A DNA stretch of 64,000 nt from a virus. Lineage: Duplodnaviria > Caudoviricetes. Of the stretch, positions 1 to 64,000 are shown piece by piece. A program made the translations under genes and the position numbers. Below the pieces are notes generated by a model. That model was not told the origin of the DNA. It did no database searches and was given only the letters and a program-made list of their open reading frames with translations. Positions within the stretch are counted from its first letter, which is position 1; every line of letters begins with the position of its first letter. The DNA is taken from the IMG/VR virus record IMGVR_UViG_3300023184_002375, positions 1,725 through 65,724 of that record. One strand, given 5' to 3'.

Positions 1-2
1 CT

Positions 3-3000
3 ATCTATACTAACTCTATAGTAATAAATTCAACAAGTACTATTGGTGGTGCTGAAATTATTACTACTGCTACTATTTCTCAGTATGCATCTACTTCTAC
101 AACAAATGTTCTCATAGCAACTACCAGTACTGCACCTAATGCAGTAAATGGTCAACTTTGGTTTAATTCCGAGGACGGCCGAGCTTATATCAAATACGAT
201 AATGCGTGGGTTGACTTTAGTCCAAGTATAGTACCTCCAGCAAGTACATACTTAGATGGTTTAACCATAGACGGTACTACAATTAGTACAGTAGATACTA
301 CTGCTACAAACATTTATATAGACAGCAACTTAAATGTAAGTGGTGCATTATTTGCTAATACAACTAGTTTTGTAGCCGGGTCCGAAATATTAACCACAGC
401 TACTCTTGCTGAATTTTCATATCTTATTCCGGGTAGTGTACAAGGCATACAAGGCATACAAGGTACTCAGGGAACACAAGGCATACAAGGCATACAAGGT
501 ATTACTGGTAGTTTTACAGGTACTACTGCTGAAATAGTTCATATTATTAATACTACGGCATCAACGTCAACTACCACAGGTGCGTTGATAGTAGATGGCG
601 GAGTGGGCATTGGCGGCGATTTATTCATTGGCGGCGATATTAAGGATTCAAACGGATCACTAATACATATTGCAACCACTAGCACAGCACCTAATAGACA
701 AAATGGACAAATATGGTTCAATTCTGAAGACGGCCGTGCTTATATAAAATACGATGGCAATTGGGTTGATTTAAGCCCGAGTATAGTACCACCAGTTAGC
801 ACATACCTGGGTGAATTAACTATAGATGGTACTACAATTAGTACTATAGACAGCACCTTAACAAATATCTATATAGATAGCATTTTAGATGTTAGTGGAG
901 CAATCTATACAAATAACTATTTGGTTAGTACTCTTACTAATATTAGTAGTGGTGTTGGCATCAGTGTATCACGTACAAATAGCGGAACTGTAACTGTTAG
1001 CAACACAGGTGTATTAAGGATAGTAGCAGGTGTAGATACATCTATATCTACTGCCACAGGCGTTGTAATAATAAACAACACAGGTACATTGCAAACAATT
1101 ACCAATCGTGGATCCACAACAACTAATGCTATTAACATTACTTCAACTGCGGCAAGTACAAATACAATCACAGGTGCATTAATAATCGCAGGTGGTGTTG
1201 GCATAGGTGGCGATATATTCATTGATGGTGATATTAGAGATGTTAATGGATCACTAATACATATAGCAACTACCAGCACAGCTCCTACAAGAGTAGATGG
1301 ACAGTTATGGTTTAACTCTGAAGACGGACGTGCTTATATCAAATACAATAATAATTGGATTGATTTTAGTCCAAGTATAGTACCACCAACAAGTACATAC
1401 CTTGATGGATTAGTAGTTGAAGGCACCACTATTCGTACAATAGACACCACAGCTACTACTGTTTATATTGATAAAGATTTAGATGTAGCCGGTGCATTGT
1501 TTGTTAATACCACAAGTTTTGTAGCAGGTGCAGAAATAATAACTACGGCTACAATTGCTGAATTTGCTTATCTTGGACCACAAGGCATTCAGGGCATACA
1601 AGGTATTGTTGGTTATACTGGTAGCCAAGGCATTCAGGGTGTACAGGGCATACAAGGTATACAAGGTATTGTTGGTTATACTGGTAGCCAAGGTATACAA
1701 GGAACAATAGGTCAACCAGGACAAAGCGTAAGAATTACTGGCAGTACATCATCCTATGCTACTTTAGAAACTCCATATACAGGTCTTCAATGGGACGGGT
1801 ATATTACTTTAGATAATGGACATTTAAATGTATGGGATGGTGCAATATGGCTTGATGTTGGTAATATTACAGGTCCACAAGGTACTCAAGGTATACAGGG
1901 ATTACAAGGTATACAGGGATTACAAGGTATACAGGGATTACAAGGTATACAGGGATTACAAGGAATTCAGGGAATTCAAGGTATACAGGGAATTCAAGGT
2001 ATACAAGGATTACAAGGTATACAGGGATTACAAGGTATACAGGGATTACAAGGTATACAGGGTGTTATTGGCTACACTGGTAGTGCTGTAATAGGATTGA
2101 CCAGTAATGCTACTAATACAGTAACATTATCTTCTGGATTTAAATTTATACCCGAGACAGATAAGTTACAAGACTTAGGAGATCCTAGTCACAGATTTGG
2201 CAAAATATATTTGGCTGGTCAAACTATTTTTCTTGGCGATACAATACTTTCCACAGGACCAGATGGTGATTTACAATTAACAAAATCAAATGGTGATTTA
2301 GAAAAAATAACAGTAAGTTCTTTGAAATTAGGATCTACTGGTACTGATGGAGTTGTACTATCATTTAGTAGTGGTACATTCTCCATAGAAGGCGCAATTA
2401 CAAATGTTACCAGCATACTAACAACAGGAACTATTACTGCTACAAATATTATTGTTAATAGTAGTGATGTATCAACATCTACTACCACAGGTGCTTTAAT
2501 TGTAGCAGGTGGTGTTGGCATCGGCGGCGATATATCACTGGGCGGAAAATTAATTAGTGATGTAGTTGATATAGATGGTACCAATGGCGTTAGAATTGCC
2601 ACAAGTAACAGTAATATTATTTGGTCGTTTAATTCAAATGGCACTACAAAATTCCCTTATTATACATTCCCTGCATCAACAGGCACCGCGGGCCAAGTAT
2701 TAGTTGATCTTGCAGGTAACGGAATTTTAAGTTGGCAAGATCAAACCGGTAGTGGTGGCACAGGATCTAGCAGTACGGGTACTTTGCAAATTGTTACAGA
2801 TTATGGTGCCACTACTACTAATGCCATATCAATAACTAATCTTACTATATCAACCTCAACTGATACAGGTGCATTGATTGTCACAGGTGGAGTTGGTATT
2901 GGTGGCGATATTAATATTGGCGGAGCATCTTACGCAAATACAACCAGCTTTGTAGCTGGTGCTGAAATATTAACTACGGGTACTATAGAGTTATATGCAG

Positions 3001-3464
3001 TTACACTTACTGGTGTTCAAACTTTAACTAATAAAACTATAATTGTACCTAGTGGTGGAGCAATATACTTTGCCGACGATGTTGCATTATCTCAAGCACA
3101 CGGTGCTACTATTCCTTACCAACAAAAATCTGCTGCTCCAAAGATGTATACCAATGCAGATTTCAATACTGGAATATTATGGAAAGATGCAGGAGAATTT
3201 AATCCCGACGATGGATGGAATGTTATAGATTCTGTGGCAGATAGTTCATTATTACCAGTGGGATATACTGGTGCCGTATATGATGCATATATTACTCTTG
3301 ATAATAATCATGTATGGTATTGGGCAGCAGTAAGTATTACAGATTTAAAACCAGGTGATCATTATTATGACGATGTAAATTTTGCCATAAACATATGTTT
3401 TGTTTATTTAAATCCAGATAGTGGTAGTCTAACATATTCTATGTTAGATATAACTCCAAGGTAA
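3..3464 (+). CDS. Tail-fibre-like protein with collagen-like repeats (5'-partial; reading frame open back to position 3)
   Basis: The ORF-track frame (585..3464) reads without a stop from position 3 (IYTNSIVINSTSTIGGAEIITT...), so the true start lies left of the window. It has three copies of ATTSTAP..NGQLWFNSEDGRAYIKY..WVDFSPSIVPP, G-x-Q triplets, and recurrent STTTGALIVAGGVGIGG fibre motifs. Confidence 0.85.
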   Translation: MYTNSIVINSTSTIGGAEIITTATISQYASTSTTNVLIATTSTAPNAVNGQLWFNSEDGRAYIKYDNAWVDFSPSIVPPASTYLDGLTIDGTTISTVDTTATNIYIDSNLNVSGALFANTTSFVAGSEILTTATLAEFSYLIPGSVQGIQGIQGTQGTQGIQGIQGITGSFTGTTAEIVHIINTTASTSTTTGALIVDGGVGIGGDLFIGGDIKDSNGSLIHIATTSTAPNRQNGQIWFNSEDGRAYIKYDGNWVDLSPSIVPPVSTYLGELTIDGTTISTIDSTLTNIYIDSILDVSGAIYTNNYLVSTLTNISSGVGISVSRTNSGTVTVSNTGVLRIVAGVDTSISTATGVVIINNTGTLQTITNRGSTTTNAINITSTAASTNTITGALIIAGGVGIGGDIFIDGDIRDVNGSLIHIATTSTAPTRVDGQLWFNSEDGRAYIKYNNNWIDFSPSIVPPTSTYLDGLVVEGTTIRTIDTTATTVYIDKDLDVAGALFVNTTSFVAGAEIITTATIAEFAYLGPQGIQGIQGIVGYTGSQGIQGVQGIQGIQGIVGYTGSQGIQGTIGQPGQSVRITGSTSSYATLETPYTGLQWDGYITLDNGHLNVWDGAIWLDVGNITGPQGTQGIQGLQGIQGLQGIQGLQGIQGLQGIQGIQGIQGIQGIQGLQGIQGLQGIQGLQGIQGVIGYTGSAVIGLTSNATNTVTLSSGFKFIPETDKLQDLGDPSHRFGKIYLAGQTIFLGDTILSTGPDGDLQLTKSNGDLEKITVSSLKLGSTGTDGVVLSFSSGTFSIEGAITNVTSILTTGTITATNIIVNSSDVSTSTTTGALIVAGGVGIGGDISLGGKLISDVVDIDGTNGVRIATSNSNIIWSFNSNGTTKFPYYTFPASTGTAGQVLVDLAGNGILSWQDQTGSGGTGSSSTGTLQIVTDYGATTTNAISITNLTISTSTDTGALIVTGGVGIGGDINIGGASYANTTSFVAGAEILTTGTIELYAVTLTGVQTLTNKTIIVPSGGAIYFADDVALSQAHGATIPYQQKSAAPKMYTNADFNTGILWKDAGEFNPDDGWNVIDSVADSSLLPVGYTGAVYDAYITLDNNHVWYWAAVSITDLKPGDHYYDDVNFAINICFVYLNPDSGSLTYSMLDITPR
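1575..2080 (+). repeat. Collagen-like 9-nt-periodic coding repeats
   Basis: caaggtatacagggatta-type tandem units encoding (GIQGLQ)n, interrupted by one small globular module. Confidence 0.9.
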
Positions 3465-3476
3465 AAAAACCCAAGG

Positions 3477-3482
3477 TAAATA
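3477..3482 (+). promoter_or_regulatory. Late-promoter-like TAAATA
   Basis: Intergenic, immediately upstream of 3490. Confidence 0.55.
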
Positions 3483-3489
3483 TTAAACT

Positions 3490-6400
3490 GTGGCAATATA
3501 TTTTAATCCGTACCCGCTTTTACCATCTGGTCCAACACCTTCGACCACAAGTACCTACCGATATTTTGGTGGTTTGGATGTTTTTATTACCAATGCTGGT
3601 GCGGTACAAGTTGCTACATTAGGCGCCAGCGGCGCAGGAAAATACTTAAACTCTAACTATGATGATACAAAACCGTATCTATCACAACCTGCTGGACAAA
3701 GTGGATTTTGGGGATCAGTTGTACCAAAATCAGAAACGACACATCCGTGGACTACTGTTCCTAGTATTCCTACAGTTACTGCCAAAACCGAAATCTTAGA
3801 GCAAATAGTTACGGCAGGGCAATCGATAACATTTACACCTGTGAGTGCTACAGGTGGTACAGCAGTATATACCAACTATGATACCATTACAGGTACCATT
3901 ACAGGAGCGGCTAATACCTCTACAAGTCCACTTACAATTTCTATAAGTCCTGCTCTTCCTGTTGGAATGAATTGGTATCCATCTAAAACTAATATAGTTG
4001 CAGGTACTGTTAAGCCTACACAAGATGCATATTATAGTTCAGTTGCAGGAGCAGTTAATCCTCCTCAATATCGTGTAACTTATACAATTGCTTCAAATAT
4101 AGGCCTAGCACCAGTAGTTGGACAATTCTATACAGTTCGCGGTCAAACAAAAGTAAGTTATAATGGTACTTATAAATGTACTAACTATATTGCTGATACC
4201 ATAACACTTGAATACCTAGGTTCATCGGGCGATCCAAGTTATACCGGTGGTGCAGCTACTAGTCTTGGTGGATATACTGGTCAGACAGGATGGCAAACAA
4301 GTTCATATGTAACAATCACAGATGCAGATGTTTATGCTTCTGTAAGGACTGATGGATCAACACAGTATAAAGATTGGCAAAACTATGCTGCTGTAACAAT
4401 TGTAGGAACTCCACAAAACGCAGATGTTGGAACTAAAACTTATACGGTTACATTCACTGATGGTAGCAGTCCTCCAAAAAGTGGTTCTGCATCATTTAAA
4501 ATAACAACAAATCCCGGTGCTGCTGATTTATCTTATACATTAGATATTAGTTCACGTAGTCTAACACAAGGTACAGCAGATAGTTTTAAACCATTGAGTG
4601 CAGCAGGTGGAACTACTCCATATACATACAGTATTGTTTCTCCTCCATCGTTACCTGCAGGATTATCCATTAATCCAACAACCGGTGTTATTTCTGGAAC
4701 ACCAACAGCATATAGTGGTGCTACACAATATACCGTAAAAGTTGCAGATAGTGCTGGTGCTTCAAAGACTGATGTAGTTATCTTGACCGTAACTGCTCCA
4801 GCAGTGGTCGCTACTGCGGTTATTCCAAGTACTTACCAATTTAATCGAACAATACCTTTTACAACATTTAAACCTGTTAATGGTAGTGGTGGGTATGGAG
4901 GATTACGTTATTCAGCAGCTTCGTTGCCTACGGGACTTAGCATTAATACCACAACTGGATATATTTCCGGAACTGGTACAGTAGTAACAGCAGCTACACC
5001 TTATGTAATTACGGTAACAGATTATAATACACCAGTTGCATCAACTAATAATGCTACTATTACAATTACCGTTGTAGATCTGCCAGCATTAAATTCTACT
5101 GTATCACCTGCGGCCCCATATACACTGACTAAGAAATCTGGCACCTATTCTTTTACTCCTGTTACTGGTAGTGGTGGATATCTTCCGCAAGGAACATCAT
5201 TATTATATACCATCACCGGTACAGTAAGTTTAGCATCAATTGGGCTATCTATTAATTCAACTAATGGAGTAATATCTGGAAATCCTACAGCATTGTTGGT
5301 ACCTACTAATTTTACTATAACTGTTTCAGATCAAGCTGTCCCACCACAAACAAGTAGTGGAACATTTAGTATTGAAGTAGTAGCGTTAGCGTTGAGCACA
5401 TTTTTAGATGTTCCTACTCCGCCACCTGCAATAAAGAATGTTGCAATTGCAAATTTTAGACCAGTAAGCGCCAGTGGTGGAGATGGTAGTTATACCTACT
5501 CTATTTTACCAAACATAACTTCAGACACTGGGTTATCATTTAATACCAGCACTGGTTATGTATATGGAACTGCAACGTCGGTAATTGGTAATACACCATA
5601 TACTGTAACTGTCACTGACCAAACTACACCATCGCCTCAAACAAGTAGTAAAATATTTACTCTAAGAGTAGATGCTCCGCCAGTGTTAATTGTGTCTGCT
5701 ATAACAGAAAAAATATTAACACAATATGATACCTTTACCGCATTTACTCCTGTGGTTGCTAATGGTGGATATGGCTCATTAAATTATTCTATATCGCCCT
5801 TATTACCAACAGGACTTACCTTTGCTACTAATGGTGTAAATGCTGGACAGATATCAGGACCCGCAACAAAATATTTAATAACGGCCACTGCATTTACCGT
5901 TACCATTGCTGACCAAGCAGCACAGTCGACATCATCAAGTTTCTTATTAACTGTTAAAACTAGACCGTTAGTGGTTAAGACTGACAAACAAAAAGAAACT
6001 TTTATACGTAGCGTTAACGCTACATCATATAGGCCAGTGAGTGCCACAGGTGGATCTGAAACATATGGTTACGAATTAGACATAGGTCTACCCGCTGGAT
6101 TATTGTTTAGTACATCAACTGGATTTATTTCTGGCAAAGCAACTACTACCAGCACAACTACTACATATTCTGTTAGTATTACTGATACATTAGGTGTTAG
6201 TGGAATAAGCACATTTGATTTAAATGTTGTTGAACCACCACCAATTTCTACATTTCTTACAAACCCAACAGTTAGTAGTAGTACATTTTATAAATCAGTT
6301 ACTAATGTTAATCTAGCACCAGTTGGTGCCGGTGGTGGATATGGTTCTATAACTTTTTCTATTAATCCAGATGTTAAAACAGATACAGGATTAACGTTTG

Positions 6401-9400
6401 GTACAAACGGTGTTTTATCTGGATATGCTACAAAATATGTAGATAAAATATACACTATTTCTGCAACAGATAGTATAGGACAATCAAGTAGCACTAATTA
6501 TGCAATAAAGATTACCTATGTACCGCTATCAATTACACAAGTTGTAGTTACTTCGGTATTGACAAGAAGCAAAACTATCACACCATTTATCCCTGCGACG
6601 AGTTCAGGCGGTAGCGGTGGCACTAGTTTTACTATATCGCCGGATATAACTGCTAACATAGGATTATCATTTGATGGTAGCATAGGTAGGATATATGGAA
6701 CACCAAGTTCTACCTGTACAGATACAGCTTATACAATTACTGCTAAAGATACTGATAATAATACTGCTAGTACAACTACTAACATAATTGTAAATGAGCC
6801 TGCTCCAATATTAACCACCTCTACTACAGCTTCGGTTACATTAACTGTTAATCAAAGTTTTACAGCATTTACTCCAGTAACTGCATCGGGTGGTGATGGA
6901 CAGATATCTTATGTTATTGGTCCAACATTACCGTTGGGATTAACTTTTGATGTCAATACAGGCGCTATTAGTGGCGTTCCTGGAACAACAAGTACTACCG
7001 CTACATATGTAGTAACTGCTACAGATGCATTATTTCAAGTTAGTAGTAGTAGTTTCTTACTTGATATTCTACCACAACCAATATCTATTACAACGCCTTA
7101 TCCAACGTTGGTTTACACAAAATATACTTCTGTAACTCCTGTTATTCCAGTTCTAGCAACTGGTGGATTTGGACAAAAAGCATATACAATAATTGGCAAC
7201 AATTTACCAGCAGGATTGATATACAATACCAGTATTGGTGAAATTTCTGGAACACCGTCCGAAACATCAGCAACTACACTATATTCAGTTGTAGTTACTG
7301 ATATACTAGGACAAACTAATTCTGGTACATTTACATTAACGGTTAATGATGTTTTACCCGATCCATTAACCGCGGTAGCGTCTGATAGTTTATTTTCTTT
7401 AAGTATAGGTAATTCTGTTACATTACACGCTGTAACAGGGTCCGGTGGAGTTGGAACTTATACCTATGCTATTAGTCCATTGACACTGCCTGCTGGATTA
7501 TCTTTTAATACAAGTACTGGTGATATATCAGGTACACCAACTTCTACTGCAACTGCTGCACTTTATTCTATTACAATAACTGATAACACTCCACAAAGTA
7601 AGAGTGCAAGTTTTTCTATTGAAGTTATACAATCGCTTACTGGCGGCGGCAAAGGATATACTGGTAGTAGAGGTTATACAGGTAGTGCAGGATATGCTGG
7701 TAGTCGAGGTTATTCTGGTAGCTTAGGCTATACTGGTAGTATTGGCTATACTGGCAGTCAGGGTATCCAAGGTATACAGGGTATACAAGGCACTGATGGA
7801 TCACAAGGTATACAGGGTATACAAGGCACAGATGGAATTCAAGGTATACAAGGCACAGATGGAATTCAAGGTATACAAGGCACAGATGGACTACAGGGCA
7901 TTCAGGGTACTCAAGGTGTTTTAGGTTATACCGGTAGTGCTAGTACAGCAACTGGATATACAGGTAGTCAAGGAGTACCTGGCACACCTGGTACTAGTGT
8001 GGTTATCGTTGGCTCAACTTCTTCATATTCAACATTAATTATTCCATATCTAGGAAATATTGGTGATGGATATATTTTAATAGATACTGGACACCTTGCT
8101 GTTTGGTCTGGAACAATATGGAATGATGTTGGAGAATTTATTGGATATACAGGCAGTCAAGGCGCTCAAGGTATACAAGGTACAGATGGATCACAGGGCA
8201 TTCAGGGTATACAGGGTACTGATGGTATACAAGGTATACAAGGAACAGATGGATCACAGGGCATTCAAGGGCCTCAAGGTATACAAGGTACTCAGGGCAC
8301 AGATGGACTACAAGGTATACAAGGTACTCAGGGCACTGATGGACTACAAGGTATACAGGGTACACAAGGTACTGATGGTTTACAAGGCATTCAAGGTACA
8401 GATGGGCTACAAGGCATTCAAGGTATTCAGGGTACAGATGGACTACAAGGTATACAGGGTACACAAGGTACTGATGGTTTACAAGGCATTCAAGGTATAA
8501 GAGGATTTATTGGAGTCCAAGGTATACAAGGTATCGTAGGTTATACTGGTAGTCAAGGCATTCGGGGTATACAAGGTACTGATGGGTCACAAGGCATACA
8601 AGGTATTCAGGGCACTGATGGTATTCAGGGCATACAAGGTACTGATGGGTCACAAGGTATACAAGGTATTCAGGGCACTGACGGTTTACAAGGCATTCAA
8701 GGCATTCAAGGTATAATAGGTTATACTGGTAGTCAAGGTATACAAGGTGTAATAGGTTATACTGGTAGTCAAGGTATTCAGGGTGTACAAGGTATACAAG
8801 GTATAATAGGTTATACTGGTAGCCAAGGTATTCAGGGTATAGTAGGTTACACCGGAAGTCAGGGCATTCAAGGTATACAAGGTATAATAGGTTATACTGG
8901 TAGTCAAGGTATACAAGGTATTGTAGGTTATACTGGTAGCCAGGGCATTCAGGGAGTTATAGGTTATACAGGTAGCCACGGTGATACTGGAGTTTTTATA
9001 GGAGCAACACCGCCCCCGACTACAGATATTTTATGGCTTGATACTGTAGAGAACCCTCTAGTTCCGTTAGTTCCATTAGGTGGAACAGAAGGACAAGTTT
9101 TAGTAAAACTGAGCTCAACTGATTTTGATGTAGCGTGGGCCAATGGAATACAAGGTATACAAGGAATTCAAGGTCGGCAGGGTGTACAGGGCATTCAAGG
9201 TACACAAGGTGTTGTAGGTTATACTGGCAGTATTGGATATACCGGTAGTAAAGGTGAAGCAGGTAGTTTTGGTGGAGCAGCATTTGAATATGTATACAGT
9301 AGTGATACAACTGGAACTGACCCTGCCTCTGGACAAATAGAATTTAATACATCAACGTTTTCTACCAGTACTACAGTGGCCTATATTAATTTCTATGATC

Positions 9401-9897
9401 GTCTTAGTGAGTCTGTTTATTCATATTTGCAAACCATTGATGATTCCACTTCACTAATAAAAGGACACTTTTCAGTAACAGAAAAAGCAGATCCTAATAA
9501 CTATGGGTTGTTTGCCATAACTGGATCACATACCGAAGAAGGAACTCCTTCAATTAATCATTTCCATATTCCTATTGCATATTTGTCAGGCACACCAACA
9601 TTCACTAACGGTATGGTTGTTATTGTTACATTTGCTAGAACAGGTGATCGGGGAGATAATGGAATTCAAGGTTATACAGGTAGTCAAGGCCAAACTGGAA
9701 GTTTTACAAGTACCACTGCTCAAGTTGTAAACATTACAAATATTAGCATATCAACGTCAACTACAACAGGTGCGTTAATAGTAGCAGGAGGAGTTGGTAT
9801 TGGTGGAAATTTAAATGTCGGCGGAAATTTAAATATTACTGGAAACATCACTCCAAATATATATAATCCTTACTTGGTGGGATTATTTTATAATTAA
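3490..9897 (+). CDS. 2135-aa putative-Ig (He_PIG-like) repeat protein with collagen-like segment; probable virion fibre/adhesin
   Basis: About 12 repeats of the LPxGLS[IF]NxxTGxISGTPT...Y.ITVTD pattern (aa ~100-1380), then G-x-Q/GYTGSQ triplets and a C-terminal GALIVAGGVGIGG motif. GTG start preceded by AAGG and TAAATA. Confidence 0.85.
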   Translation: MAIYFNPYPLLPSGPTPSTTSTYRYFGGLDVFITNAGAVQVATLGASGAGKYLNSNYDDTKPYLSQPAGQSGFWGSVVPKSETTHPWTTVPSIPTVTAKTEILEQIVTAGQSITFTPVSATGGTAVYTNYDTITGTITGAANTSTSPLTISISPALPVGMNWYPSKTNIVAGTVKPTQDAYYSSVAGAVNPPQYRVTYTIASNIGLAPVVGQFYTVRGQTKVSYNGTYKCTNYIADTITLEYLGSSGDPSYTGGAATSLGGYTGQTGWQTSSYVTITDADVYASVRTDGSTQYKDWQNYAAVTIVGTPQNADVGTKTYTVTFTDGSSPPKSGSASFKITTNPGAADLSYTLDISSRSLTQGTADSFKPLSAAGGTTPYTYSIVSPPSLPAGLSINPTTGVISGTPTAYSGATQYTVKVADSAGASKTDVVILTVTAPAVVATAVIPSTYQFNRTIPFTTFKPVNGSGGYGGLRYSAASLPTGLSINTTTGYISGTGTVVTAATPYVITVTDYNTPVASTNNATITITVVDLPALNSTVSPAAPYTLTKKSGTYSFTPVTGSGGYLPQGTSLLYTITGTVSLASIGLSINSTNGVISGNPTALLVPTNFTITVSDQAVPPQTSSGTFSIEVVALALSTFLDVPTPPPAIKNVAIANFRPVSASGGDGSYTYSILPNITSDTGLSFNTSTGYVYGTATSVIGNTPYTVTVTDQTTPSPQTSSKIFTLRVDAPPVLIVSAITEKILTQYDTFTAFTPVVANGGYGSLNYSISPLLPTGLTFATNGVNAGQISGPATKYLITATAFTVTIADQAAQSTSSSFLLTVKTRPLVVKTDKQKETFIRSVNATSYRPVSATGGSETYGYELDIGLPAGLLFSTSTGFISGKATTTSTTTTYSVSITDTLGVSGISTFDLNVVEPPPISTFLTNPTVSSSTFYKSVTNVNLAPVGAGGGYGSITFSINPDVKTDTGLTFGTNGVLSGYATKYVDKIYTISATDSIGQSSSTNYAIKITYVPLSITQVVVTSVLTRSKTITPFIPATSSGGSGGTSFTISPDITANIGLSFDGSIGRIYGTPSSTCTDTAYTITAKDTDNNTASTTTNIIVNEPAPILTTSTTASVTLTVNQSFTAFTPVTASGGDGQISYVIGPTLPLGLTFDVNTGAISGVPGTTSTTATYVVTATDALFQVSSSSFLLDILPQPISITTPYPTLVYTKYTSVTPVIPVLATGGFGQKAYTIIGNNLPAGLIYNTSIGEISGTPSETSATTLYSVVVTDILGQTNSGTFTLTVNDVLPDPLTAVASDSLFSLSIGNSVTLHAVTGSGGVGTYTYAISPLTLPAGLSFNTSTGDISGTPTSTATAALYSITITDNTPQSKSASFSIEVIQSLTGGGKGYTGSRGYTGSAGYAGSRGYSGSLGYTGSIGYTGSQGIQGIQGIQGTDGSQGIQGIQGTDGIQGIQGTDGIQGIQGTDGLQGIQGTQGVLGYTGSASTATGYTGSQGVPGTPGTSVVIVGSTSSYSTLIIPYLGNIGDGYILIDTGHLAVWSGTIWNDVGEFIGYTGSQGAQGIQGTDGSQGIQGIQGTDGIQGIQGTDGSQGIQGPQGIQGTQGTDGLQGIQGTQGTDGLQGIQGTQGTDGLQGIQGTDGLQGIQGIQGTDGLQGIQGTQGTDGLQGIQGIRGFIGVQGIQGIVGYTGSQGIRGIQGTDGSQGIQGIQGTDGIQGIQGTDGSQGIQGIQGTDGLQGIQGIQGIIGYTGSQGIQGVIGYTGSQGIQGVQGIQGIIGYTGSQGIQGIVGYTGSQGIQGIQGIIGYTGSQGIQGIVGYTGSQGIQGVIGYTGSHGDTGVFIGATPPPTTDILWLDTVENPLVPLVPLGGTEGQVLVKLSSTDFDVAWANGIQGIQGIQGRQGVQGIQGTQGVVGYTGSIGYTGSKGEAGSFGGAAFEYVYSSDTTGTDPASGQIEFNTSTFSTSTTVAYINFYDRLSESVYSYLQTIDDSTSLIKGHFSVTEKADPNNYGLFAITGSHTEEGTPSINHFHIPIAYLSGTPTFTNGMVVIVTFARTGDRGDNGIQGYTGSQGQTGSFTSTTAQVVNITNISISTSTTTGALIVAGGVGIGGNLNVGGNLNITGNITPNIYNPYLVGLFYN
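7650..8985 (+). repeat. Collagen-like coding repeats
   Basis: [12 protein letters not shown] triplets. Confidence 0.9.
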
Positions 9898-9900
9898 ATA
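9895..9900 (+). promoter_or_regulatory. Late-promoter-like TAAATA overlapping the stop codon
   Basis: The TAA stop of 3490..9897 forms the first half of the motif. Confidence 0.55.
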
Positions 9901-9912
9901 AGAGAAAAACAT

Positions 9913-11286
9913 ATGATATTTTTAACCACAACTACAGATATTCTTCAACTTGTTACATCTGATGCAGGATATGTAACAAGTTATATAACTTGGGTAGACA
10001 ACAACTCATTAACAGGTGTAATAACTCCTGGTAGAACTAATACTGCTGCAATAACTGGTGCAACTACTACTATTATAACAGCAGCACCTGCACCTAATAC
10101 ATATCGTTCAATTAAATCAATTTTTATAACAAACACCTCATCATCTGTTACTAATACTTGTACTATTCAATATTCTGATGGAGCTATCATTACTCCGTTG
10201 TGGTCTGGTATTTTAGGATTTAGTGAAAGTATTTCTTATGATGGTTCAACTTTTATAAGATTGAATTCTGCAGGAACACCTGTTACCCAAGGGCTGGGCG
10301 GCCCAACAGATGTGCAAGTTTTTACAGCAACTAATACTTGGACAAAACCAACCACATTTAATCCTAAATTTGTTATGGTTAAATTATGGGGAGCGGGCGG
10401 AGGTGGCGGTGGCGGGTCAACTACTGCTACTGTGGTTGTCAGTAAGGGTGGCGCAGGCGGCGGTGCTGGAGCTCATGCTGTTGCTACCTATGTTGCCGCT
10501 GATCTAGACCCATCTATAAATGTAACAATAGGGCTTGGCGGCACATCAGGTGCAGGTGGTACTACAAGTGGCAATGGTGTTGGAGTTGTTGGCGGTATTG
10601 GCGGACGATCAGACTTCGGCGGTATATTATTTGCATACGGTGGCGGCGGCGGCGGACCAGGTCAGATTACAGCATTAGCCACTGGTGGTGGCGGTGGCGG
10701 TGGCTCGGCAACAGCTGGTGCGAGTGGTGCTGCTGCGGGCGGCGCAGGCGGAACTCCAGGAACTGGCGTTACAACCGGTAACTTTGGACCAACTGGTGCG
10801 CTTGGAGGAGTAGTGGCATTAGCAGCAGGTGTTAATGCAACTCAGGGAGCAGAATATGGTGGTGCAAGTGGTGGAGGATCTACAACAGCACCAGCAACAT
10901 CTGGTGCAGGTGGAAGTTCACTATTTGGCGGTGGCGGTGGTGGATCAGGTGCTGGGCGAGGAACAACAACTACAGTTGGTGCTGCTGCCCCGGGTGGAAA
11001 CAGTGGAGTATTTACAACCGGCGGCGGCGGCGCAGCTGGAGACAGTTCATTAGTTGCTGACGGAACCAACGGAAGTACTGGTGCGGCTGGCAATTCTACT
11101 AAAGGTGGTGCTGGTGGTGGTGGCGGCGGCGCATCTCTACTTGCTGGAGGAAATGGTGGCCGTGGCGGTAATGGTGGACAACCCGGTGGAGGTGGCGGTG
11201 GTGGTGGTGCAGGAGCAGGTACTACAGGTCTCGGCGGTAATGGTGGTGTAGGCGGCGCTGGATTAGCAGTGGTATATACTTGGTAA
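9913..11286 (+). CDS. Glycine-rich (polyglycine-II-type) adhesin-like protein
   Basis: N-terminal beta-rich domain, then VQVFTATNTWTKP...VKLWGAGGGGGGG and dense Gly runs ending GGAGLAVVYTW, the usual start/end pattern of phage glycine-rich domains. Confidence 0.8.
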   Translation: MIFLTTTTDILQLVTSDAGYVTSYITWVDNNSLTGVITPGRTNTAAITGATTTIITAAPAPNTYRSIKSIFITNTSSSVTNTCTIQYSDGAIITPLWSGILGFSESISYDGSTFIRLNSAGTPVTQGLGGPTDVQVFTATNTWTKPTTFNPKFVMVKLWGAGGGGGGGSTTATVVVSKGGAGGGAGAHAVATYVAADLDPSINVTIGLGGTSGAGGTTSGNGVGVVGGIGGRSDFGGILFAYGGGGGGPGQITALATGGGGGGGSATAGASGAAAGGAGGTPGTGVTTGNFGPTGALGGVVALAAGVNATQGAEYGGASGGGSTTAPATSGAGGSSLFGGGGGGSGAGRGTTTTVGAAAPGGNSGVFTTGGGGAAGDSSLVADGTNGSTGAAGNSTKGGAGGGGGGASLLAGGNGGRGGNGGQPGGGGGGGGAGAGTTGLGGNGGVGGAGLAVVYTW

Positions 11287-11290
11287 TAAA

Positions 11291-14200
11291 ATGAGTCAGT
11301 TAAAATATTATAATACCTTAACATCACAATGGGAATCCGTGGTAGTAGGTGCCACTGGATATACAGGTAGTCGAGGCGCATATGATGCAATTGGATTTAC
11401 TGGTAGTCAAGGAGACAAGGGTGATCTAGGAGATCAAGGACTACCAGGAACTACCGGTACACAAGGACCTAGAGGTTTTACCGGTGATCAAGGAGTAAGT
11501 ATTGTATTAATTGGTAGTACAACTACTGTTACTACATCAACTGTTGGGTATGGGCTACCAGGACAGGGTTGGATTAATACTACTAACGGAGATGTATACT
11601 TCTGGAATACTGTTACAGTTACCTGGGAAAATATTGGACCAATTGTTGGTCCCCAAGGTGACCCTGGATCAGAGGGTCCACGTGGACCCCAAGGTGAAAA
11701 AGGAAATACAGGTACACAAGGAACCACTGGGTTACAAGGCATTCAAGGTCCTCAGGGCATCCAGGGTATTGTAGGATATACTGGTAGTCAGGGTATACAA
11801 GGTGTACAAGGCAGACAAGGTATACAAGGAACACAGGGCACACAGGGAACTGATGGACTACAAGGTGCTAATGGTATAAGCACAAGTATATTCTTATACT
11901 ACGCTAATACAACTGATACATCGGGTAATCCAAGTAATGGTTATATTCTTTGGAATACTGATCCACAGATTGATTCAACTTCAATTAATATTAGCCATAT
12001 AACAAGAGATGGCATAGACATTGATGTATTCTTAGCAGTATTGTCATCAGCAGAAACTATTTTAATACAAGATCAAGATAATAGTACTAATTATCAAGAG
12101 TTCTTTATAACAGGAACACCTACAAATAATTCAGGATATTGGACGGTACCAGTCGATTTGACTAGATCAAATGGAGATGGTACCATTAACTTTGGTGCTG
12201 ATCAACACTTAATGTTGGCATTGGTTCGCCGAGGTATTCAGGGAATTCAAGGTATACAGGGTACTGAGGGCTTACAAGGTATACAAGGCACTGATGGACT
12301 ACAAGGTATACAGGGCACTGAGGGCTTACAAGGTATACAGGGTACTGAGGGCTTACAAGGTATACAAGGCACTGATGGACTACAAGGTATACAGGGCACC
12401 GAGGGCTTACAAGGTATACAGGGCACTGAGGGCTTACAAGGTATACAAGGCACTGATGGATTACAAGGTATACAGGGCACTGAGGGCTTACAAGGTATAC
12501 AAGGCACTGATGGACTACAGGGCATACAGGGCACTGATGGACTACAGGGCATACAGGGCACTGATGGACTACAGGGCATACAGGGTACTGATGGACTACA
12601 AGGTATACAGGGTACTGATGGATTGCAAGGTATTCAGGGTACTGAGGGTTTACAAGGTATTCAGGGTACTGAGGGTTTACAAGGTATTCAGGGCATAGAT
12701 GGATTGCAGGGTATTCAGGGCACAGATGGATTGCAGGGTATTCAGGGCACAGATGGATTGCAGGGTATTCAGGGCACAGATGGATTGCAGGGTATTCAGG
12801 GTACTGAGGGCTTACAAGGTATTCAGGGCACAGATGGACTGCAGGGCATCCAAGGTTTCCAAGGATATGTAGGTAGCGCAAGTACAGCTACAGGTTATAC
12901 TGGTAGTCAGGGTAATCCAGGTACACCCGGTACTAGTGTAACAATTGTTGGTTCTATATCAACATCATCGTCACTGGTCATTCCGTGGACAGGTAATATT
13001 GGCGATGGATATATTGTAACCTATGATGGACATTTATGGATATGGTCTGATCCTGATTGGACAGATGTTGGACAAATAATTGGTTATACTGGTAGCCAGG
13101 GAACTCAGGGAACTGATGGACCACAAGGCATACAAGGAACTGATGGACCACAAGGCATACAAGGAACTGATGGACTACAAGGTATACAAGGCATACAGGG
13201 AACTGATGGACTACAAGGTATACAAGGTATTCAGGGCACTGATGGACTACAAGGTATACAAGGTATTACTGGTATACAAGGGTCTGATGGTACACAAGGT
13301 ATACAAGGCATTCAAGGTACTGATGGACTACAAGGTATACAGGGCACTGATGGACTACAAGGTATACAAGGCACTGATGGACTACAAGGTATACAAGGCA
13401 CTGATGGACTACAAGGTATACAGGGCACAGATGGTATACAAGGCATTCAAGGTATAATAGGTTATACTGGTAGTCAAGGCATTCAAGGTATACAAGGTAC
13501 TCAGGGCACAGATGGACTACAAGGCATTCAAGGTATAATAGGTTATACTGGTAGTCAAGGCATTCAGGGTACCAACGGACTACAAGGTATACAGGGTACT
13601 CAGGGCACAGATGGTTTACAAGGCATTCAAGGTACCAATGGTTTACAAGGCATTCAAGGTGTTTTAGGTTATACCGGTAGTGCTAGTACAGCAATTGGAT
13701 ATACAGGTAGTCAAGGAGTACCTGGCACACCTGGTACTAGTGTGGTTATCGTTGGCTCAACATCATCATATTCAACATTAATTATTCCATATCTAGGAAA
13801 TATTGGTGATGGATATATTTTAATAGACACTGGCCATCTTGCTGTTTGGTCTGGAACAATATGGAATGATGTTGGAGAATTCATTGGATATACAGGCAGT
13901 CAAGGCTCTCAGGGTATTCAAGGTACAGATGGATCACAGGGCATTCAAGGTACACAAGGAATTCAAGGCTCTAATGGTATAAGCACTAGTTTATTTTTAT
14001 ATAAGGCCAATGTAGCTAATACATCGGGTAATCCAAGTAATGGTTATATTCTTTGGAATACTAACACTCAGATTGATTCAACTTCAATTAACATTAGTCA
14101 TATAACAAGAGATAGTATAGATATTGATGTATTCTTAACGTTGCTGTCAGCAGCAGAAACTATTCTAATACAAGATCAAGATAATAGTACTAATTATCAA

Positions 14201-15097
14201 GAGTTCTTTATAACAGGAACACCTACAAATAATTCAGGATATTGGACCGTACCGGTTGATTTGACCAGATCAAATGGAGATGGTACCATTAACTTTGGTG
14301 CTGATCTCCACTTAATGTTGGCATTGGTTCGCCGAGGTAGTCAAGGAACACAGGGTGTAATAGGTTACACTGGTAGTCAAGGTATACAGGGTATTGTAGG
14401 ATATACCGGTAGTCAAGGTATACAAGGTATAATAGGTTACACCGGTAGTCAAGGCATTCAAGGAACACAGGGTGTAATAGGTTATACCGGTAGCCAAGGT
14501 ATCCAAGGTATTCAAGGTACCAACGGATTACAAGGTATACAAGGTGCTTATCCCTTTGACTATCAAGGTGAGTGGACAAGTAGCGTTCCAAATTATTTCT
14601 TTGGAATGGTTGTTAAGTATAATAATGGTCTTTGGATTGCAAATGCTACTTCTAACTATACGCAGGCCCCTAGTGCAGGTGATTTAGATGCATATGGTAG
14701 TTTAATTTGGTTACCGTTTAATAAAGGTGATACTGGTAGTCAAGGTATACAAGGTATAGTAGGTTACACTGGTAGCCAGGGTATACAAGGACGTCAAGGT
14801 ATTATCGGTAGCCAAGGTATAGTAGGTTACACTGGTAGCCAGGGTATACAAGGTCGCCAAGGTATTCAAGGTATAATAGGTTATACTGGTAGCCAGGGTG
14901 TACAAGGTACCAGAGGTCTGCAAGGCATACAAGGGCTAGGTATACAAGGCGTACAAGGTATACAAGGTGCAGTGGGTCCAATGGGCCCAGCAGGTACAGG
15001 TGGATCAGGCGGCGGCGGCAGTTATAACTTAGATGGGGGTTATCCTGGTACAAATTATGGTGGAATTACCAGTTTAGATGCTGGCGGCGTAACTTGA
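11291..15097 (+). CDS. 1268-aa collagen-like fibre protein
   Basis: Long [15 protein letters not shown] triplet runs interrupted by small globular modules, a duplicated ~120-aa domain, and a C-terminal NLDGG.P.TNYGG..SLDAGGV motif. Confidence 0.9.
12230..13730 (+). repeat. Collagen-like coding repeats (27-nt [18 protein letters not shown] units)
   Basis: More than 20 near-perfect 27-nt units in 12230-12860, plus further triplet runs. Confidence 0.9.
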
Positions 15098-15103
15098 TAA
15101 ATA
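15098..15103 (+). promoter_or_regulatory. Late-promoter-like TAAATA
   Basis: Directly after the TGA of 11291..15097, upstream of 15130. Confidence 0.6.
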
Positions 15104-15129
15104 CCTCTAAGCAGGTATAAAAGGTAAAA

Positions 15130-18100
15130 ATGGCAGTACAAATCCAATTTAGACGGGGAACAGCATTTGAATGGCATTCCGTTAATCCCAAACTGGCCGA
15201 AGCAGAAATGGGGATCGAAACCGACACCAATTTGTTCAAAATTGGAAACGGTATTGACTTCTGGGATGATTTAGACTATGGCGGTATACAAGGTTATACC
15301 GGTTCTGCTAGTACATCTACATTAAGTATTGCAGTTAGTAATGTGCTTTACGTTAGTAAAAGTGGTAACGATGCTAATGACGGACGTAGTTTAGCCAGCA
15401 CTAAACTTACTATTGCATCAGCTGTGGCAGCAGCAGGAACAGGAACTACTATTTTTGTCAAAAGTGGCGATTATACTGAAATAACCCCTATTACAGTACC
15501 TGATTTTGTGTCTATTGTAGGCGATAATCTACGATCTGTAACCGTTAGACCTACTACCTCTACACACGATATATTCTATGTCAATAACGGTGTTTATATT
15601 GCACATATGACATTTAAAGATCACGAGTCTCCGGCCGCAGCAATTTCATTTAATCCTGATGGGAGTGCTGGAGTTATTTCTACCAGCCCATATGTACAAA
15701 ATTGTACAAGTATGACCACAGATGGTACAGGTATGCGTGTAGATGGTAATTTTGCATTGGGCACTAAGAGTATGGTTGTTGATGCGTTTACACAATATAA
15801 TCAAGGTGGTATTGGTATACATATGCTCAACAGTGGATATACACAGCTTGTTTCTGTGTTTACCATTTGTTGTGATAAGGGTATATTATGTGAATCTGGA
15901 GGCTTCTGCTCTATTACCAATAGTAATAGTAGTTTTGGTAATTATGCACTATATGCAGATGGGGTAGGTGCGGTAAAATATACAGGCAACGTTAATGGCG
16001 ATACCAGCGGCAGAACATTTGTTATAGATAATTTAAGCCAAAAGCCTAGTATTGGTGATGCAATAAGTTTCGGTGATGGTAACTACTATACTATTACTGC
16101 TAGTACCACATTTAAACCAGGTAACGTTGATATAACTTATCCTTATCTTCTTGCGGAACTTGCAGGATTTAGAAATGCTAGACAAACTATATTAAATGAT
16201 AAACCTAAATTACAAGTCCAAACAATTAATCATGTTTTAGAAACATTCCCGGGCTTTGATTTTAATCAATTTAAATGTAGTAGAGATGTAGGTATAATTT
16301 TAGAATCTGTATGCTATGATATGGTATTGAATACAAATTATCAAAGTATCTTAGCAGGTACTAGTTATTATAGAGCTGCATCGTCTACGGTAATTACTAC
16401 TCAATTAACAGAAACATTAAGTGCTGTAACTTATTTAAAAGGCAAAGTGTTGGAATTACTAGAAATTGCCACTGACCCTTACACTCGTGTCGCTGATTTA
16501 TTTGATATAATATTAAACATTATGGAAAATGGATTAGGTGTTGCACCTTCATTTACATTTAATCCTCCAACTACAGCTACTATACATACACAAAATGCAG
16601 TACTTCAATTGCAAGCTAATAAAAATTTTATTGCTGAAGAAACCGTAGCTTATGTAAGTGGGTTTACTTATAATACAGCAACTTGTTATAGAGATACAGG
16701 ACTTGTTATTGATAGTATAGCATTTGACTTACTCTATGGTGGAACTAGTCAAAGTGCATTTGCAGGATTACAATATTGGAGCCAAAATAGTTATGTTGGT
16801 GATATAGTTAATCAACTAACCACTACTACTGCTGCTATAGCATATGTTAGAGATCAGGTTAGTGCTATTGCTAATTCTTATGGTGGAACTACTTCAAGGG
16901 ATATAGTAATTGATAATTTTAATACTATTATTGATATTTTAAATACAGGAACAACTGGCGTTACAGATCGAATTGTTCCTAATGGTTTTGCATCCACTAA
17001 TGGTGATATAAATTCTGCCTACATTGCTATATTATCCTTCAAAACTGATATACAAAATAATACCATTGATTGGATTACTACCAATTACCCTGATTTTACC
17101 TATAGTACTTCTACTTGCTATAGAGATGTAGGTTTTATGATTAACAGTGTAGTAATTGATTTGTTACACGGTGGTAATAGACAAAGTATAATGAGCGGAG
17201 TTTACTATTATGGTTATAATACAGCCTCTACCGCAACTGTAATAGCCAACGAAATTCCTCAAACTACTGCTGCATATAATTTTATAAGAGATATATCACA
17301 AAAAATAATTACAAGTACTGTAATAACAGCTACATATCAAACAGTTGTTAGTCAATATATATCTGCTAGTACTGGAACTGTGGCTGAGTCTAGACTAATT
17401 CATACAAAAATATCTACTATAACTAATATTATTAATAATGGCCCTAGTGTTGCACCACCACACGTGCCTATTGGAACAACTCCTAGCAGCGATGCAAATG
17501 TAGAACATGCTTTTGAATTATTATTAAACAATCGAGCATTTATACAAGCAGAAACTGTGGCATTTATTAATACCAGTTATGTCGGAGTAGTTTATAGTAC
17601 AGCTACTTGTAAACGTGATGTTGGATATATAATTGATGCTGTAAGTTATGATTTATTATATGGTGGAAATAGTCAAACTGCTGTAGCCGCCGATTCTTAT
17701 TATGATGGCGCAGTATTTAGAATATCTAATACTGAAAAACTAGCAACCATAGCTGCCTACTATTTTATTAAAACAATAGTCGACGACGTTGTATTAGAAA
17801 ATGTTATAACTCCATTACAATTAGGGGTGTCACAAAATACCAGCAATGATCCAGGATATCAAGAAGATTCAGATCGAGCACAATCATTGATTGATATTGT
17901 TGCCAATGTTGTAGAAAATGCATACTCAAGTACTATTACTCTACAGCAGGCACTAGCAACTGTAGTTGATGATAATACACCTGTTACTTTCCAACAGTAT
18001 AGCTTAATTCAAAGTTCGGCACATAATTTTGAATGGATTGGAGCAGGAACAAATATTAATGCTGCGTTACCTTATTTAGGCGGTGAACCTATTACTGAAA

Positions 18101-18279
18101 ATCAAGCAGTGGCTGTTAATGGTGGTAAAGTTTATTATACTGGTACTGATCAGAAAGGAGATTTCCGAATTGGTAACGATCTGGTTATAAATAACAACAT
18201 AGGAACAATCTCTGGAAGAACATTTACAAAGAGTCTGTTTGCGGTCATGACACCGTATATTTTGGCAATTGGAAGATAA
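15130..18279 (+). CDS. Virion protein: Mtd-N/hyaluronidase-N-like anchor + pectin-lyase-like beta-helix + four helical C-x-R-D repeats
   Basis: N-terminus MAVQIQFRRGTAFEWHSVNPKLAEAEMGIETDTNLFKIGNG matches the major-tropism-determinant N-terminal pattern. LYVSKSGNDANDG...TIASAVAAA...TIFVKSGDYTE is a typical beta-helix lead-in. Four C-x-R-D-[VT]-G repeats follow. Confidence 0.8.
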   Translation: MAVQIQFRRGTAFEWHSVNPKLAEAEMGIETDTNLFKIGNGIDFWDDLDYGGIQGYTGSASTSTLSIAVSNVLYVSKSGNDANDGRSLASTKLTIASAVAAAGTGTTIFVKSGDYTEITPITVPDFVSIVGDNLRSVTVRPTTSTHDIFYVNNGVYIAHMTFKDHESPAAAISFNPDGSAGVISTSPYVQNCTSMTTDGTGMRVDGNFALGTKSMVVDAFTQYNQGGIGIHMLNSGYTQLVSVFTICCDKGILCESGGFCSITNSNSSFGNYALYADGVGAVKYTGNVNGDTSGRTFVIDNLSQKPSIGDAISFGDGNYYTITASTTFKPGNVDITYPYLLAELAGFRNARQTILNDKPKLQVQTINHVLETFPGFDFNQFKCSRDVGIILESVCYDMVLNTNYQSILAGTSYYRAASSTVITTQLTETLSAVTYLKGKVLELLEIATDPYTRVADLFDIILNIMENGLGVAPSFTFNPPTTATIHTQNAVLQLQANKNFIAEETVAYVSGFTYNTATCYRDTGLVIDSIAFDLLYGGTSQSAFAGLQYWSQNSYVGDIVNQLTTTTAAIAYVRDQVSAIANSYGGTTSRDIVIDNFNTIIDILNTGTTGVTDRIVPNGFASTNGDINSAYIAILSFKTDIQNNTIDWITTNYPDFTYSTSTCYRDVGFMINSVVIDLLHGGNRQSIMSGVYYYGYNTASTATVIANEIPQTTAAYNFIRDISQKIITSTVITATYQTVVSQYISASTGTVAESRLIHTKISTITNIINNGPSVAPPHVPIGTTPSSDANVEHAFELLLNNRAFIQAETVAFINTSYVGVVYSTATCKRDVGYIIDAVSYDLLYGGNSQTAVAADSYYDGAVFRISNTEKLATIAAYYFIKTIVDDVVLENVITPLQLGVSQNTSNDPGYQEDSDRAQSLIDIVANVVENAYSSTITLQQALATVVDDNTPVTFQQYSLIQSSAHNFEWIGAGTNINAALPYLGGEPITENQAVAVNGGKVYYTGTDQKGDFRIGNDLVINNNIGTISGRTFTKSLFAVMTPYILAIGR

Positions 18280-18282
18280 AAT

Positions 18283-18624
18283 ATGGCAACCGCAACATTA
18301 CCATTAAATTCGTTTAAAACAAAAGCATTTGAATTAACAAATGCTACTCAAACTGTCTATACTACCCCTGAAGGTGTTACTACCATTGTATTAGGAGCCC
18401 AAGCTACTAATATTGGTGCAAGTCCAGTTACTGTAAGATTTACTTTGGTAAAAAATGCCACTGATTTTGTTATGCTTAAAGATTTTGAAATTCCAGTTAA
18501 TGATGCTTGTGAAGTTACAACGGGTAAGTTAGTAATTGAATCAGGTGCATCAGTTACAGCCAGTGCAGGTGCGAATAATTGTGTTAATTTAGTTTTAAGC
18601 ATATTAGAAACCAGCAATGAGTAA
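18283..18624 (+). CDS. Small beta-sandwich structural protein (113 aa)
   Basis: Clean ORF with VYTTP...TIVL..QATN...KLVIE.G.S..AS pattern; overlaps the next start by 8 nt (ATGAGTAA); resembles 55753..56124. Confidence 0.75.
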   Translation: MATATLPLNSFKTKAFELTNATQTVYTTPEGVTTIVLGAQATNIGASPVTVRFTLVKNATDFVMLKDFEIPVNDACEVTTGKLVIESGASVTASAGANNCVNLVLSILETSNE

Positions 18625-21600
18625 AAGTAGATTATTCAGCGGTAAGATAAAGAAATTAAGCGGTGGCAATCTCACCGCTGATCGCTATGAATATTTAGAC
18701 GCAAGCCAGGCAGAACCAGATCTTGGATTACCATTTAATGATGGACAATTATTAGTTGGATATCTTGATGGTACAAGAGTTTGGTCTAATACAATAACTA
18801 ATGCTACTTTGGTAGGTGTTAATACTGTAACTGGAATATTGTTAATAACCACATCAACAAATTCAATATCAACTAATACAGGTGCGTTAATAGTCTCAGG
18901 CGGTGTTGGTATTGCCGGCGACTTGAATGTTGGCGGATCTATAACTGCTGGAACATTTATTGGATCATTTACTGGAGTAGCAACCACATCTAGTCTTGCA
19001 GATCTTGCCACTACCGCTACTTATGCTCTAAATTTCAATACAAGCACGTTAGTGGCCAATGCAGTTAGTGCTACAACTTCTAACTTTGCTACCACAAGTG
19101 GATTTGCATTAAGTTTCAATACAGCAACATTGGTTGCACATGCAGTTTTAGCCGATACAGCAACTACATCTAATTTTGCTACCACGAGTGGATATGCTTT
19201 AAGTTTTAATACTAGTACGTTAGTATCTGATGCTGTTAGTGCTACAACTTCTAACTTTGCTACCACAAGTGGATATGCTCTAAGTTTTAATACTAGTACG
19301 TTAGTATCTGACGCTGTTAATGCCACAACATCTAATTTTGCTACTACAAGTGGATTTGCGTTAAGTTTTAATACAAGTACTTTGGTAGCCAATGCAGTAC
19401 AAGCATCATCTAGCACATATGCCGATGTTGCAGGAATTTCTTTAACATTAGGTACCGGCACATATACAATTGTTAATACAACACTAGCATTATCAACTAC
19501 TACTGGTGCATTAGTAGTAGCAGGCGGTATTGGTGTAGGTAACGATGTTTGGGTTGGCGGCCAAGTTGTTACATCTGCAATTACCGCTACAACAGATTTA
19601 GTTATAGGTACTACAGGTGCTGTTGAGATTCGTAATAACGGACATCTTACTAAATTTGCATCTAATGGTTATATTGAAGTAGGTGGTAACATTGTTGGTG
19701 GCCCATATGGAGCCAATCAACTAGATCTAGGCGCTAGTGCAAGTTTGTCGGCTGTAAGAAGTATTGGCGGTTCTAATGGCGGTGTATTAATTAGGACAGG
19801 CACTGATACATCAATAACAAATACATGGCAGTTTAGTTATGATGGTAACTTAACAGCTCCAGGCAATATAGTTGTTCAATCAATTGTTACTTCATCATCA
19901 ACTAATAGTGGTGCTCTGCAAGTTGTTGGCGGCGTTGGCATTGGTGGAGATTTGTATGTTGGCGGCAATATTGTTGCACAAAGTTTAACCATTGAATATA
20001 CTACTGTAACTACTACTTTAGTTAAAACAGATGACATAATTCAAACATATAATACTACCAATGCAACAGACACATCTTCTGGTGCTTTACAAGTTTCTGG
20101 TGGAGTAGGCATTGGATTAGATGTTTGGGTAGGTGGAGATGTTTATACAAGAGGTCAGAAAGTAATTACTACTGCTACCGTTAATGATTACGCATCTAAA
20201 ACTATTATTACAGCAGGAACAGATACCGCAGTAAGTACCAGCACAGGTAATGTTACTATTTGGAACACTAGTACACTAGAAAGTGTTACTGGTAGAGGAA
20301 ATACAACCAGTCGTGCTATTAGAATTAATAATACTCTTACTAGCACATCATCATTCTCTGACAATGCATTTTATGTAGCAGGTGGAATTGGTGGTAATAG
20401 TGGTTTTAATATCAACGGTGATGGATATTTACATGGTAATTTAAATGTTAGTGGTTACATTACTGGTACCAATATAACGTTAAATGTTCTGTCTGCTAAT
20501 AGTGCTACATTCTATGGTGATGTAACAGGTAGTGGTGCTTTATATGCCGGTGTGCTTGGATATACTCCATTTGCACAAACAATGGCTCAGTTTACAGGTG
20601 ATCTTAATGATTACATGGAAATTAATGTACAGAACATTAATGCAGGTAACTGGGCCAGCACAGATATTGTAGCATCAGCAGATAATGTCACTGATAGTAA
20701 TGCATTTATTGACATGGGCATTACCAGCAGTGGATGGGACGGAACCGCGCCTGGTACGTTTGGTGACAATCTGGGTCCAAACGACGGCTATTTACTTGTT
20801 GGACACAGTGAGTTTCCAACTGCTGGCCATTTAGTAATTGGTACATTATCAAGCCAAACTAGTGTTAAGATTGTAGTAGCAGGTGAAAACTCGGAATACC
20901 TTACCGCAGTATTTAATACAGCAACTACTGAATCTATATCAACTACCACAGGTGCATTAGTAGTACGTGGTGGCTTGGGCGTAGGCGGCGCAATTAATGC
21001 TATGAATACCAGCTATATTGCTGGTTCAAGAATTTTAACTGCTGTTGATTTACAAACAGTTACACATACTGCTACATATATTACCAATAATCCAGGAACT
21101 ATTTCAGGATTAACTTCTTTGGCAGGAACTACAAGTACAGTTTATGGAACTTATAACTTCGGTACTGTAAGTGACATTTGGGTATTTAACGATTTTAATA
21201 CTGGCACCAATACTGGATTCTATAGTATCAATGATGGGTCTAGTGCTCCTGGACATATTGTTTATATTGGTTTTGAGAACATAACAGATTTCAATCGTAT
21301 TGTATTGAATATTAACTATACTCAAAACTCTGGACATACACAAAATATTGAGCTGTATAACTATCATCAAAATCAATGGGACACATTTACTACATATTCA
21401 GGATCACCTGGTTGGTTTGAGTTTATTTTAGGTACAATTGATTCATTACCTTATATATCTAGTGGTAATGTTACAGCTAGAATTAATCACGTTAGTTTTG
21501 GTAATACAGCACACAGAACTTGGATTGACTATGTCGCCCTTGAAAAGAGTAGTCAAGGTGGACAAGGACCACGCGGCGCCACCGGTGCCCAAGGCACACA

Positions 21601-24600
21601 AGGTATCCAGGGTGTAATAGGCTATACAGGTAGTCAAGGTATACAAGGTATACAAGGTATATCAGTACAAGGTATTCAAGGTATTGTAGGATATACTGGT
21701 AGTCAAGGGTTACAGGGCACCGACGGCCTACAAGGCATACAGGGAATTCAAGGTACTACTGGTACTGGTGGTAGTCAGGGTGTTACCGGTGGCCAAGGTA
21801 CTCAGGGTATCCAAGGCGAAATAGGTTACACCGGTAGTCAAGGTACTCAGGGTACTCAGGGTATCCAAGGCGAAATAGGTTACACCGGTAGTCAAGGTAT
21901 ACAGGGTATACAAGGTTTAATAGGTTACACCGGTAGTCAAGGTATACAGGGTATACAAGGTTTAATAGGTTACACCGGTAGTCAAGGTATACAAGGTTTA
22001 ATAGGTTACACCGGTAGTCAAGGTATACAAGGTACAACTGGTACTGGCGGTAGTCAGGGTATTACTGGTGGACAAGGTACTCAGGGTATTCAAGGCGAAA
22101 TAGGGTATACTGGTAGTCAAGGTATTCAAGGTACCACTGGTACTGGCGGTAGTCAAGGTGTTACCGGTGGCCAGGGCGAAATTGGTTACACTGGTAGTCA
22201 AGGTATACAAGGTATACAAGGTATACAGGGCGAGATAGGTTACACTGGTAGCCAAGGTATTCAGGGTATAGTAGGTTACACCGGAAGTCAGGGCATTCAA
22301 GGTATACAAGGTATAATAGGTTATACTGGTAGTCAAGGTATACAAGGTATCCAGGGCGAGATAGGATATACTGGTAGCCAGGGCATTCAGGGTATACAGG
22401 GCACAGATGGATTACAAGGTATACAGGGTATTCAAGGAATTACCGGTAGTTTTACTGGTACTACTGCTGAAGTTGTATACATTACAAATACTACATCATC
22501 TACTTCAACAACTACAGGTGCTTTGGTTGTTAATGGTGGTGTTGGTATTGGTGGAAATTTAAATGTAGGTGGTAATTTATTTGTAATAGGTGTACTTACT
22601 GCAAGTAACTTTGTTGGCACATTTACCGGATCTGTAAGTGGAACAGCCGATGCCGCTGTGTATATAACTGGCGGCGGCCCAGGGCAATTATTATATCAAA
22701 CTGCTACTAATGCAACAGGATTTGTTAGCACAGGTACTACTGGTAACGTTTTAGTAAGTCGTGGAACAGGTGCACCTACATTCCAAAGTACGCTAACATT
22801 AGCAGGATCCACCCAATCATTATCAACAAATACAGGTGCTTTACAAGTAGTCGGTGGTGTTGGTATTGGTGGAAATTTAAATGTCGGCGGCATTTTTTCT
22901 GCCACAGCCGTTTATATTAATGGACTAAGTGTAGGACAAGGTTATACTGGTAGTGAAGGATACACCGGTAGTGAAGGATACACCGGTAGTAGAGCATATA
23001 CTGGTAGTGCAGGGTATACAGGTAGTAAAGGCGACGAAGGTGCGCGGGGCCCACAAGGTTATAGTGGCAGTCAAGGTGATATAGGATGGACAGGTAGTAC
23101 TGGCTATGTTGGTAGCAAAGGTATACAGGGATCACCGGGCGATCAAGGTGTACCTGGTAACACTGGATATACTGGTAGCCAAAGCACATTGACAGGGTAT
23201 ACGGGTAGTCTTGGATATTCAGGTAGTCAGGGACCTGCAGGTACCAGCGTTGTAATTAAAGGTAGCACATCCACATTTACCGCATTGCCTGGATATCAAA
23301 CTCCACCAACTCCAATGACGTATACAGGAGATATCGGTGATGGATACATAACACAAGATGATGGCTATTTAAATGTCTGGGATGGATCATTATGGATCCC
23401 AGTAGGACAGTTTGTTGGTTTTGTAGGTAGTCAAGGATATACTGGTAGTGCTGGTTATCAAGGTAGTCAAGGTTGGACAGGTAGCCAGGGCTACGATGGT
23501 AGTCAAGGATGGACAGGTAGTCAAGGATATACCGGTAGTGCTAGTACAGCCAGTGGATATGCAGGTAGTTTAGGATACACCGGTAGTCGAGGTATTAAAG
23601 GCGAAAGCTCTTATACATATTCTAGATATGCTCCAGATTTTCCTGCGGTAGGAGATCGTTGGTTTAACACTGATTATGGTATTGAACTTGTATTCACACA
23701 GGATGAAGATAGTTACCAGTGGGTAGAAATATCTGCTAGCGGTTATTTAGGTCAACTAGGTTTCACAGGTAGCCAAGGTAATACAGGTACCAGCGTTGTA
23801 ATTAAAGGAACCACAGCCACTTATACAGATCTACCTGGATGGCCAGATAGTTATACAGGTGATTTCAATGATACTTATGTTACCACAAGCACAGGTCATA
23901 TGTGGGTATGGAATGGTGCTACTTGGTTAGATGTTGGTAATATTATTGGATGGACAGGTAGTGCTGGATATACTGGTAGTCAAGGTGAGTTAGGTGATCC
24001 AGGCCCTATGGGATCCATTGGTTATGTTGGTAGCCAAGGTATCAAAGGCGATCAGGGTGATCAAGGCTATTGGGGTAGTAAAGGTTATACTGGTAGTCAA
24101 GGCACTAAAGGTGGACTGAACTTTTATTTTGATGCTACTACAACTGCCACAGGTGTAACATTAAACGGTAGTATTAGATATAATAATGCGGCTTCTACAC
24201 TTACAAATTCTATATATATAAACAGTGTTGATGTTAATGGTTTAAATATTTCAAATTGGATAGCACAATTTACACCATCGAGCAATTTTGGATCTCCAAA
24301 AGGGCAGTTGATAATTAATCACGGTTCTAACTTAAACACATTTACCAATATATTCAATGTACTTACAGCAACAAATAATACTACATATTATACAGTAAGT
24401 GTTGCCTATGTATCAGGTACTAGTTCCACGGTTGGTACACTTTACAATTTAGATCCTCTAAGTATAAATTATATAAGAACAGGCGACCTTGGCTACACAG
24501 GTAGTACAGGAACTGCTGCCCAAGTACAACTCGGAACAGTTACATTTAGTCCTACTACAGCTACCGTTACTAATGCTGGCGATAATCAGTTTGCTATATT

Positions 24601-25531
24601 TAATTTTGTATTACAAAATGGTTATACTGGTAGTGCTGGAACAAGCACAGGTTATACAGGTAGTATAGGTAATTTTAGTAGTGCAATACAACAATTTAAT
24701 ACACAAACATCTAACTATACATTGGTACTGAGCGATGCTGGCGAGTTAATAAAATTAAATAGCACCAGTCCTCTTATATTAACAGTACCTGCAGAAAGTT
24801 CAGTTAACTTCCCGATAGGTAGTAGATTAGATTTAGAGCAATTAGGTACAGGCGGAGTTACTGTAGTTGGAGATATAGGTGTTACTATAGTATCCACAGA
24901 TTATCCTATATTAAATGCTCAATATAGTCTAGGATCGTTGATTAAAACCGATTCCAATGAATGGTTGTTTGTTGTACCCACTGGTGGACAAGGTTATACA
25001 GGTAGTACTGGTTATACAGGTAGTACTGGTTACACTGGTAGTACTGGTTACACTGGTAGTATTGGTGGATTTAATGCTGTACAACCATTAAACATACAAT
25101 CTGGTAGTACTTATACACTAACAGCGGGTGATGCTGGTTATCTAGTAGAATTAACCTCTGTATCAGGCAGCACTGTTATAGTTCCACGTGATGTTGATGT
25201 TAATTTTGCAATTGGACAACGTGTTGATATTTCACAAAATGGTGTAGGTGCTGTAACAATTGCTCCATATTCTGCTGTAGTAACACTGCATTATACTGAT
25301 ACTCCTATATTAAATGCTCAATATAGTATAGGTACATTGATAAAAATAGCTTCAAATGAATGGACATGGGTTGGGCCCGCTACTAGTGCTGTTGGTTATA
25401 CTGGATCAATTGGTGCTATGGGACCATCTGGAAACAATGGTTTTGTTGGTAGTAAAGGTGATACTGGCGCATCTGGTGTTAGTTCTTATTATTCTGTAAT
25501 AACTGGTGCCGCTGGTTGGTACCTACCATAA
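18617..25531 (+). CDS. 2304-aa tail-fibre-like protein with collagen-like and beta-helix-like repeats
   Basis: Many GALxVxGGVGIGGxLxVGG motifs, 27-30-aa ATTSNFATTSG.ALSFNT repeats, long G-x-Y runs, and two C-terminal ~100-aa repeats (YTLxxxDAGxL..L.S.....VP...VNFxIG). Confidence 0.85.
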   Translation: MSKSRLFSGKIKKLSGGNLTADRYEYLDASQAEPDLGLPFNDGQLLVGYLDGTRVWSNTITNATLVGVNTVTGILLITTSTNSISTNTGALIVSGGVGIAGDLNVGGSITAGTFIGSFTGVATTSSLADLATTATYALNFNTSTLVANAVSATTSNFATTSGFALSFNTATLVAHAVLADTATTSNFATTSGYALSFNTSTLVSDAVSATTSNFATTSGYALSFNTSTLVSDAVNATTSNFATTSGFALSFNTSTLVANAVQASSSTYADVAGISLTLGTGTYTIVNTTLALSTTTGALVVAGGIGVGNDVWVGGQVVTSAITATTDLVIGTTGAVEIRNNGHLTKFASNGYIEVGGNIVGGPYGANQLDLGASASLSAVRSIGGSNGGVLIRTGTDTSITNTWQFSYDGNLTAPGNIVVQSIVTSSSTNSGALQVVGGVGIGGDLYVGGNIVAQSLTIEYTTVTTTLVKTDDIIQTYNTTNATDTSSGALQVSGGVGIGLDVWVGGDVYTRGQKVITTATVNDYASKTIITAGTDTAVSTSTGNVTIWNTSTLESVTGRGNTTSRAIRINNTLTSTSSFSDNAFYVAGGIGGNSGFNINGDGYLHGNLNVSGYITGTNITLNVLSANSATFYGDVTGSGALYAGVLGYTPFAQTMAQFTGDLNDYMEINVQNINAGNWASTDIVASADNVTDSNAFIDMGITSSGWDGTAPGTFGDNLGPNDGYLLVGHSEFPTAGHLVIGTLSSQTSVKIVVAGENSEYLTAVFNTATTESISTTTGALVVRGGLGVGGAINAMNTSYIAGSRILTAVDLQTVTHTATYITNNPGTISGLTSLAGTTSTVYGTYNFGTVSDIWVFNDFNTGTNTGFYSINDGSSAPGHIVYIGFENITDFNRIVLNINYTQNSGHTQNIELYNYHQNQWDTFTTYSGSPGWFEFILGTIDSLPYISSGNVTARINHVSFGNTAHRTWIDYVALEKSSQGGQGPRGATGAQGTQGIQGVIGYTGSQGIQGIQGISVQGIQGIVGYTGSQGLQGTDGLQGIQGIQGTTGTGGSQGVTGGQGTQGIQGEIGYTGSQGTQGTQGIQGEIGYTGSQGIQGIQGLIGYTGSQGIQGIQGLIGYTGSQGIQGLIGYTGSQGIQGTTGTGGSQGITGGQGTQGIQGEIGYTGSQGIQGTTGTGGSQGVTGGQGEIGYTGSQGIQGIQGIQGEIGYTGSQGIQGIVGYTGSQGIQGIQGIIGYTGSQGIQGIQGEIGYTGSQGIQGIQGTDGLQGIQGIQGITGSFTGTTAEVVYITNTTSSTSTTTGALVVNGGVGIGGNLNVGGNLFVIGVLTASNFVGTFTGSVSGTADAAVYITGGGPGQLLYQTATNATGFVSTGTTGNVLVSRGTGAPTFQSTLTLAGSTQSLSTNTGALQVVGGVGIGGNLNVGGIFSATAVYINGLSVGQGYTGSEGYTGSEGYTGSRAYTGSAGYTGSKGDEGARGPQGYSGSQGDIGWTGSTGYVGSKGIQGSPGDQGVPGNTGYTGSQSTLTGYTGSLGYSGSQGPAGTSVVIKGSTSTFTALPGYQTPPTPMTYTGDIGDGYITQDDGYLNVWDGSLWIPVGQFVGFVGSQGYTGSAGYQGSQGWTGSQGYDGSQGWTGSQGYTGSASTASGYAGSLGYTGSRGIKGESSYTYSRYAPDFPAVGDRWFNTDYGIELVFTQDEDSYQWVEISASGYLGQLGFTGSQGNTGTSVVIKGTTATYTDLPGWPDSYTGDFNDTYVTTSTGHMWVWNGATWLDVGNIIGWTGSAGYTGSQGELGDPGPMGSIGYVGSQGIKGDQGDQGYWGSKGYTGSQGTKGGLNFYFDATTTATGVTLNGSIRYNNAASTLTNSIYINSVDVNGLNISNWIAQFTPSSNFGSPKGQLIINHGSNLNTFTNIFNVLTATNNTTYYTVSVAYVSGTSSTVGTLYNLDPLSINYIRTGDLGYTGSTGTAAQVQLGTVTFSPTTATVTNAGDNQFAIFNFVLQNGYTGSAGTSTGYTGSIGNFSSAIQQFNTQTSNYTLVLSDAGELIKLNSTSPLILTVPAESSVNFPIGSRLDLEQLGTGGVTVVGDIGVTIVSTDYPILNAQYSLGSLIKTDSNEWLFVVPTGGQGYTGSTGYTGSTGYTGSTGYTGSIGGFNAVQPLNIQSGSTYTLTAGDAGYLVELTSVSGSTVIVPRDVDVNFAIGQRVDISQNGVGAVTIAPYSAVVTLHYTDTPILNAQYSIGTLIKIASNEWTWVGPATSAVGYTGSIGAMGPSGNNGFVGSKGDTGASGVSSYYSVITGAAGWYLP
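18980..19430 (+). repeat. 27-30-aa tandem repeats (ATTSNFATTSG.ALSFNTSTLV..AV.)
   Basis: About five copies visible in both DNA and protein. Confidence 0.85.
21560..22450 (+). repeat. Collagen-like coding repeats
   Basis: [12 protein letters not shown]-type units. Confidence 0.9.
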
Positions 25532-25534
25532 ATA
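25529..25534 (+). promoter_or_regulatory. Late-promoter-like TAAATA overlapping the stop codon
   Basis: Overlaps the TAA stop of 18617..25531. Confidence 0.55.
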
Positions 25535-25560
25535 TATAGTTAATTTAAGGAATACCAAAC

Positions 25561-26331
25561 ATGGCTGGAAATTCATCCCCAATTTTTTCAAGAGTAGGAG
25601 ACATACAGGGCGGTGTATTGATCGTTAACTCGTCTACTAACTCTGCTATCGCTGACTTTGCAGGTACTGGAACTTTTGTTGTTCCTATATTTACAGCAGA
25701 TCTTACCAACGGTGGATTTATACAAAGAATACGATTTAAAGCAAGAGCAGACGGTGCTAACGTTGCTACTGTTGCCCGTATATGGATTAATGAAGGAACA
25801 TTAAATTTATCCTCACCATTAACTACTCCCGGAACTCCTTCAGGAACTCCGAGTACATCTGGTGGAACATTAACCACTGGTACATTTTATGCCAAAGTAC
25901 AAGCAATTGATCAATGGGGCGGATTAGGGCCTATATCAGCGGAATCTTCTGCTGTCAACGTAGTAGGTCCTGGAATTGCAAATTCAATTAGTTGGACATG
26001 GACTCCAGTATCGGGTGCTGTTAGTTATCGTTTATACACTGGTCCTGCGTCAGGCGGTGAATATGTTTATTTTGCCTCAACTGTTAGCTCATATACACAA
26101 ACTTTACCTATTATAGCAAGTCAGTTAGCTAATCCTGCGGATTATGTTTATAACAATATGTTCTATGGTGAGTTATCATTGCCAGCAACTTCTGTGTCTC
26201 AAACAGCAGCTACAACTGAACTTGATTATCCAATGAACTTGGCATTACCACCAGGTTATAGAGTATTAGTAGGATTTGGCGGACAAGTAGCTACAGGTTG
26301 GTATGTAATGGGCATAGGTGGAAAGTATTAA
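25561..26331 (+). CDS. Structural protein (256 aa) with probable internal Fn3-like module
   Basis: AAGGA Shine-Dalgarno upstream. Central FYAKVQAID..SAES...SISWTWTPVSGAVSYRLY resembles fibronectin type III. Confidence 0.7.
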   Translation: MAGNSSPIFSRVGDIQGGVLIVNSSTNSAIADFAGTGTFVVPIFTADLTNGGFIQRIRFKARADGANVATVARIWINEGTLNLSSPLTTPGTPSGTPSTSGGTLTTGTFYAKVQAIDQWGGLGPISAESSAVNVVGPGIANSISWTWTPVSGAVSYRLYTGPASGGEYVYFASTVSSYTQTLPIIASQLANPADYVYNNMFYGELSLPATSVSQTAATTELDYPMNLALPPGYRVLVGFGGQVATGWYVMGIGGKY

Positions 26332-26334
26332 TCT

Positions 26335-27303
26335 ATGTTAGATATAAGTCATCTTGCTGGTAATCCTAAATATGATGTACAAGTATTTTATGCCAACTCT
26401 CCGGTAGCTGGTGCTAACTGGGCAACTTGGGTTAAACCACGCGGTATTAACTTTGTACAATTCTTTGTACTCTCAGGTGGATGCGGCGGTGGAAGCGGAA
26501 CGCAAGGTGCTGCGAGTACAGCCGGCGGTGGAGCCGGCGGTCCTTCTGGATCACAGGCTATTGCTACTTTTCCAGCCTGGGCATTGCCTGATGCATTATA
26601 CATTTCAGTGGGAAATGGAGGATTGGGCGGTGCAGCAGTTACAGCTAATCCAGGAAACGTAGGACTATCAGGTATAGCTAGCCACGTTGCTATATATCCC
26701 GATACTGCTTTAACTGCACAAAACTTATTAATTAAAGTCAATGCAGGTACAGTTGGTGCCGCCGCAGCACTTGGTGTAGGTGGTACAGTTGGTACAGCAG
26801 CAGCTATTACTACAGTAGCACAGGCGCCCTTATGTACCCTAGGAACATTTTATTCAACTTTGGCAGCCAATCTTAACATTGCAGGTGCTACTGGTAGTGC
26901 CGGCGGCGCTGCTATTGCTGCTGCTGCTGTTGCATTAGGTACATCAGGATTAATAGTAAACCCAGGAAGCGGTGGCGGCGGTCTTGGAGCAGCAGCTTCC
27001 ACTGGTAATGCAGGCGGAAACATTACAGGTGTTGGTGCATTTCCTACCTTACTTGGAGGCATTGCAGGCGGAACAACAACCGCGTCAGGTGGCCCTGGGT
27101 CTAATGGTACTCAACCTATTCGTGGATTATGGTACTTTTATGGCGGAACTGGAGGTGCAAGCAGTGGTGGCGCCGGTGGTGTTGGTGGTCGTGGTGGCGA
27201 TGGTGCTTATGGCTGCGGAGGTGGTGGCGGTGGCGGTGGCATTTCTGCAGGTGGTGCAGGCGGCCGAGGTGGCGATGGTATAGTAGTTGCCACTAGCTGG
27301 TAA
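26335..27303 (+). CDS. Glycine-rich adhesin-like protein (322 aa)
   Basis: DVQVFYA...WVKPRGINFVQFFVLSGGCGGGSG start and GGRGGDGIVVATSW end; paralogous to 9913..11286. Confidence 0.8.
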   Translation: MLDISHLAGNPKYDVQVFYANSPVAGANWATWVKPRGINFVQFFVLSGGCGGGSGTQGAASTAGGGAGGPSGSQAIATFPAWALPDALYISVGNGGLGGAAVTANPGNVGLSGIASHVAIYPDTALTAQNLLIKVNAGTVGAAAALGVGGTVGTAAAITTVAQAPLCTLGTFYSTLAANLNIAGATGSAGGAAIAAAAVALGTSGLIVNPGSGGGGLGAAASTGNAGGNITGVGAFPTLLGGIAGGTTTASGGPGSNGTQPIRGLWYFYGGTGGASSGGAGGVGGRGGDGAYGCGGGGGGGGISAGGAGGRGGDGIVVATSW

Positions 27304-27347
27304 ATTACACAAATCAAAAATATTAATCCTAACAAAAGTTAGATTAA

Positions 27348-27353
27348 TAAATA
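27348..27353 (+). promoter_or_regulatory. Late-promoter-like TAAATA
   Basis: Intergenic, upstream of 27382. Confidence 0.6.
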
Positions 27354-27381
27354 CCTAATAACATAATCACGAGGTCAACAA

Positions 27382-27822
27382 ATGGGTCACTTTGCAAAAG
27401 TAGAAAACGGTATAGTAACACAGGTTATTGTAGCAGAACAAGATGTAATTAATACAGGAATGTTTGGTGCGCCAGAATCCTGGATACAAACTAGCTATAA
27501 TACCTATGGTGGAGAGCATAGGTTAGGTGGAGAACCACTTAGAAAAAATTATGCAGGAATGGGCTACACTTATGATGTTGAAAGAGATGCATTCTATGCT
27601 CCACAGCCTTATCCAAGCTGGGTTTTAAGTGAAAACACTTGTTTATGGCGAGCACCTATAACACAACCTGATACTGTTGAAGGCTTTTTTTATTCTTGGG
27701 ATGAAGAAACACTATCTTGGAAATCTAATGAAATTCCCCAGGCACCTGTAATAACAGAAGAAACTCCTCCTGTGGAAACTCCTCCTGTGGAAACTCCTCC
27801 TGTGGAAACTCCAACTGAATAA
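27382..27822 (+). CDS. Conserved phage protein (MxHFAKV family-like), possibly fibre accessory/chaperone
   Basis: GAGG SD and TAAATA upstream. MGHFAKVENGIVTQVIVA...WIQTSYNT...RKNYAGMGYTYD..RDAFYAPQPYPSW pattern recalled from phage fibre clusters; function is inference. Confidence 0.75.
   Translation: MGHFAKVENGIVTQVIVAEQDVINTGMFGAPESWIQTSYNTYGGEHRLGGEPLRKNYAGMGYTYDVERDAFYAPQPYPSWVLSENTCLWRAPITQPDTVEGFFYSWDEETLSWKSNEIPQAPVITEETPPVETPPVETPPVETPTE
27760..27813 (+). repeat. 15-nt tandem repeat encoding (ETPPV)3-ETP
   Basis: gaaactcctcctgtg x3 followed by gaaactcca. Confidence 0.9.
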
Positions 27823-27828
27823 TAAGCA

Positions 27829-30800
27829 ATGACCTTAGATTTAGGTATAACCCGCCGCCAACGTTATGTTTCAGATAAAACAGCGGCCAACGTAACTTCT
27901 AGCACCTATGCTCAGGGTGGAACAATTACGTCATATACCTATAGCGGTACAACTTATATTGCTCACATCTTTACATCGTCGGGAATATTTACAGTTACAT
28001 CTGATATATATCCTTTAGACTTTATAGCTGTGGCCGGAGGTGGTGGCGGTGGAAATAGTCTTGGCTCCCAGGCCGGTGGGGGCGGTGGCGGTGGCGGCAT
28101 AGTCGCAAGTGGATTATTAACTACCATTAATAAAGTATATCCTAGTTCTGCATATATAGCAGTAACTACTTCAACACAGGCAAATGTACTCGGTGGATGG
28201 GTTGCTGATAGTGTTTTTTCAGACTTTAACGGCAGCGGCGCATTCCATTTCACCTGGCGTGCTATTCAACAAACAGCGGGTGGGGCTAGAACAGCAGTAA
28301 TACCTGAGCAAGGCGCCGATCATCAACAAGCTCCTCTACAGTTTTATATGGAAATAGGAATAACTGGTATTGGTCCAGTTGATGTAGCAGTTGCCTTAAT
28401 TAGAGATGGATATCCTAAAGATGGATTTGCTAATATGCCATATCTTAACCTCAACGGCGGTGCAGCAGTTGGGTGGACAGGTGTAGTAACTGCATTAGGA
28501 ACTTTCGTTGCAGGAGATACTTTACAAATTGCCTGGGATGCTTCTAACGCCGCTGGAGTTGGAACATATTGGTGGGCTGGAAAAAATAATACGTGGGCTG
28601 CTGGACCATTCAATTATTCTAACTATGCATTAACTACATCAACATATCAAGCAAACGGTCTAAGAATGATATTCATGAGTGCTGCTGCTGGAGGGGGTAG
28701 TGTTAGAGGTCAATTTAGAGCAGGTAATGAAAATATATATCCTGCTCCTTCTAATGGTAATGCTCTTGGTATTTCGGCTACTACTATTACTAACTATTCT
28801 GGATATTATACTACTCCACTAGGCTCTAATTATGTTTCATCGGGTACAACCTACGGTGTTATTATAGGTGCTGGCGGCGGTGTAAATAGTTCTAGTCCAA
28901 CAGCACAACAGGGCGCACCTGGTAGCAATGGTGGTGATACTGTAATTTATAATCCAATTAATCCATCATTTTATTATTCTACATATTTTTCTAACAGTTA
29001 TATAACTGCAACTAACGCTGCATTTGCATTTGGCACCGGAGACTTTACTATAGAGACATGGTTATATCCAACTGCGTCTTATGGAAAATATAATGCTGCC
29101 TATAATATACACCCTATTTTTAATTCTAGAACTTTTATTAATCCGGACGCAGCAGACCGCGGATTTATAGTTTATTTAGACTGGTACAATAAAGTAACAA
29201 TTCAGACCAGCGGAACTACTTATATTAATACAGTTAACACAGTTACCAATGGTGTTTGGAGTCATTTGGCTGTGTCTAGAACTAATAATATATTTAATGT
29301 TTGGATAAATGGCGTTAAAGATAGAAATACTTTTTTCACTGCTACTAATTTTACTAACAATTCTATAATGATTGGATACGGTAGTAATAACAATGATTTA
29401 ACTCAACCTACTTTTTTTACAGGATATCTTAGTAACTATCGTATGGTAAAAGGATTGTCAGTATATAATCCTGGTATACAAGGATTAACAGCACCGTTAA
29501 CTTCCACACAATTGGCAAATGTTAAAGGTACTCCTTCTACAGCAATTGCTGGAACGTTGACTAGTTTGCTAATGCTTACTACCTCTACAGGTGCTGGTGC
29601 TTTTTATGATAGTTCGTTAGGTACTACAGCTACCTTAACTAATAATAATGTTGTTACAGCCTCGGGATTAGGTCCTGGTACATATTCAGGAAGTTTATCA
29701 TTTAATGGTACCAACCAATATCTAACTAGTGCTACATCTACTGCATTTACTTTTGGTACCAGTGATTTTACAGTAGAATATTGGGTATATTATAACGCTA
29801 CCAACGTTACTTTTCAACACGCAGTTGGTAATGCAACAGGTAGCTTTGGTTATGCTTTTGGTATTAATACTAATTTGTTACACATGACTACTGTTGGTAT
29901 TGGATATGCAACTACTGTTATTATTAAAATTCAACAATGGTTACATATTGCTTGGGCAAGAAGTGGTACTAATATAAATGTTTATATGAATGGAAGTTGG
30001 GTATATACATTTAATAATATGGTGGATAATATAACTGAAACCGGATTTGCTATCGGTGCAAGACCAACTCCAACATTCTACACTAATGGTTATCTAAGTA
30101 ATATTCGTGTAGTAAAAGGAGTTGCATTATATACTAATCAAGGGAATTTTACTCCTCCTACAACTATTAGTTCAGCAACACAATCAACATCAACTAATTT
30201 TACTATCAATGCAATTACTACTCAAACTGTACTATTAACATTTAACACCGCTACAATTGTAGATCTTTCTACTCTTTCAAATGTATTAACTCAAACTAGT
30301 GGAACAGTATCTATATCAACTTTTGCACCATTTACCACATCAACTGTATCGTTAAGAGCATTTGGTGGAGGTGGTGGTGGCGCCCCAACATACGGTAATG
30401 GACAGATTGGAGGCAGCGGTGGCGGTGCCCCAGGTCTTGGTCATGGTGGTGCAGCAATACCAGGACAGGGAAATCGCGGTGGCCAAGGATCACAAAGTTT
30501 AGGCAGTGGTGGTGGTGGATTTGCTTATCCAGGAGGTCCAGCAGTTAATGAGGGTACTTGGCCAATATATACAGCCAATGGTCAAACACCTGCAGGATAT
30601 GGTGGTGCTGGTGGATACTTTAATCATTCTGGTGCTATGGTGGCCTACAGCGGTGGGGGTGGTGGTGGTTCTTGGAGTATAACAGCGTACGGTGTTGGTC
30701 TTGGTGGAGTAGGCGGCGGCGGCAATGGTGGGTATTATAATATAACAAGCAACGCACTGATAGCTGCTACCGCCGGAACTAGGAACTTAGGCGGTGGTGG

Positions 30801-33800
30801 TGGTGGTAGTAATGTAAGTGTTTCAAACGCAGCCGCAGGTGGTAGTGGTATTGTTATATTTAGATATCCGGCATTTCTTGGTGATGCGGCTAGATCTCCC
30901 ACTGACCTTACTGATACAAATTTAAAGAATACTACTTTATTATTATCAAGTAATAGAACACCAACTGCACTTACGCCTGTGTATTCGACTACATCATCTT
31001 CAAATTCATTTGTTGTTGATTATTTAATTGTTGGTGGCGGCGGAGGAGGTGGTGGTAGCACCAGTACAGTCACCGGAGGTAGCGGAGGTGGTGCCGGTGG
31101 TGTAGTAGCAGCAGTGGGCTATATACCACCTGGTTCATTTAATACTATGTTTTATGCAGACACTGCATATACCAATGGGTTAGCAACATATCCTACTACT
31201 GTTGGCGGGTGGGTTAATGCTGGTACAGATTTTATCAGTAGTAGTGCTTCTGGATATAATTGGCAATATGACAATAGAGGTAATAGTGCTCCTGCTGCAA
31301 AAACCACGGCATTAAGTGAACAAACATCTTATTATATAGAAATTTATTGTGGTGCTACTGTATTAGGACCATATTCTAATCAAACTGGTAATCGAGGATT
31401 ACAGATTGGTCTTCTTAGAAATAGCCAAACAATTACAACTGGATGGACTGGAATAGATCTGTTTGATGGAAATATAATTGCTAATGATGTTACTCAAAGT
31501 TCTCCATTAGGAGGATGGGTCACCGGTGACATATTAAACATTGCCTTTGATCCAATAAACAATAAACAATGGTTTGGAAAAAATGGAGTATGGTGGAATG
31601 GAATAACACCAGGCACATCTGGATCAGGTTGGAACATATCGGGTACTGGATATCTAACAATTGGTTTTTCAAATCAATCTAGTAACAGTTCTAGTATGCA
31701 GGGTGTATTTAGAAAGTCAACAGCAAACACATATACAACTCCTACAGGATTTATTCCCTACACATCGGGTATTATATTAACATCTAGTACTTGGACTATC
31801 ACCGTTGGATCAGGTGGTGCTGGTGGTACAAGTGGTGCAATTCCAACTAGTGGTAGTAGTGGTGCAAATTCAAGTATCAGTTTCAGCAATACTAATTTTA
31901 TTGCCTATGGTGGAGGTGGTGGTGGCGCACTTATTTTATCAACTTCTACGATTGGTAGTTTATATTTTAATGGTACAAGTAACTATTTAAAAATTACCAA
32001 TTCAGTTAGTTTTTTTAGTGTTTTTGGAAATGTAGGAACTGGATCTAAAACTATTGAATTTTGGACCTATTACATTGCATCAGGTGCTGGGGATGTAGCA
32101 TATACCTATGACAAATATAACATATTTGGAAATTGGGTAGCATCGTCTGTAAACGGTAGATTTGCATTAGGGATTAATAATTTTGATAAATTTTCTTTTA
32201 CCTATACAACCGGCCCCGCTGCCGCAAGTGTTGTTTATACCAGTGCATCTGTGCCTAAAGGTACATGGACTCATATAGCATTTGTCTGTGTTGGTACTTC
32301 GGCTATTACAATCTATATTAATGGAGTAGGAGAAACACTAACTGTTGATTTGTCGACACATGTTGGAGCCAGCGCAGTTGTCAATGATAGCAGTGTTTGG
32401 TATAACATAGGTGGTCAAAATCAAACCGGTGCAGGTGGAACTTATACAGGTTACTATAATGGTTATATAACTAATTTTAGAATAGTAAATGGCGTAGCAG
32501 TATATACTGGTAATTTCAATGTACCTGCTGGCCCATTAACACTCACACAATCTGCTAATCCGTTTGGTGGTAGTAATACGCAGGCCATACCTTCTGGTAC
32601 ACAATTGTTATTATCAGTTAATTCTGCTACTTCATATATAACTGATTCAAGCACCAACAATTTCTCTATAGGTAATGCAACTGGTGTTACATATTATTAC
32701 TATGCTCCACTTACACTTTTAAGTAACTATCAAGGCGGTAGTGGAGCCAGTGGCGGTGGTGGATCATACAATGTTGGCGGATTTGTCACAGTTAGTGGAC
32801 AAGGAAATGTTGGTGCTCCTACCAGTTCTATGTTACTTGCATCCGGCGCCAGTTTAAGTTTTAATGGTAGTAGTCAATACCTTAGTGTTCCTGACAATAT
32901 AGTATATCAATTTGGCACAGGTAATTTCACAGTTGAACTTTGGTTCTATCCAACATCTATACCAGCAGGATTTCCTGCTTTAATAGGTAGATGGGATTCT
33001 AGCCTAGGAAGAAGTTGGGTTCTACAATTCAATGCAACGTCATTAATCTGGACAACGGGTGCAGCGCTTGTTTCTGGTGGTGATAATACACTTACTGCTT
33101 CGTCACTTTCTATTGCAGCGGCAACATGGTACCATGTTGCTGTGACTAGAACTGGTACAGCACAATATATATATTTAAATGGAGTTCAGGTTGGAACTAA
33201 CTCATCTTCTGTAAATATGACAGGAACTTCTCCGCTATCAATTGGAGTATATGGTATTCCGACATCTCCGTTGAGTTACTTCCCAGGTTACATTAGTAAT
33301 GTTCGTGTGGTAAAAGGTCTAGCAGTATATACTGGTGCTTTTACAGTACCCACACGTGTGTTAACTATCACACAAACTGCTAATCCCTATGGTGGTAGTA
33401 ATGTACAGGCGATATCTACCGCAAGTTATACATCGTTATTATTAACATCATCATCTATAACTGATCTGAGTAGTTATAATTCTACTGTAACCAATAACGG
33501 TAGTGTTGTTACCACTAGTTCATACCCACCTATTAATCTGTTTACCTATCCCGGCGGCGGTGGCGGTGGCGCTGGTAGTGCAGGATCGTGGAATGCAAAC
33601 GCAGTTACTGGTGGTAGCGGAGGGGTTGGTACTTATACCAGTATACTTTCAACTGCTACTGCACTATCTGCAGGTGTTGGACAAGTTGTTGGATCGCTTG
33701 TTTATTTTGCCGGCGGTGGCTCAGGTGCTGGTACCTCTTCGGGTAGTAGCAGCCTAGGCGGCGGCGCCTTATTGGGTAATGGAACACGTTATACAGGTGG

Positions 33801-36800
33801 CGGTGGTGCCGCCGGCTGGACTACCAATACCGGTACTGGTGTTTTTAGTTATTCTTTTAGCAGTGGCCAAGGTAGTTCGGGCGGTGCAAGAAGTACTGCC
33901 CTAAATGACTCCGGCAGTTATTATTTTGAAATAGTATATACCAGTGGTACTTTTCCTTTATTTGGATTAGCACGGGATACCAGTGTAGGTGGATACACTA
34001 GTAATGTGCCATCAATATTTGCCTTCGACGGCACTGGATATGGAGGAATGACTGGTGGAACCACCCTTGGACAATATGTAGCAGGCGATATAATACGAAT
34101 AGCCTATAATGCATCAACAAATAAAGTATGGATTGGTAGAAATGCTGTATGGTATTTAGATCCTGCAAGCACTGGAGGAACTACTATACCCGGAACTGGA
34201 AATTTACGTTTTATAATTATGAGCGGCACCCCGTCGGGCACACAAATGGCTGGTACATTTAGATACTATACATCTAATACCTATTCTCCACCAGCTGGAT
34301 TCACTGTAATAAATGCTCCTGTTGCATATGCAATATATAACTCTGAAGGGTGGGTATCGGCCAGTACAGATTATAATCCTGTTGGTTCTACTACCAGTGC
34401 AGGTGCAGGTGGTAGTGGTGTAGTTGTTATTCGTTACCCTAATATTCAACCAGATGCAACTATTACACCAAGTTCTGCGGCAACTTATATTAATACTGGT
34501 GGATATAAAACTTATATTTTTACGGCCACTAGTACTATTACTTTTGCTAATTCTTCTACTTATTCTACAGTAAATTATATCACTGGATATACTAGTGGAA
34601 CACCAATTATTAATAATAGAACAATATCAGATAGTAGTTATAATAATATAGTTATTAATACGGCTACTACTACACTTGCACAGGGTACATTTAGTCCCTA
34701 TGGATCAATGTGGAGCACATCATTTAATGGTAGTACAGATTATCTTGCATTTGCTAGTACCGGTACTATCTTTGCACAAAATTCATTCTTTGGAGCAAAT
34801 AAGAGCTTTACCATTGAAGCATGGTTAAATCCAAATGGATTTCAAACATCTAATACTGCTACTGTTATTTTAGGTGATGCATTACCTATAGGTTCTGGAT
34901 TAGCCTGGAGCGTGGGTCTTGATGCACAACTTAAACCAATGATGTATTGGAGAGACATCATTAATGGTAACAATTTTATAACTGCGACTAATTCAATATC
35001 AACTGGTACATGGAATCATGTAGCTTGGGTATCAAATGCAGGTACACCTACAATTTATATAAATGGATTAAATCAGATTGTTACAACATCAACTATTAGC
35101 ACACTTACTAATACCACACAAACTTTTGGAATGGTAGTTGGACCTTACTTTAATAAATTTTACAATGGTTCTATCAGTAATCTAAAAGCATCAACTAGTG
35201 TTTTATATTTGCCGGATAGTAGAGGAAATGGTGCAAGTGCATATTTTAATGGAACAAATTATTTGTCAATTGCAGGAAGTCTCTCTTCTACTTTAGTATC
35301 TGCTACGTGGGGTCCGGCTACTATTGAAGCTTGGGTATGGCCAACTTCTACCGTTAACCAACATATATTTTCAAGTGCTCAGCAAGTGTATTTAGGCGCC
35401 AATCTAGTTCCTTTTAACCTGTCAACATTTAATGGACAACCCAATGACGGTGGCTACTATATTGGATTTGGCAGCTATAATGGTACAGCGTGGAATAGTT
35501 TATTAACTACAACAACTCCACTGAATATAAACACCTGGCAACATATTGCAGCAGTTGTGAGCGGTGAGGCCACCAAAACAATATCTTTATATCTTAATGG
35601 AGTATTAATTGGATCAAAATCTATTGCCAGCAGTGGTGGGTGGAATGGCGGCGGCAATACTAATAATATCTCTTATATTGGTGCCCGATGGGACAGCCCG
35701 GCATATTTTACTGGTTATATTTCAAATGTACGTTTCTCAAATACTGCAACAATTTATACTGGTAACTTTACACCACCGGCCTTAGATTTAACAAATGTTT
35801 CAGGAACACAACTTTTATCATTATTAACAACTAATACAACAGTAAAAGATAATTCAGCAAATTCATACGTTGTAACTCAGGTTGGCGGAACTAGAAATAA
35901 TCCTCTAGTTGGCGGATTTGCTCCCTTCACTAGCACAACATATACTTCGTTCACTCCATCTTTGATACCATTTAATGCACCGGTGAATACAGTATTGCTT
36001 ACCTGTAATACATATAGACATATTGATATTAGTACATCATCCATAGCTATTAATACAGGAACAATTACTAGCACCCCAAGAATACAAAGATATTCACCAT
36101 ATTCCATGGGCTATGCATATAATCCATTGACCATAAGCGGTAGTGCTTCTTTTAATGGTTTTAGTGATTTTGTTTATACTACTACTGCCACTGATATTAC
36201 TAATTTTACTGGTACTGCAACTTCTTTACAATTTGAATCTGATTTTACCGTTGAATGTTGGATTTATACAACTTCAACAGCAGTTGTTCAAACTATATTT
36301 GACACAGCAGGCAAAGAAGGGAATACTCTTCGTCCAAATGCATTTTCATTGAATATGTCAACGTCGGGGCAATTGTATTTTAATTATAATAATGCAACAT
36401 CGGCATCATCAAATTTACCTGTTTATAGATTTGCATGGACCCATATAGCTGTGACTAGATATTCAGGTATTATGCAAATATGGCAAAACGGATCACTAAC
36501 ACTAGGTGTTAATACAACAACTAATTATTCTACAGGACAAATGCTAATAGGTAGAAATGGTCCAACTGCTACTGCATATTTTTCTGGATTTATTTCAGAT
36601 TTTAGAGTTATAAATGGGCAAGCAATATATACAAATACATTCAATCCACCTGTTGCATCTTTAAAACCCATTGATTCAACTACATCTACTGGTTTATTGT
36701 TGAATTTTAATAATGTTGCAATAGCAGATGCTACAATGAATCATAATGTTATAGTTGTAAACTCTGCTACTATATCATCTAGTGTTACAAAGTATAATCC

Positions 36801-37344
36801 TAGAAGTATATTTTTCCCAGGTGTTTCTGAATATTTGACTGTGGTACCTAATTCTACTTCTAGTTATGCGTTAGGCACAGCTGATTTTACTGTAGAAATG
36901 TGGGCTTATATTTTACCACAAGCAGGATGGGTTGGTGTAAATAATTTACAACCAACTACAAATAGAGCACTATTCGATATGCGAACACAAAATACGGCCA
37001 ATGCTGGTTTTGATATATATCTAACTAATACTGGTACCATAAATGTTAGTACATTAAATACTGTGTATGTAGTAGGAACTACATTTGTTAGCGTAAATAA
37101 CTGGCATCATATAGCATTGGTTAAAAAATCAACTAGTTTTAATTTATACTTAAATGGTATACCTGAAGGCCTTAACACAGCTACATATATAACTAACTTT
37201 ATTAATCCAACTGTACGTATAGGATTTGGTGTTCAAACAGGATATTTTAATGGCTATATTGATGATGTACGTATTACTCGAGGTGTTGCACGTTATTCCT
37301 ATCCTGGATTCCTTGTACCCCAGAAGTCTCTTCCGGTTAAATAA
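27829..37344 (+). CDS. 3171-aa mosaic adhesin: 2 glycine-rich domains, ~3 SPRY-like and ~8 LamG/concanavalin-A-like domains
   Basis: LamG pattern (S.SFNG....FGTGDFTIE.W.Y...W.H.A..R....YING...GYISN.RVVKG) repeated. SPRY pattern (YYFEI...GD.I.IA.....K.W.G.N..W) at ~28130-28760, ~31140-31770 and ~33830-34320. Confidence 0.85.
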   Translation: MTLDLGITRRQRYVSDKTAANVTSSTYAQGGTITSYTYSGTTYIAHIFTSSGIFTVTSDIYPLDFIAVAGGGGGGNSLGSQAGGGGGGGGIVASGLLTTINKVYPSSAYIAVTTSTQANVLGGWVADSVFSDFNGSGAFHFTWRAIQQTAGGARTAVIPEQGADHQQAPLQFYMEIGITGIGPVDVAVALIRDGYPKDGFANMPYLNLNGGAAVGWTGVVTALGTFVAGDTLQIAWDASNAAGVGTYWWAGKNNTWAAGPFNYSNYALTTSTYQANGLRMIFMSAAAGGGSVRGQFRAGNENIYPAPSNGNALGISATTITNYSGYYTTPLGSNYVSSGTTYGVIIGAGGGVNSSSPTAQQGAPGSNGGDTVIYNPINPSFYYSTYFSNSYITATNAAFAFGTGDFTIETWLYPTASYGKYNAAYNIHPIFNSRTFINPDAADRGFIVYLDWYNKVTIQTSGTTYINTVNTVTNGVWSHLAVSRTNNIFNVWINGVKDRNTFFTATNFTNNSIMIGYGSNNNDLTQPTFFTGYLSNYRMVKGLSVYNPGIQGLTAPLTSTQLANVKGTPSTAIAGTLTSLLMLTTSTGAGAFYDSSLGTTATLTNNNVVTASGLGPGTYSGSLSFNGTNQYLTSATSTAFTFGTSDFTVEYWVYYNATNVTFQHAVGNATGSFGYAFGINTNLLHMTTVGIGYATTVIIKIQQWLHIAWARSGTNINVYMNGSWVYTFNNMVDNITETGFAIGARPTPTFYTNGYLSNIRVVKGVALYTNQGNFTPPTTISSATQSTSTNFTINAITTQTVLLTFNTATIVDLSTLSNVLTQTSGTVSISTFAPFTTSTVSLRAFGGGGGGAPTYGNGQIGGSGGGAPGLGHGGAAIPGQGNRGGQGSQSLGSGGGGFAYPGGPAVNEGTWPIYTANGQTPAGYGGAGGYFNHSGAMVAYSGGGGGGSWSITAYGVGLGGVGGGGNGGYYNITSNALIAATAGTRNLGGGGGGSNVSVSNAAAGGSGIVIFRYPAFLGDAARSPTDLTDTNLKNTTLLLSSNRTPTALTPVYSTTSSSNSFVVDYLIVGGGGGGGGSTSTVTGGSGGGAGGVVAAVGYIPPGSFNTMFYADTAYTNGLATYPTTVGGWVNAGTDFISSSASGYNWQYDNRGNSAPAAKTTALSEQTSYYIEIYCGATVLGPYSNQTGNRGLQIGLLRNSQTITTGWTGIDLFDGNIIANDVTQSSPLGGWVTGDILNIAFDPINNKQWFGKNGVWWNGITPGTSGSGWNISGTGYLTIGFSNQSSNSSSMQGVFRKSTANTYTTPTGFIPYTSGIILTSSTWTITVGSGGAGGTSGAIPTSGSSGANSSISFSNTNFIAYGGGGGGALILSTSTIGSLYFNGTSNYLKITNSVSFFSVFGNVGTGSKTIEFWTYYIASGAGDVAYTYDKYNIFGNWVASSVNGRFALGINNFDKFSFTYTTGPAAASVVYTSASVPKGTWTHIAFVCVGTSAITIYINGVGETLTVDLSTHVGASAVVNDSSVWYNIGGQNQTGAGGTYTGYYNGYITNFRIVNGVAVYTGNFNVPAGPLTLTQSANPFGGSNTQAIPSGTQLLLSVNSATSYITDSSTNNFSIGNATGVTYYYYAPLTLLSNYQGGSGASGGGGSYNVGGFVTVSGQGNVGAPTSSMLLASGASLSFNGSSQYLSVPDNIVYQFGTGNFTVELWFYPTSIPAGFPALIGRWDSSLGRSWVLQFNATSLIWTTGAALVSGGDNTLTASSLSIAAATWYHVAVTRTGTAQYIYLNGVQVGTNSSSVNMTGTSPLSIGVYGIPTSPLSYFPGYISNVRVVKGLAVYTGAFTVPTRVLTITQTANPYGGSNVQAISTASYTSLLLTSSSITDLSSYNSTVTNNGSVVTTSSYPPINLFTYPGGGGGGAGSAGSWNANAVTGGSGGVGTYTSILSTATALSAGVGQVVGSLVYFAGGGSGAGTSSGSSSLGGGALLGNGTRYTGGGGAAGWTTNTGTGVFSYSFSSGQGSSGGARSTALNDSGSYYFEIVYTSGTFPLFGLARDTSVGGYTSNVPSIFAFDGTGYGGMTGGTTLGQYVAGDIIRIAYNASTNKVWIGRNAVWYLDPASTGGTTIPGTGNLRFIIMSGTPSGTQMAGTFRYYTSNTYSPPAGFTVINAPVAYAIYNSEGWVSASTDYNPVGSTTSAGAGGSGVVVIRYPNIQPDATITPSSAATYINTGGYKTYIFTATSTITFANSSTYSTVNYITGYTSGTPIINNRTISDSSYNNIVINTATTTLAQGTFSPYGSMWSTSFNGSTDYLAFASTGTIFAQNSFFGANKSFTIEAWLNPNGFQTSNTATVILGDALPIGSGLAWSVGLDAQLKPMMYWRDIINGNNFITATNSISTGTWNHVAWVSNAGTPTIYINGLNQIVTTSTISTLTNTTQTFGMVVGPYFNKFYNGSISNLKASTSVLYLPDSRGNGASAYFNGTNYLSIAGSLSSTLVSATWGPATIEAWVWPTSTVNQHIFSSAQQVYLGANLVPFNLSTFNGQPNDGGYYIGFGSYNGTAWNSLLTTTTPLNINTWQHIAAVVSGEATKTISLYLNGVLIGSKSIASSGGWNGGGNTNNISYIGARWDSPAYFTGYISNVRFSNTATIYTGNFTPPALDLTNVSGTQLLSLLTTNTTVKDNSANSYVVTQVGGTRNNPLVGGFAPFTSTTYTSFTPSLIPFNAPVNTVLLTCNTYRHIDISTSSIAINTGTITSTPRIQRYSPYSMGYAYNPLTISGSASFNGFSDFVYTTTATDITNFTGTATSLQFESDFTVECWIYTTSTAVVQTIFDTAGKEGNTLRPNAFSLNMSTSGQLYFNYNNATSASSNLPVYRFAWTHIAVTRYSGIMQIWQNGSLTLGVNTTTNYSTGQMLIGRNGPTATAYFSGFISDFRVINGQAIYTNTFNPPVASLKPIDSTTSTGLLLNFNNVAIADATMNHNVIVVNSATISSSVTKYNPRSIFFPGVSEYLTVVPNSTSSYALGTADFTVEMWAYILPQAGWVGVNNLQPTTNRALFDMRTQNTANAGFDIYLTNTGTINVSTLNTVYVVGTTFVSVNNWHHIALVKKSTSFNLYLNGIPEGLNTATYITNFINPTVRIGFGVQTGYFNGYIDDVRITRGVARYSYPGFLVPQKSLPVK
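37338..37343 (+). promoter_or_regulatory. Late-promoter-like TAAATA
   Basis: At the end of the 3171-aa ORF, upstream of 37367. Confidence 0.55.
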
Positions 37345-37366
37345 GTGATAATGAGAAATTTGAAAA

Positions 37367-40300
37367 ATGCCATATGATTTAGGGGTAATTAAAAGACAAC
37401 GTAGAGAACCACCTGTTATTTCTACCGGTGCCTATGGTGGAAATTTTGTGGGATTTTATTCCACTGGTTCTAACTACTATGCTGTCCACGTATTCACATC
37501 ATCAGGACAGTTCACTAAACCTAGCTATGTAACTACTACCACTGCTCAAGTATTGGTTGTTGCTGGTGGTGGTGGCGGTGCTACTGCTTCATCTAGTGGT
37601 GGCAGTTTATATTTTAATGGCGTGGCCGCCACTAAACTTACAACTCCTGCAAATGCTGTATTTTCATTTGGCACAGGTGACTTTACTGTAGAAGCTTGGA
37701 TATATCCAACAGCAAGTCCTAGTAATCTAGGACAGATAATCGGTGGGCATAACTCAGGATCAAATGCTGACTGGATATTTGGAGTATTAGCCACCACTAA
37801 TTACATAGTATTTTATGGCACTAATGGCAGTACTAATATTACTTCTGTTTCAGGAGTACCATTAAATCAATGGACACACGTTGCTGTGGTAGTGGCAGGA
37901 ACTATACCAAAAATTTATTTTAATGGCGTTTTAGACAAAACTGGTACATCAATTGGCGGGCTTGGAAATGGTATAATTATTACCGTAGGTGGTGATAATA
38001 CAGGTAATGCTAATGCAGCATTTACTGGTTATATAACTAATTTGAGAGTGGTAAAAGGACTTGCGGTATACTCAGGTAACTTTACCACTCCAAATTATAT
38101 GCTACAATCAACACAGTCTGCAAATCCAGGCGGTGGTAGTAATACACAGGCAATATCAACAGCAAGTTGGACATCATTGATATTAGATGTATTAAGCCCT
38201 ACTGGATATATAGCTGATACAGGTGGCAATACTTTACCAATTACTAATAACGCAAGCACCGTTGTATACAGTTCAACTCTAGTTCCTGCATTTATATCAG
38301 CAATTAGTGGAGTTGGCGGTGGCGGTGGCGCAGGCGGCGTTATAAATTCTTCAACCTACTCTATAAGTACTTCATTAACTATACTAATTGGTGCTGGTGG
38401 TGCAGTTAATATTAATGGTAATGCTAGTACCGTGACCAACGGTGTTACTGTGCTTACTGCATCTGGAGGCGGCACTGGAGGTGCACCATTAAATAATAGT
38501 GGTACTGCTGGTAGCTCAGGCGGCGGCGGTTCAGGCACCGGAACAGGTGGAGCAAATACCAGCACACAAGGTAATGTTGGAGGCGCCGGCGGAAGTCAAA
38601 CTTCTTATGCAGGTGGTGGCGGTGGCGCAAGCACAGCTGGTGGTGCCGCAAATAGTGGAGGCGCCGGGCAAGGTGGATCAGGAACAATTACACTTATTAC
38701 AGGATCTCCAATCTGGTTAGCAGGCGGTGGCGGTGGCGGTGCTAATGCCACCGGATATAACAACGGTAGTTATGGAGGAGGCGGCAATGGCGGAACTACA
38801 TCTGTAATTTCTGGTACAGCAGGACTTCCATATACCGGCGGCGGTGGGGGCGGCGGCGGTGCTAGCACTGGATTTGGTGGCAATGGTGGTAGTGGTATTG
38901 TTATAATAAGTTATGCTATCCCTGCAAATCTATATCCTAGCATTCAATCTGATCCATATTTTAGTAACAATTCTTTATTGTTAAATGCAACCACAGCAAC
39001 AGCCGGAAATTCTGCTTTAATAACTTATAGTGTTTTTACAGATGTTAGTACCTATGGCGTATCTGTAACCAGTGTTGGATCTACTGCTACTACATTAAAT
39101 TCTTTTGATCCAGGATTGTATCATAGTCTTTATTTTAGTGGTAACAATTATCTACTGGTAGGAGTTAATGGTAATTATAACTTTATATATAGCACCACAG
39201 CACTTGTTACTATAGAATTTTGGGTTTATCCAGCATCATTAAGCTCTGCTCCTTTTATTTTTAGTACCAATGCCGGAAATGCAAATTACTTTGGTGGCGG
39301 TGTTCAAATTACCAGTGCAGGAAATATCGCTTTTACTATTTCCGGTGGTAGTGGAATTTTTATTGTTCAATCAACCAGTGCTGGAACAATACCAACAAAT
39401 GCTTGGTCACACGTGGCAGTTACTTGGAACTATGCGGGAAATACTGGAGCATTCTATATCAATGGAAATCAATCAGGAACATTTACTCGAGGTACAGGAG
39501 TTGGTGTTACTGCCAATTCTTCACTGGCATTAATAGTAGGACAGTCTGGCTCAAATAGTAATTTTTATAATGGATATGTATCTAATTTACGTTTGGTAAA
39601 TGGAACAGTAGTTTACTCTGGTATTTTTATACCATCGAAAGAACCATTAAGTACAATACAATTTGCACCTTCTGTAAATGTAGCAACTATTACAACAGGT
39701 ACAACGGCATTGGTAGGAAAATTTCTAACTACAGCTCAGACCATTGCTGATTATAGTACATTAACAAATTCAATATCTAACGTAGGAGCGGTTACTGCAA
39801 GCACATTAAATCCATTTACACCACTAGTTAATGAAAGTGCTTATTTTAATGGTAGTAGTCAATATCTTGCTATGCCAGTAACTGGATCTATTTTTGAACT
39901 AGCTGGTTCAAGTTTCACCATGGAATGTTGGGTATATATCCCCACTTCCGGCGGCGGCACAATATGGACATTAGGAACAACTGGTATTTTCCTCACAACC
40001 CAGGCCGGTGTTGACGGTAACGGGTCTGTTTATTTTCAAACTGGTTCCTATGCTCCATCTAGTTATTGGTTTATTGGCTGGAATGGAATGAAAGCTGCTA
40101 CTCCAAACAGTGTTGTTACTAACAACACTTGGGCACATATTGCTTTTGTAAGAGATAGCAGCACATTTAAAATATTTGTTAATGGAACACAACAAGATTC
40201 ACGCACTTTTATTGAGCCTAACTCAATAGCTGCAGGACCTGGAGGCTATACAGCATTCATTGGCAGTTATTATGGTACTAGTTTCTTTACTGGATATATT

Positions 40301-49300: not shown

Positions 49301-51421
49301 ACTGATTTGTCTACAATTGCACAGGTAAGAGTTGGGTGGAATGGTACCAATCAAGTTTGGGGTGGTTATGTTAGCAATGTACGTATAGTTAAAGGGCTAG
49401 CAGTATATACCGGCGCTTTCACACCTCCGACTAGTATGTTGAGATCAACACAAGTTGGTTCAGGTAATATTCAAAGTATTTCTACAGCAAGCTATGTTAG
49501 TTTATTAAGTGGTCAGTCTAATAGTGTTATCATAGATAATAGTAAAAATAGTTTCATTATAACAAATGTTACCGGCGTGGGAGTTATTAGCTCTAGTCCA
49601 TTTGCTACAGCATCAACATATGACGCTAGCTATACTTCATTATTAACATCAAACTTTATTGGAACAGCGACCACTATAAAAGACAATAGTTCTAATCTTT
49701 ATACAATAACACAAATTGGTAGCCCTCCTATTTCTACATTGAGTCCGTTTGGTGTAGTTTATGCAACTACTTCAACATCATATCAGGGATATTTAAGTTC
49801 TAGTACTGGTTATTTAGGATTCTATAATGGAACAACATTTTCTACATCTACTACAGCATTATCCACAGGTACTTGGAATCATGTAGCCTATACCTATGAT
49901 AGTAGCGTATCACAGGGATATGTTAACATTTATGTAAATGGATTCCGAGTGTATCAGACCACAGCTACTATTCGTGCAGATGCCAGTGAGAATTTACATA
50001 TAGGTGGTGTATATGGTGTTACTGAAAACTTCTATGGATACCTGAGTAATTTTAGAGTAGTTAAGGATTCATCACTGTATCTTGGATCATATTTTGGTGT
50101 ACCTAGTGCAAAATTGAATATTACCACTGATACTATTCCTTATCCACTAACATCAACTATTAGTACATCGTTGTTGACATTGCAGGATAATCGTATAGTA
50201 GATAATTCAATAAATGCGTATTCGTTGACTGTGAGTGGAACACCTAAAACTATTACATTCTCACCATTTGCCACTAATTCAAATATAAGTGCATATTTCA
50301 ATGGCACCAGTGACTTTATAAATGTACAGGCACAAGCTGCTCTAAGTTTAGGTATTGCTGATTTCACCATAGAGGTATGGGTATATCCAACAGCAGTACC
50401 TACTGCTTATGCAGGGATAATCGAAGCAAGAGCCGCCGTGGCAGCAACACCTTGGGTAGTTGGATTGAGAACCTCTGCTGGTGTATTGAAAACTGACTTT
50501 TATGATGGAACAGCACGTACCGCAGCAACTACCATTCAATTAAATGTGTGGACACATCTAGCCTGGTCGAGAACTAATTCTATATTAAGAATGTTTGTTA
50601 ATGGTCAGATAGATTATACATTGGCCAATTATACAACTAATTTACCTGCTCAAACTACCAATCAATTTATAGGTAAAATTTGGGACGGTGCAAATAGCTT
50701 GTTCCAAGGTTATATGTCTAACCTAAGAGTAGTAAATGGTAGATCTTTATATACAGGTAACTTTAATCCATCACAAATCCCATTGACACAGGCATCCGGC
50801 GGGACAACTAACTTGTTGACAACATTTGTTGATGGTAAACTTATTGATTATTCTGGTAATACTGCAATTAGATCAACTACTAGTACATTTAACTTAACAA
50901 ATATTGCCCCTAAATATAATTTGTATAGTATGAACTTTAATGGTACTTCAGATATACTAACTGTTTCTAGCAGCACAGGTTTTGTTTATAACTCTAATGA
51001 TTTTACCTGGGAAATGTGGGTTTATCCTACAAGTCCAATATGGGCCACAACTTCAACTTATTTTATAGAACATGGCATAAATGGTGGAAGTCTTAGATAC
51101 GCAAATAATAAAGTTTTTTATTCTAATATAACTACAGCTACTTCAACAGCTAGTTTTACATTAAGTATTAATTCATCAACTTGGACACATCTAGCAGTGG
51201 TTAGAGCTAGTAATGTTACATCTGTGTTTATTAATGGTGCATTTACTGTTAACACACTAGATACATATAGATATAATACATCGACCATTGTAACTATTGG
51301 AAATACTAGCACTAATGCAAGTAATTATTTCCAAGGTTACATAGAAGATCTACGTATCACCAAAGGGATAGCACGTTATCTAACAACCTTTGTACCACCA
51401 ACAAAATTATCTAACAGGTAA
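37367..51421 (+). CDS. 4684-aa giant LamG-repeat lectin-like adhesin with N-terminal glycine-rich domain
   Basis: About 19 LamG/concanavalin-A-like repeats counted by the FNG...DFT[IV]E.W...W.H[IV]A...GY[IL]SN[FL]R motif; uninterrupted 14-kb ORF; N-terminus similar to that of 27829..37344. Confidence 0.88.
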   Translation: MPYDLGVIKRQRREPPVISTGAYGGNFVGFYSTGSNYYAVHVFTSSGQFTKPSYVTTTTAQVLVVAGGGGGATASSSGGSLYFNGVAATKLTTPANAVFSFGTGDFTVEAWIYPTASPSNLGQIIGGHNSGSNADWIFGVLATTNYIVFYGTNGSTNITSVSGVPLNQWTHVAVVVAGTIPKIYFNGVLDKTGTSIGGLGNGIIITVGGDNTGNANAAFTGYITNLRVVKGLAVYSGNFTTPNYMLQSTQSANPGGGSNTQAISTASWTSLILDVLSPTGYIADTGGNTLPITNNASTVVYSSTLVPAFISAISGVGGGGGAGGVINSSTYSISTSLTILIGAGGAVNINGNASTVTNGVTVLTASGGGTGGAPLNNSGTAGSSGGGGSGTGTGGANTSTQGNVGGAGGSQTSYAGGGGGASTAGGAANSGGAGQGGSGTITLITGSPIWLAGGGGGGANATGYNNGSYGGGGNGGTTSVISGTAGLPYTGGGGGGGGASTGFGGNGGSGIVIISYAIPANLYPSIQSDPYFSNNSLLLNATTATAGNSALITYSVFTDVSTYGVSVTSVGSTATTLNSFDPGLYHSLYFSGNNYLLVGVNGNYNFIYSTTALVTIEFWVYPASLSSAPFIFSTNAGNANYFGGGVQITSAGNIAFTISGGSGIFIVQSTSAGTIPTNAWSHVAVTWNYAGNTGAFYINGNQSGTFTRGTGVGVTANSSLALIVGQSGSNSNFYNGYVSNLRLVNGTVVYSGIFIPSKEPLSTIQFAPSVNVATITTGTTALVGKFLTTAQTIADYSTLTNSISNVGAVTASTLNPFTPLVNESAYFNGSSQYLAMPVTGSIFELAGSSFTMECWVYIPTSGGGTIWTLGTTGIFLTTQAGVDGNGSVYFQTGSYAPSSYWFIGWNGMKAATPNSVVTNNTWAHIAFVRDSSTFKIFVNGTQQDSRTFIEPNSIAAGPGGYTAFIGSYYGTSFFTGYISNFRLVRGLAVYSGNFTVPTGPLQVTQVANPYGGSNTQAISTASYTSLLTLRYGTYGVNPSGVIDYGSNNNSIVVTGQPAQGTFSPFGNNWSTFFNGTTDYLSIPVIYSSSATLTSLNFGTNNWTIETWAYLTANTGTAYIAGQLNTNNISPVGLSISANKPVLTISNILASTSPSLTLTSPTALSTGTWNHIAAVRNATRISLYVNGVEQTYEFNASPIADISINTATITSNNVTISILSPYDQSQYHSLYFNGSSYLNLPTSAAYRFSTNNFTAEAWIYRSAAWTAQNILFGQWSGSTGGTTLSWVVMTSNDTNGYARFSLSNTGAAVLTDSVSSTVIPLNQWNHLALVRNGSTFTLYLNGISVVTYSSALALYAATNNLSIGASSLGTQTFTGYISNLRIVKDLALYSGVLIQVPQNVLSTIQSATPFGAIANVTTNTTQLLTGRFINPDVSYFNFFIDYSANSLVVANNGSLASTSAPPISSTSTYNSIYFYTGTNITVVDNNAFIFGTGDFTIETWFNILQLDNNGDAGLFQLSGPIDRALRSISVLYAGQTAVYVYFGVQNQSSTYGYRYATFTLNTWYHIALVRRSNVLSLYINGVGGTLISASSDTTDYNFTTNLTIGKLATSFYLNGYMSNFRIVKGTAVYTGNFNVPNTPLTTTQAANPYGGSNVQAILGGTSLLIAKSAGNEFVVDYSLIPKSITSVGYTVASNVAPPISSPSTYNSLYFYTGTNITVVDNNAFIFGTGDFTIETWVNVSQPDPNGFTGLFQLSGPSDVALNSISVGSSGVIVLVYYGVQGQSTTYAGAGATFTLNTWYHIALVRRSNVLTFYTNGEGQVIAASDTTNYNFTTKLTIGKLATYALFWLNGYMSNFRVVKGLAVYSGNFNVPNTPLTTTQAANPYGGSNVQAISTASYTTLLTLLSIGTPILDYSTNTSVITMGSGTVSLSTLDPFTAYRNYNSVYFGGNGFMSITSSTGWVNYGDHTVETWVNLNTSTYSDMLIAGTYNGVGTTGWEWTINNYNMSLSYRLSNVLTRFTYPATTSSVTFTPGIWYHVAFSRLGTTSSMYINGVRTTSTQITNYTEQNTLRLGYMGFSTATSTYLTGYISNFRVVSGVAVYTGTNFVTPIGFLTTQQPPNPYGGTGTNAITFNTSTRILTALFNGVNLITYSTNTNMLIGRAGSAVTSMFPGYLSNLRIVNGTALYTSAFAPPRAPLPVITNTSLLIAASSYHVDKSVNNFIVTTGTIASLPNITKFTPYKIPGEYNRNIVGGSVYFNTSTAASQNLNIGTAATLALGSGNYTVECWVYAQSYNALNSALIDWRTNAGVTAGVPVLYMLAAGTIQWQNTGGTGFLTSPNAIPLNTWNHVAMVRYNSTLYMYINGVVVASIVDSTTLTIQTLFINSPITASNQTFFGFISNVRILVGRAIYTPTLTVSTTTLTRVTNTVLLALQNDYSVLKDNSTNNFALTKPNTSTVFQQVLSPFGGVGSAYFNGANNYLTITTGTNQAFNFDQGDFTLEAWVYPTARNGTYGSLIIGPVNYPTTINWIWMINPTGYLYIQLSNATAGAGVITSTSQVPLSQWSHVACVRLYGVMTLYINGQAAGSNISAANIVAQSAAGSLSFNGTSQYITAGAASDWTYLHNGLQDYTMECWFYSTTGTYQTLFGTGPVTSTIGFELSIGSGGPGAGAIWVIYERGQSGVNTGAITSTGVWTTNTWNHVAVTFVASTKVCNIFLNGNLLTLATSVITGFAFNTSAPTYPLYIGYLPFNGYVSGYITNLRITKSILYNANFATLVPLLITGYTDILLLVNSDANKLVDTNGKYTLTNNGATYSGSIVPTVNVISGGTSVSTVYAAGSLYFAGGGNNQRLSLPASSAFDLSGGTWTIEFWMYSTATPTVGNQCRMFMFGVNQTTTGFVVGYQNDGSIAGGQPIAQPYVPTNPTVVVSAAGAITLNTWYHVAMVSNAGNTSIYINGSQSGSTVALTEPTSSSPTLFIGYDTVGTVNFQYKGYLTNIRIVNGSAVYTSNFTPTLPLTNVPNTKLLLLVNNGYALTDTSSSPMTVTNSASPVTYSSSVIPSVTIVSGGIATATNTINVGIGAAINGSAATTFNGYITNLNVIKGVGKYTGSFTPPTSDLTTVTNTALLTLLSTDTTFIDRSLNSFAITNSTTATTLQGFSPYTTNYSTYFDGSTYMSLSNAQPFNLSTSTNWTIETWVNPTGNYTVNNILFAKRNTGLTFKSMSFNGTNQFLSISTSTGAFAFGSNDWTIECWFYGSGAIVGRGPSDADDELYIAAFATGQYLVDWGNASEYWQSATGLFATNQWTHLAVVRSSNTLAVYQNGVAIGLSAGGNTISRALTNNYAFRIGQARSAGTVTYFSGYIANFRVVNGLVVYTGNFNPPDGLLSTSQVANAFGGINTQAISTSTSTTLLIGQFNTSNSISDLSTYSSLVTNNNTVFGSVTGPIFYNSIQFNGTSQYLQVAVGGAGSALDLSAATFTIEAWIYPTTTVVTNAAGQVDIAGVSAAIISSQSHGDWNLCMLNGGIINFNNVSGTSPLFLNGGTVVAGRWSHVAVTRVSSSATVWVNGVGTSGTVFATSNSNANILGIGRFGTYSEVIRYWNGYISNFRIIKGLVVYTTSTSFTAPTAPLSKYIPTIGTSSAGSVSFSFVSGAAVDFTNSTFATGTGDFTAECWVYMDPSSSIYAGFMTSVSSSIAGWNICRDFVGLVPANGSGPNDALSWTVPTGVWTHVALTLRSGQVQAWLNGVGTSILTRTYVTPSPSATTIRLAGRYTSDTAYPFIGYISNARFVVGVGVYTGNFTVPTTQLQTTQFIGTNIQAITDATSVRLLTAQTNSIADLSPAATSVSITGSVGTTYAYNPTLTAPSWAMGMLGSYLTIPANAAFQFGTGDFTIECWFYWSGTAPADTNQYTLISNLVSSSNITWDLQYYNGNWRLAAWSPTFLQGASSSFVGNTWYHIAVTRVGGFGQIWLNGASVTGGPVAFATDLSTIAQVRVGWNGTNQVWGGYVSNVRIVKGLAVYTGAFTPPTSMLRSTQVGSGNIQSISTASYVSLLSGQSNSVIIDNSKNSFIITNVTGVGVISSSPFATASTYDASYTSLLTSNFIGTATTIKDNSSNLYTITQIGSPPISTLSPFGVVYATTSTSYQGYLSSSTGYLGFYNGTTFSTSTTALSTGTWNHVAYTYDSSVSQGYVNIYVNGFRVYQTTATIRADASENLHIGGVYGVTENFYGYLSNFRVVKDSSLYLGSYFGVPSAKLNITTDTIPYPLTSTISTSLLTLQDNRIVDNSINAYSLTVSGTPKTITFSPFATNSNISAYFNGTSDFINVQAQAALSLGIADFTIEVWVYPTAVPTAYAGIIEARAAVAATPWVVGLRTSAGVLKTDFYDGTARTAATTIQLNVWTHLAWSRTNSILRMFVNGQIDYTLANYTTNLPAQTTNQFIGKIWDGANSLFQGYMSNLRVVNGRSLYTGNFNPSQIPLTQASGGTTNLLTTFVDGKLIDYSGNTAIRSTTSTFNLTNIAPKYNLYSMNFNGTSDILTVSSSTGFVYNSNDFTWEMWVYPTSPIWATTSTYFIEHGINGGSLRYANNKVFYSNITTATSTASFTLSINSSTWTHLAVVRASNVTSVFINGAFTVNTLDTYRYNTSTIVTIGNTSTNASNYFQGYIEDLRITKGIARYLTTFVPPTKLSNR
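41744..43035 (+). repeat. Direct duplication of a LamG module (41744-42330 / 42452-43035)
   Basis: 103-nt block with one mismatch and a 61-nt identical block, separated by strongly divergent loop codons. Confidence 0.9.
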
Positions 51422-51433
51422 TCTTATACTTAA

Positions 51434-51439
51434 TAAATA
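51434..51439 (+). promoter_or_regulatory. Late-promoter-like TAAATA
   Basis: Intergenic, upstream of 51445. Confidence 0.6.
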
Positions 51440-51444
51440 TACAT

Positions 51445-52281
51445 ATGACAGTCGTTAATTTCCCAGTAACCTCAACAACAGGCACAGTCTACACATTTGG
51501 TGACAGAACTTGGCAATGGACTGGAGGAACTGACGGATTCTGGAAAGCCATTAGTACTACTGTAGGCTATTCAGGTAGTGTAGGGTATACTGGTAGTAAG
51601 GGTGTAAAAGGAGACAGCGGATCTGCAACTAATCCTTGGTTTAGCACATCAACTAATTATACAGCCACTAACGGTGATAGGATTATTGCCGATAACATTT
51701 ATGGATCATTTAGTATAGAATTGCCACCAATTGCAAGTATAGGTGATTATATACAAATCACAGACGGTAATGATTTGAGTAACGGAAATCCTGTTTCTGT
51801 ATTAAGAAACGGTAATACCATAGAAGGCGGCACCGATGATATAAGTTTAGATCTCAAAGGTAGTACATTTGAATTTATCTATAATGGTTCAACTTGGCAA
51901 GTTACAGCTACTGGCGGTCCAAAAGGTCCTATAGGATATACAGGCAGCATTGGTTCTAATACTATTACATTGCAACAACCTGGGAATTTAGTAACATTTG
52001 TGGGTACAGCTAGATGGTATGCACCTTTTGCCTGTAATGTAACATCTATAAGACCTAGAGTTAGAGTTGCACCAGACGCTGTTGTTAGCATAAATTTATG
52101 TAAAAATGAATTTGCTATTTCAAACATAAATATTTCTTCAAATGCTACATCTGGTACTGCTGATACTACAGGATATGCATTGGCATCTGGAGACTATTTA
52201 ACTGTCAATGTATTATCAGTGGGATCAACGTTAAATCCTGGGGTTGATTTATATGTACAGTTACAGTATCAACCAATTTAA
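51445..52281 (+). CDS. Short tail-fibre-like protein (278 aa)
   Basis: NFP...GTVYTFGDRTWQW N-terminus, short GYTGS segments, and ADN..GSF.IELP..ASIGD.I.I.D module resembling T4-like fibre N-terminal repeats. Confidence 0.7.
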   Translation: MTVVNFPVTSTTGTVYTFGDRTWQWTGGTDGFWKAISTTVGYSGSVGYTGSKGVKGDSGSATNPWFSTSTNYTATNGDRIIADNIYGSFSIELPPIASIGDYIQITDGNDLSNGNPVSVLRNGNTIEGGTDDISLDLKGSTFEFIYNGSTWQVTATGGPKGPIGYTGSIGSNTITLQQPGNLVTFVGTARWYAPFACNVTSIRPRVRVAPDAVVSINLCKNEFAISNINISSNATSGTADTTGYALASGDYLTVNVLSVGSTLNPGVDLYVQLQYQPI

Positions 52282-52300
52282 TATTAAAGTGGATTTTAGG

Positions 52301-52308
52301 TATAAATA
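52301..52308 (+). promoter_or_regulatory. T4-like late promoter TATAAATA
   Basis: Exact T4 late consensus in an intergenic gap, 42 nt upstream of the ATG at 52351. Confidence 0.75.
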
Positions 52309-52350
52309 CAACGAAAGTGCAGCATTGACTGCTTATATAACGGAAAAATT

Positions 52351-54576
52351 ATGACAATTACAACATCATCATACACTACTAATAGTTTGAGAATTAACAT
52401 TGCTAATGAAACATCCTCAACTAATATTATTGGTAATATACAATTAGGAATGGCAAAAGGTGGCTGGACACTTTATGATATAACCACAGCAAGTATTACA
52501 GCAGGGTCTATATATAGTCCTATAACTACTTTGGTTTATAGTGCGCCTAATGCAGATGGGTTTACAACCAAGTATATGATCATACGTATTGATACGGTTA
52601 AATTAGTATTATATACATCAGCCTGTGAATCGTGGAATCCAACTACTCACATTGCCACTAATGAAACATGGTCAGGCGGAGGGGTATTCCAGCAAGGGTT
52701 TGATATTAAAGATAGTATTATCTTGGTATCTGCTACACAACGACATTGTGTAATTTGGACATTTATTAAGAGTGAACCAAGTTTCTGGTCAGGTGTATTT
52801 GAATTTGAACGTGTAGCCGGTGAAGATTCAGCTACAGTTAGCCCAGTACCTAACTGGGCATGGACAAATAGTTTGATGCTAGGCACGCCATACGGTCAAG
52901 ATCAAACCACAACCAATAGTCCAATTATGTTTGCTTTCTGCAGAACCGCAGACGGTTTCACTGGTGCTAGAGCGGCTCAAGTATATGCTCCTGTGACTAA
53001 TAGAGGAATGTTTCCTCCTCAATATTTAACGGCCAGCGTGGTTACTACTTTAGATCCAAATCGTTTATATCTAGCATCTTATGCTAACTCGGCTAACTCA
53101 GGTACTGTAACATATGGTTGGGATCCTTTAAAAACTGTGGTAAGTCCTGTGTCTGCAGATGCAATTACAAAATACATGCCAATGGGCAGAGCATATAATG
53201 TAGGTGTTACAAAACCTATCGGCGGCGCCTTGGATACTGTATTTGTTAATCTTGATAGTACAGGTGGATGGCCAAGTGCATCCGGTCCTAGCACCGAAAG
53301 TTTATTATTACCATTAAATGGTGGTTCTGACTATCCGTTTGTCGTGGCATATAACACTGGTACTACTTCATTCTATGGACTGTTACCTGCTGCTACTACT
53401 GCTACTAAAGTTCTTACAATAGGTAATAACATTTGGATAGGAACTAATCAAGGGATTTACACATACGATCAAACATTAGGACAGGGTGGTTCTCCTACAC
53501 TAAGAGTACCACATAATGTTAGTGGTGGTGTTCTTGATATTGTATTCGATGGTGCTAGAACTGTATATGGTTCTTTGTCCAACGGCATTGTAGCAGTAGA
53601 TACAGAGTTGTTCACTACTTCTACTATTAATACAATTGTATCAGGTACTTCATATCTAAGCATCGATGGTAGATATGTTTATGGATCTTCAAGAACTGCG
53701 TTGACTCTTCCTTGGTGTTTTTCTTTCAGTAGAACAAACTTTGTAACATCTTCTTCATTCCAAGTAAGTAGTAGTACAGTTCAAGCTACTGGATTTGGTG
53801 TTCCTATGCCTGATTATCAAGGAAACGTATATCTTGCCAGTCAAGCAGGAATCGTATCAGGGTTTGTAAACAAAATTATAGCCAAATATGCATCAGACAC
53901 TGGGGTAGGAAGTTCAACGATGAATCCTAAGTTTTATGCTTCCTGGCCAACTGGCGCAACTACTGTGGCAGTTAGTAATTCTCCTACAAGTTGGTATATG
54001 GATTATACAACTTTCAACACCTCCAATGGAACTAAACCATATCTTTTTGTTTCTGGCGATACTACAATTGTACCTATCGGTGGTGCAATTTATGAATTTA
54101 CACCTGGTACGTTAACTACATCTACTTATGTGTCGTGGCCTGGCCGTGTAACTGGTGTAATTTGTAATGCAAGTGCAGGTACCGTAGCAGGCACCTATGA
54201 TTATAGAGGTGATTTGAATATAGTACCTATTCGCGGTACACTTTGGGTCAGTCCTAAAAAAGTAGGTGTTGTTACACCAACAGGTTTTGTATCTCGTATA
54301 ATACCTAATTCTCCAATGGGGGTTTCTGGAGTAGGTAATACACCGTTACCAGGCGCAACTGTGGTTCAAACTACTGATGGAACAGCAGCTACTGGAGTGT
54401 TGGCCGCGCCTGGAGGCTGGGCTGGTAGTATAAGCACAAATGGAGTAAGATTATTTGCATCATTTACTAATGCTATTAACGGTGATAATCGTATCATTGC
54501 TGTAACTGGTTTATATAATGTTGCTTACAACTCGGCTGGTTTTGCTGGTGCTGGTAGATTAACAGTCAAGGGATAA
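52351..54576 (+). CDS. Uncharacterised Ser/Thr-rich structural protein (741 aa), possible beta-propeller C-half
   Basis: Clean ORF preceded by a perfect TATAAATA. The C-half has short beta-strand repeats (IWIGTNQGIYTYD; VYGSLSNGIVAVD). Confidence 0.65.
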   Translation: MTITTSSYTTNSLRINIANETSSTNIIGNIQLGMAKGGWTLYDITTASITAGSIYSPITTLVYSAPNADGFTTKYMIIRIDTVKLVLYTSACESWNPTTHIATNETWSGGGVFQQGFDIKDSIILVSATQRHCVIWTFIKSEPSFWSGVFEFERVAGEDSATVSPVPNWAWTNSLMLGTPYGQDQTTTNSPIMFAFCRTADGFTGARAAQVYAPVTNRGMFPPQYLTASVVTTLDPNRLYLASYANSANSGTVTYGWDPLKTVVSPVSADAITKYMPMGRAYNVGVTKPIGGALDTVFVNLDSTGGWPSASGPSTESLLLPLNGGSDYPFVVAYNTGTTSFYGLLPAATTATKVLTIGNNIWIGTNQGIYTYDQTLGQGGSPTLRVPHNVSGGVLDIVFDGARTVYGSLSNGIVAVDTELFTTSTINTIVSGTSYLSIDGRYVYGSSRTALTLPWCFSFSRTNFVTSSSFQVSSSTVQATGFGVPMPDYQGNVYLASQAGIVSGFVNKIIAKYASDTGVGSSTMNPKFYASWPTGATTVAVSNSPTSWYMDYTTFNTSNGTKPYLFVSGDTTIVPIGGAIYEFTPGTLTTSTYVSWPGRVTGVICNASAGTVAGTYDYRGDLNIVPIRGTLWVSPKKVGVVTPTGFVSRIIPNSPMGVSGVGNTPLPGATVVQTTDGTAATGVLAAPGGWAGSISTNGVRLFASFTNAINGDNRIIAVTGLYNVAYNSAGFAGAGRLTVKG

Positions 54577-54625
54577 TTTATTTGTGATATCCTTTTACAT
54601 TAATATAAATCGTTAAGGATATTCA

Positions 54626-55471
54626 ATGGCCAATAAGTTTTGGGTAGGTGGAAACGGCACTTGGAATTTATCTTCAACTGCTAATTGGGCCGCTACAACA
54701 AATGGTGCTAGTGGCGCCACTGCACCTACTCCTGCGGATGATGTATATTTTGATGTAAATTCTAATGTTGCTGCAACTAATTGGACTGTTACATTAGGAG
54801 CAGCAGCCGCTTGTGCAAGTCTCAACGTTATTGGAATTGATGCTCAATTAACATTTAATCTAGGAACATTATATACAAATACTCTTACCATATATGGTAA
54901 TGTTAATGTTGTTACTACAACAGGTGTATTTTATTCCAGTGTATCGCCGAGTTGGGGTTCTACTTCTACTATATATTTTACTTCTACTAATTTTATCAAA
55001 CTTGGAATGACTGCTACTTCTACAACAGGAATACAAACTTCTGTTAGTACAAATAAACTTTCAGGTTCGGCAAATATAGGATCTGTACCAGCAATAACAA
55101 CAGCAACATCTTCAAGATTATCATTGGCTGCAACCAATATTGCAGAACCACCAATATTTCCTAGTGTATTATCAACTAGCCTTATATATACTTTAAATTA
55201 TCCATTATCATTACCTGCAATATCAATAAAAGGTATAGATATAATGGGATCTATGCCAGGAGCAACAACAGCGACATCTTCGAGATTATCATTGGCTTCG
55301 ACTAATATTGCAGAAACACCAGTATTTCCTAGTGTATCATCAACAGCTAGCCTTGCATTTCTTCCAAAATATCTCTCAACTATTCCTGTAACACCAATGA
55401 GAGATATAGAAAAATTTGGTCTAAATTCTGCTAATACAATAACACCAATACCTTATCAATTCTGGGGATAA
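54626..55471 (+). CDS. Structural protein (281 aa) with MAN.FWVGG.GTW N-terminal motif
   Basis: AAGGA SD. N-terminus FWVGGNGTW...NWAATTNG..GA.APT..DDVYFD.NS; internal ~37-aa duplication (TTATSSRLSLA.TNIAE.P.FPSV). Confidence 0.7.
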   Translation: MANKFWVGGNGTWNLSSTANWAATTNGASGATAPTPADDVYFDVNSNVAATNWTVTLGAAAACASLNVIGIDAQLTFNLGTLYTNTLTIYGNVNVVTTTGVFYSSVSPSWGSTSTIYFTSTNFIKLGMTATSTTGIQTSVSTNKLSGSANIGSVPAITTATSSRLSLAATNIAEPPIFPSVLSTSLIYTLNYPLSLPAISIKGIDIMGSMPGATTATSSRLSLASTNIAETPVFPSVSSTASLAFLPKYLSTIPVTPMRDIEKFGLNSANTITPIPYQFWG

Positions 55472-55472
55472 T

Positions 55473-55751
55473 ATGGCAACAATAAGCATACAACAAATTT
55501 TAGGATCAAATCTGGTAGGATATGTAGGTAGTACTGGACCCGCTGGTGGATACACTGGTAGTTTTGGATATACTGGCAGTCAGGGAGACCCAATGGGATG
55601 GACTGGTAGTCGTGGATATTCAGGTAGTCGTGGTCCTGCTGGTGGATATACAGGTAGTCAGGGATATCAAGGAAATTCAGGTTACACCGGATCAGCTGGT
55701 GGAGTATCAACAGGTAAAGCCATTGCCATGGCAATGATCTTCGGAGGATAA
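55473..55751 (+). CDS. Small collagen-like protein (92 aa)
   Basis: GYTGS triplets, C-terminal GKAIAMAMIFGG; tightly packed between neighbouring genes. Confidence 0.75.
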   Translation: MATISIQQILGSNLVGYVGSTGPAGGYTGSFGYTGSQGDPMGWTGSRGYSGSRGPAGGYTGSQGYQGNSGYTGSAGGVSTGKAIAMAMIFGG

Positions 55752-55752
55752 A

Positions 55753-56124
55753 ATGTCAGCACCAAATATTGTAAACGTATCATCAATTATAGCAGGATGG
55801 ATAGCTCTGGTACCAGCAAACACTATTGCAAATGTATTATTAAATAATGGAGCAGGTAGTAATGCTGTAGTAAAAGTAAATTCATTGTTAATAACCAACG
55901 TAACAGACAGTTCTGTACCAACAACAGTATCTATTAACACATCAGCCGCTGGCGCTGGTACAAATTATAGAATTGCCTATAACATATATGTACCAAGCGG
56001 CGCCAGTTTGCAATTAGTGGATAAAGGTAACTTCTTATATCTAACTGAAGATACAAGTATAATGGTAACATCTGCTACATCATCAGCATTAGAATTTGTT
56101 GCTGTCTACGAAACTATTAGCTAA
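55753..56124 (+). CDS. Small beta-sandwich structural protein (123 aa)
   Basis: GGAGG SD; MSAPNIVNVSSI...KVNSL.ITNV...YL.ED.SI.V pattern; similar size and pattern to 18283..18624. Confidence 0.75.
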   Translation: MSAPNIVNVSSIIAGWIALVPANTIANVLLNNGAGSNAVVKVNSLLITNVTDSSVPTTVSINTSAAGAGTNYRIAYNIYVPSGASLQLVDKGNFLYLTEDTSIMVTSATSSALEFVAVYETIS

Positions 56125-56140
56125 TATATAAAAATGGATC

Positions 56141-57055
56141 ATGTCTAAGTTTTATAAAAGAATTCTTAGCCCCAATAGGCCTGCTGATCCTACATTAACT
56201 GATGCTACCGGATTATGGAATACACGTGATCAAAGATTATCTCGCGCCGACGGCATATGGCCTAATGGTGTGATCCCAACTATTAATTACCTAGTTGTAG
56301 GCGGTGGCGGTGGTGGCGGCTATACTTATATAGGTGGTGGTGGCGGCGGCGGTGGCGGCGGCGCCGGCGGATTGATTACAGGTTCTTTTGGCCCTACATA
56401 TAACCAATCTTTATTACCGTATGGATATACATTGACTATTTCTATAGGAGGTGGCGGAACTGGCGGCGCCGGTCCGGGCGCTCGAGGCAGTAATGGTGGT
56501 AACAGCTCAATTACAGGTCAATACTTAAATTTAATTGCCTATGGTGGTGGTGGTGGAGGTGGTGGCTCAGGTAATACCGGTAGTACTGGTGCAGATGGCG
56601 GATCAGGTGGCGGTGGATCAGGTGGCTATCCTGGATTTGGTAGTGCATCTGGTGGAGGCGCAGCAACACAACCTTCATCAATTTATGGTGGATATGGTAA
56701 TGCGGGTGGATACTCAGCTGCTACACCCGGTGCAGGCGGTGGCGGTGCGGGCGGCGGAGCCACGGGTGTCAACGCTGCTAATGGCGGCGTTGGCCGTTAT
56801 ATTAATATAGCAAATGCATCTAGTTACTCTGGAACATTTGCTGCTGGCGGATCTCAAAATGCTAGTTCTACCGTTCTTGGAGGCGGCGCTGCTCCGGGCA
56901 ATCCAAACGGCAACATTGGGAAAAACGGAGTTGTTATATTATGGTGGCCTTTGACATATATCAGACCAACTAGCATAACAGGTACATATACAACAAGTAA
57001 AGAAAATGAATATAGAATATACAAATTCACCAGTGCAGGTTCAATAAGATTCTAA
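56141..57055 (+). CDS. Glycine-rich adhesin-like protein (304 aa)
   Basis: INYLVVGGGGGGG...GKNGVVILWWP...YRIYKFTSAGSIRF glycine-rich domain. Confidence 0.8.
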   Translation: MSKFYKRILSPNRPADPTLTDATGLWNTRDQRLSRADGIWPNGVIPTINYLVVGGGGGGGYTYIGGGGGGGGGGAGGLITGSFGPTYNQSLLPYGYTLTISIGGGGTGGAGPGARGSNGGNSSITGQYLNLIAYGGGGGGGGSGNTGSTGADGGSGGGGSGGYPGFGSASGGGAATQPSSIYGGYGNAGGYSAATPGAGGGGAGGGATGVNAANGGVGRYINIANASSYSGTFAAGGSQNASSTVLGGGAAPGNPNGNIGKNGVVILWWPLTYIRPTSITGTYTTSKENEYRIYKFTSAGSIRF

Positions 57056-57059
57056 TAAT

Positions 57060-58943
57060 ATGAGTAATAATCCTAGAAATATAATCCAACGTTATTATGT
57101 TACAGCACTCGATTACAGTAATCAGAATGGAGTTTGGAAAACTAAAGATTTGATGCAGTTAACATCTGTTTCATCTCGTATCAATTATCCAATAGAATAT
57201 CTAGTGGTTGCAGGAGGTGGTGGTGGTGCTTGGTATGGAGGTGGCGGTGGTGCTGGAGGATATGTAAGTGGTAGTGGATACATCCCTGTAAGTGATCCCG
57301 GTCGAGTTTTGGTTACGATAGGAGCTGGTGGAACATCTGGTAATCGTGTTATTGGACAAACTGGACAAAATTCAGCATTTGGTGAGATAAGAGCCTATGG
57401 CGGCGGAGGTGGTACATATTCGGGTGTTCCTGGCCATGCTAGTGGTGGCGGATCGGGCGGCGGCGGCCCAACAAATGCAACAATTGCCTATAGTCAAGGA
57501 TATGGGGTATATCCTGGATCTCCTTACTTAAATCTGCCCCGCCAGGGATATGATGGCGGCAACGGTACTACTGGAAATTACGACTATGCCGGCGGCGGAG
57601 GCGGCGCTGGAGGCCCGGGTACTGCTGGTAGTAATCCGAGTTCTGCCCCAGGCGGTGCAGGACTATCAAATTCTATTACAGGTACCGCAACTTATTACTC
57701 TGGGGGTGGCGGTGGCGGCGGGTGGCAGGGCGCGGGAGCAGGCGGATTGGGCGGCGGCGGATCTGGTGGATCTGGTGGTGCTACTGGTACAAATGGTGGT
57801 GCTGGCACACCTAACACCGGTGGTGGCGGTGGTGGCGGCGGATATGATCCTGCAGTCGGTGGTGGTGGTGGATCTGGTGTTGTTATTATTCGTTATTTAG
57901 ACATATATCCAGCTGCGGTTAGTACAACCGGCCTAGCAATCGGGTATCCAATAGTTTCGGGCGGATATAGAATATATAAATGGAATAGTTCTGGTAGTAT
58001 AAATTTTATTACTGCTACTGGAACTATGAGTTTTGGTCAACGAGCTTATACTACCCCAGGAACATATATATGGGTAGCACCAGTGGGAGTATTTAGTGTA
58101 TCAGTTGTTGCAATTGGTGGTGGTGGTACAGGTGGACTACAATATTACAGCAGTCCTAGTTATGGCAGCACTGGAGCTGGTGGCGGTGGTGGCGCATTAG
58201 CCTATGTAAATGATATCCCTGTAGTACCTGGAAATTCATACACTGTAATAGTTGGCTCAGGTGGTATAGCGCCCACTACAGGCGAACGAACTCCTTCACC
58301 GCCCGGAGGCTCAGATGGTGGTAATTCATCTTTTGATATTGACAAAGTAGTAGCAGGAGGCGGCAAAGGTGGCGGCGCCGCAAATGGATCTGCTAATGCT
58401 ATTGGTGGTGCAGGTGGTACGGTAATTGTTGGCACAGGTGGTGCTGGCGGTGCTGGCGGTAATGGTGATCTCAGCGTAATTGGTAGCGGTGGCGGTGGCG
58501 GTGCTGGCGGATATTCTGGTGCTGGCGGAACTGGCGGTGGTAGTGGCGTCCAGGCCGGCGGCGCCGCCGCAGCAACTAGCGGCGGCGCCGGAGGTGGATC
58601 ATCGGGCACTGTTGGTAATGGTGGATATCGTGTTAATGGAGGATCTGGCGGCGGTGTTGGCATATTTGGAAAAGGTTCAACTGGAGCAGCAACAAATACG
58701 CCAACTAATGGCGTTGCTGAGCCCACTTCGTATGGTGGATTCTCTGGTAGTGGCGGCCTTGATGGTGCTATTAGTATTATGACAGCACCAGTATGGACAG
58801 CGGGCGGCGCAGCAGGAACATACGGCGGTGGCGGAGCCGGGCAAGATATTGCTTCAGCCATAGCTAACGGCGGTGGTGGCGCAGTTAGAATTATTTGGGG
58901 ACCTGGCCGTGCATTTCCATCAACACTGGCTCAAGATGTTTGA
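57060..58943 (+). CDS. Tandem glycine-rich domain adhesin-like protein (627 aa)
   Basis: Two glycine-rich domains: IEYLVVAGGGGG...GGSGVVIIRY and YTTPGTYIWVAP.GV.SVSVVAIGGGG...GGGAVRIIWGPGRAFP. Confidence 0.8.
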   Translation: MSNNPRNIIQRYYVTALDYSNQNGVWKTKDLMQLTSVSSRINYPIEYLVVAGGGGGAWYGGGGGAGGYVSGSGYIPVSDPGRVLVTIGAGGTSGNRVIGQTGQNSAFGEIRAYGGGGGTYSGVPGHASGGGSGGGGPTNATIAYSQGYGVYPGSPYLNLPRQGYDGGNGTTGNYDYAGGGGGAGGPGTAGSNPSSAPGGAGLSNSITGTATYYSGGGGGGGWQGAGAGGLGGGGSGGSGGATGTNGGAGTPNTGGGGGGGGYDPAVGGGGGSGVVIIRYLDIYPAAVSTTGLAIGYPIVSGGYRIYKWNSSGSINFITATGTMSFGQRAYTTPGTYIWVAPVGVFSVSVVAIGGGGTGGLQYYSSPSYGSTGAGGGGGALAYVNDIPVVPGNSYTVIVGSGGIAPTTGERTPSPPGGSDGGNSSFDIDKVVAGGGKGGGAANGSANAIGGAGGTVIVGTGGAGGAGGNGDLSVIGSGGGGGAGGYSGAGGTGGGSGVQAGGAAAATSGGAGGGSSGTVGNGGYRVNGGSGGGVGIFGKGSTGAATNTPTNGVAEPTSYGGFSGSGGLDGAISIMTAPVWTAGGAAGTYGGGGAGQDIASAIANGGGGAVRIIWGPGRAFPSTLAQDV

Positions 58944-58967
58944 CATAGCTATCGAATAGTGTATAAT
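58940..58967 (+). promoter_or_regulatory. Consensus sigma70 promoter (TTGACA-16 nt-TATAAT) for the glycosyltransferase gene
   Basis: TTGACA 58940-58945 and TATAAT 58962-58967; the -35 box overlaps the TGA stop of the upstream ORF. Confidence 0.85.
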
Positions 58968-58978
58968 TAATAGCATAT

Positions 58979-61900
58979 ATGAAAATTGCTATTATAGATA
59001 TTATCGGAATACCCTACGATGGTAATACCATAGATAATCAGGGATTAGGTGGCAGCGAAAGTGCTGTAACACTCATGGCCTATGAATTGGCACAAATTGG
59101 GTTTGATGTAACTGTATTCAATAATTGTGGTATTGATCATGCAAAACCTGGAAATTATCAAGGTGTTGAATATCGTACACTTACTGAATTAGCCAAAGAC
59201 CATGTTTTTGATATTGTTATAAGCTCAAGAACTGTAATTCCATTTACTGATCCTAAAGACTACGAAAGGCTTGGTGATAGTAGAGCATACCCATTCCATG
59301 ATATGAATCTTTATGATAGGATACTCGCTAAAGCTACTATGCGTATATTGTGGATGCATGATACATTCTGTCTCGGAGATAATATCATTGAAGAACTTGC
59401 TGTAGCTAATCGTATTACAGATATATTCACACTCAGTGACTTTCACCTAACTTATGTGGCTAACTGCCATCATGGACGTAGACGTAATTTTGAAGTACTA
59501 AAACGTAAGATGTTTATCACACGCAATGGTGCTAGAAATTACAGAAAAGAAATTGATATCAAAGCTAAGGATCCTAACTTATTTGTATATAATGCCAGTG
59601 TAACCAAAGGTATGATCCCACTAGTGAATCATATTTGGCCCAAGATAACAGCAATGATACCTAGTGCTAGATTAAAAGTTATAGGTGGTTATTATAGATT
59701 TAGTGAAAGTTCTGAACCAGATCAACAAGAAAAAGATTGGCGCAGGATGGCGGCTGATCCACGTAATACGGAACTTGGTATAGAATATACAGGTGTTATT
59801 CCTCAACGAGAAATTGCTGATATACTTACATTGGCAAATTTTATGATCTACCCTTCGGCATTTCCTGAAACGTTTGGTATATCATCATTAGAAAGTTTAC
59901 TCTACAATACTCCTATACTTACTTGTAGATTTGGAGCATTGGAAGAAATTGCTCTAGAAGGTGCCTGTTATCATATTGATTATTCTATAGAGCCTAATGG
60001 CTTGTTCCCTGATATTAATACCACTGAACAAATTAATAAGTTTGTGGCAATGACTGTACAAGCATACCACAATAGATATCTACATCAACAAAAACAATAC
60101 TACTGTAACATTGTTAAAGATATTGCAGGATGGGATAGTGTTGCCCTACAGTGGAAACAGTTTATGGCCCAACGTCTGGGCAAATATCTATCTAAAGACA
60201 GCTATCGTCGAGTATCTAAAATTAATCGTAGAGTACATAAAATTTGGAATCGTAGGTTTACTAATACCATTGAATTGGAAAACTATAAATCCGGTAATGA
60301 ACAAAAGATAATAATTATCAGTCCCTTCTATAATTGTGCTGAATACATTTCTCGTTGTATAACTAGTGTGGCTACACAGGACTATGATAACTATGAGCAC
60401 ATTTTAATTGATGATGCTAGTACAGATAACACAGTAGAAGTTATAATAGAAACACTAAGACCGATGCCAGCAGATATTAGAAATAAGTTCACACTTATTT
60501 CAAATACGGAGAATTTAGGCGCAGTTAGAAATCAAATACAAAACATAAGATCAATAGTCAAGGATGATAACGCCATTGTTATGTTAATAGATGGTGATGA
60601 TAGTCTTATTAATGATAATACTATATTCTCATATTATAATTCTATCTATGATGGTACTACGGAATTTACCTATGGTAGTTGTTGGAGCATGATTGATAAC
60701 ATTCCATTAATTAGTCAACCATATCCTGAAGCAATTAAACAAAGTAAATCCTATAGAGATCATCATTTTAATTGGATATTACCTTATACACATTTAAGAA
60801 CATTTAAGAAATCATTATTAAATAATATTGATGATAGTTCATTTAAAGATAGCAACGGTAATTGGTATAAGGCTGGTGGTGATGGAAGTGTATTTTATGC
60901 ATTGATAGAGGAAGCAGATCCCAATCGAGTAAAATGTTTAACTGATGTAGTTTATAATTATAATGATACAAGTCCGTTAAATGATTATAAAGTTAATGCA
61001 GAAGAACAAAATAAAAATGCAAGAGAGATAGTACAAAAAATGATTCAACCTAAAAAAAAAATACTTATAGCAATTCCAACAGCTAAGAATATTGAACCAG
61101 ATACATTTAAAAGTATCTATGATCTTATTGTGCCTGATGGATATGAAACTATGTTTCAATTTTTCTATGGATATAATATAGATCAAGTACGTAATTTAAT
61201 AGCAAGTTGGGTAGTAAATGGATTTGATTATCTATTTTCTGTAGATAGTGATATTGCATTTGCACCAGATACGTTGGCTAAATTATTAGCACACGATAAA
61301 GATGTGGTAAGTGGATTATATATACAACGTAAGCCGGGTCAACATATTTTAGAAATATACGAACATACATCAACTGGTGGTGTAACTAATATGCCTTATG
61401 GAAAATTAAAAGGCAGATCTTTAGTAGAAGTAGCAGGTTGCGGATTTGGATGTACTTTAGTCAAAGCAGAAGTATTGAGAACTATAGGATATCCCCAATT
61501 TAAATATCATAGTGCTATAAGTATCAACGATACAGTATCCGAAGATGTAGATTTCAGTATTAAGGCACGAGATCGTGGATTTAAAATTTGGGCAGATCCT
61601 ACTATATTATGTAGACATATAGGAAGTTTTACATTTAGTGTAGATACAAATATACCAGCAATTGACACACATTCAAATATAGTTGACATTAAACAATTTC
61701 TAAGAGAATTGCGAGATCCATATCCATTTCCACCTGCACATATAGAGTACTTGACTAAATTAAAAGAACAAGGAGAAAATCCAAAGGTTATATATGACAT
61801 TGGTGCATGTGTGTTACATTGGACAGATAGAGTTAAGAACATTTGGCCTGAAGCGGAAGTTATAGCATTTGAAGCAGCAGATGTACACGAATTCTTATAT

Positions 61901-62353
61901 CAAGAAGCTGGTATAAAATACTTTATAGGAGTATTAAGTGATCAAAGTGGTAAAGAAGTAGACTTCTATCAAAATAATGAAGCACCGGGCGGCAATAGCT
62001 ATTACAGAGAAAATCCTGAAATTCAACCAGCAGCAGCAACTTTGTACAGCGACAAGTATGTTAGAAAACTTAAAACTATTGCACTAGATGCAGTAGTAAG
62101 CCTTAATCAATATCCACCACCAGATCTAATTAAAATGGATGTACAGGGCGCAGAAATGGATGTTCTTAAAGGTGCCCAAGAAACTATTAAAACAGCTAAA
62201 CATATTATATTAGAATTGCAGATAGTAGAGTATAACAAAGGTGCTCCATTAAAAGATATTGTAATTGAGTATATGGATTCACTGGGCTACGATTGCTTAG
62301 GATTGTTTAGCAATAACGGTCCAGATGGCGACTATCATTTCGTGCGTAGATAA
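58979..62353 (+). CDS. Fusion enzyme: GT4-like (GT-B) + GT2 + second GT-A-like domain + FkbM-family methyltransferase
   Basis: GLGGSE and PETFGISSLE (ExxxxxxxE) for GT-B; IISPFYN...LIDDASTD for GT2; ILIAIP...DYLFSVDSD (DxD) for GT-A; VIYDIGA...LIKMDVQGAE for FkbM. No signal peptide or TM segment seen. Confidence 0.88.
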   Translation: MKIAIIDIIGIPYDGNTIDNQGLGGSESAVTLMAYELAQIGFDVTVFNNCGIDHAKPGNYQGVEYRTLTELAKDHVFDIVISSRTVIPFTDPKDYERLGDSRAYPFHDMNLYDRILAKATMRILWMHDTFCLGDNIIEELAVANRITDIFTLSDFHLTYVANCHHGRRRNFEVLKRKMFITRNGARNYRKEIDIKAKDPNLFVYNASVTKGMIPLVNHIWPKITAMIPSARLKVIGGYYRFSESSEPDQQEKDWRRMAADPRNTELGIEYTGVIPQREIADILTLANFMIYPSAFPETFGISSLESLLYNTPILTCRFGALEEIALEGACYHIDYSIEPNGLFPDINTTEQINKFVAMTVQAYHNRYLHQQKQYYCNIVKDIAGWDSVALQWKQFMAQRLGKYLSKDSYRRVSKINRRVHKIWNRRFTNTIELENYKSGNEQKIIIISPFYNCAEYISRCITSVATQDYDNYEHILIDDASTDNTVEVIIETLRPMPADIRNKFTLISNTENLGAVRNQIQNIRSIVKDDNAIVMLIDGDDSLINDNTIFSYYNSIYDGTTEFTYGSCWSMIDNIPLISQPYPEAIKQSKSYRDHHFNWILPYTHLRTFKKSLLNNIDDSSFKDSNGNWYKAGGDGSVFYALIEEADPNRVKCLTDVVYNYNDTSPLNDYKVNAEEQNKNAREIVQKMIQPKKKILIAIPTAKNIEPDTFKSIYDLIVPDGYETMFQFFYGYNIDQVRNLIASWVVNGFDYLFSVDSDIAFAPDTLAKLLAHDKDVVSGLYIQRKPGQHILEIYEHTSTGGVTNMPYGKLKGRSLVEVAGCGFGCTLVKAEVLRTIGYPQFKYHSAISINDTVSEDVDFSIKARDRGFKIWADPTILCRHIGSFTFSVDTNIPAIDTHSNIVDIKQFLRELRDPYPFPPAHIEYLTKLKEQGENPKVIYDIGACVLHWTDRVKNIWPEAEVIAFEAADVHEFLYQEAGIKYFIGVLSDQSGKEVDFYQNNEAPGGNSYYRENPEIQPAAATLYSDKYVRKLKTIALDAVVSLNQYPPPDLIKMDVQGAEMDVLKGAQETIKTAKHIILELQIVEYNKGAPLKDIVIEYMDSLGYDCLGLFSNNGPDGDYHFVRR

Positions 62354-62355
62354 CA

Positions 62356-62361
62356 TAAATA
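62356..62361 (+). promoter_or_regulatory. Late-promoter-like TAAATA
   Basis: Intergenic, upstream of the nuclease gene. Confidence 0.6.
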
Positions 62362-62384
62362 TTGGTAGTTAATTAAGGACTATC

Positions 62385-63200
62385 ATGAAAAAACTACTAA
62401 CCATTGCTCTGCTATTCCTAGCAGGGTTGGCTCAGGCCTGGGAACAACGGGCTCCACTACCACCACAGGCATGTCAGGTACATAGCCCATACGGCTTTGC
62501 ACAAACACAACGAGCAGCACAACCTATTTGCCGTGAAGCATATTTGGTAGCATATGATGCTCCTGTAAAGATTCCTGTATACGTAGCATACACATTGCTA
62601 CCACAAAACGCACTAGGTTGCTTTCCACGTACCAATGCGTTTGTTGCTGACCAAAGCCTAGGCGGTACAGGTGCTAGACCAGATGACTATGCTGGCACAG
62701 GCTATGACAAAGGCCACGGTGCACCAGATGGTGATCTAAGCTGGACACAACAAGTCGAGTACGAAAGTTTCTTAATGACTAATATGTATCCACAACATGG
62801 ATCATTAAACAGAGGAATTTGGAAACTATTAGAAACAAGTGTACGTGGTTGGGCAGTACAACTCAATCAACCATTTACAATCTACGTTGGTGCTATATAC
62901 GGACAAGGTGATACTGCTATCGGCAACGGTGTTATTGTGCCACACGGCTACTATAAGATTGTAATCAACAATGCAACAGGTGAAGTTTTGGGTTGGAGAT
63001 TCCCCCATACAAAACCATATGTTAACTTAGGCAACGACTTAACTAAGTTCCGTCAACCGATTGCTAATATTATGCAAGAATCCGGCGTTAAGTATGCTTT
63101 TCCACCTAACGCTAAAGAAATAGCACCCGGCCAAGAATGGCCTGTAGATTTTGGAGCACTAACTAATGCAAAACGAGCCAAATGCAAATCAGCCGACTGA
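62385..63200 (+). CDS. DNA/RNA non-specific endonuclease (NucA/EndA-like His-Me finger) with Sec signal peptide
   Basis: DKGH (DRGH-type active site), SFLMTNMYPQ..SLNRGIWK.LE motif; N-terminal MKKLLTIALLFLAGLAQA signal peptide; AAGGA SD. Confidence 0.9.
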   Translation: MKKLLTIALLFLAGLAQAWEQRAPLPPQACQVHSPYGFAQTQRAAQPICREAYLVAYDAPVKIPVYVAYTLLPQNALGCFPRTNAFVADQSLGGTGARPDDYAGTGYDKGHGAPDGDLSWTQQVEYESFLMTNMYPQHGSLNRGIWKLLETSVRGWAVQLNQPFTIYVGAIYGQGDTAIGNGVIVPHGYYKIVINNATGEVLGWRFPHTKPYVNLGNDLTKFRQPIANIMQESGVKYAFPPNAKEIAPGQEWPVDFGALTNAKRAKCKSAD

Positions 63201-63270
63201 TAATGATTATCCGGTATACCCGGAGGACGATGGTACAGATAGACCCTGTAATCCATATAGTCCAGTATAG
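63166..63270 (+). CDS. 34-aa acidic/Pro-rich small ORF overlapping the nuclease 3' end
   Basis: Read by hand: MQNEPNANQPTDNDYPVYPEDDGTDRPCNPYSPV*, with GGAG at 63153-63156, 9 nt before ATG 63166. Below the ORF-track cutoff. Confidence 0.5.
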   Translation: MQNEPNANQPTDNDYPVYPEDDGTDRPCNPYSPV

Positions 63271-63274
63271 AACA

Positions 63275-63364
63275 CCTACCTTAGGTTCCGTTGGAAGCCA
63301 CGGCTAAAGGCGTCCGCGAAATTTCACTCTCCCGCGTAGTGGAGGCCGTATAAAGTAAGCGGCA
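63275..63364 (+). ncRNA. Candidate structured RNA element (unassigned)
   Basis: GC-rich island in an AT-rich genome with several possible helices (CCTTAG/CTAAAGG, CCGT.GG/CCACGG, CGCG/CGCG, CACT/AGTG, GCCG/CGGC). Strand and family not established. Confidence 0.35.
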
Positions 63365-63365
63365 C

Positions 63366-63371
63366 TAAATA
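63366..63371 (+). promoter_or_regulatory. Late-promoter-like TAAATA
   Basis: Upstream of 63378. Confidence 0.55.
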
Positions 63372-63377
63372 CATATT

Positions 63378-63782
63378 ATGAAGATCACAGAGTTATTAGT
63401 TGAAGGCCGAGAATCTAAAGCGACATTTGTTGATATGTTTAAAAAGTTTCTTCCCTTGGCCATGGAGATATTAGAAATTGATAGACTACCTACGATGAAC
63501 TTTGAACCAGAAGTACACTCAGGTAATCAACCAAGTTTTGGTATGTATGACAATGAAGATAAAATTTTACACGTGGCTATACTCAATCGCCATCCTGTGG
63601 ATATACTTAGGACCGTTGCTCACGAACTTGTACATTATAGACAAGATATTAGAAATGAGCTTAATGATCAAAGCGGTGCTACTGGTAGTCCTGAAGAAAA
63701 TCAAGCACACGAAATTGCCGGTGTTATAATGAGACACTTTAACAAGCAATATCCTGAGTTCTTACGTAGCCACCCAATCTAA
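63378..63782 (+). CDS. Zincin-like HExxH protein (134 aa)
   Basis: ILRTVAHELVHYRQ plus a downstream ENQA glutamate; TAAATA at 63366. Confidence 0.8.
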   Translation: MKITELLVEGRESKATFVDMFKKFLPLAMEILEIDRLPTMNFEPEVHSGNQPSFGMYDNEDKILHVAILNRHPVDILRTVAHELVHYRQDIRNELNDQSGATGSPEENQAHEIAGVIMRHFNKQYPEFLRSHPI

Positions 63783-63790
63783 TCAGTTGT

Positions 63791-63818
63791 AAAAAAGCCC
63801 CGATCTAATGCCGGGGCT
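63791..63818 (-). terminator. Rho-independent terminator (probably bidirectional region)
   Basis: AGCCCCG(63796-63802)-9 nt loop-CGGGGCT(63812-63818) with an A6 tract on the left (U-tract on the minus strand), between convergent genes. A second small hairpin GGAC-TAC-GTCC (63822-63832) is followed by a T-rich tract on the plus strand. Confidence 0.8.
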
Positions 63819-63848
63819 CCTGGACTACGTCCTATATATTTTTTAGTA

Positions 63849-63998
63849 TTATTTTTTAGTAGAGCCTGCATTCACAAATGAATACATTTTTTCTGCTGTC
63901 TCTAGAACTTTATCTAGTCCTGGAAAAGTTGGCATTGCTACTGTACTAACGATTTGACCAGTCTTCTCATCACGAGTAGCAGTCATTTCCCAGCCTTG
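63849..63998 (-). CDS. Hypothetical phage protein, C-terminal part (start lies beyond the window)
   Basis: Reverse frame reads QGWEMTATRDEKTGQIVSTVAMPTFPGLDKVLETAEKMYSFVNAGSTKK*, converging on the terminator at 63791-63818. Confidence 0.7.
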   Translation of the reverse strand, partial: QGWEMTATRDEKTGQIVSTVAMPTFPGLDKVLETAEKMYSFVNAGSTKK

Positions 63999-64000
63999 GA

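Follow-up and report, generated by a model that had tools for sequence, protein, structure and literature searches.

The closest described relatives of the modules analysed here are the phycobiliproteins (PBP), whose alpha and beta subunits are free polypeptides that form phycobilisome discs. The core-membrane linker ApcE has a single PBP domain that contains an inserted loop, carries its bilin Cys at a different position and is followed by linker REP domains, and the bilin is attached without a lyase, which is a precedent for lyase-free attachment. Bilin biosynthesis-associated globins (BBAG), said to have been described by Rockwell and co-workers in 2023, are reportedly cellular, single-domain proteins of heterotrophic bacteria encoded beside a reductase. 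We know of no photoreceptor for light-dependent cyanophage adsorption and of no report of coloured cyanophage particles.

Phages of non-cyanobacterial hosts carry functional heme oxygenase and PcyA/PcyX genes, and what these hemO-pcyA/X genes serve is unknown; a host phytochrome or a BBAG has been suggested as the target of phage bilins, and BBAG have been proposed as possible acceptors of phage-made phycocyanobilin (PMC11480375). Cyanophages S-PM2, P-HM1 and P-HM2 adsorb in the light only, and P-SSM2 adsorbs in the dark (PMC6628666). The latter source, citing Jia et al. 2010, gives the light-only adsorption of some cyanomyoviruses as independent of host photosynthesis (PMC6628666).

The window, i.e., the whole stretch of DNA analysed, comprised 64,000 nucleotides (positions 1,725 to 65,724 of IMG/VR record IMGVR_UViG_3300023184_002375) and contained a tail-fibre-type gene with four tandem helical modules. 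From profile alignments and structural models, these modules are judged to be homologous to PBP and to share, by prediction, the PBP fold over helices A through H, with a joint probability of roughly 0.93.

Organization of the Fibre Gene

Translation of the window gave a stop-free open reading frame of 1049 residues at 15130-18279 (+), whose product is called P0001. Its features, and the frame that follows it, were:

15130..18279, + strand: whole gene of P0001, probable tail-fibre-type virion protein, 1049 residues (open frame; PHROG tail-fibre families; 17 orthologue contigs)
15142..15255, + strand: Mtd_N-type N-terminal anchor, residues 5-42 (Pfam PF18454)
15322..16149, + strand: beta-rich N-terminal region, fibre- and baseplate-wedge-like, residues 65-340 (PHROG tail fibre and baseplate wedge families)
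16150..16557, + strand: module R1, predicted phycobiliprotein-like globin, residues 341-476; Cys383 (codon at 16276) and an extra Cys at 395
16558..16989, + strand: module R2, predicted phycobiliprotein-like globin, residues 477-620; Cys519 (codon at 16684)
16990..17481, + strand: module R3, predicted phycobiliprotein-like globin, residues 621-784; Cys663 (codon at 17116) and a long G-H loop
17482..17949, + strand: module R4, predicted phycobiliprotein-like globin, residues 785-940; Cys827 (codon at 17608); the module modelled by AF2
17950..18276, + strand: conserved C-terminal fibre domain, residues 941-1049 (phrog_17885)
18283..18624, + strand: open reading frame of 113 residues immediately 3' of P0001 (phrog_1276, function unknown, E 1.7e-12)

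The original prediction had described a probable virion protein anchored by an Mtd_N domain, and both parts of that description were supported. Residues 5-42 matched Pfam PF18454 (Mtd_N) with E 2.5e-11 (43.7 bits, cut-off 26.3), and PHROG tail-fibre families were matched at both ends of P0001 (phrog_17885, E 9e-86 for the protein and E 5e-34 for its C-terminal domain, as a tail fibre C-terminus). Weak matches of the N-terminus to the N-termini of phage hyaluronidases were also seen in the PDB. Orthologues alike in their N and C termini occurred in 17 related viral contigs, across which residues 65-340 were the best conserved part, and the C-terminal domain had about 50% identity with cyanophage tail-fibre C-termini, e.g., PSSM2_293 of P-SSM2. 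With its terminal domains of fibre type and its position among clustered giant fibre-like genes, P0001 is very probably a virion fibre protein. By its position, the 113-residue frame downstream is possibly a fibre accessory or assembly protein. A related fibre gene of P-SSM2 is followed by a hypothetical gene of equal size (342 nt).

The full-length monomer model of P0001 (pLDDT 67.8, pTM 0.48) was confident for the four globin modules, with six helices at pLDDT 80-95 in R1, and not for residues 1-68, 166-278 and 958-1049; the placement of the modules was not fixed. Residues 65-340 were modelled as beta strands, with low pLDDT for 166-278 as a monomer, and the C-terminal fibre domain modelled poorly as a monomer.

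The motif C-x-R-D occurred exactly four times in P0001, at Cys383, 519, 663 and 827, with spacings of 136, 144 and 164 residues. Translation of the frame, the motif count and BLASTP all agreed with the four helical repeats first proposed, including their codons and spacing. Pairwise BLASTP gave E 1e-18 for R2 with R4 and E 2e-16 for R1 with R3, and the four are therefore real repeats rather than chance occurrences of a motif. Their alignment had 12 invariant columns, which included the Cys, Arg and Asp, a Gly, and an Asp at +14, and all four were predicted to be all-helical with a common six-helix pattern.

Relationship of the Modules to Phycobiliproteins

Searches with single sequences gave marginal scores. 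Pfam PF00502 matched the whole of P0001 with E 2e-4 and 21.7 bits, below the gathering threshold of 22.2, and matched single repeats with at most 15 bits or not at all (R1, E 0.025, profile positions 74-154). The same family found nothing in the 65.7-kb source contig, which is uninformative on the fold since the domain is too diverged for the filter. BLASTP of R4 with a real CpcA gave E 4e-6 across the Cys84 region. The phycocyanin alpha sequence given in the original prediction (23-residue segment) matched the real CpcA of a Thermosynechococcus contig.

Profiles extended the similarity. With a profile of 122 repeats, PBP were 10 of the 12 matches in the PDB, with the motif Cys on Cys84 (best E 0.011). 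Alignment of that profile with 57 real CpcA and CpcB sequences by hhalign had a probability of 91.8% and E 7.5e-7 over 92 columns, with Cys on Cys82/84 (92.8% in a local run). The relationship to the phycocyanin family proposed at the outset was thus upheld at the profile level, and the similarity claimed beyond the core motif (the helix-B "L..N" segment and the aromatic residue before Cys) fell within the aligned columns. The Cys84, Arg86 and Asp87 of helix E were matched column for column by the motif in the HMM and hhalign alignments, and the motif was present in all four repeats. At the positions of the PBP-invariant Tyr95 and Gly112, the phage family had its most frequent residues aligned.

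The AF2 model of R4 in its apo form, built from 122 diverse sequences, had six helices, pLDDT 95.6 and pTM 0.90. The top matches of this model in Foldseek, about 50, were all PBP (TM 0.6-0.7). A second structure aligner, independent of Foldseek, gave Z 14.6 for allophycocyanin (rmsd 2.2 A, 121 residues), 14.5 for phycoerythrin beta and 13.7 for ApcE, with haem sensor globins at about 11 or below. The predicted structure contained the globin-core helices A, B, E, F', G and H and aligned with PBP residues of about 30-160. A PBP-like fold of the module was also present in independently predicted viral proteins of BFVD.

The similarity could have arisen without true kinship, if the modules were an unrelated helical bundle that carries a short motif by chance and this motif had steered the structure prediction towards the PBP fold. 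The marginal single-sequence and Pfam scores, the best E of just 0.011 for the profile in the PDB, and the lack of a usable match for repeat 4 in a feature search of the ESM Atlas are compatible with such an origin. It is nevertheless very improbable, because the profile-profile alignment runs from helix B to helix G and so beyond the motif, the model was confident and came from diverse sequences, the top matches of both structure aligners were all PBP over 120-140 residues at rmsd 2.2-2.5 A, and the BFVD proteins share the fold. The predicted fold is thus that of a PBP-type globin core, which the original prediction had supposed, rather than that of an unrelated helical bundle.

The module is the globin core alone, without the X-Y hairpin that PBP use for alpha-beta monomers. 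Its alignment starts at PBP residue of about 30, neither the hairpin nor the Asp13/Arg91 pair was found, and the position of the PBP-invariant Arg91 was occupied by Asp in 80% of repeats.

Conservation of the Attachment Site

Conservation was calculated over 1245 repeats of 150 giant proteins (median score 108 bits) with a 157-position profile. The motif Cys was present in 94% of repeats, Arg in 95%, Asp in 98%, Asp57 in 99% and Tyr73 in 98%. Across more than 1000 repeats, the Cys-Arg-Asp triad, Tyr73 and Thr89 were retained at about 94-98% and were lost together, while the rest of the module had drifted (mean column identity of about 22% in the 122-repeat alignment). Asp46 was lost in 0 of 1172 Cys-keeping repeats and in 33% of Cys-less repeats, Arg45 in 2.5% and 49%, and Tyr73 in 0.3% and 30%, respectively; the loss of Asn63 and of Gln119 was uncoupled from the loss of Cys. 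Of the Cys residues that the 150 proteins contain, 53% were the motif Cys. The Cys, Arg and Asp singled out in the original prediction were thus retained across homologues.

The family comprised 1625 clusters at 50% identity and was unannotated in public records and in BFVD; no paper was found that describes a PBP-like fibre module. Up to about 40 modules occurred per protein, and the orthologues of P0001 had 2, 4 or 6, i.e., they differed by whole modules. These numbers resemble those of a shaft spacer, and the modules could be PBP-derived apo-globins used as rigid, length-adjustable beads, in which Cys, Arg, Asp, Asp57 and Tyr73 would form an internal, ligand-free polar network required for folding or for modules or chains to contact one another. 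The residues kept are, however, those that touch the chromophore in PBP, and the site residues decayed jointly after the loss of Cys whereas other conserved positions did not. Moreover, one conserved free Cys per module is unusual for an otherwise Cys-poor protein exposed to oxic water.

Strong conservation and coupling of the site residues would also be expected if the PBP-type pocket were used for a non-bilin ligand or a metal, or if the Cys cross-linked fibre chains through a disulfide or other bond. The invariant Asp57 and the Asp at the position of Arg91 are foreign to PBP and fit another ligand. The Arg-Asp beside Cys is the bilin signature of PBP, though, and the module had no conserved His or second Cys for binding of metal or haem or for pairing within a module: in the 157-position profile, none of the columns with at least 55% conservation had His as its most frequent residue. 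As to cross-links, three identical chains with one Cys each cannot pair. A different ligand, a metal or a cross-link is therefore improbable, even though no lyase was found in relatives; the bilin pathway which those relatives possess also argues against it.

Bilin Genes in Related Phages

The phage belongs to the jumbo T4-type myoviruses, lacks psbA and is not a typical cyanophage. Its capsid protein was nearest to those of phages of heterotrophic proteobacteria, and psbA was absent from the related phage genomes. Mimicry of host phycobilisomes, one of the roles initially suggested, is consequently unlikely for this window.

Neither Fe_bilin_red nor heme oxygenase was matched in the 65.7-kb source contig (about 16% of a genome), in agreement with the original statement that the window holds no bilin enzymes. 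Fe_bilin_red was present in 11 of 51 related contigs, in both of the two complete genomes and in 5 of the 7 contigs at least 58% complete; the 11 positive contigs are mutually related, and so do not represent independent events. The background was 23 of 50,697 cultured-phage records, with no case in the listed jumbo-phage isolates whose capsid proteins were closest. Heme oxygenase adjoined the reductase in 10 of the 11 positive contigs, the cassette had the order hsp20-clpS-ho-reductase, and the reductase was PcyA/X-like. From the genes that had been named for search in the rest of the genome (ho1, pebS, pcyA, pcyX and cpcT), ho and a PcyA/X-like reductase were thus present in close relatives, including both complete genomes, but T- and S-type lyases were absent (CpeT, 0 of 50; CpeS, 0 of 20). 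GAF and phytochrome PAS_2 domains were absent from the five longest reductase-bearing relative contigs, the two complete genomes among them.

Control contigs sampled by their capsid gene showed the repeat to be widespread in the clade: of the five longest (27-53% complete), four had repeats and none had the reductase. Two repeat-bearing contigs of 58-76% completeness also lacked the reductase. Among 32 further reductase-bearing viral contigs, most of which were fragments of 5-30% and of which two or three extended far enough towards the side that holds the fibre in syntenic relatives, repeats were found in G071 alone, a comparison of little power. Reductase-bearing contigs L210 and L234 were negative for repeats, which argues weakly against a link. 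Repeats were absent from two complete genomes with bilin genes, that of P-SSM2 (a bilin reductase, and a heme oxygenase by annotation) and that of Pelagibacter phage Mosig (hemO and a pcyX-like gene). P-SSM2 and Mosig argue against a strict link between repeats and bilin pathway, and the co-occurrence is partial.

A ligand-free spacer gains from these results, as there are repeats without a bilin reductase, bilin-making phages without repeats, and no CpeT or CpeS genes in relatives. The motif was as intact in contigs with the reductase (36 of 41) as in those without it (336 of 365), with no difference. The spacer loses from the jumbo phages that keep the bilin pathway and have no other recognisable acceptor. 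All points considered, the modules may be such spacers, but this is somewhat unlikely.

Proposed Function

Bilin binding by the modules is plausible, about as likely as not, and the fibre may be the missing acceptor of phage-made bilins. Phage heme oxygenase and reductase would convert host heme to bilin during infection, and each module would accept one bilin in its PBP-type pocket through a thioether to Cys. Attachment would be autocatalytic or would use an unrecognised lyase, since no T-type or S-type lyase is encoded, and the released virion would bear pigmented fibres. As a leading guess, the pigment might exert light-dependent control of fibre conformation or adsorption; alternatively, it might provide photoprotection or merely stabilise the module. 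Light-controlled adsorption is speculative and rather doubtful.

In its widest form, this proposal would make the fibres of the jumbo phages and of S-PM2, P-HM1 and P-HM2 virion photoreceptors with covalent bilins, in which light switches the fibre and adsorption takes place by day only. Repeats were present in S-PM2 and P-HM2 and absent in P-SSM2, which, in these three phages only, matches their reported light and dark adsorption. Such photoreceptors are a long shot; if real, they would explain the long-known light-dependent adsorption of some cyanophages as well as the ho and reductase genes in phages of non-photosynthetic bacteria.

A phage-encoded family with the PBP pocket and attachment motif, in genomes bearing bilin genes, is a concrete candidate acceptor. 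It makes two questions testable, namely the purpose of bilins in non-cyanobacterial phages and the photoreceptor for light-dependent adsorption of cyanomyoviruses. Even without pigment, this large family would show that virus particles have taken up the PBP fold as one of their building blocks.

Comparison With Described Systems

The PBP alpha and beta subunits (PF00502: allophycocyanin, phycocyanin and phycoerythrin) were the best structural and profile matches of the phage module. Shared by both are the globin core from A to H, which is predicted for the phage module, the helix-E Cys-x-Arg-Asp on Cys82/84, Arg86 and Asp87, an aromatic residue at Tyr95 and a Gly at Gly112. The phage module differs in lacking the X-Y hairpin and the Asp13/Arg91 pair, and would thus form no alpha-beta monomer or disc; it also has a shorter B-E loop, a conserved Tyr73 and, at +14, an additional Asp that is invariant. 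Whereas PBP are free subunits of about 160-175 residues, the four phage modules are in tandem inside a tail-fibre protein that is viral, predicted to be on the particle rather than in an antenna, and below the Pfam gathering score. Haem globins and globin-coupled sensors are less similar (Z 11 or less, below PBP), and the phage module lacks their conserved proximal His.

ApcE resembles the phage proteins in having a PBP-type domain within a long multi-domain polypeptide (Z 13.7 with 4xxi and 12.2-12.8 with full-length ApcE chains for the R4 model). Unlike ApcE, the phage proteins have 2 to 40 tandem modules and keep the canonical Cys84 position. The BBAG are, like the phage modules, PBP paralogues outside phycobilisomes in organisms with PcyA-type reductases. 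The phage modules are set apart from them by gene position and by the description of BBAG: they sit in virion fibre genes, and rather than being adjacent, the fibre gene and the ho-reductase cassette were separated by 44-83 kb in the nine relative contigs compared and by more in G020 and G023.

Phage hemO-pcyX/pcyA cassettes and phage CpeT are comparable in that relatives carry a two-gene cassette of that kind, and in S-PM2 the first repeat follows cpeT at a distance of about 2 kb, with cpeT on the strand shared with the 3792-residue frame that holds the repeats. Those genes encode enzymes, with an unknown target in non-cyanobacterial hosts, whereas P0001 is a candidate target. The giant tail-fibre and gp7 baseplate proteins of T4-like cyanophages have the same module and motif, as well as N- and C-terminal fibre domains in common with P0001. 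The repeat profile had nine matches in S-PM2 p091 and four in P-HM2 gp7, some of them partial, and these homologues carry the annotations tail fibre and baseplate wedge, respectively. Proteins of that type have 3300-4450 residues and belong to cyanophages carrying psbA, whereas P0001, with its 1049 residues, belongs to a jumbo myovirus without it.

Fibre gene and repeats

The open reading frame at 15130-18279 (+) was uninterrupted over 1049 codons and contained exactly four C-x-R-D motifs; the positions and the spacing of 136, 144 and 164 residues in the original prediction were recovered in its translation. The four repeats (R1 to R4) were significantly similar to one another (BLASTP E 1e-18 and 2e-16 for repeat pairs) and shared 12 invariant columns in a four-way alignment, and the repeat unit was found in none of the other open reading frames of the window.

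Features of the fibre protein (all on the + strand)
Residues 5-42: Mtd_N domain (Pfam, E 2.5e-11)
Residues 65-340: tail-fibre/baseplate-wedge-like N-terminal region (PHROG families)
Cys383, codon start 16276: C-x-R-D Cys of R1
Cys519, codon start 16684: C-x-R-D Cys of R2
Cys663, codon start 17116: C-x-R-D Cys of R3
Cys827, codon start 17608: C-x-R-D Cys of R4
Residues 941-1049: fibre-type C-terminal region (PHROG tail-fibre and baseplate-wedge families)

A tail-fibre context was well supported: identity to cyanomyovirus tail-fibre proteins (e.g., PSSM2_293 of P-SSM2) was approximately 50% across residues 941-1049 and in a portion of the N-terminal region, and the gene belonged to a series of giant fibre-like genes that are all encoded on the + strand. 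The G+C content was as low as 0.327 in the repeat region (window 16001-18000), 0.40-0.48 in the upstream 10-16 kb stretch and 0.38 immediately downstream. In the structural gene cluster, a 1124-aa frame (window 58979-62353, +) had glycosyltransferase-like and methyltransferase-like regions (PHROG matches), and might modify virion proteins or host surface sugars.

Homology to phycobiliproteins and predicted fold

Pfam family PF00502 matched the whole fibre protein just below its cut-off (E 2e-4; 21.7 vs. 22.2 bits), which alone was only suggestive of kinship with phycobiliproteins (PBP). From 80 related viral loci, 122 diverse repeats were aligned, and 10 of the 12 matches of their profile among all PDB sequences were PBP; the alignments placed the repeat Cys, Arg and Asp on Cys84, Arg86 and Asp87, and extended back through helix B. 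Profile-profile comparison with 57 real cpcA and cpcB products, their genes taken from cyanobacterial genomes, gave a probability of 91.8% (E 7.5e-7; 92 columns, helix B to helix G), and of 92.8% in a local run. R4 also matched one real CpcA (BLASTP E 4e-6). Homology of the repeats to PBP was thus well supported.

The AlphaFold2 model of R4, with the repeat alignment as input, had six helices (pLDDT 95.6; pTM 0.90), and its top 50 or so Foldseek matches in the PDB were all PBP or engineered PBP derivatives (TM 0.6-0.7). In a second structure search, independent of Foldseek and covering 48,161 representative chains, PBP chains occupied ranks 1 to 8, followed by photocobilin globin domains (Z 11.8) and then haem sensor globins (Z ≤ 11). 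The R4 model matched far-red allophycocyanin with Z 14.6 (rmsd 2.2 Å, 121 residues), phycoerythrin beta with Z 14.5 and an ApcE domain with Z 13.7, where helical models may reach approximately Z 13 by chance; despite this, ranking, coverage and sequence evidence agreed on a predicted PBP fold. In the full-length model, the same helix pattern was present in all four repeats (pLDDT 80-95), and residues 1-68, 166-278 and the C-terminus were poorly modelled in the monomer.

Conservation of the Cys-x-Arg-Asp site

The 80 loci supplied 325 unique repeats; 94% of these conserved the Cys, 93% the Arg, 97% the Asp and 100% the Asp at +14. When 1.84 billion representative proteins were searched with the repeat profile, 1625 matched at E ≤ 1e-3 (742 at E ≤ 1e-30), the largest with up to 6382 aa and approximately 40 repeats. 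Conservation in 1245 near-full repeats, drawn from the best 150 proteins of that search, was 94.1% for C43, 94.8% for R45, 98.1% for D46, 99.3% for D57, 98.0% for Y73 and 87% for T89 (repeat profile positions). Because the median domain score was 108 bits, repeats without the motif would also have been detected.

Repeats that kept the Cys lost D46 in 0 of 1172 cases, R45 in 2.5% and Y73 in 0.3%; the 73 repeats without it lost D46 in 33%, R45 in 49% and Y73 in 30%. In contrast, loss of the control columns N63 and Q119 was uncoupled from Cys loss (odds ratio 0.9). The repeats are related, so that p-values overstate independence, but the difference between the coupled positions (C43, R45, D46 and Y73) and the control columns still stands. 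Cysteine made up 0.70% of residues in the 150 proteins, and the motif Cys accounted for 53% of all their Cys.

Module number among orthologues

Orthologues that shared both termini (e.g., L002, L012, L016 and L020) had two, four or six modules, and their ends were better conserved than the modules. The block missing from two-module orthologues was almost exactly two units, in register, from approximately one quarter into R2 to one fifth into R4 (in comparison with window 16558-17600), which would fit unequal recombination between repeats.

Phage type and distribution of the repeat

The contig of the window (65.7 kb) represented approximately 16% of a genome (CheckV), and contigs with orthologues of the fibre protein scaled to approximately 350-380 kb, two of them being judged complete (364 and 383 kb). 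The capsid protein of related contigs was of the gp23 type, and its nearest cultured relatives were in jumbo myoviruses that infect heterotrophic proteobacteria, with Sinorhizobium phage Phosso first (72.6%), then Vibrio 2.275.O, CBB, GAP32 and PA5oct. As psbA was also absent from all 51 repeat-bearing contigs, the phage is a jumbo T4-type phage rather than a typical cyanophage.

The repeat region matched 139 of 50,697 cultured-phage records: 138 carried Synechococcus, Prochlorococcus or cyanophage names, and the remaining record was an unannotated marine virus. Homologous motif-bearing modules were present in S-PM2 p091, a 3792-aa frame of S-PM2, P-HM2 gp7 and a 3682-aa frame of P-HM2. Within the jumbo clade sampled by capsid gene, the repeat was found in four of the five longest contigs, and PBP-like modules were spread over four to five proteins in each of the two complete genomes, including small open frames.

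Module in small open frames of the complete 383-kb contig (G016)
101694-102158 (+), 225981-226415 (-): frames 296 and 381 aa long

Bilin genes in relatives

A bilin reductase (Fe_bilin_red, PF05996, above cut-off) was present in 11 of 51 repeat-bearing contigs, these 11 being related to one another, and its carriers included both complete genomes and five of the seven contigs at least 58% complete. Five carriers (L003, L004, L008, L012 and L013) also had a fibre orthologue with a first repeat 60-78% identical to that of the window. Heme oxygenase adjoined the reductase in 10 of the 11 contigs, in the order hsp20-clpS-ho-reductase.

Conserved bilin gene string in relatives: hsp20, clpS, (small frame), heme oxygenase, PcyA/X-like reductase (the last two genes overlapping by a few codons)
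L201 1489-3455 (-)
L205 438-2713 (+)

The reductase was closest to PcyA models yet scored far under their cut-off, and is therefore termed PcyA/X-like. In the nine syntenic contigs a distance of 44-83 kb separated the cassette from the fibre gene, and the contig of the window stops short of the cassette position in that direction. As background, reductases of this type occurred in 23 of 50,697 cultured-phage records (22 cyanophages and Pelagibacter phage Mosig). The hemO-pcyA/X cassette has been described in large freshwater phages (10.1101/2020.02.13.942896); in phages of non-cyanobacteria its purpose is reported as unknown, with phytochromes or bilin biosynthesis-associated globins named as mere possibilities (PMC11480375). 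The five longest reductase-bearing relatives, both complete genomes included, had no GAF or phytochrome PAS_2 domains, and neither CpeT (0/50) nor CpeS (0/20) lyases were encoded in relative contigs.

Against a simple link between repeats and bilins, the complete genomes of P-SSM2 (bilin reductase, annotated heme oxygenase) and Mosig (hemO, pcyX-like gene) had no repeat, and no reductase was found in two repeat-bearing contigs 58-76% complete. Repeats were detected in just 1 of another 32 reductase contigs (low power). S-PM2, whose host produces bilins, had repeats and lacked a reductase; its cpeT lies upstream, approximately 2 kb from the first repeat.

S-PM2 cpeT lyase gene
NC_006820.1 163961-164470 (region 163961-170343), same strand as the repeat-holding 3792-aa frame

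Bilin binding by the modules is a coherent inference, at about even odds.

In P-SSM2 (NC_006883.2 213709-216727, L262), the repeat-less fibre relative PSSM2_293 was two genes downstream of heme oxygenase PSSM2_291, and a 342-nt hypothetical gene followed it, paralleling the 113-aa frame (18283-18624) after the fibre gene of the window. Mosig, a SAR11 phage, had ferrochelatase, four 2OG-Fe(II) oxygenase genes, heme oxygenase and the pcyX-like reductase in one block (MT647606.1 39650-43977, L265) adjoining neck genes.

Light-dependent adsorption

Dark adsorption is reported to fail in P-HM1 and P-HM2 and to occur in P-SSM2; light-dependent adsorption of S-PM2 is reportedly independent of host photosynthesis, and light-sensitive tail fibres might be involved (PMC6628666). 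Repeat profile matches numbered nine in S-PM2, four in P-HM2 and none in P-SSM2, so that repeat presence tracked light-dependent adsorption, in three phages only, as a lead rather than a test. A photoreceptor role of the modules is likewise a lead, and an unlikely one.

Comparison with known proteins

No paper on a PBP-like domain in a phage structural protein was found in a literature search, and BFVD contained the same fold in phage proteins labelled just "structural protein", "tail protein" or uncharacterised. The R4 model aligned to PBP residues from approximately 30 to 160, so that the modelled module is a globin core lacking the X-Y hairpin. Tyr95 and Gly112, invariant in PBP, lined up with the commonest residues of the phage repeats. 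Arg91, in contrast, was replaced by Asp; in PBP this Arg pairs with Asp13 of the X helix, which is missing from the phage module.
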